Part shown: one piece after another, positions 1-64,000 of the stretch
Position numbering within the stretch: position 1 is the stretch's first letter
Layout of the letters: the number at the start of each line of letters is the position of its first letter
Source of the DNA: the human T2T-CHM13v2.0 reference genome, Homo sapiens
Assembly (NCBI RefSeq): GCF_009914755.1
Contig: NC_060935.1
Direction: 5' to 3' (one strand)
Length of the DNA: 64,000 bases
Notes under the pieces: model-generated
Databases searched by the model: none
Seen by the model: only the letters and a program-made list of their open reading frames with translations
What the model was told of the DNA's origin: nothing
Program-made: the position numbers and the translations under genes

Positions 1-165
1 TGGGGGACAGAATGTAGAAACATTCTATAAACTTTGCATATCTAATGGAACCCAGCATGGATACTCTTTACTAAGAATTTGCCTCTGTGATTAGGTAAAT
101 TTTAATTTTCTCCCAACAGTGCCCTAACCGGCGAAATGAAAATACTAACTATATTTTAGAAAAGT

Positions 166-171
166 TTTAAT
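166..171 (-). terminator. E2F8: E2F8 polyadenylation signal ATTAAA
   Basis: ATTAAA on the minus strand at the end of an AU-rich ~600-nt 3'UTR, followed by a U-rich tract. Confidence 0.7.
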
Positions 172-556
172 TTGAACAACTTATGATTAAAAATACATTT
201 TATAAATAATTTTTCCATAGACTTGATTGAGGATTGTTGCAAACTTTACAAAAAGATACACTGCAACAACAGATTAAAGAAATTACAAAAAATATAGCTA
301 TACCCCTATTTAAAAATACAACATTATACATCACACAGCATTTTCTTTGTGCAAAATGTTTAAGGGAATGCTGTGTTAGGCATGTCAAGCATACTTGCTT
401 AGAGGGAAGTAAACTTTAATACAGTTACTTTGCATAATAGTATAGGCATAGCTAAAATAATGGATTTTTCCCCCTAGAAGTTAATATATCTTAGAGTTCA
501 ACATTTTACTTTTATTTTGTAGGATTGAAAGCTAAACTTAGCTTTATACAAATATA

Positions 557-596
<40 letters not shown>
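557..596. repeat. (TG)12(TA)8 compound microsatellite in the E2F8 3'UTR
   Basis: read directly from the sequence. Confidence 0.95.
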
Positions 597-597
<1 letters not shown>

Positions 598-744
598 GTA
601 TGAAAACAACTATCTGATTTCACATTGAACAAATCCCCAACGTATTTACAGTATTTTCAGAGAATGTGTTCTCCAAATCAGTCTGTGTACATTTTCTCTA
701 TTAAACAACTCTTTAGAAAATTAAACTAAGCCAACATCTGTTGA

Positions 745-927
745 TTAATGGACATCCTCTGTTGAGACTTCCAGTTTTCGCTGTGGGACAAAGAGAGTTC
801 CTAAGGAGGTTTTATTAGCACCCTCAAAATCCATGCAGGATGAGCTGGTTGGCTTGGTGGGTCCACCTGGGGTACGGAAGAAACTTTCGGCCACTAATTG
901 TGACCCTTTGGGTGTCACAGGAACAGG
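745..927 (-). CDS. E2F8: E2F8 exon 13, coding part (PVPVTPKG...STEDVH*)
   Basis: aatcag|CCT acceptor; TAA stop at 745-747. Confidence 0.97.
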   Translation of the reverse strand, partial: PVPVTPKGSQLVAESFFRTPGGPTKPTSSSCMDFEGANKTSLGTLFVPQRKLEVSTEDVH

Positions 928-1307
928 CTGATTGGAAAGAGAAGAATGGACAAAAGAAGTCAACCACACACAGGTACATAGTCTTACCAGACTTGGAAGA
1001 TTGGGCTGGATGAATGTATTGCACATTGGGAAACTGGCGTATCTTGAAATTGGCGAGGGAAGCTTTGGTGAGTTTTACATTCTCAATTATTTTTGTTAGG
1101 GGAGAGACAAAAATCTCATGATAACCCAATAATATGGATGCCTTGGACACTCTTCCTGGGTTCTGGAAGAAACATAGGCCTTCAATCTCCGGACTTTCCC
1201 ATCCTTTCCCTCTCCAAAGAGGAAAAGCAAAAGCCAATCTCTTATGACACAGATACTTGGGGCTTAGTAATTCCAGGAAAAATTAAATTAAGTAGAAAGC
1301 CTCTCAC

Positions 1308-1702
1308 CTGTTGTGCCCCTGTCACAGCAACTGATTGTCCATTTGGCTGGCTCTGGCCTGGGACTGGTGAGTCATAGTTGGTGGCCCTTCCTTGCTGAGT
1401 GCCTGCATTTTCTGGTGCGACATTAACAGACTCTATTCTTGGAGACACAGGAACGATTCCAGACCCAGGGCTGGCAGACAACTGCACATTGGGTGAGATG
1501 AGTCCCAGGTGCTGCAGGGTGAAGTTTACAATGGCTGAGCTTGGGTTCTGGATGGGAACAGGGTGGCTTGAAGCGAGAGCCGGGCTGTTCCCGACAGGTA
1601 CGGCTGCCACGGAAGTTGGTGAGACCATTAGCTTCAACGGTGTTACATGAAAAGAGGGAAAATTAACAGCAGTGAGTTCAGATGATGTCACTGGAATAAC
1701 AC
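1308..1702 (-). CDS. E2F8: E2F8 exon 12
   Basis: ttccag|GT acceptor, CAG|gtgaga donor; 395 nt; matches ORF 1242-1691. Confidence 0.96.
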
Positions 1703-1818
1703 CTGGAAGGAAAAGGGGGAAGATATCTTAAAAGCACAGGCATTTATCCAAGAAGTTGACAAGGCTTAAGTGAACTTGAGACCGGCCCACATCTGGTTAG
1801 TGTTTTATGTGCACTCAC

Positions 1819-1951
1819 CTGCAATTGGGGAGCTGTAAATCCTGTGGTTTGGGGAAAGAGCACTTGAGTTTTCTTTACCAGACAAAATGGACTCTGCCCC
1901 CAGGGATGAGCACTGCGTGAGAGGGATTAGGTATCCTGATGGGAACAAGGT
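1819..1951 (-). CDS. E2F8: E2F8 exon 11 (TLFPSGYLIPL...KEN657...SPIA)
   Basis: ttctag|ACC acceptor, G|gtgagt donor; 133 nt. Confidence 0.95.
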
Positions 1952-2619
1952 CTAGAAAACAAGGAGGAAGGGTTTATTTTACACACAAATACAGGAAGAA
2001 AAATGGCCACGTGCCTCTTTCAGGACTAATATCCCTTGGTGGTTGCCTCATTGGACCAAAGCCTCCAGCGGAGTGGGCTGCAGGCAGGCTGGTCACCTGG
2101 CTCCTAGAGGAGAATACCCTCCCACCCTTTCCAATGCTTGCCCCGAATAATACAGAACATGTTTCTTAAATGCCACCTGTGGTCTTAGGACACCTTTGGA
2201 TGATGGCACTGACCCTGCTTAGGGGTAAGGATTCATCCAGCACACCACTCTTAAACTGATAACTTAACTCTTGCTACTGGACTCCTTGGTATGATGTAGT
2301 AGTAATTGATTGTTCTTGAATTATGTAGAACGGTATTTCCCAAAGGGCATTCTGAGGGACCTGAGGTCCATGGGTTGCAAACAGGCATTACCTGATTCTT
2401 GGTCAAATATAATTGGAAAATACTGAATTAAACAAAGTCAAATGGTGTCTTTATTAGAGAATTTCCAAGAGATTTTAATGGTGGCATGCCTTAAAATTCT
2501 CCAAGTGGGGCACACAGCAGGTAGCATTTCCCAAACTATTTGGCAACTATATTTTCAGTAGGCAATTAAGGAGGACTAGTATTCTAAGGAAACACTTTAA
2601 ATGACATTGATTTAGAGAA

Positions 2620-2839
2620 AGGGGGCTAAACTATTGGCCATGTGCCAATTCCCACTCCCTGCCTGTTTTTATAAATAAAGTTTCATTGGAACACAATCAT
2701 ACTCATTCATTTATGTACTGCCTATAGCAACTTTCCTGCTACAATGGCAGAGTTGACTAGGTGCAACAGAGCCCATATGGCCTTAAAACCCAAAAAATGT
2801 CTACTATCTGGCCCTTTAAAGAACGTTTGCTGGCCCCTG
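2620..2839. mobile_element. MER58A-like hAT/Charlie DNA transposon
   Basis: resembles the MER58 consensus (ataaagttt.attggaacaca...tatctggcccttta...gcccctg). Confidence 0.7.
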
Positions 2840-3892
2840 ATTTAAAACAGAAATTATATAAGTAAAGATTTCTTTCTAGTACTGCTTGCTCTAATGATAA
2901 CAAGCAGTCTTAAAATACGCAAAGTACACCAGAGTTAAAAAAATTACAAATAAGAGAACTGATTAATTCATATTAGAGACGCACATGCCATTGAGCAAAA
3001 GCTTTAGGCAATAAAGTTATATTGCAACTAGAAAAGGCCCAAGGGTAGGGTTGCATGTACCTCCCAACATGCCTATTAGATCACTGTACTTTCCCAAACA
3101 GAAAAAGTTTACACGGGTGCCTGAACTGCATGAAAAGTCTGCTTTAGCCTTACCATGAGCGGGACTGGCAAAAGCTAAAAACCGCTCTTATAAACTAGGG
3201 ACCTCCTTTTTTCTTCCTTCAGACCTTTCTTCTCTCCATTGTCAAAACAAGTTTAATCTAGTTGTTAATAGGTCTTTTCCTTGGGAACCAGGAAATTCAG
3301 AATCCACAAAGCTAAAAGTATACTACAAGCTTTTAATTTTGTTTCTTAAGTACTTGGTCCCACTCAAAATCTCTACTAGTAGGTGCCTTGAAAACTGCAG
3401 GAAGAGAGAATTTTTAAGGGGCAAATTTAGGTGCTTTATGAAGACCTGCGCTCTATTAGCTTTAGTTATATTCTCTCATGGTACAAATTATTCTGACTGC
3501 TGGTTTAACTCTTTCAAGTCTTCAGTAAAACCCACAATAATAGAATAATAATTTTTAAATTTCCAACAAACTATATTCATTATAGAATCTTTTAACCTAT
3601 GCCAATTCCCTTTTTTATAAAATAATTAGAACTATTAAATTGCCGAATGAATCTGACATATTTGAACTTGAACTCTTCTAGCCTACAGTAGCCCTTCCAC
3701 CCCTTCCTCCTATCATGTCATCTTCATTCCTATCATTCACTACCTGATATGTTTGTGTTTACTTGCATACTTATCTTCTTTCCACCCCTAGAAGTATAAA
3801 TTCTCAGTAAAAATTTGTTGAATGAATTAACACATGACTCTCTCATTGTCTTTGTTTTGCTCAGGCCATACTAAAACGAAATGGTTAAAGTG

Positions 3893-4182
3893 GGCTGGGC
3901 ATGACGGCAAATGCCTGTGATCTCAGCACTTTGGGAAGCCAAGGCAGGCAGACTGCTTGAGCTCAGGAGTTCGAGACCAGGCTGAGCAACATGGTGAAAC
4001 CCCGTCTCCACAAAAAATAAAAAATTAGCCGGGCATGGCAGCACACCTGTAGTCTAAGTTACTTGGGAGACTGAGGTGGGAGGATCACTTAAGCCTTGGA
4101 GGTCGAGGCTGCAGTGAGCTAAAATCATGCCACTGCACTCCATTCTGGGTGACAGAGTAAGACCCTGTCTCAAAAGAAAAAA
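3893..4182 (+). mobile_element. AluJ-like SINE
   Basis: dimeric Alu with A tail; TSD gaaatggtta. Confidence 0.9.
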
Positions 4183-5540
4183 GAAATGGTTAGAGTTGCA
4201 GAGATATAAAAAAGAAGCAGGAGTATATGGAAAATCTATCCACTGAAAATCCTAATCCTGAATAACTATGTAAGCAACAGGAGACCATTATTAAATCATA
4301 CCCATTGGCCAAAAGAAGTTATGGACCTTCCAGAATATTGAAACCTTATGATTTCCCACTTGGCATATACATTAAATACAAAAGGATACTATGTAAGATA
4401 ATAGATGTTTTGAATGGTTACCATGAGGCCATCCTCAGGGAAGATTTGACAAACTCTAAGCTTCCTCTTTAATAACAACGTAACAGATAATACCTTTCAG
4501 CTTATAACACGTCTTAAAAGGATCAAACCCTTTTATGTGTATCATCATGGAATAAATTCACTTAACCCCACAAAAACTATCATATGCCCACAGGCAAGTA
4601 CCCAAAAGCAATTGCCACCAAAGGCAGGTGCTGGGTTAGATTTGATCCAGAGCACAGTGCTTTATATCCAGTAGGTGATGAGGAAAAACTGGTGGAATAA
4701 ATTATTTACCGATGCGGAAAAATAAGACAGAGAGAAGTAAAATAGCTTGTATTAAGAGCAGGGGCAAAATGAGAGATTAACTTTTACTTGCACATTTAGT
4801 GGTATTTATCGGATGATACAGTAATGTCTCTCATATATAATTGTCCTAAGGGAGGAAAATGAGATACTGTATGTAAAAGTGACTAATATCTATTATGTCT
4901 GCTATATGTGGGTAGGCATCCAATAAATATTAATTCCCTCCGGAACTAATCTCCACTTAGGAAAAAAATTTGTCTAGCATGTCAAAATCTCTAGAAACCA
5001 ATACATGAACTATATCTACAATTTGCCAAGATCAGTTTGATTTTTCTATTTACATGAAATAGAAATTTTGATTTAAATTTTAGGTAGAAAGTAAAAACGG
5101 GGAGCAATTTATCTTCTAGGCAACAGATGCCAGTTACATGACAACAAACAAACATTAGGTAATGACTCAGAAAGCAGGAGTTACAGGAACCCTATGCATC
5201 CACACGTTCATTTGGGGTTACGTCTGCTTGTAAATTATTTAAGACTTTCATGACAGCTGTTTGCATTCCAGTGTGTGATGGAGAAATGGACTTAAGGACA
5301 ACCACCCATGGTACTTTAAAAAGACAGCAAATAATCCCTTCCTCCAAAGGTTAAAAATGTCCCTGCCTTCATCCCAGCCAGGGGATTAGCTGTTGAGGGC
5401 CTCACTTGGATTATGGGATGCTAAGGAACAGTTCCTTGTCTTCTGAGAGAATGCTCTTCGGTAAATTTCACAAGCCACCAATCTTCCTGTAATAGACTAG
5501 GGAATTCCTAAAGCTTTGTGCAGTTCAAGGCTGTACTTAC

Positions 5541-6075
5541 TGCGGAGACATTTTCAAGTCCTTTTAGGTCCTCTTTAAATTTCTTTTTGGAACCACTGTC
5601 CTCGAGCATGCTTGCCCTCTTTGAGCCTCTTTCTCCAGCTGGCTCCCTGGTTCGGCTCTTTGCCCCTTGCCTCTCTGGTGCTGGCAGCAAGCTTCCAGGC
5701 CTGGTAGAGGCACTGGCCTTTGAGGTATCATTGGCTGCCTTCTCAGTGGTGGCATCTGTGGAGTCTTTTGAGCCAGTAGCTTTAGAAGAGTGGGTGGTGC
5801 ACACCGTTGGGCTCAGGCCTTGGGGTGGCGTCACACTTTGGTGGGCTTGAGTGGGCTGCAGGTAGATGGCATAGGATGGGCCTGAAGGGGCCTGAGGTAG
5901 GATCAGGGGCACTGCTGATGACAAGGGGCTGGGGATCAGGGGAACCATTCCCAGGGGCTGGATGAGGGACGGTGCTGTCAGCTCCATCTCAGCATTCACT
6001 GGGGGGTCCAGAGGGGCTACTGGTTTGCAGGGTCCAGATCTTGCCAGCTGTACTTTCACTTTCTGTCTGGATTCA
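5541..6075 (-). CDS. E2F8: E2F8 exon 10 (Pro/Ser-rich)
   Basis: tttcag|T acceptor, GCA|gtaagt donor; 535 nt; matches ORF 5508-6086. Confidence 0.96.
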
Positions 6076-6327
6076 CTGAAAGACAAGATTTAATACACGA
6101 CATGATGGATATACATTTTTTCTGAACTGTTCTACCGCTTTAAGCCTCATATTGAAGCCACGCTTTTATGGAACATGCAGATAATTTCTGTAATGAGTGA
6201 GTATGAGATACAGAAAAGATTAGCTCTCCAGTTCAAGGCTAGGGCTTCTTCTCACATAAAATAAGTAATCCTAACAATGTAATGTAAAAGTAATTCATCC
6301 TGTTATTAAAGAGGATTGCCAACCTAC

Positions 6328-6415
6328 CTTGATTGCTCTTCTAACTGCATTTTACAAATAGCTGCGAGCTGAGCCATTTTACTTGGGAAGGGTGCAGAAT
6401 TCTGAGAACTCTCAG
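6328..6415 (-). CDS. E2F8: E2F8 exon 9 (ESSQNSAPFPSKMAQLAAICKMQLEEQS)
   Basis: taccag|CT acceptor, AG|gtaggt donor; 88 nt; phases fit both neighbours. Confidence 0.95.
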
Positions 6416-6717
6416 CTGGTAAAATAGAAAGGAAGAGAGCACCGGTCAAAGCTAAAGAACAAATGTTCACACAGATGAAACCTCACTGAAGTCAGAGGAA
6501 CAGAAAGTGTGCACCTCCCCTCAAAGTTGCATAGCGATTAAACAATAAACCCCACAAATGACTTTTTAAATTTATACATTAGTTAGGCTTCAAGAGGGTT
6601 TGGGTATATAGATATTGAAATAATTCTCTGACAACTATTGCAAGGATCAAGTAAGCTGAAAAAATGAGATAAAAGGGAATTCTTCCTAGCAGATCCCTGA
6701 CATTCCTGAAAACATAC

Positions 6718-6921
6718 CTTTGTTGGTCTTGATAGGGCTACTGGGCGCAGAATTTATCTTTCTCCGATCACTTTCTATACTCTTTACCAATTTGATAAGA
6801 GATGGGTGTCGAGTAAAGTTTGGTTTCCCACGTGTGGAAAAGAGGTTTTTGGCACAGTTCTCTTTTGAAGACCGTCTCACCTCCAAATCAGAGGGAGTAA
6901 AATGAATGACTGGGCTGGAGC
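6718..6921 (-). CDS. E2F8: E2F8 exon 8 (includes KEN375 and FTRHPSL)
   Basis: tttcag|GC acceptor, G|gtatgt donor; 204 nt. Confidence 0.96.
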
Positions 6922-8034
6922 CTGAAACAGAAAACGTCTGTGTATTAAAACCTGGATGGCTCAGTTGGCTTTTGGGATATGAAATAAAACAATTTTAGGA
7001 ATAAAAGTGGCAAGTTACAGAGCACCGACCATGTGCCTGTCACTGTTCTAAGGGCTTTACAGAGAAAGCCTTGTTTATCTTATTAAATGGATTCTGAGAC
7101 ACAATATTTCCTACATTAGCATTTCTGAAACTGCACTATATCTTATAACCAGTGGTGTGCTAGAGTGTAGTTATTAGTGATTTTTCTTTCTTAGTGATAT
7201 AGAAAGAATTGTGCATCTTACAATCAGTGAAGTCTTAGATCTGATGAAATATGGGTGATCCTCACAGCTCCATGAGGTAACTGTTCCTCAAGAAATGCAG
7301 CCCTGTGTCGGAGATGAGAGCTCTGACCCACACAGACATTAACCTACTGGCTCAAGGTCTCTCAACTGGGAGCATGTGGGCCTGGGATATGAACCTGGTC
7401 AATATGGCCCCGGAATTTTCACTCCAAATTCCTGCACGAAAGGACCTCTCTCTGAGATTATACCAAAATCACAGTAACTCCACTGAGGTGCCATTGTTCT
7501 TCCCATTTCACCAAGGAGAAAACTAATCCTCGAAGAAGTAGCTTGTCTCAGGCCGCAAAGCCAGAGTGGCAGGGCTTGGAATGGAACCTAAGTTTCCCTC
7601 TGTCTTCATGGCCCACGTTCTTGTCATTTTCAATGATTCTGGGTGGGGATCTTTGGTAGAATGCAAAATGTCAGCATCGCAGAGTTAAGATGAAGGCTAG
7701 AAATATCTACTTTGATACCAGAGTGAACTCATTTCATATTCTCAATGGGCACAGGTTCTGTTGTGGTCACTGTGCCGCATAGCAGCAATAGTGTTTTATG
7801 CTTTGTGGTGCTTTCAACTTTCCGAATGCTTTCACATACAGATTGTACTTCTTGAACACAGGGTGGGAGGTTGTTATGGATCTTGGTTAGCTGATGGAGC
7901 CAGTAGCCAAACTTTCTATATTGCCATTCATCTTGAATCATCTTTTCAATCATATATATCTTTTCCATGTGGGGCGGTGAGTAGGAAGGGGAAGGGAAAA
8001 TATCTCCCAATGTGCATTAATTCAAAATAATAAA

Positions 8035-8252
8035 GCAGGATAAAGAAAATGTGGTACATATACACCATGGAATACTATGCAGCCATAAAAAGAAATGAGA
8101 TCATGTCCTCTGTGGGACACGGATGGAGCTGGAAGCCGTCATCCTCAGCAAACTAACATAGGAATAGAAAATCAAACACTGCATGTTCTCACTCGTAAGT
8201 GGGAGTTGAACAATGAGAACACATGGACACAGGGAGGGGAACAACACACACT
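8035..8252 (+). mobile_element. L1PA 3'-end fragment in E2F8 intron 7
   Basis: ataaagaaaatgtggtacatatacaccatggaatactatgcagcc...gggagttgaacaatgagaacacatggacacaggg. Confidence 0.88.
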
Positions 8253-8320
8253 GGAAATTAAAAATTAGAAAAACACACACACAAATAATAAAGCAGAGGG
8301 TGAAAGAAAAAAATACATAC

Positions 8321-8458
8321 CACTGGTATTTGGACTGATTTCTGGGCCGGTCCATTTGAAAGCTGGTTTTCGGCCTCTTTCCTCTGTAACATGAACTTTC
8401 TTGATAAGATCCAGGCTACTCAGAACATTAGCTATATCATACAACCTCCTAATTTTTG
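8321..8458 (-). CDS. E2F8: E2F8 exon 7 (DBD2 C-half, [15 protein letters not shown]...AFKWTGP)
   Basis: cccag|CA acceptor, G|gtatgt donor; 138 nt. Confidence 0.97.
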
Positions 8459-9583
8459 CTGGGAAAAAAAGTATATATACCACTTAATGGAATAATGAAA
8501 AGATCAAAGAATTTTCCTTCAGAAGGACTTCATGTATATTCTAAGAGCTGTCTTAACCATCAATGTCAGACAGAGAAACATCTGCCTCCTTTTAAGTTCT
8601 TCTGGTGATACAACTTTAATTAAGATAAAAAAGTTTTAAATATTTAAAAGACTCAATTACTGCTAGTACTCAATGTTGAAATGACAATAGCATACGTTGA
8701 CAAAGGAAAAACGACTTGATGAGATCACCCTATCTGAAACTATGTTACAGACTGTTTCAAAAATAAAGTCACCATTCCTGGGTATCTTCTAATGAGGATT
8801 CAGAAGAATTTTATGAGCAGAGAAGTAAAAGTATCTGTGATAAATGTCTTGCTTTTCTGCTTGTAATAGCTTATAACAAAATTTATTTACTATGGCAGCA
8901 TGGAAAATTCTGTACTCCATCAACATGTGTAATTTTTTAATACTGTCTATGTAACATGCAAAACATAGATCTGTGAACTTGACAAACCTCACATATCTTA
9001 AAGAGTTTTGTTACAAAAAGTCTGTTTTTTACTGCCATCTTGATAGTACAAATTACAAATCGAGTCTCCTTCCTAGCCATATCAGAAGGTTCTGAATTCC
9101 CTGGGGATTCAGTAACTTACACCTCTGCAGTTCCTGGAATAGTTTTCAAGGCTATGACTAACCAGTGAAACAAAGATGAAAACTATCCGGTGACTCACAA
9201 AAGGCAAGTAACCCCTCAGTAGTATCAGGACGTGTTTTCTGAAATTGCAGATCTCCCGATCTCCCGAGCCAAGTGCTCCTCCCCATCCTCTGAGCACTTC
9301 TTTCCACACCCTTCCTGCAAAGTCTGGTGTAATGGTGAGGGCATAGCTCTTTTGTTAGGAATCCAATCTACAGTCCCTTCCCAATTTTGAGCAGGTAATC
9401 TAGCTAAAACCATTCTTTCAAAATGGCAGACTACCTGTGCTGCAGGTCACTTCTGGGGACAATTTTATGAGTCATTTATAAACCCTCTGTAATCAGCATC
9501 AGTGGAAGGAGACCAGGGTGCAGACCCACTTTACAATTTACTCTCATTTAGAGCTTACACAGAACAGATTCTTCTAGTGTTTC

Positions 9584-9874
9584 CTTTTTTTTGAGACAGA
9601 GTCTTGCTCTGTCCCCCAGGCTGGAGTGCAGTGGCGCGATCTCGGCTCACTGCAAGCGCCGCCTCCCAGGTTCACGCCATTCTCCTGCCTCAGCCTCCTG
9701 AGTAACTGGGACTACAGGTGCACGCCACCACGCCCGGCTAATTTTTTTGTATTTTTAGTAGAGACGGGGTTTCACTGTGTTAGCCAGGTTGGTCTGGATC
9801 TCCTGACCTCATGATCCGCCCTCCTCGGCCTCCCAAAGTGCTGAGATTACAGGCTTCAGCCACCGCGCCTGGCC
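9584..9874 (-). mobile_element. AluY
   Basis: poly-T head; AluY diagnostics (ggttcacgccattc). Confidence 0.92.
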
Positions 9875-9943
9875 GTGTTTACTTTTGAGAACAATGTTAC
9901 AATATCAAATGAAGCAATGTGTCAAATAAGAGTAGTGATACTT

Positions 9944-10253
9944 GGCCAGGCGCAGTGGCTCAGGCCTGTAATTTTGGGAGGCCTCCCAAAATTTGGGAGG
10001 CCGAAGTGGGTGGATCACGAGGTCAAGAGATCGAGATCCTCCTGGCCAACATGGTGAAACCCCGTCTCCACTAAAAATATAAAAATTAGCCGGGTGTGGT
10101 GGCGCGCAACTGTAATCCCAGCTACTCCGGAGACTGAGGCAGGAGAATTGCTGGAACCCGGGAGGCAGATGTTGCAGTGAGCCTAGATCTCGCCACTGCA
10201 CTCCAGCCTAGCAAAAGAGCTAGACTCCGTCTAAAAAAAAAAAAAAAAAAAAA
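9944..10253 (+). mobile_element. AluSc-like with an internal palindromic rearrangement
   Basis: gtcaagagatcgag diagnostic; TSD aagagtagtgatactt. Confidence 0.9.
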
Positions 10254-10446
10254 GAGTAGTGATACTTATGTATCATAACAAGTTAGCTAAATCAATATTA
10301 TCATGGCTTCTGGGGAGAAGATATAAAAACATAATTAGAGAAGATCTGTTTATGCACCTATGTTTCCTAATTTGGAAATGAGTTTACGACTGAGATTTTA
10401 TTGTTTAAGAATAGGTTCAAAAATCCATGGCAGTCATGACACTTAC

Positions 10447-10608
10447 TTTTAAACTTGCTTTTATCCAAATCTTCCACATGGTCCTCCCCAATTAAAATCT
10501 TGGCAGCAACTTCTAGGCTTACTATCTGAGGCGTTGACACCAAAAACAGCATCACAAATTTCTGGCTCATTACCCTTAAAGACTTGTCTTTGCGGCTGTT
10601 TACAGAAG
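10447..10608 (-). CDS. E2F8: E2F8 exon 6 (DBD2 N-half, [19 protein letters not shown]...KSKFK)
   Basis: ctaaag|CT acceptor, A|gtaagt donor; 162 nt. Confidence 0.97.
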
Positions 10609-10830
10609 CTTTAGAGAAGGATGAGGATTAGAGAATTAAAATTCATAAAGGGACAAGTGACTTCTAAAGTAACAAGGCTAAAAATACTACCACCTGATCA
10701 TACAGCTGACAACTGTGGCATCTGAACATTAAAGGCAGCAGTAGCTTTAGAGCTGTGTTCTCCACAGAACCTTTTCCTTAGACAGAGGATAAATGCCATG
10801 CCGCCTGGAGTTTTCACTACCATCTCTCAC

Positions 10831-11145
10831 CTGCCCGAAATTCCACTCCAGGGAGTTCCACAAAACACATGTCTGGGTGTCCATTTGGGCCAGTGTTTGA
10901 TTTGATGATATGATCCTCTATACTGTAACTCTTAATAAAGTCAAACTCTTGCTCATATTCTTTCTTTTTGATCATCATAATCTGCTCGGCGTACTTATTC
11001 TCCTCCCCGATGCTCTTCAAGGTGCCAAGGGTTTTGTTGAGATTGTGTCGCCCGTGCCAAGTGTACCTGTTTTTGGCGAGGCGGCTCACCATATGTAAAC
11101 TCTCTAGGACGTTCACGATATCGTAAATGCGTCGACGTTCAACAT
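10831..11145 (-). CDS. E2F8: E2F8 exon 5 (DBD1 C-half, [16 protein letters not shown]...)
   Basis: tgtag|AT acceptor, G|gtgaga donor; 315 nt; matches ORF 10817-11116. Confidence 0.97.
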
Positions 11146-11454
11146 CTACAAAGAATGTGCAATTGTGTGTTACAGATTTTTGTAACGTGTTTAGAATTGA
11201 ATAGCTTTTTCTTCCATTGGTTTATTAGTCAGTAGGTCTTGGATAATATCACTTTCCTAACTGTAAGTGAACATACTCAACAAATACTGTGAAGGTGAGA
11301 AAGACATGTGCTTGCTTTCCAAGGGCACAAATCATATGAATTAGAAAGGCAACATTTAATGAGGGCCTAAGTTGTGCTACACAGCTTTAGGAAGTTTTCA
11401 CCCTAAACTTGTGAAGTAGGTATTATGATCTGCACTTTAAAAAGGATGAGAAAA

Positions 11455-11766
<312 letters not shown>

Positions 11767-12199
11767 GATGAGAAAACAGAGGCTCAGACCAGCTAAGTAG
11801 CTCACCCCAAAAGAGCTAGCAAGTAGCAAACCAAGTCTTTAAAACTCTACATCTCACACCTTCCAACCGCTTCCAATACAAACACGTACACACACGCCCA
11901 TCTGTAATGATCATAAGATAGAAACAAAATGCTGAGATTTCAGAAAAGTACAAAAACCATGATGTAGTTTTTAAAAACTTACATAAAAATAAAATATGCC
12001 TTTTTGGGTCTAATTTTGCTTACTTTCTAGCTATCATTAACAATATGATATTAGTAATTCTGTGACTCTATCTATTTAAATTGGGTTTTCAATATTCTGT
12101 AATGTTAGAATTCTCTTCGTTCAAGAAACTTAATTTCAATTTAAATATTTGATGAGATCAGCCTTTCTGGAAAAGTGATCAATAAAACACTATTTTAAT

Positions 12200-12640
12200 A
12201 AGGGTGCATCCTACCGACCTCTTGCTGTCCCTGGAACCTGCCAGATATGCACTTGCTTTGTACCGGCTGTTCCTTCTGCCTGGAACCCTTCTCCCTGATG
12301 TCCTTACAGCTCCCTACCTTGCTTCTTTCAAGTCCTTGCCCAGATGTCACCTTCTCAACGAAGCCTGATCTGACCACTTATGGCAAAGTACCTCCCCAGC
12401 ACTCCTGATCCCTTGATCCTGATCTACAATTTATTTTTTCCACTATGCATGTTACCTTCTAGCATGTATTATCCTTACTTACTTCCTATATCCTTTACTC
12501 AGTATCTATTGCCCCACTAGAATATAGGTTCTAAGAGAGAAGAGATTTTGCCCTTTTTGTTTACGGATGTATCCCAGGCTCCTACAACATTGCCTGACAC
12601 ATAGTAGTAGAAGATTAATAGATATTTGCTGAATATCCTA
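12200..12640. mobile_element. L2 fragment (approximate)
   Basis: degenerate L2 3' motifs (cagatgtcaccttctcaa..., attgcctgacacatagtag...gctgaat). Confidence 0.55.
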
Positions 12641-13400
12641 CCCAGCTACCATTAAGCATATATGAAAAGTAGATGAATCTAAACGGTATATTCTTAAAAT
12701 GTGAAATAAAGTTGATATTTACAAACATGTATTAGAAGGGCAACTTTTCTTCACGGGGTGATTGCTTTGTATTAAAATGTATTATCTTGCACAGCACATC
12801 ACTTCACAGGTTTAAATTAAGATACCCACATGACTCCAAAGGTACCCCAAATTCACCACGGGCCCCTTTTTAGCTCCAAATAGATTCAGGTCTTTGAACA
12901 GAGTAAAAAGGGGCAGGAGGAATAACTTGTGCCCAACACAAAACATTCAGAAAACTAGTCCTCAGAATAGTGCTGAAGGTCCAGGAGTGCACAGGTCCTG
13001 TTCCCACTCACAGAAGCTGATCCTCAGCGTCAACTAGGAAGATAACCATTTATCAGCCTGATTCTTCAAGAACAGCAAGGGAGAGCAATGAAGCAAAAGT
13101 TCACAGTTGTAACTTTGTGAAACAAGTCATGAGACAATATTGCCTTTCTTTAAAGCTTCAGAGACAACTGTAGTCAGAAGCAACCTCCATTGTGACTTTT
13201 CTGCCTCCAAGATTTGCTGAAATTTGCAACTACTTACCTTCATTCTTATATTAGAAGAGGGCTTTAGAGATAGAAAATTTCCATGCCGGCTTATTTGTGT
13301 CATTTACAAACACTGGCTAGATGAGCGGGGGTCTGAAGGAGTTAAGTCCATAAAGCCACTTTAATTATTAATTCTTTCAGTGAGTTCTTTGCATACTTAC

Positions 13401-13557
13401 TAAGTTCCTCTGCCACTTCGTCAAGGCAGATGTCATTATTCACAGCAGGGTTGGGATAATTAGGATATCGTGCTAAGAACTTATGACACAATAATCCTAA
13501 ACTTTTCTCTTTTCGACTTGGTTGGGATTTCTCAAATTCATCTCCAGATAAGTGTTC
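13401..13557 (-). CDS. E2F8: E2F8 exon 4 (DBD1 N-half, [15 protein letters not shown]...DEVAEEL)
   Basis: tttgtag|GAA acceptor, A|gtaagt donor; 157 nt. Confidence 0.97.
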
Positions 13558-13940
13558 CTACAAAGGAAAAGGTAAACAATGTCTTATTCTAAAATAAAGT
13601 CTGACAGATTTATTAGGGGCATCTGTGCTCGATGACTGACACCAACTTACACACGCTTAGCTTCAACAGCTGCAAAGTCTGGATGGGAGAAAAGGTTAGG
13701 GGGGCCAGTACAAAATGCTTGGCAAACCTGAAAGGAAAGCCTGAAACGAAAATAACGCAAAGGTTCAGAATTCCCAGAGCTATATTTCTTGGGGTCCAAA
13801 CCTTTCTGGTGCTCCGAAGGAAGTTAATAACAGCCTTCGGGTGGTGATGCTTTAAATTGCTGGCACTTCTCTAATAGCTACAACCTCCCCCCTCCCCCCA
13901 ACAAATTCCCCAGCCTCCAACCAGTCCTCTGAAAACCTAC

Positions 13941-14219
13941 GTGTATACAGTCTTTGGCCTCAGGTAATCCACTTCTGTTGTCAAACAAACCCCTTTTCTG
14001 ATCTCTGTTGCGGATCTCAGGGCTCACAGCACTGATGAGCATTTTCAGGTTGGCTGTCGGTGTCCACGGCTCTCCCTGAGAGCCTTCCTTGGGCTTGGTA
14101 GGTGTGGTTAAAGGGCCAAAGTCAGGCTGGATCTCTGCCAACACGATATTTGCTGTGGTGGATTCTTTCAGAGGTGTTTTCATTAGTCCCCTTTTATGTG
14201 GCTCACAAAAGAGATTTTC
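13941..14219 (-). CDS. E2F8: E2F8 exon 3 (ENLFCEPHKRGLMKTPLKE...KDCIH)
   Basis: aaaccag|GAA acceptor, CAC|gtaggt donor; 279 nt; contains the WTPTANLKMLISA motif. Confidence 0.97.
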
Positions 14220-14905
14220 CTGGTTTAAAAAATGTAAATAATTAAATCCATGGTAAAACAGGATTTATCAGACAGCTTGGATTCTAGAAATTGCATAACG
14301 AATAGAATCATGCCAAGGAAAAAATGTCTAATGAGATTGTAGAGTTGAGGAAATTAATAACTGTATTCTAATGGTCATGTGATGTGTATTGTCAATTCTA
14401 ATAATTACATTTCCCATTTTTAATTTTGCAATAAGCCATAAATGTTTTCACCTTATGTTTCAACCACTGAAAAAACAACTTTAGTTAGGACTTATAATTT
14501 TAATTGTATTTTGAAATAGTTTTAGATTTAGAGAAGAGAAGCAAAGACAGTATAGAGTTCCCAAATGCCCTTCACTCAGCTTCCCCTAATTGGACTGACA
14601 ATGTTAAATGATCAAACTTCTAGAAATGACTTTTGTTTACTCATGGCACTGTAATAAGTAAAGGCCTACAGGGCAGAAATTCTTATCCACCTAGCATAAT
14701 GGCTGCATGCAGTGGGTGCTAAATAAAATACCACTGAAGAGTCAGAGAGACAAGGAGACAAGAGTGAGGGATAGCATATGGTCAGATTTATCAGGGAAAT
14801 CTAGAGTGTCCAACAGCAGGATTTCTGACCAGAAAAGTCTGCTCTTTGAACATCCACTCCCTCATTTTACAGATAGAGAAAATGGGGCCCAGAGAAGTAA
14901 AATGA

Positions 14906-14985
14906 TTAGGTTGGTGCAAAAGTAATTGTGGCTTTTGCTACTGAAAGTAATGGCAAAAACAGCAATTATGTTTGCATCAACCTAA
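14906..14985. mobile_element. MADE1 (Hsmar1-derived 80-bp MITE) inserted in a MIR
   Basis: TTAGGTTGGTGCAAAAGTAATTG...CAATTATGTTTGCATCAACCTAA terminal inverted repeats; MIR core sequence on both sides. Confidence 0.9.
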
Positions 14986-15667
14986 CAGCTACCTAAGACC
15001 ACAAAGCTAGATCCTGGCAGAAGCAGGATAGCCACTGAGACAAAAGGGTAAATTAACAGCAGTTCATAAATAAGGCTAATGGAGACTATGTTCCTTCCAG
15101 TTTTGGACACCAGGGACTTCACACACTACTCCCATCTTTATCTATTTTAAAGAAAATGCTTGGAACAGCAATAAGTAAAATAATAGGCAGACCAAATAAC
15201 TTTAAGAACATGGACAAATGGGACATGTTGTGACATCTTGGGTTTATCAAGTGCATTTCCGTTTGTATGTTCATGGAATCCTGCATTCTTAGCTCGCAGA
15301 AGAGAAGATGCAGGCTGAGAGAGGTCACGTAGGAGTGGAACACAGATATTTTCACTCCAAGTATGGTGCTCTTCTTACATGGAAGTCAGTATGGTGGACC
15401 CAACAGGAGCTCCTTGCCAGTGTGTGCATCTGAGATGTACTGATCTGACAATAGGCTTTTTCTTTGCCTCAGATTATCAGAAGCAATAGTAATTCTCTTA
15501 TTTGACTAACATCTAAAACTATTAGGAAATATGCATGTAAGTTCACTTTTTTAAACCTATTAGTAGTTGGACACCCCCCACAGACAATTCTTTTGTAATT
15601 TTACAAAATGTTTGCCCCCTAAACAGAGCATTTTGCAGACCCCATAAATAAGCTGCCAATTTGGTAA

Positions 15668-15981
15668 AAAATTATCTTAAAAAGAAATTCAGTCTCCAAA
15701 CATGTCAAATGCCCTTTCTGAATTCCAAGTTGTTCAAGAATCCTCAGAAATGTTGTAATGAAACTAACGAATTTTTGAAGAGGGGTAGGTTTGCCCCTTT
15801 ACACTCTTTCTAGTTTTTAATGATTTGGTAGCTGTCTCAGACATAAAGAGAGAAAAGGTATTTTTAAGAATAATAAAATTTGTTAGTTTCATTACAACAT
15901 TTCTGAGGATTCTTGAACAACTGGAATTCAGAAAGGGCATTTGACATGATTGGAGACTGAATTTCTTTTTAAGATAATTTT
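15668..15981. repeat. long inverted repeat: arms 15668-15775 and 15875-15981, 99-bp spacer
   Basis: the arms are reverse complements with only 2 substitutions and one 1-bp indel. Confidence 0.95.
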
Positions 15982-16193
15982 CATTTTTTAAACTATATTA
16001 ATTAAATTAGTATATATTTTAAACTATATATTTTTGAAACTATAAGATAAGGTTCATTTTTTCCAGGTCTTTACAGAGGCTAACCAAGGTTGTGGCATTA
16101 AGAAAACACATTGGATAGGGAAAAATTATGGAGTTAAATCAGGATGATACTGAATTTAAAATTGCAATGATGAATACTGAAGTTATAAAGTAC

Positions 16194-16208
16194 CTTTTCG
16201 TTCTCCAT
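16194..16208 (-). CDS. E2F8: E2F8 exon 2, coding part (MENEK); whole exon ~16194-16317
   Basis: agaATGG strong Kozak context; donor AAG|gtac; acceptor tttctttaag|G at 16317. Confidence 0.95.
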
Positions 16209-16634
16209 TCTGTAAATTCCTCATACATTTAGAGTTTAAAAATGAAAAATCTGGAGTTCCTCCCCAAATCCCGATGGTTCAAGTAGTCCAATCAATTGTA
16301 CTAAAAGTTTTAATATCCTTAAAGAAAAAAGGAAATTGAAAAAGTTAGAGAAAAACAAGAACCAAAAGATCTGTTGAAAATTCCTTCACGGACAAGAGGC
16401 TACGGAAACAAAGCCTAACGAAAAATGACAAACTAGATTTACATTTTATTCTCGACCAGAGATCGCCCCACTGAGCGGAGAACGCCAACAAATGCCAGTA
16501 AATTCCTTCAGCAAACGGATCGGCGGTCCTAAGACTTCAAGCAACCCACGGAATTTCTAGTGACAGCCCTCTCCCATCTGTAGAAAAGGCGAGCCATTCT
16601 CCGGACCCCAGCGAATACTTTAGGAAGCACCCAC

Positions 16635-17050
16635 CTGTTCGCAGATCAGGGCTCCGGACTAAGCGCACGAGCCCAGGTCCCAGCTGAGCGCACGCGACCC
16701 CAAGTAACTGGGTACAAGTCTGCATCTAGATGCCTGGATTTCTCCCCTTACACACACGTGCACAGGCTCAGCAGTAAAGTCGTGGGAGGTCGCTTGACAG
16801 GAAAGTTCCAAATTCAGTCCCAAAGCTCCAAGTATGCAGTTGGGCATTTAAAGAGTCTTATAATTAAGACTTTTTTTTTAAATTTAAAAAAGGGCTTCCT
16901 TAAAGATACAAAGCACTATTTACTCCCTGTTCGGGTGGCCAGTTCACACCACGGCGTTAGACTCCACCTTGGAAGGCTGTATTTGCCCAATAAGGCAAGC
17001 AGGTACTGTCCCCCGGCCGCCACTCGCTCAGTGCACTTCCCCCAACTTTC
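16635..17050 (-). other. E2F8: E2F8 proximal non-coding first exon (5' end approximate)
   Basis: donor GAACAG|gtgggt at 16635, downstream of the CCAAT/E2F promoter. Confidence 0.65.
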
Positions 17051-17144
17051 GGCCAAAGGCCCCTCCCCCAGGCCCTGTCCGCCCGCCGCAGTCCCGACAG
17101 TTCCCGGACAGCATCATCGTGGTTTCCAGGACAACAATTCCCGA

Positions 17145-17239
17145 CCAATCAGAGGGCCGGAAGCGGGCCTGCGATTGGCCGACGGCGCCAGGGGCGGGGC
17201 CGGACCTTCCGCCTTCGATTTAAAAATTTGGCGCGGAAA
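17145..17239. promoter_or_regulatory. proximal cell-cycle promoter module: CCAAT 17145-49, ETS CCGGAAG 17157-63, ATTGG 17174-78, GC box 17191-99, TTTAAA 17219-24, double E2F site TTTGGCGCGGAAA 17227-39
   Basis: motifs read directly; arrangement typical of G1/S genes. Confidence 0.8.
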
Positions 17240-17396
17240 GTCGGACCGTGGCCGGCGCCTCCCCTTAGCTGCGCGGGGCCTGAGCGCGGGCAAACCCGCG
17301 CCCGGAACCACGGCAACCCCGCCCCTCCCCCTCGTTCGCCCCCGCCCCTCTGCGCGGGAGCTCAGCTCCTCCCTCACGGCCCCCGGCGAAGCGGGA

Positions 17397-17405
17397 GGCG
17401 GGAAA
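17397..17405 (-). promoter_or_regulatory. canonical E2F site TTTCCCGCC
   Basis: GGCGGGAAA on the + strand. Confidence 0.75.
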
Positions 17406-17407
17406 CG

Positions 17408-17428
17408 GCCGCCGCCGCCGCCGCCGCC
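17408..17428. repeat. (GCC)7 trinucleotide repeat
   Basis: read directly from the sequence. Confidence 0.9.
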
Positions 17429-17493
17429 ACCCTCCCGAGCCCTCTCCCGGTGCCGTGTCGCCCGGGCGCCGCGCCCCTCTGCGTCCCGCTGAC

Positions 17494-17700
17494 CTGTCAG
17501 TCCACCTCACGGCGGGAGCCGGCGGGGGCTGAGCCGGGACTCGTCAGCACCGCTGCCCCTCTCAGGCCCGGGAGCCCGCGTACCTGGCAGTCAGTCTTTC
17601 CGCAGCGCCGAGGTGGGTGCCGGAGAGAGACGCCGGGACCGGGACTGGCGGGCCGGCTGGCGGGCAGAGGGAGCGTGACCGTCCAGGAGCAGCCAAGCCC
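17494..17700 (-). other. E2F8: E2F8 candidate distal first exon(s), donors at 17494 and 17584
   Basis: GACAG|gtcagc and GCCAG|gtacgc donors downstream of a CDE/CHR-like element and a CCAAT box. Confidence 0.55.
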
Positions 17701-17704
17701 CCGA

Positions 17705-17807
17705 TTTGAAATTAACCCGCTCCCGGCGCGAGCCGATACCGCGGGCGGGGAGGGCCGCTCCCCTCCCCCACGCCCGCTCGCCCCGGCCCCGGCCCCCGAG
17801 CGCCAAT
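17705..17807 (-). promoter_or_regulatory. distal promoter: CHR (TTTGAA 17705-10) next to a GC-rich CDE/E2F-like element; CCAAT 17803-07
   Basis: minus strand reads CGCGCCGGGAGCGGGttaaTTTCAAA. Confidence 0.6.
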
Positions 17808-20800
17808 CCGAGCCTCCCGACCGTAGCCGCCGGCGAATCGGTGCAGGCACCGCCCTCCACTCCCGCCTCTACGGCAGAGTTGGGGGAAAAGTTCAGCAAC
17901 TTTTTTTTCCTTTTTTTTTTTTTTTGCATACACCCCCTCCCCTTGCTCAAAGTTGGGGAATAAAATTTGGCCCGTCCGGGGCTCGCGGGCTGGGCCGCAG
18001 GCGCCCTGCGATTCCCCGCTTGGGGCTATCTCACCCCTGCCCAGCCCCAGGCCGGCTCACCTGCCCTCGGACTCCAGCCGGACCTCTCCCCCTTGCACCC
18101 CTGGCATGCATGATTGTGCTGCCCACCGTCTGCCCCGTGCCTCGCAGAAACTGGCGCGAGGAGGGAGAAGCTTGGCTACTGGTGCCTAAGCTCCGTGGGC
18201 TCTGGGCCTTGGCCCAGCGGTGAGAACTCAGGTGTAGGAGGAAGAGGAGGAAGGCGGAAAACCCTCCAACCCTGTCCTCGCCGTCTTTCCTCAGGGTCTC
18301 CCACCCACTCCTCCCTTTCTCTTCCCTGTTGTCTTTCCCTCTTTTTCCGGTCTCCGAGCCTCAGGCAGCTTTAGCCTGGTTCCCTGTAGAGCCCTAGCAG
18401 GGTCGGGGAGACACTTCGATCCTTCGTCCTCACTTTGCAGAACGGGACACCGAGGCCCGGGGCGGCGGCGCTGCCTCGGCTGCACCTGGATCATTTGCGC
18501 CCGCGTTGGCTCCCTTTGCTCTCCTCTGCCTTAGACTTTTCTGCGGACTGGTGCTGAGTGTTGCCCAACCGCGCCGAGATCTGGGCGCCGGTCTCTCGAT
18601 CTGGACTCGGTTTGGCTCGTCCTCCTCTGTAATCGCGTGTCTTTAGGCTCCAGCAGGGCCCGGGGCCACACTTCCCCACTCCCACCGCTAACTTGGGGAT
18701 CAGTGACTCTCCCATTGCTGACTAGCAGGGCGAGGCATTTTTATTTTCTGCGAAACGCGATGAGGGCGGGGATGCTATGATATTGAGGCTGGGGTCGCAG
18801 CGCAGCAGCTGCCGGCCATAGGGCCAGGGGTCTCCGTGGCGAGCGAAGGCTCATCTCCCCGCGGAACGCGACCGCAGGCTTGCGGTGTGGCCGCCCTGGA
18901 ATGTTGGCGCCGTCGTGTCCCTGTCCCCCTTTCGTCGCCAGCTGAGGTGCAGGTCTTGCTCAAGAAGGCGCTTCGACCTGAAAGCAGGCCTTTCAGGTAC
19001 TGTGCAGAGGGGCCACTGCCTGTGGCTCGCAGATTTAAAATAAAGCAGAGGTCACTATATAGGGTTCCACCGTTGCTAGCACTGAGCGGCTGGTTCTTAC
19101 TAAGCCCAGGTACCCCTTTTTTGGAGCAAGACTGGGTTCTAAATGTATCAACAAAAAGTGGGGAGTTGGTGCTTCTGCTTTAGCCACTAGCTGTTGGCCA
19201 GATTGTCATCTCCCCCAACCCCCTGAATGGTCAGCGCTCCCAAGAGTGCATAGATTCAGCTATGCCTAATGTACCCGAAGTTATTACAGCCCCGGAGTCC
19301 TGTGGGCCATAAATCCCTTTTAAAGTTCTTTAGAAGCAGTCTGCCTCATGCACCTGTGTTCAGAGATAGTGACTAATTCGTTCAAATCTGTGATCTACAG
19401 GGCCATTCATGCTGCAGATGTCTGAGTGACAGTTACCTGTAAGGCACATCATGCAGGGAGCAGCCACCTCTGGTGACACTTGACAGATGGCCTCTCATTT
19501 CATACTCAGCACAGGTGTGAAAGCATGGGTTATGACTCTGAGAGGGAAGCAGCATTTTAAAGTGACAAACCCAAGGTCTAACTGTAAGGGACAGGACTGG
19601 GATTTGAAGCCAAGGGTGTTTAACGTCTCAGGGCTTTCCACTGAAAGCTGTGTTCACCACTGTGCGGCGTGCTCATCCTTACTTGCTTCATAGGATAGTT
19701 GTGTCCCATTTTATAGAGAAGAAAACTGAGGCACAAAAGGGTTAAACTGATGGCCAAGTTAGCTACAGAGCCAGAATTAGAATCCAGGTCTACCTGCTCC
19801 AAGTTCATACATCCCATTCCACTGCCTCTGAAAGTTCCTGTGAGAGCAATGTTAGTGCCAACTCAGGCTAGCCCTTAACCATTTCAACCCCTCCCTAAAC
19901 ACACAAAAAAACAGGAAGGTGAGAGTGTAATTCTTGCTTACTGATAGTTGTCATGTCTTACTGAAGGAAGTGAAATTATAGTCAAACTCATTGAATATGT
20001 TGAAAAGTGGTTTTATTAAGAGTGAAGTGATACAGTTTTGAAGTCTTAACAACACTTTCATGTAATGAAAGGTAATAAAGAAAGAAAGGTTCTACTCATC
20101 ACTGTGTAGAGTATCAATTTGAAATGCAGCATGAGTGTAAAGGAGGGAAAAGACTACTGAAAACTTTTATGTTTACTGCATAACCAAGAAGGAAGGATCA
20201 GGGCATAAGCTTGAAACTTTTTTTTTTTTTTAATTTTCCCATCAAATATGTTTTCCACTTATTAGTTACATAATCCAAGGGAATATTTGTGTATTTGTTT
20301 CTGGTCTTTTGTTCATCATGTTGTGTAATCTGTGTCTCACTGAAGTTAGACCAGTTTTTCTACTCTGTGCTGTCGCCCTTCTGGATTGCACAACTTGGAG
20401 GGCTGATACGTTGTGTAACACGTTCAGCATTAAATAAAGTATTATGAAAAAAGATATCAAAGGTAAGGAGGAAAGATAGGCATCACCGGGGCGCCTACAT
20501 TCAAAGGTAACATTTGGGATTTCTGAAGCGTGTCCCTTTTCATCATCACCAAAAAGACAGGCAAGACCTTCCCCTGCTGAGCAGGGAAGGATGAAGGGCT
20601 AAGGAAGGAGTTCTAGCTAATGGGTTTCTTGACCTTTTCTGTCTGTCTTGCTGCCCCACCTCCTAGGTGCTTATATCACCAACTCTGCTTCCTGACCTAG
20701 TGGGGCAATTTGGGTTTGTGCTTTATCTGCAGTACGTGTTGGCATAGATACCACGAAACAGCTCTCTGGAGCTTAAAACTGCACAAATCCCTATGTGCTG

Positions 20801-21148
20801 GGTTGGATTGTGGCTGCTCACAGCTAGATCTCAGCTATTCCTGGTCCTTGTACTAAGCCTACAAATGAATCATGCTGGGTCTAGTCTGGGCAGGGTTAAA
20901 GAGGATGGATACAAGCAAGGGACCCAGGAAGTGGGCATGCCTGGAGCTGGCTTGTGCTGACTGTGGAGCTAGACTAGGTCAGAGTAAGTCCCAGGCAGCA
21001 GCAGGGCTGTGTGTGAAATCCCTTCAGACTCTCCTGTGACCTCCTGTGGGAAATTCCTGATAGGCCCTGATGTATCCTGATGAGCCCTATATAGACATTT
21101 GCAGCCCTGGACTCAGCTGCAGCAGCAACAGTTGCTGCCATTTATTGA

Positions 21149-21469
<321 letters not shown>

Positions 21470-21732
21470 AGCTTCTAAATTTTAAAAATACTTTGGGGAT
21501 AATAGAACACAAATTTTTCTGAGAGTCCTCATGCGAAGCTGGAGTCTGAGTTCTGTTCTCATTTTATTATTGCGCATGGAATCTTAAAATTGTCATAATG
21601 TCATGTAATCCAGTGCTTATCAGTGGGTTGGAAAAACCTGCTTTTCCAGGTTCTAGGACATTAAAGAAGTATATGTAGAGATTCCTAGGAGTAGGGTTCA
21701 GGAATTTATTACCTAAAATATAGTCCTACTGG

Positions 21733-22033
<301 letters not shown>

Positions 22034-23524
22034 GTCCCATTCAATGCAGGAATCCTATAACCTTCCTGATCAATCAATGATTGCTGCTCTTTGCTTAAAG
22101 CTGGTAGTGAAAGGTAACTGTGCTGATCCCCTCCAGGCAGATTTATTCACATCCTGTTCTTGATCATACCCCTATATAGGCACCTCTGTTATGGATGCTT
22201 CCCACCTACACCACTGTGCGCTCCTTAAGGCAGGGAGAGGGACTTCTTCATCTCTTGGTCTTTCCAGTGCCCAGCAAAGTGCCGGACCCAGAGCAGGGGC
22301 TTGATAGGTGTTGGTTGATGGAGTAAAATTCTACTCTGGAATGTTATCCCACCAACCTCAGATGATACCTTGTCTTTTAATCTCTTTATCTTCAGTACTG
22401 AGTTCAATGCCTGGCACACACTTGGTGTTCCATAATGCTAGGAAAATGAGCTCATAATTACCACTCCCTTTTAAATGTCAGGTTTTTTACTTTAGCTAGG
22501 TTCTTCGGTTTTATTTATTTACTCACTGAAAAATAGTATACTGAGTGCTATACTATGCCCCTAAACCCTGAATTAGGTGCTAGGTATACACAGTGAGTGA
22601 AAGAGATAAAGTCCTTGCCCTTTTGGAGTTTATATTCAAGCAGTAGAAAGTGTCTGGTGCAAAGTGTTAGCTTTTATTGTATTTTTTTTTTCCTGTGTGA
22701 GATTTCTCGCCATTCCTCAATTCAACAAATATGCCTTTTTTATTTTTTTTTTAAAAATAAATGTTCTATCTCTATAGTACTTTTTAAAAGTTTCTGTAGA
22801 TATTTTTCTTCCCTAGGAACCCAAGTTTTCTTCTCTTCTCCTTTCATCCCATATGTATGGATCACTTGCTCCAAGCCTAGGGACTCAGCTAGGCACCAGC
22901 TACAGGACATGTTGGCTGCCCTTGGGATCCCAGCAACAAAGCCAACTCTTCACTTACTCCCACTCCCCCTCTCTCTTTCTCCCTCTTCTGCAGAGATGTG
23001 GACTGCATCTGGACAAATTGTCTGCTTCTCTGAGTTCTTCAAGATTGTGGCCTCTTAGTCACGGGAGGATGCCCTGTTTCTCTTGGAATGATACCGAAGT
23101 TGGCATAAGTGGGTTCCTTACACCTCAGTGGCCCTCAGTCATTGTGAATTCAGGCACTGAGAAGACAGAGCAGGCTCTTGATCAGCTGTGTCAGGCTGGG
23201 GGCATCCCCCATATAAGGTTCTAAACAGTCACCAAACATTCTAATAATCCACTCCTCCCTGAAATCTGAAATCTGCCTGATTTCTTCCAACTTCTTGGCA
23301 CTAATGAATACCCCTTAAAGTTACGGTTTTCAGGATATGATTTGACCTAATATGCTTCATGATATCCAGATATATTATGGTAGAGTTTTATTGCTCATTG
23401 AACTGCTTTATTGTACAATACAGAGACAGAATAGGACCTACACAGATTAATTTTGTTGACAAAACAACTTATTTTCCAAAAGAATTAGATAGCTCTCCTC
23501 TAAGCCTTAATCAAAAATGTTTAG

Positions 23525-23872
<348 letters not shown>

Positions 23873-23959
23873 TTAATCCACGTGTGGTTATAGTTATTAA
23901 TGAATTGCATTTGAGTTTGCCCGCAAAATATATAGTTCTATATACTCTTTTACGATAGT

Positions 23960-26900
23960 GCTAACATGGAACATAGTCCATGATTGATTATATGCTCGGC
24001 CATAAAGCGAGTCTCCATAAATTAAAAAAAAAAAAATCAAAACCATACCAGCCATACTCTCAGCCACAGCAGAATAAAAATAAAAATCAATACCAAGATG
24101 ATCTTTCAGAAACCACACAATAACATGGAAATTAAACGACTTAGTCCTGAATGAGTTTTGGGTAAACAACGAAATTATGGCAGAAATTTAAAAATCTCTT
24201 GGAAATACATGAAAACAGAGATACAACATACCAAAATCTCTGGGTTGCAGCAAAAGCACTGTTAAGAAGAAAGGTTACAGCACTGAGTGCCTACCTCAAA
24301 AAGTTAGAAAGATCTCAAATTAATGATCTAATGTCACACCTAGAAGAACCAGAAAAATAAGAACAAATGAATCTCAAAGTTAGCAGAAGAAGAGAAATAA
24401 TTAAAATCAAAGTGGAACTGAATGAAATTGAGGCCCCAAATCCATACAAAGAATTAACAAAAACCAAGTTGGTTATTTGAAAGGATAAACAAGATCAGTA
24501 GACCACTAGCTAGATTAACAAAGAAAGAAGATCCAAATAAGCACAATCAGAAACAACAAAGGTGACGCTATGCCTGATCTCACATAAATACAAAAGATCC
24601 TCAGAGACTACTGTGAATATACCTCTATGCACACAAACTAGAAAATCTACAGGAAATGGATAAATTCCTGGAAATACACAGTCTCCCAAGGTTGAATCAG
24701 GAAGGAATTGAAACACTGACCAGATCAATATTTAGTTCCAAAATTGAATTAGTAATAAAAAATCCTACCAATCATAAAAATCCTGGACCAGATGGATTCA
24801 CAGCCTAATTCTACCAGACATACAAAGAAGAGTTGGTACCAGTTCTACTGAAACTATTCCTAAAATCAAGGTGGAGGGACTCTTCCCTAACTCATTCTAC
24901 AAAGCCAGCATCACTCTGATACCAAAACCTGGTAAAGATACAACAAAAAAAGAGAACTACAGGCAAATATCCCTGATGAACATAGATGCAAAAATTCTCA
25001 ACAAAATACTAGCAAACTGAATTCAACAGCACAGCAAAAAGTTGATTCACCATGAACAAGTAGACTTCATTCCTGGGATGCAAGATTGGTTCAACATATA
25101 CAAATCAATAAATGTGACTCACCACATACGAAGAATTAAAAGCAAAAGTCATGTGATTATCTCAATAGACACAGAAAAAGCTTTTGATAAATCCAACATC
25201 CCTTCATGATAAAAACCATCAAGAAGCTAGGCCTCGAAGGAACATACATAAAAATAATAAGAGCCATCTATGACAAACCCATAGCCAACATCATGAAAAC
25301 TGGAAGCATTCTTCTTGAGAACTGGAACAAGACAAGGATGCCATGCCCACTCTCACCACTCCTATTCAACATAGTACTAGAAGTGCTCGCCAGAACAATC
25401 AGGCAAGAGAAAGAAATAAAAGGCATCTGAATAGGAAAATAATAACTCAAACCATCTCTTCGTGGACTATATGATTCTATACCTAGAAAACCCTAAAGAC
25501 TCTGCCAAAAGGCTCCTGGAACTGTAAACAGTAAAGTTTTAGGATACAAAATCAATGTACAAAAATCAGTAGCATTTCTATATACCAATAGCATTCAAGC
25601 TGAGAGCGAAATAAAGAACTCAATCCCATTTACAATAGACACACACACACACCCCTAGGAATACATCTAACCAAGGAGGTGAAAGAATCCCTATAAGGAG
25701 AACTACAAAACACTGCTCAAGAAATCAGAGATGACACAAACAAATGAAAACATTCCATGTTCATGACTTGGAAGAATCAGTATCATTAAAATGGCCATAC
25801 TGCCCCAAGCAATCTACAGATTCAATGATATTCATATCAAACTACCAACATCATTTTTCACAGAATTGGAAAAAAATTCTACAATTCATACAGAACCAAT
25901 AAAGACCCCAAATAGCCAAAGCGATCTTAAGAAAAAAGAACAAAGCCAGAGACATCACATTACCCAACTTCAAACTATGTTATAAAGCTACAGTAACCCA
26001 AACAGCATGATACTGGTACAAAAACATACACATAGACCAATAGAACAGAATAGAGAACCCAGAAGTAAAGCCACACACCTACAGGCATCTAATCTTTAAC
26101 AAAGTTGACAAAAATAAGCAATGAGGAAAGGACTCCCTATTCAATAAATGGTGCTGGGATAGCTGGATAGCCATATGCAGAAGGATGAAACTGAATCCCT
26201 GCCTTTCAAGATATATAAAAATTAACTCAAGTTGGATTAAAGATTTAAATGTAAGACCTCAAACTAAGAATCCTAGAAGAAAACCTAGGGAACACCACTC
26301 TGGACATCAGCCTTAGGAAAGAATTTATGACTAAGTCCTCAAAAGCAATTGCAATAAAAACATTGACAAGTGAGACCTAATTAAACTAAAGAGCTCCTGC
26401 ACAACAACAGAAACTATCAACAGAGTAAACAGACAACCTAGAGAATGGGAAAAAAATGGTAAATTATGCATCCAGCAAAGGTCTAATACCCAGAATCTAT
26501 AAAGAACTTAAATAATTGAACAAGCAAAAATCAACCCCATTAAAAAATGGACAAAAGACATGAACACATCTCAAAAGAAGACATACAAGCAGCCAACAAA
26601 CATATGAAAAAATGCTCCACATCACTAAATGGAGAAATGCAAATCAAAACCACGATAAGATACCATCTCACACCAGTCTGAATGGCTGTTATTAAAACGT
26701 TAAAAAACAACAGATGTTGTTGAGGCTGTGGAGGAAAGGGAATGCTTATACATTGTTGGTGGGAATGTAAATTAGTTCAGTCACTGCGGATATCAGTTTG
26801 GAGATTTCTCAAAGAACTCAGAACTACCATTCGACCTAGAAATCCCATTACCGGGTATATATCCAAGAGAAAACAAATTGTTCTACCAAAAAGACACATG

Positions 26901-27390
26901 TACTTTCATGTTCATCAAAGCACTATTCAGAATAGCAAAGACATGGAATCAACCTAGGTGCCCATCAGCGGTAGATTGGATAAAGAAAATGTGGTACATA
27001 CATACCATGGAATACTACACAGCCATAAGAAAGAATGAAATCATGTCCTTTGAAGCAACATGGGTGCAGCTGTAGGCCACTGTCCTAAGTGAATTACGGT
27101 AGGAACAGAAAACTAAATACCACATGTTCTCGCTTACAAGTGGGAGCTAAACTTTGGGTATTCATGGACATAAACATGGCAACAGTAGAAACTGGGGACT
27201 ACTAATGGGAGGAGGGAGGAAGGGGGACAAAGGCTGAAGGCTGAAAAATAAACAGTTGGGTACTATACCCACTACCTGGGTGATGGGGTCATTCATACTC
27301 CAAACCTCGGCATCCTGCAATATACCCAGGTAACACACTTGCACATGTATCCCCTGAATCTAAAATGAAAGTTGAAAAAAAAATTAAAAA
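23960..27390 (+). mobile_element. 5'-truncated older primate L1 (L1PA15/16-L1PB-like), degenerate ORF2 plus 3'UTR
   Basis: ORF2 RT fragments ([16 protein letters not shown]; [12 protein letters not shown]; WIKKMWYIHTMEYY) with many stops and frameshifts; A-rich tail. Confidence 0.93.
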
Positions 27391-27535
27391 TTGGAACAAG
27401 CATTTTTATTTAAAAAAATAGATAAAATAGTGTTAAGCTTTGTTACAGATTCAATCTTTGAGATGACAATTTAAAATTGTTTTAAAGTTGATTTGAAGAA
27501 TACAAAATGGCATTACTTTTAAATTATTTCTCCTT

Positions 27536-27696
27536 TTTTTTATTTTTAGAGACAAGGTCTTGCCCTTTTACCCAGGCTGGAGTGCAGTGGCGTGATTATA
27601 GCTCACTGCAGCCTTGAACTCCTGGTCTCAAGCAGTTCTCCTGCCTGGGCCTCCTAAAGTGCTGGGATTACAGGTGTGAGCTACCACTCCTGGCCT
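27536..27696 (-). mobile_element. Alu monomer (FRAM/FLAM-like)
   Basis: single ~160-bp Alu arm. Confidence 0.8.
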
Positions 27697-27789
27697 AAGA
27701 TGGCTGCTTTTAAAGAAATCAGGGTCTGGAGGACAGAGAAGTATCTTCTAGTCTGTAATCTTTCCTTGAGATAGGATAAGATGTGGATG

Positions 27790-28020
27790 AAAATTAGGAC
27801 TTTGTGGTGAAACAGACCTTGGTTGGTTCAAAGGCCATCTCATTATAGCTGTGCATCCTTAGGCAAATGACTTAACCTCTCTGAACCTCCTTTCCCCCCA
27901 CTCCCTAAAATTGGGATTAAAATATACATCTTCATGGGCTGTCATGAGGATTACATGAGATAATAGATGCAAAGTACTTGCACAATGTTTAGCACATGGC
28001 AAGTACTTAATAGCTATTAT
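27790..28020. mobile_element. MIR
   Basis: ggcaaatgacttaacctctctgaacctc core. Confidence 0.65.
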
Positions 28021-30580
28021 TATCATATGTTATATATAATATAATCCAAACCAATCCAGAGAAATGCGTATCTGCCTTTGTGTTTATTTTTGCTTTCTCA
28101 ATCACTTCGTAGAGATTTCCAATAGTTAGATTGTGTGTAAGAACCTTTCGCGAGGAAATTGTTTCTTCTAAGCAGCAGAATCTGTGTCCTCCACCCCCTT
28201 CCCCGACCTCCCACTGCCCCTACTGCAGGTGCAGCTATGTTCAGTACTCAGCTCAGCAAATGCCCCAGTGTCTTTGGAATCCTTACAACTAGAAGCCTGC
28301 TTTATCTTTTTTTTTTTTTTTTTTTTTTAAAGGAGAAATGGCTTGAGAAAGACATGTTGAAGAGGAAAAATACGTTAAGGTAACATGTTCTTATCTATTA
28401 CTAGAATTAGTCAATGCATCATAATTTAAGGTTTTGTATCTAGTTTATTGGCTCTATTAGTAAATATCACCTCTCTTGTGCTTCACTTTCCTGTCTCTTT
28501 GCTCCCAGCACAGAGATTTCTTAATTGCTTGAAGTACAGGCCCAGGCATAGAATTGGATTTGGTTACCACTTGCCAACTGTCTTAGAATCTGAAGACTCC
28601 AGCTCTAGTTCCCGACTCTGACACCTACTAGCTCTGCAACTTTACGGAAACCACTTACCTCTCTGAGCCTCAGTTTCCTCCTCTGTGAAATGGGCTGGTA
28701 ATATCTATGGCATAAACACTTCATTGATGGTATGGGACCAGCTGAGGCTACAAGTGTAAAAATATTGTTTGAAAATGTTAATTGCTATTTGATTATAAGG
28801 ACATAGTCTTATTAATATGATCAAATCTCTTGCTAGCTTATTGGTTTTCATAGTAGGAGATGTCACTTGCTGTGCGATCTTGGACAAGTCACTGAACTCC
28901 TCTGAGCTGCACTCGTCTCCCCTGTAACATGGGGAGTGTAGACTTGATTACTTAAATCTCCCGACATCGTACAAGTCTATGCTGATGCCGAGCTTTCCTT
29001 GAAAACTGGAAAAAGCACAGGCTTTGAAGTGTGATGGACTGGGGTTAATCCCCTGCTTCACAGCTTGCTTTCTTTTTGTCTCTCTGTACCCATAAGGATT
29101 ATCTCAGAATGATCTGGGTATTTTTGAAAAGTAACAGCAGCTTGGCTGAAAGACAATTTTGTCCATAATAAGACATCAGCTGTGAGCAGAGTTCTGCAGT
29201 GGCAGAAAACGGATCAGGCAGAGATTCAGGTTATAATTTCCAAACTCCAGTGGCCCACTTGGTAGAACCAGTTTGCATTTGTATGTTGAATTTTTGTTGA
29301 CTAAATAACAGTGATCCAAGAGCTGAGATGGTTTATTGGTCCTCTTGGGGAGGGCTGTATTGCTGTCAAGGTGTGGATAAAGCATTTCAGGCAGGCCTGC
29401 CGCTGGCCCCTGGCCCAGTGGTGTACAGCTGTGTCAATAGGCCTTTGAAGTCCACGCACACCAGCTGATTGGTCAGCAGCCCCTGGGATGGTCTCTACAA
29501 CCTTCGTCACAGGAAATTGGGAAAGGCATGTGGAAGCTAGCATTGCTGGAAGGGGAGGAGAAGAAAACTGTTGGGATCTTTGATGAAAACATGGGAGAAA
29601 TTTACCAAAATTCACAGGCTGAGCCCATCAGCAGGATCTGGGATTGTTGATCACTGCTCTCCTTCTTTCTGGCTCCAGATCAATGTGATGAGCTGGTTTA
29701 TCTTTATTCTGACTCGAATATGTGCCAGCTAGCGCTTCTGTGAGGCCTCAGTATAGTGATAGTATGCTGGAGGCGCTGGTGGTGCTGCAAGATTCACAGA
29801 GAGCTTCTGAATCATTAAAACGTGAACAACCCCTGTTCAGAAGAATTTTAATGCAAAATATTTTTCATTTTTATTTTTTCGTCTTTTCTGATATTCTACA
29901 TTCTGGGGCACTGGCCTCTTCCCTGCCCCAGGATTTTCCCCATGTGCAGGTGCTTCATCATCACATGATCTCATTTAATCTTCACAACATCCCTGAGGTA
30001 TGTTGTCTTCAATCCCCCTTTGGCAAAAGAGGAAATGGAAGCTCTGGTTAAAACTTGGTGAAGATAACACAGCTTAGCAGGAAACCCTGAGCTGTCTGAC
30101 TCTCAAGCCTGTGTTGGGAAATCCTGCCCTGTGCTGCCTCTTGTTGCAGAGATCCTATCTGGATAAAGTGCTGGGTAACCAGGAATCAGAACCTCTGGAG
30201 GACGAGTATGACTTCTTTTCTGTCCCTGCTGCTCGAGTTCAAACCCTCACCATCCTCTCCTCCTCTTCCCTGTTCTTGCTCTGTACCTCCACTCCGTCAC
30301 TGAGTCTTGACACTTTGGCCCAGTGTCCCCCTTTGCACCCCTGCCTTTTCATTCTTACCCTTGTTGCCACACACCTGGGGCACTGCCGTAGCTGGCAGCT
30401 CCCTTTCTCACCAGTCTTTCCCTTTTCCATCTTTTCCACTAACCCTGCCAGACTCATCTTCCTTTAACACTGCTTTGTCCTATTTCATTAAAAATATCCC
30501 AGGGACTCATGAGATAAAGTCAAGACTCAGTGCTTGACCTGACACAGCCCCCAGTCCCCCCAGGTAGACCTCAAAGCTTC

Positions 30581-30955
30581 TACATTCGTTCTTTTTCACG
30601 CTGCTGATAAAGACAGACTTGAGACTGGGCAATTTACGAAAGAAAGAGGTTTGTTGGACTTATGGTTCCATATGGCTGGGGAGACCTCACAATCACGGTG
30701 GAAGGCAAGGAGGAGCAAGTCATGTCTTACATGGATGGCAGCAGGCAAAACAGTTTGTGCAGAGAAACTCCCATTTTTAAAACCATCAGATCTTGTGAGA
30801 CCCATTCACTATCATGAGAACAGCATGGGAAAGACCCATCCCCATGATTCAATCACCTCCCACCAGTTCCTCCCATGACATATGGGAATTATAGGAATTG
30901 TGGGAGTTACAATTCAAGATGAGATTTGGGTGGGGACACAGTCAAAACATATCAA
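30581..30955 (-). mobile_element. THE1-family MaLR solo LTR
   Basis: cacgctgctgataaagac...gagatttgggtggggacacag...catatca. Confidence 0.88.
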
Positions 30956-33900
30956 CTCCTTTCCAGCCTTGCCCATCACTTCCTGCAATAACTTGATGTT
31001 GCCTGGGATTTTCTGACTTCAGCATCTTTGCTCATGAGGTATCTTCTACCTAGAATGTGACCTTCCCACCCAACCTCCCCTCTGCTAAAAATCTCATCAT
31101 GGTCTGCCTGAAGTGGCCTGTCTTTAATGAAGCTTTCTCCAGTCACCTTGCAGGAATGATCCCCCCACCTTGAACACTTTGAAACACTTAAACAGTACTT
31201 CTCATATGTTGCTTCACTGTAATTATTTGAGTGCCAACATTTCCTCCCTATATACCAATGTGATGATGGAACCCATGTGTGTGTATCCCCCACTGTGGTC
31301 ATTAGCATAGTGCCTTATATGTAGTGGTCCCTTTGTTGCATGTAAACTAATGAACAGTGAAAAGCAAATAATAAGAAATAAATCATTTATTGTTTCCCAT
31401 GTGTCAGACAGTATTCTTAGTGCTATTCAAAGTAATAATTTAATTCTCGCAATAACCCTAAGAGGTAGATGATATTGTGTCTCCATTATAGAGATGAAGA
31501 AGCGAAGGCATGGTGAGCTGAGCTGGTCAAAGAATTAGTGATTGACCCAGGATTCAAATCTGAGCAATCTGCCTCCAGGACCTAGACTCCCGCTGTAGGT
31601 AGCTTTCCAGCACTCTTTTTCCTCTACCTAGAAGGTCCTGGCAGGCTAATAGGTTTACTCCTATAAGAGCTGCCTTGTGGGCTTATGGATTTCTCATTCG
31701 TGTCAGGTTCCTGAGGGCCTGAGAATGGTTAGCATCCAGAATTTCTTCCCTAAGCCAGTACACGAAGTCTTGCTCACCTCGGCAATGTGCATCAGGCAAA
31801 CTGGTGAGAGAATGGAAACACCTCAAAGTGCTGAGATTCCCCAGATGACAGGTGCTGTGTAAAAATGAAGCAAGTTTTTCATGTTCTATAAAACATGATA
31901 ACTTCATTACACAATAGTCAGAGTACGGGCCCATGACTCCTATAACACTCCACCTTTGGCATGAGGTGATTACTTGGTTAATAATCCTAATCGGCCTAGC
32001 GCGCATACCCTGTGTTTATCACTCCCATCTTATAATTAACTTTTATATTTTTCTTAACTTTAAAACTCAATCTGTGCACCAGAGTGCCTGCAAACCTATA
32101 TTTATCTAATTTAGCAAACATTTGCATGCACTGCAATTAGACTCACATGTTGTGTGATCAACGTCCTTTGCTAATTGCATAATTCCTTTTGAGTTTAATC
32201 ATCAAATGGCATTCTTTTTTTTTTAATGTCTATGTGGTTTGCTGTTGGTTGTGATCTGCATGTGAAATCTCAGGCTGAGGCACCTGCAATCACAGAACCA
32301 AAGATATTCGAGAGCCAAAGACAAGGGAGGAACTGTGTTCCTTGTTGACAGGTGAAGAAATGGAGGCTCAAGGAAGCTAACGGATTGCCTATCTAAACAG
32401 CTCATTATTAAGAGTTCCTGAAGATGGGAAAGGATAAATACATCTGCAAATAATATCTCCCAAACCATCCCAGTGTGGAAATTCCATGAATAATTTAAGT
32501 CAGTCCTGACTTAGCATGGAGCTTGAGTCTGGACACAATTAGTCTGGCCTTAAAAGAAATCAGGTTATGGGCAAGGACAAATCTGAGGATATTCTGGAAT
32601 TATAACCCTTAGCAATTGTTTTTCAGCTTTGGGCTGCACATTGCCAGCAGATATTTTGGTATAAGGAAGGCTGGGTAAACTCTTTTCCCTTTCTTCTGCC
32701 TCGTAAAATTGTTTGTTTGTTTGTTTTATTGTAAATCTAGATTAGAATAGAATAGAGGGTTCAACCAGGAATTAGGGATTGGCCTAGAAAGAATCACAAT
32801 ATTGGAGCTGAAAGTCTATTTAGCTTGTTTTATAATAAAGTTCAGAAGGGCATATCCCAAATCACAGAGTTGGTTGCTCGCAGGTCTGGGACTTGAGCCC
32901 CTGTCTCTTCAGTTGATGTCCAGGTTTTTCTTACTGCAGTGCTCTACTAATCAAGAGACTAAGTGGACAGAGTGCTCCTTGTCCTCTCCTTCCCTCATGC
33001 AGCACCTTTACACAGTGGCTTGGATGCCTGGTGCTAAGCAAGGGTGTATGGATGCAGATGCCCAGACCTTGTTCTAAGCTAGGATGCAAAAGCAAAGGAT
33101 GCAAAGGAGAAGGGGACCCACCAGGATGGGGAAGGCACCACTCCCCAGTGTGGAGATTTTGAGCTCAGAGAGGATTTAAGAGAATGCGATGGCCTGGCCC
33201 ATTGTGGGAACTCTACTGATAATTTGCCAAACGGACATGTGTACTAGCAAGGGGATGAATATAGGGTTATGAGGTCAGAAAGATAAGGACAGACTACTGC
33301 CACCTGCAGATTTTTTTTTTTTGCTTGGAAGGCAGAGGAAATCATGAAAGGATTACCACAGTGGAATTTCATCTGTTTATCTGCCTGGGAAGAAAGACCT
33401 GGTCATTAATGTGGAAGCACAAAGAATCATTGGGGGCTGGGAAATACAGCCCAGCAGTATGCTCAGAAAGAAAAGGAGACTGGGTCTTGGCTTCTGCCAT
33501 GTTTCATAAACTGGGAAACCTTTCCATTGCTGCTGGCAGCAATAGAGATTCCCTGCTCTCTGAACCCATGGCTTGCTTCTACAGAAGTACTTGCCACCCT
33601 CTGTCAGATACATCCTCTGCATCTTTGGCTCCTACGTAACATCTAGAGAGTAGTAAGTGCTCAGTTAATGTAGGTTGAATGGATGAATGGATTGGACACT
33701 GTTGAAATGTTCAACTCTCGCCAAGTCAACAGGGCAAGGTAATGTATGGAATGGCCAAAGTAGTAATAAAAATATTTTAATAGCCTAGATGGATGGACCA
33801 AAGCAATAATATTAAATTTATCTAGAGGAAATGTAACACAAAGTCTATATTTAGCTTTAAAAATGTCAATTACCCAATCAAAGAGTGGGTGAAATACGAA

Positions 33901-34077
33901 GGATTGTAGTCCATATTTTAAAAAAGCCATCAGGGGTAGGTCTTAGTGGACCATAAGCTTAACATGAAAAAGTTTGTTATGTAGCTGCTGAAATAGTGTT
34001 GAAGTTCATCAGTAGAAGTCTGATCCAGATCAGTGCAAATGACACTACCTGCAGTTTTGCTTATTAAAATAAAAAAT

Positions 34078-34215
34078 TTTTAGAGATGGAGTCTCACTAA
34101 GTTGTCCAGGCTGGAGTACAGTGGCCATTCACAGGTGCGATAATTGTATACTGCATCATTGAACTCCTGGCCTCAAGCAATTCTCCTGCTTCAGCCTCTT
34201 GAGTAGCTGGGGCTG
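34078..34215 (-). mobile_element. FLAM/AluJ fragment
   Basis: partial Alu arm. Confidence 0.7.
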
Positions 34216-34269
34216 TGGTTTTTCAGCTGGGTCAGGCCCCTCTGGGGCAGAAGTTCACTTGGGGTTCCC

Positions 34270-34598
<329 letters not shown>

Positions 34599-35061
34599 TT
34601 ACCCTGGGTCCAGTGCTTTAATTTACAAAGTGTTTTCTCAGGCATTATCTTGTTACATGGTTCTAATGAGGTGGTTTATATACTGGCAAAAGGCAAGCTG
34701 ACTTGCTCAAGGTCACACAGCCAGTGAGTGGCAAATCCTAATCCTCCTAATTATTGTCTGTATTCTTTCTGCCACATCATGCAGCCTTTATGCAGAACAG
34801 AGCCCCCACTGTGCAGCCTCTAGAAGTGAGGCCCGCACGATGCTTGTCAAATGCTGTCAACAGTGGACACGCTCAGATGGGCACCTTGCAATCAGCCAGA
34901 CTGACAGTGATGATTCACAAACCACTTTTCCTAACTGAAAGGGGCTTTGATGGGCCAGCTCACATTACAAGCACAGTGATCTTGGCCTCTTTCAAAACTG
35001 ACAACAGGCAAACATTGAACATCACTTTACCTCTGAATGAGCCCAGGAAAGGACAGATCTC

Positions 35062-35322
35062 TTTTTGAGACAGGGTTTTGCTCTGTTGCCCAGGCTGGAG
35101 TGCAGTGGCATGGTCATGGCTCATTGCAGCCTCGACCTCCCAGGTAGCTGGGACTGCAGGCATGCATCACCATGCCTAGCAATTTTTTTTAATTTTATTT
35201 TTTTTGTAGAGATGAAGTCTCACTATGTTATCCAGGCTGGTCTCAAACTCCTGGGCTTAAGCAATCCCCCTGCCTCAGCCTCCCAAAGTGCTGGGATTAC
35301 AGGTAGTGAGCCACTGCACCCA
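35062..35322 (-). mobile_element. AluJ with internal deletion
   Basis: antisense Alu consensus with J diagnostics. Confidence 0.85.
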
Positions 35323-35671
35323 GTCAGATCTTCATTCTTAACTCCTCATATACTACAGAAAGGATTTGTGAGCTGGGGCTGTAAATGGGGACAGAAGAAA
35401 GGGAAAAGAGCTAACATTTTTCAGGTTCCTATTAAGTCCCTGGCTCAAGACATTTTCACATTTATTTAGGTTTCCTGTTTTTAATGCTCTGTCTCTAGCC
35501 TCACTGCTTACCCTGGTCACCATTTGACCCCTACAGTCTCCTGGCATTGGCTGTCATAATATTCACTCATATCCCTATGGTCTTTACCAGTGGTTATCTA
35601 TTCTTCGAAAAAAGACTATGAAGTGGGTAGGATAGGGATTATTCTCTTATTTTACAATGAGGTGCAAGAAT

Positions 35672-35707
35672 GTCTGTCTGTCTATCTTTTATCTATCTAT
35701 CTGTCTG

Positions 35708-35769
<62 letters not shown>

Positions 35770-35812
35770 CATCCACCCATCTAACTCATCCATCCATCCA
35801 TCCACCCATCCA
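35672..35812. repeat. (TCTG/TCTA)n tetranucleotide STR followed by (TCCA)n
   Basis: about 15 uninterrupted TCTA units. Confidence 0.95.
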
Positions 35813-36003
35813 TGCATTTATTCATTGAGCAAATATTTATTAAGATAATTCTATGTTATAGGACGTATACAATGCACTGTAGAAACAGATGTCTGGAAAG
35901 CTCTTGGAGGAGATGTATAAACTTATGAGAAAAGGAGGCATCATAGTTGGGGCTTTTAATTAAGGAGGGTGACACAGATGTTGGGATGTGTCATGGCAGG
36001 CCG

Positions 36004-36021
36004 TGACCAGTAGGTGGCACT
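36004..36021 (+). promoter_or_regulatory. CTCF consensus site TGACCAGTAGGTGGCACT
   Basis: exact match to the CCASYAGRKGGCRS core. Confidence 0.7.
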
Positions 36022-36414
36022 CCTGGTCCCAGAAGGCTCATGAGTTCTCCAAAGCCAAGCTTTCATTTCCTATTCATTACTGTGCTTAAAATTAAATTTT
36101 AAGACATGTCATTGAAAAGCTGTATTCAATTTGATTTAAATTCCATTTATTTGCTGTTAATTGTTCCATGCTTTTCTAAAAATGGTCAAATTAAATCTAG
36201 TTGTGTCAGGGCTTCCTGGATAAGTGAAAGTCACGTCCAGGAAATTCAGACTCCTAAGTAAGTTAGCACCTCCACTGATTGGCATTAGGTCCCGAATTCC
36301 TCTCTTAGGAAATACTCATGAAAAGTTAATGCTATTGGAAAAAGATCTGGAAGGAGACACTCTAAAATGTTAGTTGCGATATCTCCCAGTGGTGGTAGTA
36401 CAGATGATTTTTAA

Positions 36415-36721
<307 letters not shown>

Positions 36722-36742
36722 TAATTTTTAAAAAATACTTGA

Positions 36743-37390
<648 letters not shown>

Positions 37391-37439
37391 TAAATACTTG
37401 TCTACTTTAGGCATTTTTTTACAGTCGGCATGTATTGTT

Positions 37440-37870
37440 TATTTTAAATTTTTCTTTTAAGTGTAATCTACAACTGGAAAAGTACACAAATCTTAAGTGA
37501 ACATGTAAGTTTTAAGATATGTTTATATATACATATAGCCATCACCCAGCTTAAGATACAGAACATTATGAAAACCCCAGAAAGTTCCCTCATGTCCCTT
37601 CCCAATGACCCCCACCCCTCAGAAACCACTGTTCTGACTTCTACGGCCACAAATTAATTGTGACTATTTTTGAACTTCATATATACGGAGTCATACCAGA
37701 TGTTTTCTTTTTTCGTGTCGAGACTTTTACTCAGTGCTATTTCTTTAGGTCGATGTGTATAAATATATAAAAACTTACCAAGCTGTTCTGTTGTATGTAG
37801 CAGCATCTGTTCCTTTTTCATTGATGTGTAGTGTTCCATTGTGTAAATACATTACAAAGGTATTTTTATC
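37440..37870 (-). mobile_element. old L1M 3' fragment
   Basis: typical antisense L1M 3'UTR (aaccactgttctgacttct, tagtgttccattgtg). Confidence 0.7.
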
Positions 37871-38214
37871 ATCAGAAGAAAAATTTACTAAAAGTGGTTA
37901 AACATAGACATGGCAACTGCTTCTTTGCTGGAGGCCAGGAAGACATTTCAATGGCAAGATAATCCTCAGGGGATATGGATTTGGACAGCCATGCTGGAAT
38001 TGGCCTGGGCTCAGAAGCACTGGGTCCTTAAGAAAGAAGTAAAAGGAGCTGTGGGGGGTCAGGTTTTCTGACTCAAGAAACATTGAGTTCATTGTTCTAT
38101 GGTGGATAGGGCTAGCTCTTGCTCTCTGGCTGGGTGTTGGTGTCTGCCTTTAGGGCCAAGTTACTGGAGTTCTCTGTCCTCCCTGAGCCCCAGTTTTCTA
38201 ATCAGTAAAATGTG

Positions 38215-38410
38215 TAGGCTTGCCATATTTACGGGCAAAAAAATGAAAGAAAAAAATCAAGAGAGCCAGTTAAATTTGAGTTTCAGATAAACAACGAACA
38301 ATTTCTCAGTATAAGTATTTCCTGAGCATTGCATGGAACATATTCATACTAAAGAATTATTCATTGTTTATTTGCAATTTAAATGTAACACATTTTATCT
38401 GGCAGTGCTA
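38215..38410. mobile_element. MER53-like palindromic hAT MITE
   Basis: ccagttaaatttgagtttcagataaacaa...ttgtttatttgcaatttaaat...ttttatctggca. Confidence 0.75.
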
Positions 38411-40529
38411 AAAGTGAGTGTAATATAATGTCCTGCTTACACAATAACACGATTGTTTGTGAGAAAGTGTTTGAAAGCAGAATAGTATGTACAGATGAAA
38501 GAACATGGAGAGGGCCAGAAAGGCGGGGAGGAGAACTGCTGTGCTTGGGATTGAGTCCTGTGGGCCCCAATCAAGACAGGAGTCTTCCCTCTCTCATCCA
38601 CCACCAAGACCCCAGTGCCCAGCTCCATGCCCATGCTGGAGAAAGAGACACTGAAACATTCTCTGTTGAACAACTGAGTGGATGTGATTTCCATCTCAGG
38701 CCTTTACCTGCTTTTGACCTTAGGTAAGCTATTTAATCATTCTGTGTTTCTTTTTTCTTACTGCATTATTCAGTTAATACTTCAAGGGACCAAATTCTTT
38801 GCTGGGTAGAGGGACTGATGAGCTGAGGTTTCCACCCTCCTGGAGTTTGTGTTATTAATATAAAGAGTGATGAGAGAATGCAAATATGTAAACAAGGAAA
38901 AAGAAAATTTCTGATGGTAAAAAATGCTGTGATGGAAATTAGACTGTGTGATAAGAGAGGGTCAGCAATGCTATTTGCATGGTTGGTTGGGGAGGGTCAC
39001 TCTAAGGAGGTGACCCCCTGCAGAGCCCAGAGGAGGGGCATTCTGGGCAGAGGAAAAACAGGTTTTCTTACCTGAAAATTGAGGGTGAGAGGACCCACTT
39101 CTAACAACTGTAAGGGGTCAAATGAAGGAAACTTGACTTGAGACATTTTCAAGTTTCCTACAAGTAAAAGAGATCATGGACTTTTCTTCTGGAGTCTCAA
39201 CCTCAGTCCCCAGATGACCTAGAAACTCAGAACGACAGTATTTGATTCCTTGGGTGTAATGCAGAGCTCAATATACTCAAAAACTGCACTGTAGACCAAA
39301 CTGTTTCTACCTGTCAGTGGGGAGATAAGTACAAACATTGAAGGTGTTTAAAAACTTGGATAGTGCCATGACATTCAAGCACATATTGTATTTTGTAGAT
39401 TTCCCCCATTTCATTTTTCTGTTAATCAATCTATGATAGACTGGGAAGAAGAAGAAGAAAAAAACCAACTGGTTCCTTAACCACAGAAAGTTTGAAAATT
39501 GGTATAGTGACTTTCGAGTCAGAAAAAGCTGAGATTTATTACAGTTCAATCTTTTACTGGCTGGTTGACCTTAATTAAGTTGCATAATCTCCCTGTGCCT
39601 TGGTTCCTTCTGCAAAATAAGCATAACAGTGCTCACGTGTTAAGGCTTTGGAATTTCAATGCAGTAACCTGTGTAAAGCACCCGACACAGTAACTGATGC
39701 AAAAATGTTAACTCCCACTATCATTATTACTAGTATATTACATCCATTAATTCAGTTAACAAATAGTACCATTTACTGAGTGCCTACTATGTGCTAGGCC
39801 TTCCCCTAGGAATAGGGGTACTATAAGAACCATAAAATCCCCCTCTCCCCAGTTTACATGGGGGAGAGATAATAAATGAGCAAGCAAAACAAATGATCTA
39901 TCAGATGGTGGTAATTCCTATGGAGACAAAACAGGGAAGGCAGAGAGGGGAGAGAAAGCCTCACTGAGCAGAGAGGAAAGACGTAGGGAGGGAGCCCATC
40001 AAATGTCTAGAGAGTGTTCTAGGTGGGCAGACAGAAAGTGCAAAGGCCCTGAGGTGGGACCATATCCTGCCTGGTGTGTTCAGGGAACAGCAGGGAGGCC
40101 AGTGTACCACAAACAGATCAGAGAGGTGAAGAGGGGCAGAGATAAGTCAGAACAGGAGAAGGGGCTTTGTCCTCCTGGCTATCCCTAGAACCGTGGGTTC
40201 AGCAGACACTTGAGAAGGGCTTGGTTTCTTGGTGGGAGCTTTCTCCGTGGAGGCCAGGGCCTTGAGTCTGTGAGGGGCAGGGGAGCCTGTGCCTGGTTTT
40301 GTGATGCTTCCCATCCCCAAATCCAAGCTTGGGGCCTTTAACTCTCCTTGCTGCAATGCTAAGCCTGAACTGAACAGTAGTTCTTACCAGTTGAGCCCAC
40401 ACTGTAGTCTCAGATGGATCTTTTTCAGCGGAAATAAGATCAGTTCAAAAGCTGCTTGTGAAATCAAATCCAGATTTCTGTCACCCATGCTTTTCAATGT
40501 GCACAAGCTTGTTAGTTTCTTAATATATA

Positions 40530-41166
40530 CAGTTGGTCCTCATTTTTCACAGATTCTGAGTTCGTGAGTTCATCTGCATGCTAACAGTTATTTGTAACTC
40601 CCAAATCAATGCTGGCCGTGCTTTCATGGTCATTCTTGGACATGCACGTTGTGAGAGCAAGTGAGACACCTGTCATGCACATTCGCAACTGAGGTCCAGC
40701 AAAGTGACACTTGCCTTCCTGATTCAGTTATAAATGAATGTCCTCTTCACGGTCTAGTTAGTGCTATGGCTTTTGCATTTTTGTGCTTTATATGGGCGAT
40801 TTTGCTGTTTAAAATGACCCCCATCATAGTATTGATGTGCTGTCTTGTGTTTCTAAGTGGAAGAAGGCTGTGATGTGCCTTATAGAGAAAATATGTGTGT
40901 TTGAGCATCGTTCAGGCCTGAGTTGTAGTGCTGTTGGCTGTGAGTTCAGTGTTAATCAACAGTATATAGTATATTAAATAACGTGTCTTTAAACAGAAAC
41001 ACACATAAAACAAGGTTATGCATTGATTGGTTGATGAAGATGTGACCAGAGGATCACAGGAGCCTAACCCCATGACTCCCCTAGAAGCAATGGTTCAGGA
41101 TTCGTTAGTTCAGTGTTAGTGGTGACGTTATGGAATATAACCACTGTGAATAACAAGAGTCAACTA
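40530..41166 (+). mobile_element. MER82 (Tigger-family DNA transposon)
   Basis: CAGTTGGTCCTC...GAGTCAACT ends flanked by TA; internal sequence resembles MER82. Confidence 0.8.
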
Positions 41167-41304
41167 TATGCGGCTAAACTGTTTTCATGTGAAGTACAAT
41201 TTATACTGTTATAACAGGGTCTAGAATATCGGTTTTACCGCACATCTGCCAGCATTAAAGCATTAAATGTTATCATTAATTTTTTTTTCTAATTTGATAG
41301 GTGA

Positions 41305-41624
<320 letters not shown>

Positions 41625-41959
41625 TAATTCTAATGTGTGTTTTTTGACTGGCAGCAAGGTTGAATGTTTCTCCTTGTTGGTTAAAGTCCAGGCCCAGTGC
41701 ATTTAAGACAAATTTCCTTGAGTCCTATGTGACAGGCAGAAAGGATTGAAGTACTTCTGGGTCATCCTGATGGCAAGAAGCCAGCACCAGGGCTGCACAT
41801 GGCAAGTTATTTTATTTCAGGACTTCCATGAAATAAAGGGAAACAACAATTGATTGAGTCCCTAGTGTGTACAAGTCCTGTGCCAGTCTTCTACATCCAA
41901 GCAGGTTACTTTACCCCTGGGATAACACAGCCAGCTCCGACATCAGTGCTTCTCCTCAT

Positions 41960-42210
41960 AGTGGTTAGAGCAGAGCTTTTGGGTCAGACTGCCTTGATTT
42001 GAAAATAAATATAACCAACTTACTGGCGGTGTGATCTTGGGCACTTTCTTAACCAGTGCTCAGTTTCCTCATCTGTAATGTTGGAGTTGATGATAATAAT
42101 ACTATCTTACCTCATAGATTTGACATGTGGATAAAATGAGTTAGCACATGAAAATCACCTAGAACAAAGCCCAGCACACTGTAAAGCCTCCATGCATGTT
42201 GGCTGTTGTT
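41960..42210. mobile_element. MIR
   Basis: cagtttcctcatctgtaa core. Confidence 0.65.
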
Positions 42211-42786
42211 ATTAAGTACGAAGCACCATTGTGGGGCATGGCGAATACATAATCCTTGTCCCACAGAAGCTTGCCTAGGAGACAAGATTTGCACCCTTGA
42301 AATGAAACTCTTTCCATGTTGGCAGGTGTGGCTTAGCAGAAAGAACACCACCTGAGGTGTCAGGAATTCTAGCTCTGCATCCCATTTGCTGATTTCTTGG
42401 GCTTAAATCACTTTACCTCTTAGAACCGCGGTATATTCACAGGTTAAAAATATACCTAACCCTTAGGATGCATTCTCACATGTCTTATTTAGTCTTCACA
42501 ACATTCAAATGACATCAGTCTTAATGTTCCCATTTTACTGATGAGGAAATTGCAGCTTACAGGCTGAGATGTCTTGTCTGAGATCCTGTAGCTAGTGAGA
42601 GGAAGGACTTTTGATCACAGTCCATTGATCTGCTTACCACCCCTGATGCCTCTAGTATAAAATAAAGGATTTGGTCTGGAGGCCTCTCTAGCCCCTGCCA
42701 GCTACTAGTCTGTGACCATTTAAGAGGAAGAGTGGTGGGTTAGGGGACTTAGCTTACTTAAGAGGTACATCTTCATGGTTGGTTAA

Positions 42787-43173
<387 letters not shown>

Positions 43174-43840
43174 TGAGTGACTTTCAGCCAGTGTTTCTGC
43201 ATTGACTTGTTTTCTGGCTGGTGGCTCTTTTGCCTGCCAGTGTGAGCAGGATCAACACATGTGTTCCTCTTCCCTCCTCCTTGTTCCTTCTCTCTGCTGT
43301 TGTTTCTGAAGCTGCAGTCAATAAGCCTTCCTCGGGAGTTGTTCTGCAGCTTGAACAGTTAAGCAAGTCTAATCTTTTTGTTTGCAGCCACCTTGGGCAA
43401 TTGGCTACTGAATATGCTGCCTCTGCTAGCCTTGCCTGCTTGCTGGGAGAATTAAGTTCTCTCTTCCCCAGCTCCTCTGATACTGAGTAGCAGAGTGCAC
43501 GGTGGCTAACACATCCTCATGACATAATCCCTACCCTTTGGCAAGGTCAAACATTGCTTTGCTCTTTGATACCTGCAGACCAAATGCCATAATTACCTTT
43601 TTGTCTTGATAGTAACTGGTATTAGGTTTTGACTTCTTGCTTTTTCCTCAAAGTCAAGGCTATTTGGCTGTCACGGGGCTACCCATCCTAAGCCAGTAGA
43701 ATCTGAAATGAACTTTCTTTCCTTATTTGCTATCACTGCAAGTGGCAGCTCTATGAGAATGGCCTTTCCAGCTTGTAACTGTCACCTCAGCCCTTCCCAG
43801 GGCCTTGGCTTGTCAGGGGAAGAAGGTTTATGTGTGGTAT

Positions 43841-44247
43841 TGTATTAGGCCGTTCTTGTGTTGCTATAAATACCTGAGACTGGGTAGTTTATAAAAAGAG
43901 GTTTAATTGGCTCACTGTTCTACAGGCTGTACATAGTGCCGACATTGCTAGGCTTCTGGGTAGGTCTCAGGGAGCTTTTACTCATGGCAGAACGTGAAGT
44001 GGAAGCAGGCACATCACATGGCGAAATCAGGAGCAAGAGAGAGAATAGGTGGGGGCGGTGGGGGGGAGGTTAGGTGCCACACACTATTAAATGACCATAT
44101 CTCATGAGAACACTATCACAAAGACATCACCAAGCCATAAGGGATCCGCCCCCCAACCCAAACATCTCCCACCAGGCCCCACCTCCAGCACTGGGGATTA
44201 CAATTCAACTTGAGATTTGGGTGGGAACAAATATCCAAACTATATCA
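43841..44247 (-). mobile_element. MST-family MaLR solo LTR
   Basis: TGTATTAG...ATATCA termini; 5-bp TSD ggtat on both sides. Confidence 0.9.
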
Positions 44248-46783
44248 GGTATCAATGGTCCTTTTCTTGCTGAGTTTTTCTCACTGGTTAGCAATGAAGA
44301 AGACAAAGTTAATGGCGTGTGTGTGTGTGTGTGTGTATGCACGTGCAGAAATAAATACACCCATTCACTGGTAAACAAATAAGAATCAGAATGCAGTGTC
44401 ATTTATTTGGTGAACTTCTCATCTTTTGAGGTCCAGACCAGGGGCCACCTCCTCTATGAATCATGAACTGATGCTTAGACTTTTTGTCCTTGTCCTGCTC
44501 CTGGTGTGGGCATTGACTATAACTGTTAACATCCCTATATAGTAATATATCTCTCTACAGGCTTGTTTTTTACTCAACTATGGACTCCTTGAGATCAGAG
44601 ACTAAATCTTCAGTATCTTCATTTTCTGATTGTTTGGAAGAGAGCCTAGCACAATAGGAGTTTAATAAATGTTTGTTGAATGAATGAATGAAGGGTGGGT
44701 AGATGCCTCCTGTGTGTCTGGGTAAGCCACTGTGCCAGCTTATTCTCTTAGTGGTTACAGCCAAAGCTGAATGTCATCCATCAAATGGATTCTGACTTGC
44801 AAACACTAAAAAAGCACATTATGATGAATGTCACTTGCTCAGCCAAACCCCATTACAAAAGGCCAGTGGACCGCAAATGTAACAGCCTCTAAACCCAAAC
44901 TGGGCAAACAACCCTCCTGCTTGGAACCTAAACTGAACCGAGTATCTGTCATCTATTGAAATTTCCAACTGAGCTAAAGTTGTTCCCTGCCTCCCTGAAC
45001 CATCCCCTCCGATGCCTCCTGGCCAAATTTTACTTGGTAAACTAGTTGCAATGGGAATCAAACCTATATTTTATTCCAGAACAAAATAAGGAGTTTAAAA
45101 ATATTTCCATTTCTGCATAAACCAATGCTTCATTTCATTGGCATTCTGCCCTCCTGTGAGTCTGGTTATCTTTTGGATCAAATATTGCATCATTTGACAA
45201 GTTATGATGGCCATGGAAGTGGGCAGGACTACACCCTTGTTTACAGAGGACAGATCTAAAACCAACTGCCCTTGTCCCTGACACCAGGTTTGGTGTCACC
45301 AGGTGAGGGTGGTTAATTCCTCATCATCTCAAATGCCCCCATCCACAGGGAGCTTCACTGTTTCCAGGGCATGTACAGAGCCACTCTTTCACTCAGTCCC
45401 AAAAATGGTCCTGTAAGCTGGGTGGCCCAGGATATCATCCCCATTTTAGAGATGAGGACATAGAGACCAAGAGAGGAGGTCACACACACACTTGCCCAAG
45501 TGCTAGAGACAAGAATCAAACTTTATTTTGGGGGATTCCAGCTCGATTTCTCTTACCTCAATGACTCAACCATGCCCTCTGAGCACCCAGCCTGCTGCTC
45601 AATGGTACATGTATGATTTGGTTCCCCAAACATCTTCCCCAAGTGAATGTGTGCTCCAAGTTAAAGAAAACTGTTTAATGGAAGACTGTTTTGTCTTGTG
45701 CCAATTCCTCACTTTTCCTCCTTCCACTGCCAATGCAAGTAAAACCTTGGTTATTTAAAAGTCAGGTTTATTAAAGTGTAATTTACACAAAATAAGGTAT
45801 AATTGGATGGGTTCTGAAAAAAGCATACACTCCTGGAATGATCACCAATCTAGATAAAATATTTTCATCACTCCAAAAAGTTCCACTGGGCCCCTTTGCA
45901 GCCCTCCTTCCCTACTCACAAGCACACTGAGGTAAATGAATACCAGCTACTTAATACAGTTAATTGTAATGTCTAGTAACTAGAACTCAGTCCAAGTAAT
46001 ACAAGAAAGAAACCAGTCATTTAATCTACCAAACACAAAATATACCTTGCAGCATTTACTGGGGATGTTTTAAAGTCTTTCTTTACAACTTCAGGGCCTT
46101 TTTGCTTTCTTGGTTGGGTCCAACATCCATGGAATTTAAGACATCTTAATCCTTTAAGGGAGTGAAGTCACAAAAAAGGGTATTTATATTAGAGAATTTT
46201 TTTTCACAACCATACTCCAAGGGCCCCATCACTCATCTACTGAAACTTCCAAAGCCCTTGTAAAAGATGCCCTAGGCTGAAAAGAAATGCTACCTCTATA
46301 ATCTTATAAAGTCCACAAGACTTTGGGCACATTAGGCTTCTGAAGAGTGTTGATTTTTGCTAACTAAAATGACAAAATGATGAAATACATAGGATTTGTT
46401 TTACTCTCCCCTGTTCGTTACTTGAGCACAGTTAGAATAAGAGCAAAATAAGCTTGACAGATTCCCCCCAAATAACTGGTACCCTACTGTGTTTGAAGTA
46501 TTTTTGACCTTCACCAGGGTGCTCTAGACTAAAAAAGCATTTACATGAAATGGTAGCTTTAGCTGATAATTCAGTAGATACTTGCAACAGTCCTGGTCCA
46601 AACGAAAGCACTGAAATTCAGGTAACTTTATTTAAATTCAAAAACAATTCTTAAAATTGCATTTAGAGTCAAGACCTTTTTGTATTAAAAAAATCACAAG
46701 ACATATTTCTAAGTAAGGCAAAAGTTAGTTCTAGGTTAACAAGACCAGATTTGACTTTAGACTTTAAAAAATTATAGAGAATA

Positions 46784-50097
<3,314 letters not shown>

Positions 50098-50322
50098 AAA
50101 TTATAGAGAATAGAGAAAAATAGGTTATATACAGAAAATTATACTTACATATGTACTCAGAAGCATAAATTTGGTGACAGAAAAGACTTTATTATATACT
50201 GGCATCCCAGAAGCAGTTCTGAAAGAGCTTAGTTTTATTTTCTTGAATTTTAAGAATGCCTAAGATCCTTCTTCATTTTCAATATTGGGAGGCAGGTAAT
50301 ATTTACTTTAAATGTCCCATAT

Positions 50323-50910
<588 letters not shown>

Positions 50911-50913
50911 TCA

Positions 50914-51377
<464 letters not shown>

Positions 51378-54300
51378 CTACAGGAAGGTGCGAAGGAAGA
51401 AGGTCTAGGCAGTTTTGGCTTTATGAAGCTCAGAGCAAGTGGGCAAACGCCGTGGGAAGAGGCTGAGACCTCAAAAGATGATGACAAATCCACTATGCCT
51501 GCAACTGTTTAATCAAGACTTGTTTTTTTAATGAAGAGCTGGTGCGTGTTCAGGAGCACGAGTGGTGGAATTCACAGATTGCTATCCTCAGAATACCTTC
51601 CTGGCAGAAACCCAGGAGCCATGCTGGGATCCACACCCACTCCACCTCCCGCCCTTGCAGTTTCTGCTGGCATCACTGGAGACAGTGGAGACTTGTCCGT
51701 TACTCTGGCAGGGATTGGACATGCCTCCAGTGGGCTGTCGCTCCAGAAAGCAGAGAGCAAAGGAAGCCTCTGGCTAGGCTGTCACCAGCCCCTGAGTGGA
51801 TGCATCATGCCCAGGGATTGGCAGTGAGTCATTGAAGCCCCAGACTGGTGGTAGCCAAGTTCCTTGAAGCCTTTACCTTGCGTATTGCTGAGTGGCACTA
51901 TTGTAGGCAGGAGAGGAGGGCCACAGAGGCATAAAGGCTGTCTGCCCCCGAGCTTCTTCCTGGGAGGCCTGCAGGTACCTAAAGTGTCAGAAAAGCCATT
52001 AGTGCTTCCTCCCCAGGTGTCCGCAAGTGTCCCCAGTCATCTGAGAGATGATCTTAGGAGTCACTTGGAGGACTATTGGGTTTTAAATGTAATAGTCATG
52101 CATTTTAATGTCTCTTCTATTTATGGCAAGTCATATAGGTTTTCAATCAGTGGTCATAATGGTTTTTTAAAAATAATGTTAAAAAAGTGAATCTGTTTAA
52201 AGAAAATTGTTAAGGGAAGCAGCATAGCATAGTAGTTAAGAGAATGAACTCTGAAGACGGATGCATGGTCAGACTCCCAGCACCACACTTACCAGTTATG
52301 GGACAGTGGGTAAGTACTTCACTGTGCTGCAGTTTCCTTATCTTTAAGGAATAACAGTAGTACCCACTTCATGAGTTAGTTCATGTAAGCACTTACAACA
52401 TGTCCCAGCTCACACTAAGCATCACATAGGTAACTGTTAAATAAAATGCAGTGAATCAAGGTGGTAGGGGAGTATAGGGCAAACATAATGAGGATGGGTC
52501 TAGAACAAGAGAAGTTTGTAGGAATGTTTGTCTTCTGCAATTCTTGCTCTGACAGTTGGGGGCCCAGGGCCCAGGGAGCAGAATGGCTGTATCCAAAGTC
52601 ATAAACTGACATAGCATGGCAAGGCAGAATGAAATCCCTGCTCACTTGACTCACTATCAACTACAGGGCTGCAGAGGTGGCCCCTTCTATGGAGAAAGCA
52701 ATTTGTCCCATGGGCCACTCAAAATGGCAAACATAGTCTCCAACAGAGGTGACGCAGACATTACCTCAGAGGCAGCCTTGATATCGCTGACCCCTCAGAT
52801 GGATGCAGTTTCCCATAGCTCCTACTTGCTGATGAGATGGCCATGGCCATAAAGCAGTCTTCCAGAGTCTGTCCCAGGTAGATCTCAGGCCTCCATACGC
52901 CAGGGCCAGGCAATAGAGGTCATGGCCGGAGCCTCAGGACCTACCACAGAGCTGGCCCATGGAAGCCTCTGAAGGAATGTTTGATGACTCACCAAATGAA
53001 TGAATGAATGAATGAATAAACATCCCCATTACATGGATCAGCTGATCAGCTAAGCAGAGGATACGCATGTGCCCAAGGGCCCTTTTGGTGCAGTGTGTGT
53101 TGTTCTTTCTGTGGGTGAGGCTGTTGAGGTATGTGTCTACAGAAGGTGCTAGCATAGTGCTGGGTGTGTCATACACGAGGCCACGCCCTACACTTGTGCA
53201 AGTTTTCTGTGACCTCTGGGATCTGAAAGATCAGTATTTCCTAGAGTTGAGCAACAGTGAGGTTAGGGGAGTTTGAAGGAGGGAATGGAGGTGTGACATT
53301 TCTGGGGCCCAGGACCCAGGGAAGTAAGAAAGATGGTGTTTATGAAGGCACTTAGCTGCAAGGGCGAGGTCCTATAGGCAGGTTTAGGGCTTAATGACTA
53401 TAATCACTTTGGCATGAGTAGCTGACATGGGCATCTCACTATACAGTTTACCTAAAGCACTGCCACTCCAGTTTCATCACTGGCTCCTCAGCACTGCATG
53501 AGTGCAGAGCAGTTATTGCAGTTTCTATTTAAAAACAAAGCCTGCTAAATGGCAAAGCTGGATAGAATCAGCTCCTCTGAGCCCATGTCCAGTATGATCT
53601 CAAGCCAGGCTGCGTTCTGATTGTGTATATCCCAGTAACCATTCCTGGCCATGACATGGTGCTTAGCACATGATTCTCATCCCCTACCTCCAGGATTGTT
53701 TGCTGATGAGTCAGTGACCAAATGAATAGTGCAAAGGAGAGACAAGAGACCTGGGGTGAGGGCAAAGGGTGTCAGGTCGGGGCTGAAGAGCGCAGGAGGA
53801 AGAAAGGGCTGGAACGAATTCTCTGAAGATGAGCTGCTTCTTTCATGACTATGTGGGCCAGGCCAGGTTTCGGCTCAAGCCTCTCCTTGCTTTTAAGTTA
53901 TCAGAAAATTTGTCATTGGTTCCCTAAATATTGAATGTGTTGGATCCAGAGTTCTCACCATGGGCCACAAGGTGCCATTGAGCTGGCTGCCCACTGTCTT
54001 CTCTCTTCCACTCTGTAGCCCCTGGAATGTCACTTCATTGGCCGCCTTTTGCCACTTCTAAAACATTCCAGCATACTTAGGCCTCAGGGCTTTTGCACTT
54101 GCTGTTCTCTCTGCCTGATATGCCTTTCCCCCACTGTCTACCTCAAATGTACCTCCTCAGAGAGGCCCTCTCTGCCACCTTGCCCCCTTGGCCTACCTTG
54201 TTTTTCTCCATAACACTGATCACTCCTTGGCATTTTATTGTATATGCATTTCTATCTATCTACTGGAAATGAAGCATCACAAGGCCAGAGATCTTTGCCT

Positions 54301-54820
54301 GCTTTGTTCATTGCTGTATGCCCAGTGCCTAGCACAATGACTCGCATATATTAGGTACATTAGGCATATTAGATTCAAATTAAACGTATTTGAATGAGTT
54401 AATGTGGTTTGAAGCTTTTACCTCTCTGAAGCTTCTAGGTGTGCTACTTTCACAGGAAGAGCAATCCTGGCCTAGGATGCTAGTGCCTACAAAGTGGCAG
54501 AGCTTGTACTTTATTAGATTCACTATATCCTTAGAAAAGAGGAGGCATGTTGGATAAGATGCAGCCCCAGCCCCCCAGCCTCTGCCAAAACCAACGTGTC
54601 CCAGTCTGAAGCAGATTCTAGTTGAGCTGGATGGTGGACTGGTAGACCAGCATCCCTCTGGCCAGAACAGACATGGATGGCGGGACTGGGAAAGGTCGGG
54701 ACTGAGAATGGCTGAGATCAGGACATCAGGGGTCAAAGATCAAGACAGGGATCTGGGGCTGGGGCTAGGGCTGGGAAGAGCCAATGGGTCCTTGGTGGGC
54801 ATTTAGGGGAGCTGGGTAGT

Positions 54821-55181
54821 TGATATAGTTTGGCTGTGTCCCTACCCAAATTTCATCTTGAATTGTAGCTCCCATAATCCCCATGTGTCATGGGAGGGAC
54901 CCAGTGGGAGATAGTTGAATCATGGAGGCAGTTTCACCCATACTGTTCTCGTGGTAGTGAATAAGTCTCACAAAATCTGATGATTTTATAAGCGGAAATC
55001 CCTTTCACCTGGCTCTCATTCTCTCTTGCCTGCTGCCATGTATGGTGTACCTTTTGCCTTCTGCCAGGATTGTGAGGCCTCCCCAGCCATGTGGAACTGT
55101 GAGTCCATTAAACTTCTTTTTCTTTAAAAATTACCCATCTCAGGTATGTTTTTATCAGCAGCATGAAAATGGACTAATAGA
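54821..55181 (+). mobile_element. THE1/MST MaLR solo LTR
   Basis: TGATATAGTTTGGCTGTG...GGACTAATA; TSD gtagt/gtagc. Confidence 0.9.
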
Positions 55182-55447
55182 GTAGCCAACGTTTCTGAAA
55201 TGATAATATGGGCCCAGTTCAGGTGGCTTCTTGTAAGCTATTGATACTTAGGACTTCTCTGCTGGCCCTACCTGGGCATGAAAGGTCCATTTCTTGACAG
55301 GATAAATGGCAACAATATTGTAATATGTAAAGATCCTACATATCTGTTATCTCATAACAACCATGTGTAGTATGTTTATTCATTTAGGTAACAAATATGT
55401 GTTGATCCCGTGTAAGAACCAGGCACTGTAGATGTTGCCTCAGTCAC

Positions 55448-55871
55448 TGTCTTAGTCCATTTGTGTTGCTATGGACTCAGGTATACCTGAGCCTGGATGA
55501 CTTATAAAGGAAAGAGGTTCATTTGGCTGACAGTTCTGCAGGCTGTACAAGAAGCATGGAGCTGGCATCTGTTGATGGCTTCTGGTGAAGGTCTCAGGCT
55601 GTCTCCACTCACTGCAGAAGGGGAAGGGGAATTGGTGTATGCAGAGGTTATGTGGTGAGACAGGAAGCAAGGGAGATGAGGGAGGTGCCAGGCTTTTTAT
55701 AACGATCAGTTCTCCTGCGAGCTAACAGAGAACTCATTACCTCAAGGGGGCACCAAGCCATTCACGAGGGATCCATCCCCATGACCCAACACCTCCCATT
55801 AGGCCCCACCTCCAACACTGGAGATCAAATTTCAACATGAGGTTTGGGGGACAAACATCCAAACTATAGCA
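55448..55871 (-). mobile_element. MST/MLT1A-like MaLR solo LTR
   Basis: TGTCTTAGTCC...AACTATAGCA; TSD gtcac on both sides. Confidence 0.85.
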
Positions 55872-57331
55872 GTCACATATAGGAAATCTCTACATTTATA
55901 GGGGTAACTAACACTCCTGCAACAAAATAGATGATGGTTTACTAAAATACATCAGCTGCTTTATCATCAGTGCTAAGAATAGTGGTTATTACACGGTAGA
56001 TGCTCAATTAATATTTTTGAATTGCTGGATTAATATGTAGGTTAATGACTTCACCCATTTACTGAACAAGGAAGTAGCCCAGAAAAATCAGATTTGGAAA
56101 TCTGGCTCAGGGTGGTTTTACTCTTGAGACCAAATGGTTCTCTCTGATTCTAAGGACTTTGAAGCTTTACAGACTTGGTATTAATACATTTCTAAACTAA
56201 AAATGCCAAAAAATATTGCGGGGAAGTGGTTAAAAGCTGCCAGCTTTTCATTTTTCCAAGTAAGGAGATGGAGAAAGATATTACCGACAATTGTTATTTC
56301 GTAAAAGGGCATTTAAACACTTCAATTGTGTGAAGGGTGATCCTAGAATTTTAAAACATTGGGTACATATTGGTTCTATGAAAAAGTTACTACATTGTTC
56401 TAATTTTTTTCCCATTTCACTGAGGATTGGGGTAAACTTCACTGATCCACAGTGAAGAGACAGGTCCGGGCTCAGATGGGCATTTGGGAGCCTCTGGCCT
56501 GGAGGAACCAGTCACTCAAGTTCTTTCCTCTCTCTTTGTCTCTCTTTTTAGTCCTCTTCCCTTTCTTCTTCTCTTTCTTCTTCCTTTCTCACCTCTTACA
56601 TACAGACACACTTAGACACACTGAGGCACATTTCAAAGCTCCCGAGAGAAGCAGACCATGTATCAGAGTTAGACCTCTGGTGGGGAAGAAAGACAACCTC
56701 TCCTGTTCTGAGCACTGCTTTCCCAACTCTAAAAAGAAAACGAGAAGGGGGTGGAGGTGAAGGGGAGGAGAATCTTCCCTACCTTCCCATCAGCCTTCTT
56801 TATTATATCTGTTCAAAGTGAAAAAAAATGGTTTTAAACTCTCAGTGTTAGTTTATGACCCCTATTAATCACATGTAATAACCCTCCCAATTATTAAATT
56901 ATGGAGACATGTGTTTCCTCAGCCAAACAGACTAATTGTTTACTGAAATGAATTAACATATAGAAAAGCCTCAGTTCTATGGAGGCTGAAACTTTGCATA
57001 ATGAGTTTATCAGCCTTAAAAGCAGCCCAGATGAGCTTTTTTTTTTTTTCTTTCTTTTTTTTTTTTTTTTTGGTGAAATAAACATGCTGATTATAGTGAA
57101 GCTTATCCATGCTGGCATCTTGCCATTTGCTATTTCTTTAATAAACACCGGTCGAGTTGTGTATCTGTTTTCACTTTCATTTATCAAGGCTCCCCTTTGC
57201 AATTAACAGCTGTGGTAGAGGTGCGGTGGGGGTGGGAAAGACATGTTCTTACCAGCCTCCCCCTCCAGGTCCCCAAAGTTGCTCATGTGGGGCTCTCTTT
57301 GTATTTTAATAGGCTTGCCAATCAGCTGACT

Positions 57332-57332
<1 letters not shown>

Positions 57333-57362
<30 letters not shown>
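57333..57362. repeat. (CAG)10 repeat
   Basis: read directly from the sequence. Confidence 0.95.
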
Positions 57363-57363
<1 letters not shown>

Positions 57364-57799
57364 GATGCACAGATCTGATCTGCGTTGGCAATATACTTGT
57401 AATTCGGACATGCATCTCCAGGACACCAGCCTTAGCAGGAAGGGGAGCCAATCAAGGGGAAGCAATTATGCAAATTTAAAATGTAAACTCTCTGGAGCCC
57501 CTGCCACAACCTGGTAAGAGGATAAAGGTCTGCTTTCCATTCCTTTCTCTAGTGACAGCAAGCTCTCTTCCCACATATCTTCTAGGGAGATTCCTAAGTC
57601 ATTTAAGCATCTGCAAAATGGCCCCATGGACACGTGGTTTGGAATGAGGATTTATGGGTAATTATATCTAAAAAACTCTTATTTTTCATGGTACTCATGA
57701 AGCCACTCAGTCTCCTACATTTTTTTAATCTAGTGATTTAGGGACTGTGTCAAATGTTCACCAAAGGACATTCAGATCATTCATTCATTCAACAAGCGT

Positions 57800-58000
57800 T
57801 TAGTAATGTATATTGCAAAATTGCTGACAGTAGATTTTAAATGTTCACACTCCTCCCAGAATGATAAGTATGTGAAGTGATGGACATGTTAATTAGTTTG
57901 ATTTAATCATACCATATTGTGTACATATATCAAAACATCAGATTGTATCCCATATATATATACAATTACTTGTCAATTAAAAATAAAATTTGAAAAAAAA
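57800..58000 (+). mobile_element. L1MA 3'-end fragment
   Basis: gataagtatgtgaagtgatgga...tgtcaattaaaaataaaa. Confidence 0.75.
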
Positions 58001-58189
58001 TACAGGCATGTATTCCAGGGTGCAATACTGGGAGCTCCTGGAGCTTATAGTTTGGTTACTTTGTTTATTCCTTAAAAAATAGATATCAAACATCTACCAG
58101 GAGTGAGGTACTGGGGTAGTGTGGAGAACAAGACAGATGAGGTTCCTGCTGTCATGGAGCTTGCCCTTGGGGATGGGTGGGTGCAGGAG

Positions 58190-59390
<1,201 letters not shown>

Positions 59391-61458
59391 TGTTTTGTAG
59401 TAATAGATAATAATATGGTGGCTGGAGGTGGGGAGTGAGATTATAAATTAATGGGTAAAAAGGAAGATATGAGCTGGTGAAAAGGCAGTGCTGAACATGA
59501 ATGAAGGGTGATAGACATACTGAAGAGTGACAGGGTGGCTGCTGAGAATTTGAGTCTCAGGGCAGGACAGACCCTAAAGGTCCTTTGTCCAATACCCTAG
59601 ATGAAGCCAGTGTGCTCTGCACATCCCTTCCAATGGGCATCCAGCCTTGGGTCAAATACCCCAAGTGAGGGGGAAATTCACATCTTTGTTACTCTGTCCC
59701 ATCTTTGGATGTAAAAAATACTTGCTGTTGGGCTGGAATTTGCATCCCTATGGTTTTGTCTTCCTGGTCCTGGTCTTTCTCTTTGAGGCCATTCCTCCTG
59801 TCTGGTCTTTTGAGCTCCTATACCCTAAACAGTTGTCTAGCCTTTCTCGGTTGGCCCTCTAATTCCCTGACCCAGCTCTCCTTTCTTTCCCAGACTGGCT
59901 TTGATCTTTTGATACTGCTTTTGGCCTTTCTGACTTGACTGCCTTTCACACTTCCCTTCCTCTACCCACTGGGTCTCTTCCCACAGTCTCTGCTTGTTCC
60001 TGTGGTCTTGGGGTCCCTGTAGCTTTAGTTAGGGATTCTGCAACTTTGGTCAAAGGCCCCTCACAGCATCATGCCAGTCCCCTCCCTCACATGGCAAGCC
60101 CTTCTTTTCACAGAAAATGGTCACCACGTGCCAGTTGAACATTTTCCTCTCCTGCTAAACATGCCCACCTCTTTGGCACTTCACCTCCTCCTCCTCCCCA
60201 GTGACTTCCTTCCTCCCCTCCCTTCTCTGCCAGCCTCAATTATCACTTCTGCAGAGGACTTCCTGGGGGGTGGCCCTCTCTAGTCAGCTACCTGCTAGAC
60301 ATTGTCCTGTGAGATCCTTAAAGCCCCTGGAGCTCAGTGTGCCTTCCTTCTTGTCCTCTGACAAATATCCGCTGATGCTGACACTGGGCCTGTGCCCCTT
60401 CTAATAATCATCCCCTTTCGTCCCCTGCCTGATGGGCCAGAGCCTCCTGTGTCTCCTGGTATCCTACACTCTAAACTCAGGGACATCCTAGTCTTTTTCT
60501 CTTTCCTCCACCATCCATGACTAAATCTGTCATCTGGTTTGCCTTTTTTTTTTTTTTTTTCCTTCTCAGGGCCTCTTTCATCTTCCCCTTCCTTCTGCCA
60601 CCCCTGAGGACCAGGTCTTTATCAGTTCACCCCAAACTATAATAATCCCCATCCCCCAAATAATTTATTACAGGAGACAGTGCTGGAAACTGGAAGTATA
60701 GAGACAGCAAAGCAGATCTGGCATCTCTCCTCGTGGAGCTTGCAGTGAGCTTGTTCATGCATGCGTGAATTCACATATTCATTCATTCATTCATTCAAAC
60801 AGTTATTAAACACCTTCCATGTTACTTCGTCTAGTTGTCTCAGATTCCTGATAGTTGGAGGTAACTTTCTAACTTAGTTGTAATGAGGGGGGCAGTTTCC
60901 AGTAAATCGCTTGACAATTGCTTTGATAATTAGCAGCAGTAACTGAGAAGGACTGCCTGGAATGTCAGGGATACTTTCTTTCTCCACCCCATAAAAACGA
61001 TGAATCTGAGAATTTCTGGGCTGCTGGTCTTATCTACAGGTCTGGCTGATTACAAGATGCCCTGCAGTGATGTCTCAGGAAAGGCCAGGACTGGGAAGGC
61101 CAACCCCCAGAGCCTGCCTCTACATTCTTGAGACATTGTGGTAGTTCTCCCATCCTAGCCCATCTTCTTCCCATCACCTGCAGCAGATCCACTTCAAGCA
61201 CGTGCGTCATCCTAGGTAACCTGGCTGTTGGAGATGAGGGTCCTGGCTGCCAAGAAAGGAACTAAGACAAGCAGGCAGTGCCAGAGGGACAGTGTCCAGA
61301 CAGCTTCTTGCAGGCTCTCAGGGAAGTAGTTCAGGCCAGAGGTGGGAGGAGGCAGTGAGGAATGATGTGGTACAACTGCAGGCTGTAAGGTGAGTGTGTG
61401 CATGCTAAGTAGGCTGAGTTAGCGAGTGTGATACCAGGGTTAAGAAGATGCAGATTTG

Positions 61459-61826
<368 letters not shown>

Positions 61827-62809
61827 TTAATTAATTTCTCTGAGTGACATTTGTTTCTTCATCTTAAATGGGACTATTGATACGAGCCTCAGAAGGCTGC
61901 TGGAGTTTACAGGAGATAATGTGAGGAATTGCCTGGCATGGGTGGTCAATAAATGGTAGCTGCTTATTATTAGTATGGTTAGGCTGATTTCGAGGGTAGG
62001 GTTGGGCAGGAAGAACCAGAAAACTGGGGAGGAGCCAGAGTCCTCAGAGGGCATTTAAATTCAGGCTGGGGAAGCCAAGATCCTTCCACAAATGCGCAGA
62101 GCAGGTACAGGGATGGAAGCGGGGCAAAGCTCAGGTCAGAAGTAGGTGGGAGGTCAGAGAGGTGGGAGAGTCCCTGGGCAGTTGCGGGGATTTTTTTCCT
62201 GGATTCTCAGCAGCTGCCTTGGTCAGCTGTTTCCTGGAGAAGTTGGACAGAGTGGGCAGGAACTGTCACTAGGGCATCAAAATTACTCTTCCCCTGGCTT
62301 GGGCCAGAATTGTTTCCAGAACAAAGCAGAAGCTCCAAATAACTGTCAAGTGGCCGCTGGATTAGACTGCAGGGCTTGGGGGCAGGGAGCCAGGCAAGGC
62401 CATCTAGACCTGGCCCACAAGGTGGGAGGGGATCCCTCCAGGGGGATGCCCCTCCGGGCCCACCTGGAAGCCCTGCATCTCCTCTTTTCCTGGCCAGACC
62501 CTTCCAGGTCATGCTCATCTCACCTGTTTCAAGGATGCTTATCTGACAACTCTAGTCCTTAAGGATGAATCCTCTCCCAGACTGCCCACAGCAGTTTCTC
62601 TCTGTTTCTACAGTACCAGGCTAGCTGCTTTATACACGTTGTAACATTTATTTGTCAAGGCAGCCACGCGAGGTAGATGTTACACCCATTTTACAGAGAG
62701 GAAAGGTGAGGCTCACACAGATTAAATAACTTTGCCAGCCTCCTGCAACTGGAAAATCTCAGGGCCAGGATTTAAAAACAGGTCTGCCTGGCTCTAAACT
62801 TCAAGAGAC

Positions 62810-63350
62810 CAAGATATTCCACTTACTATGGCTGAGTAACAGATTACTCCAAAATTTAGGATGAGACGATTTATCAAGCTTATAGATTCTATGGGTCATA
62901 AATTCAGACAAGGCACAGCAGGGATGACTTGTTGCTGCTCCATGATGTCTAGAGCCTCAGCCAGAAGACCTGAAGGCTAGAGGCTACACCCATCTGAAGG
63001 CCCGCCCACTCCCATATCTGGTGACTGAGGCTGGCTTGAGGCTGGGGGCCTCAGTTCCTCTCCACGTAGGTCTCTCTACAAGTCTCTCTGTATGGACTAG
63101 TTTGAGCTTCTTCACAGCATGATGGCACTGCCTCTGCCAACCCGCAAGTGAGGGTCCTTCCAAAAAGAACCAGGTGGAAAGCACCATCTTTTAAGATCTA
63201 GCCTCAGAAGATGTGCAGCTTCAGTTTTGCTACATTCTACTTGTCAAGGCAGTCACAAAAGCCCATCCAGACACTAAAGAAGGGGAAATAGACTCCCCTT
63301 TTTGATAGAGGAGTAGCAAGGTTTTGAAAGATGTGTGATCAGAACTATTA
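62810..63350. mobile_element. old MLT1-type LTR (approximate)
   Basis: gctccatgatgtct...cttcacagcatg...gaaggggaaatagactcc motifs. Confidence 0.55.
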
Positions 63351-63498
63351 TGTGGCTGATTACTTTTGGAAAACTCAATCTGCTGCATGAAGGAACCTGA
63401 AGAAACATATCCATTAGATGGTAAGCTCATGAGGACTGACCTTGTCCTAGACTTCTTGGTAACTCTCATAGGCCCAGCACATTAAGATACACATAGCA

Positions 63499-63864
<366 letters not shown>

Positions 63865-64000
63865 TTATTATTATTCTTCCAATTTTGCATTTACTGCTTT
63901 CTCTTTTACGATTAAGCTGAAACGGTCCATCTAATGTAGAGGTTCTTTTGCTTCAAGGTTTGTTTCTTCCATCAGAGATCCAGCAGGATACCATTTTATT

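What the first reader, a model, noticed from the sequence alone, without database searches (positions are those of the whole stretch)
15668..15981. Near-perfect 107-bp inverted duplication of non-repeat sequence in E2F8 intron 2
15668-15775 and 15875-15981 are reverse complements differing by 2 substitutions and one 1-bp indel (~97%), with a 99-bp spacer. I recognise no transposon in it and see no TSD. The pre-mRNA would form a ~107-bp AU-rich dsRNA stem starting ~210 nt after the exon 2 donor. That is long enough for ADAR, Dicer/Drosha or PKR, and it sits next to the exon that holds the start codon. The high arm identity means either a recent template-switch duplication or ongoing arm-to-arm gene conversion or selection. 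The spacer could also flip as a recurrent micro-inversion.
Basis: seen in the sequence. Interest (0 to 1): 0.8.

Follow-up and report, generated by a model that had tools for sequence, protein, structure and literature searches.

The report
Single-copy inverted duplication in E2F8 intron
A 108-base stretch of E2F8 intron 2 is present a second time, flipped, 99 bases away; it is most likely a one-off DNA copying error that gives the unspliced RNA a long hairpin, with no sign so far that it does anything.

Summary
Arms 15668-15775 (108 nt) and 15875-15981 (107 nt) are reverse complements with 2 substitutions and a 1-nt indel, around a 99-nt spacer.

- **Not a transposon family.** Whole element, arm, spacer, a 991-bp region and two 30-32-nt arm words matched only this locus in the 3.1-Gb assembly. 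Two repeat controls gave 8,391 and 15,728 candidates.
- **Sharp edges.** The outer flanks are not complementary, and I see no target-site duplication.
- **Junction asymmetry.** The 27 nt before the right arm resemble the right arm's own last 26 nt (0 of 2000 shuffles). The left junction shows nothing. This suggests the right arm is the inserted copy.
- **Origin.** It fits a short-range template switch of the 3-2-1-4 type, at the top of the published size range.
- **RNA.** Both strands fold into a ~105-bp stem that persists in the whole intron.

Age, polymorphism, RNA editing, small RNAs and any effect on E2F8 could not be tested; no other vertebrate genome or expression data were available. 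My verdict is a new member of a known kind, probably neutral, of modest interest.

The parts
15668..15775 (.). Left arm, 108 nt. Probable template (original) copy. Keeps a CpG at 15768-15769 and has one extra A at 15727/15728.
   Evidence: alignment. (found only here and, reversed, in the right arm, across the whole assembly).
15776..15874 (.). Spacer, 99 nt, unique sequence. Has a small internal GGGG/CCCC hairpin and only weak self-complementarity.
   Evidence: single copy. (internal hairpin in the folds). (spacer halves: 81 of 1000 shuffles as good).
15875..15981 (.). Right arm, 107 nt, reverse complement of the left arm. Probable inserted copy.
   Evidence: (bracketed by an imperfect direct repeat).
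15848..15874 (+). Last 27 nt of the spacer. Matches the last part of the right arm (15952-15977) at 20 of 27 alignment columns, including 1 gap. Proposed site where the copying strand returned to its original template.
   Evidence: score 12.5, 0 of 2000 shuffles as good. The mirror test at the left junction was reached by 1984 of 2000 shuffles. Seen from the other side as I5.
15952..15977 (+). End of the right arm (26 nt) that resembles the spacer end. It is the second half of the imperfect direct repeat bracketing the right arm.
16194..16317 (-). E2F8 exon 2, holding the start codon (ATG at 16208-16206). Its donor lies 212 nt upstream of the stem in the RNA.
   Evidence: Hub annotation; sequence read; intron coordinates.

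Best explanation
This is a local, single-copy inverted duplication, not a mobile element.

**Origin (inferred).** During replication or replication-coupled repair, the growing plus strand had copied the left arm and the spacer. At about 15874 it switched template and copied the left arm backwards, from 15775 to 15668. It then returned to its original template, helped by the likeness between what it had just made (the end of the right arm) and the place it had left (the end of the spacer). In the four-point notation this is a 3-2-1-4 template switch with a 2->3 fragment of about 107 nt. The arms have since picked up one CpG transition, one transversion and one 1-nt slip in an A-run.

**Consequence (predicted from folding, not observed).** Both transcripts that cross the site carry a ~105-bp AU-rich stem with a ~99-nt loop. 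These are E2F8 pre-mRNA on the minus strand and the CSRP3-AS1 primary transcript on the plus strand.

**Most likely fate (inferred).** The stem is promiscuously edited by nuclear ADAR when the genes are transcribed, and is then degraded with the excised intron. I expect no dedicated function and no effect on E2F8 output.
For: **Shown**
- Arm identity and geometry.
- Only self-matches in the 3.1-Gb assembly for the 314-nt element, the 108-nt arm, the 99-nt spacer and a 991-nt region, with 1 first-look candidate each.
- Two arm words of 30 and 32 nt, allowing up to 3 mismatches, occur once forward and once reverse, with 0 hits for the reversed controls.
- The same tool finds interspersed repeats at 81-87% identity. 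Two masked stretches of the window gave 8,391 and 15,728 candidates, of which 40 each were scored.
- No complementarity beyond the arms (628 of 1000 shuffles as good).
- Asymmetric junction likeness: 0 of 2000 shuffles at the right arm, 1984 of 2000 at the left arm.
- The other 14 of 16 inverted pairs (>=40 nt, within 2 kb) in the window are 73-93% complementary. They lie in three repeat-rich clusters. Four of the five arms I probed carry the same Alu-type stretch at 36-40 of 40, while this repeat scores 5-9 of 40.
- The stem forms on both strands: -185.7 kcal/mol (plus) and -173.3 (minus). In the fold of all 1974 nt of intron 2, 105 of 107 right-arm bases pair with the left arm.

**From papers (passages read)**
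- In great apes, template switches of types 1-4-3-2 and 3-2-1-4 are the majority and make single inverted repeats. The 2->3 length has median 12 and maximum 128 (PMC7954356).
- Template switches made over 6,000 hairpins in primates, enriched in introns among those that became microRNAs (PMC10710096).
- Non-repetitive predicted dsRNAs number about 2 per Mb in human (PMC11838218 section 9).
Against: - No outgroup or population sequence was available. That the right arm is the derived copy, and that the event was a single step, rests only on the junction likeness. That likeness can equally be read as an older short inverted repeat (I5).
- I saw no microhomology at the first switch (15874 to 15775) in the present sequence.
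- At 107 nt the copied piece is about nine times the published median.
- The event is absent from the two held supplementary tables of PMC7954356 at chr11 19.236-19.241 Mb. My hg38 coordinates are recalled, and that method may not score a ~107-nt insertion.
- The genome search may miss families more than ~25-30% diverged.
- Neutrality is a default, not a result. High arm identity could also reflect conversion or selection.
Confidence: 0.55

Rival explanations
1. The structure is the same, but it was made during repair of a double-strand break near 15874/15875 rather than at a moving fork. A resected 3' end snapped back or invaded nearby, copied the left arm, and rejoined through the spacer-end/arm-end likeness. 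Candidate pathways are microhomology-mediated break-induced replication or polymerase-theta end joining with a templated insertion.
For: The bracketing imperfect direct repeat is what a homology-guided rejoining would leave. PMC8755829 (passages) argues that break repair explains inverted-repeat-associated microinversions better than fork switching when the repeats are imperfect.
Against: Templated insertions at repaired breaks are, from my knowledge and not from any call, mostly a few to tens of bases. Nothing in the sequence separates this from a replicative switch.
Confidence: 0.2
2. This is a functional long hairpin kept nearly perfect by selection or by arm-to-arm gene conversion. It could be a dsRNA platform in the E2F8 pre-mRNA (binding ADAR, Staufen or DHX9) that tunes splicing of the start-codon exon, or a source of small RNAs.
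For: - Very stable stem that persists in the whole-intron fold.
- 74 paired adenosines per strand, 43-44 of them with a 5' U or A neighbour.
- Only 212 nt from the exon 2 donor.
- Arm identity higher than any Alu pair in the window.
- Template-switch hairpins in introns have become microRNA genes (PMC10710096).
Against: - No Rfam family reaches its curated score. The best is 60.6 bits against 139.7, and the top hits are MIR-named microRNA precursor families with long hairpins (plant families by my recollection), matched by shape.
- The stem is about three times the ~35 bp preferred for a microRNA precursor.
- One of the two substitutions breaks pairing on both strands (A/A). The other breaks it on the E2F8 strand (C/A). 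So there is no compensatory pattern.
- No gene or functional element is annotated here in the hub table.
- Two literature searches found nothing on it.
Confidence: 0.1
3. This is a relic of a non-autonomous DNA transposon (a MITE) with ~107-bp terminal inverted repeats.
For: The architecture fits: long terminal inverted repeats around a short core, 314 bp in total, AT-rich.
Against: - No second copy in the assembly by six searches, although repeat controls are found in thousands.
- No target-site duplication at the outer borders.
- Human DNA transposons are tens of millions of years old (my knowledge), so their two ends should differ far more than 2-3%.
Confidence: 0.04
4. This is an assembly artefact: a chimeric fold-back read carried into the consensus.
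For: Long-read libraries can contain fold-back chimeras (my knowledge).
Against: A fold-back artefact would give a perfect palindrome with no spacer, or a tiny one. Here there is a 99-nt unique spacer and three arm differences, one of them a typical CpG decay.
Confidence: 0.02

Closest known systems
Short-range template-switch mutations of the four-point model (Loytynoja & Goldman 2017; Walker et al. 2021, PMC7954356), type 3-2-1-4
   Same: A reverse-complement copy of a nearby stretch is placed within a few hundred bases of its source in one step. This creates a single near-perfect inverted repeat with sharp borders in an intron.
   Different: The copied piece is ~107 nt, against a median of 12 and a maximum of 128 in the published great-ape set. 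The ancestral state has not been seen. The event is not in the held supplementary tables at the recalled coordinates.
Template-switch-born hairpins and young microRNA genes in primate introns (Monttinen et al. 2023, PMC10710096)
   Same: An intronic hairpin with perfect or near-perfect pairing, created at once and transcribed with its host gene.
   Different: Those hairpins were selected with stems of 30-55 bases and a central loop. This stem is ~105 bp with a 99-nt loop, no microRNA is annotated, and no Rfam family reaches threshold.
Non-repetitive intramolecular dsRNAs of the human dsRNAome (Andrews & Bass 2025 preprint, PMC11838218) and long near-perfect duplexes (Barak et al. 2020, PMC7006430)
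   Same: A predicted rod-like duplex inside a protein-coding gene's intron and not built from interspersed repeats. Pairing of about 97% puts it among the rare highly paired predictions: 31,017 of 5,134,754 exceed 96%.
   Different: At 107 bp it is below the >300 bp class discussed as MDA5 ligands.
Inverted Alu pairs (IRAlus), the usual source of intronic dsRNA in human
   Same: An intronic inverted repeat that should fold in the pre-mRNA and attract ADAR.
   Different: There is no Alu sequence in it. It is single-copy, its arms are a third of an Alu in length, and it is far better paired: 97% against 73-93% for the repeat pairs in this window.
MITEs and other palindromic non-autonomous DNA transposons
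   Same: Long terminal inverted repeats around a short core.
   Different: It is single-copy, has no target-site duplication, and its arms are too alike for the age of human DNA transposons.

Membership tests
Short-range template-switch mutation (four-point model) | The descendant sequence holds a reverse-complement copy of a stretch lying within tens to hundreds of bases | tested here: met
   Arms 15668-15775 and 15875-15981, 99 nt apart, with 2 substitutions and 1 indel.
Short-range template-switch mutation (four-point model) | The copy is absent from the ancestral (outgroup) sequence and appears in one step | not testable with these tools
   No other vertebrate genome is held; the genome search reports that the window's assembly has no relatives here.
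Short-range template-switch mutation (four-point model) | Length of the copied (2->3) fragment is within the observed range | tested here: met
   ~107 nt against a published median of 12 and maximum of 128 (PMC7954356, passage). It is in range but extreme.
Short-range template-switch mutation (four-point model) | Sequence likeness at the switch points that could guide the jumps | tested here: inconclusive
   The return switch has a 20-of-27 likeness between spacer end and right-arm end (0 of 2000 shuffles). For the first switch I see none in the present sequence. The ancestral junction is unknown.
MITE / non-autonomous DNA transposon | Many dispersed copies in the genome | tested here: not met
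   Only self-matches. Repeat controls gave 8,391 and 15,728 candidates. Very old families (>25-30% diverged) might escape.
MITE / non-autonomous DNA transposon | Target-site duplication directly outside the terminal inverted repeats | tested here: not met
   The left flank ends ...TTTGGTAA and the right flank starts CATTTTTT... No shared 2-10-mer at the borders.
MITE / non-autonomous DNA transposon | Match to a curated repeat consensus (Dfam/Repbase) | not testable with these tools
   No repeat library is on hand.
MicroRNA precursor or other Rfam family | Reaches the family's gathering score | tested here: not met
   Best hit MIR2606, 60.6 bits against 139.7. All 4 hits at E<=10 are below their thresholds.
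Inverted Alu pair | Arms are Alu sequence | tested here: not met
   An Alu-type 40-mer from the window scores 5-9 of 40 on the arm, spacer and flanks, against 36-40 of 40 on four Alu-type arms.
Non-repetitive long intramolecular dsRNA | A predicted duplex of >=25 bp within one transcript, not overlapping annotated repeats | tested here: met
   A ~105-bp stem, with longest uninterrupted helix of 40 bp on the E2F8 strand and 47 bp on the plus strand. Single-copy by genome search. The repeat annotation itself was not seen.
Non-repetitive long intramolecular dsRNA | Evidence that it forms in cells (clustered A-to-I editing, dsRNA pull-down) | not testable with these tools
   No RNA data available. 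One literature search (E2F8, A-to-I, editing site, intron) gave 1 paper, on pig embryos.

The most novel reading that the evidence does not exclude
An ape-lineage template switch created a ~105-bp near-perfect hairpin 212 nt downstream of the donor of E2F8's start-codon exon. It has since been kept almost perfect by conversion or selection because it acts in cis. It might bind ADAR or other dsRNA-binding proteins, or feed a Dicer-type pathway, linking transcription of a cell-cycle repressor (and of its antisense lncRNA CSRP3-AS1) to splicing efficiency or small-RNA output. It would be a lineage-specific regulatory dsRNA born in one mutational step and about three times longer than the hairpins known to have become microRNAs.
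Probability: 0.07. Interest if true: 0.6.

Novelty: new member of a known kind. Interest (0 to 1): 0.3.

Why it matters
If the origin holds, this is a clean and unusually long example of a template-switch inverted duplication in unique human sequence. Its size lies near the upper limit of what has been catalogued, and one junction still shows how the copying strand may have found its way back. Such events are the proposed raw material for new hairpin RNAs.

It also places a well-paired ~105-bp duplex in the pre-mRNA of a cell-cycle regulator. That makes it a convenient natural non-Alu substrate for studying editing or the handling of intronic dsRNA. On present evidence there is no reason to think it changes E2F8 biology.

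Tried and rejected
- **Rfam.** Only 4 sub-threshold hits, all to MIR-named microRNA precursor families with long hairpins (plant families by my recollection). I rejected them as matches of shape.
- **Transposon family.** Six genome searches found only the locus itself. I rejected this reading, with the caveat about very old families.
- **Remnant of a longer, decayed palindrome.** The outer flanks show no complementarity (628 of 1000 shuffles as good) and the spacer halves only a weak one (81 of 1000). Rejected.
- **20-nt direct repeat across the right border.** 15970-15989 versus 16043-16062, 18 of 20 matching. It is borderline (52 of 1000 shuffles as good) and sits in AT-rich tandem-like sequence, so I drew no conclusion.
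- **Dating from arm divergence.**
  - Rates are assumed from my own knowledge, and no gene conversion is assumed.
  - 2 substitutions in 106 sites give 9.4 My (95% interval 1.1-34) at 1e-9 per site per year, or 18.9 My (2.3-68) at 0.5e-9.
  - Leaving out the CpG site gives 4.8 or 9.5 My.
  - This is too wide to place the event on the primate tree.
- **Walker et al. supplementary tables.** No chr11 event at 19.236-19.241 Mb in the 2 held files. This is uninformative, because my hg38 coordinates are recalled and the method may not score a ~107-nt insertion.
- **Closed sources.** Earlier findings of this scan were not open.
- **Spacer flipping by recombination.** This was not testable. PMC8755829 (passage) notes that recombination between inverted arms needs the middle to loop, which is hard below the ~145-bp persistence length. 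A 99-bp spacer is therefore a poor substrate, though a template-switch inversion remains possible.

Full report
**1. The observation**

The stretch read contains the repeat as described. The repeat finder gives two abutting pieces, 15668-15727/15922-15981 (60 nt, 98%) and 15728-15775/15875-15922 (48 nt, 98%). A gapped local alignment joins them into one pair, a 108-nt left arm and a 107-nt right arm.

The arms differ at three places:
- an A/A mismatch (15700 versus 15949);
- a G/T mismatch (15769 versus 15881);
- one extra A in a short A-run of the left arm (15727/15728).

At the G/T site the left arm has CpG and the right arm TpG. That is the commonest kind of change in human DNA and suggests the right arm lost the CpG. 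The spacer is 99 nt, and GC is 29-34% throughout.

The fold energy is far outside chance:
- RNA: -175.7 kcal/mol against -64.1 +/- 5.3 for 100 shuffles.
- DNA: -120.8 kcal/mol against -28.4 +/- 4.1.

The placement is right. By the hub annotation, exon 2 (16194-16317, minus strand) starts the protein (ATGGAGAACGAAAAG) and ends at a GT donor. The stem begins at intron position 213 of 1974.

**2. Is it a repeat family?**

I searched the window's own 3.1-Gb assembly with six queries:
- the 314-nt element;
- the left arm;
- the spacer;
- a 991-nt region around them;
- two arm words of 30 and 32 nt, allowing up to 3 mismatches.

Every search returned only this locus, plus the other arm on the opposite strand. 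Each DNA search produced a single first-look candidate.

As controls, two stretches that the hub lists as masked repeats gave 8,391 and 15,728 candidates. The 40 scored in each case were copies at 81-87% identity. So the tool does see interspersed repeats of that divergence. It may miss much older families, and no Dfam library was available.

Within the window, 16 inverted pairs of >=40 nt lie within 2 kb of each other:
- Two of them are the halves of this repeat.
- The other 14 are 73-93% complementary and sit in three repeat-rich clusters.
- Four of the five arms I probed carry the same Alu-type stretch (36-40 of 40). The fifth scored 19 of 40.
- This repeat and its flanks score 5-9 of 40. 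The name 'Alu' is from my recollection of the sequence.

The outer borders carry no target-site duplication.

**3. Anatomy and likely origin**

Complementarity stops sharply at the arm ends. The 150 nt outside on each side are no more complementary than shuffles (628 of 1000 as good), and the spacer halves only weakly so (81 of 1000). That fits one event better than an old, long, decaying palindrome.

The two inner junctions are not alike:
- The last 27 nt of the spacer (15848-15874) match the last part of the right arm (15952-15977) at 20 of 27 columns, and 0 of 2000 shuffles reach that score.
- The mirror comparison at the left arm is reached by 1984 of 2000 shuffles.

The right arm is thus bracketed by an imperfect direct repeat. 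I read this as the trace of a template switch:
- The growing plus strand left its template at about 15874.
- It copied the left arm backwards from 15775 to 15668.
- It returned where its new 3' end resembled the place it had left.

In the four-point notation this is type 3-2-1-4. Walker et al. report that 3-2-1-4 and its mirror 1-4-3-2 are the majority patterns and generate single inverted repeats (PMC7954356, passages). Their copied fragments have a median of 12 nt and a maximum of 128, so this one is in range but extreme.

The same likeness can be read simply as an older short inverted repeat between the start of the left arm and the end of the spacer (I5). I see no microhomology at the first jump. 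A break-repair version of the same copying (for the argument) cannot be told apart from sequence.

**4. Age**

Assuming no conversion between the arms, and rates of 0.5-1e-9 per site per year (my assumption), 2 substitutions in 106 sites give about 9-19 My. The 95% limits run from about 1 to 68 My. Without the CpG site the estimate is about 5-10 My.

This is compatible with an ape- or hominid-lineage event but does not place it. The held supplementary tables of Walker et al. list no chr11 event at 19.236-19.241 Mb. Those coordinates are my recollection of E2F8 in hg38, and their method may not score a ~107-nt insertion.

**5. What it would do**

Two transcripts cross the site, E2F8 (minus strand) and the lncRNA CSRP3-AS1 (plus strand, hub annotation). 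Both would carry the stem:
- Energy: -173.3 kcal/mol on the minus strand and -185.7 on the plus strand.
- Longest uninterrupted helix: 40 bp and 47 bp respectively.
- Persistence: in a fold of the whole intron, 105 of 107 right-arm bases pair with the left arm.
- Adenosines: each strand has 74 paired adenosines, 43-44 of them after U or A.

From established knowledge of ADAR, a duplex of this length and pairing is a substrate for promiscuous editing.

How it compares with known classes:
- It is long enough for PKR, which needs about 30 bp (PMC11838218 section 7).
- It is well below the >300 bp discussed for MDA5 (section 10).
- As an intronic structure it should not reach the cytoplasm.
- It does not look like a microRNA precursor. 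No Rfam family reaches its threshold, and the preferred stem is about 35 bp (PMC10710096).

Neither substitution is compensated. One breaks pairing on both strands and the other on the E2F8 strand. None of the functional ideas could be tested here.

**6. Comparison with what is known**

The structure belongs with template-switch inverted repeats and with the sparse class of non-repetitive predicted dsRNAs:
- These average about 2 per Mb, with median lengths of 75-144 bp.
- 96% of predicted dsRNAs within protein-coding loci are intronic.
- 31,017 of 5,134,754 predictions are more than 96% paired (PMC11838218 sections 7, 9 and 10).

Long near-perfect duplexes are depleted even in pre-mRNA (PMC7006430, passages). 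That makes a 97% stem noteworthy but not new in kind.

Two searches for this locus in print found nothing relevant:
- E2F8 with 'inverted repeat' and 'intron': 3 papers, none about it by listing.
- E2F8 with A-to-I terms: 1 paper, on pig embryos.

**7. Verdict**

This is a real, single-copy, sharply bounded inverted duplication. It was most likely made by one template switch and is most likely neutral. It is a new member of a known kind.

The decisive test is an alignment of the orthologous intron in other primates, which these tools could not supply.

Noticed in passing
window 36421-36724 and 36747-37050: Two Alu-type copies in inverted orientation, 304 nt each and 90% complementary, separated by only 22 nt. 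Closely spaced inverted Alus are reported to be unstable and rare (my recollection). This pair lies in the intergenic / CSRP3-AS1 intron region.
   Followed up: partly
window 9578-9869 and 11459-11750: An inverted Alu-type pair, 292 nt and 90% complementary, lies in the introns on either side of E2F8 exons 10447-10608 and 10831-11145 (hub annotation). This is the arrangement that favours back-splicing into a circular RNA.
   Followed up: no
window 15983-16045: Directly to the right of the repeat lies an AT-rich run with three copies of a 16-nt unit (100, 94 and 88% alike). The local sequence is prone to slippage, which may bear on why a copying error happened here.
   Followed up: no
window 15970-15989 and 16043-16062: A 20-nt direct repeat (18 of 20) whose first copy spans the border between the right arm and its flank. 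It is borderline against shuffles (52 of 1000 as good). It could be a later small duplication or chance in AT-rich sequence.
   Followed up: partly
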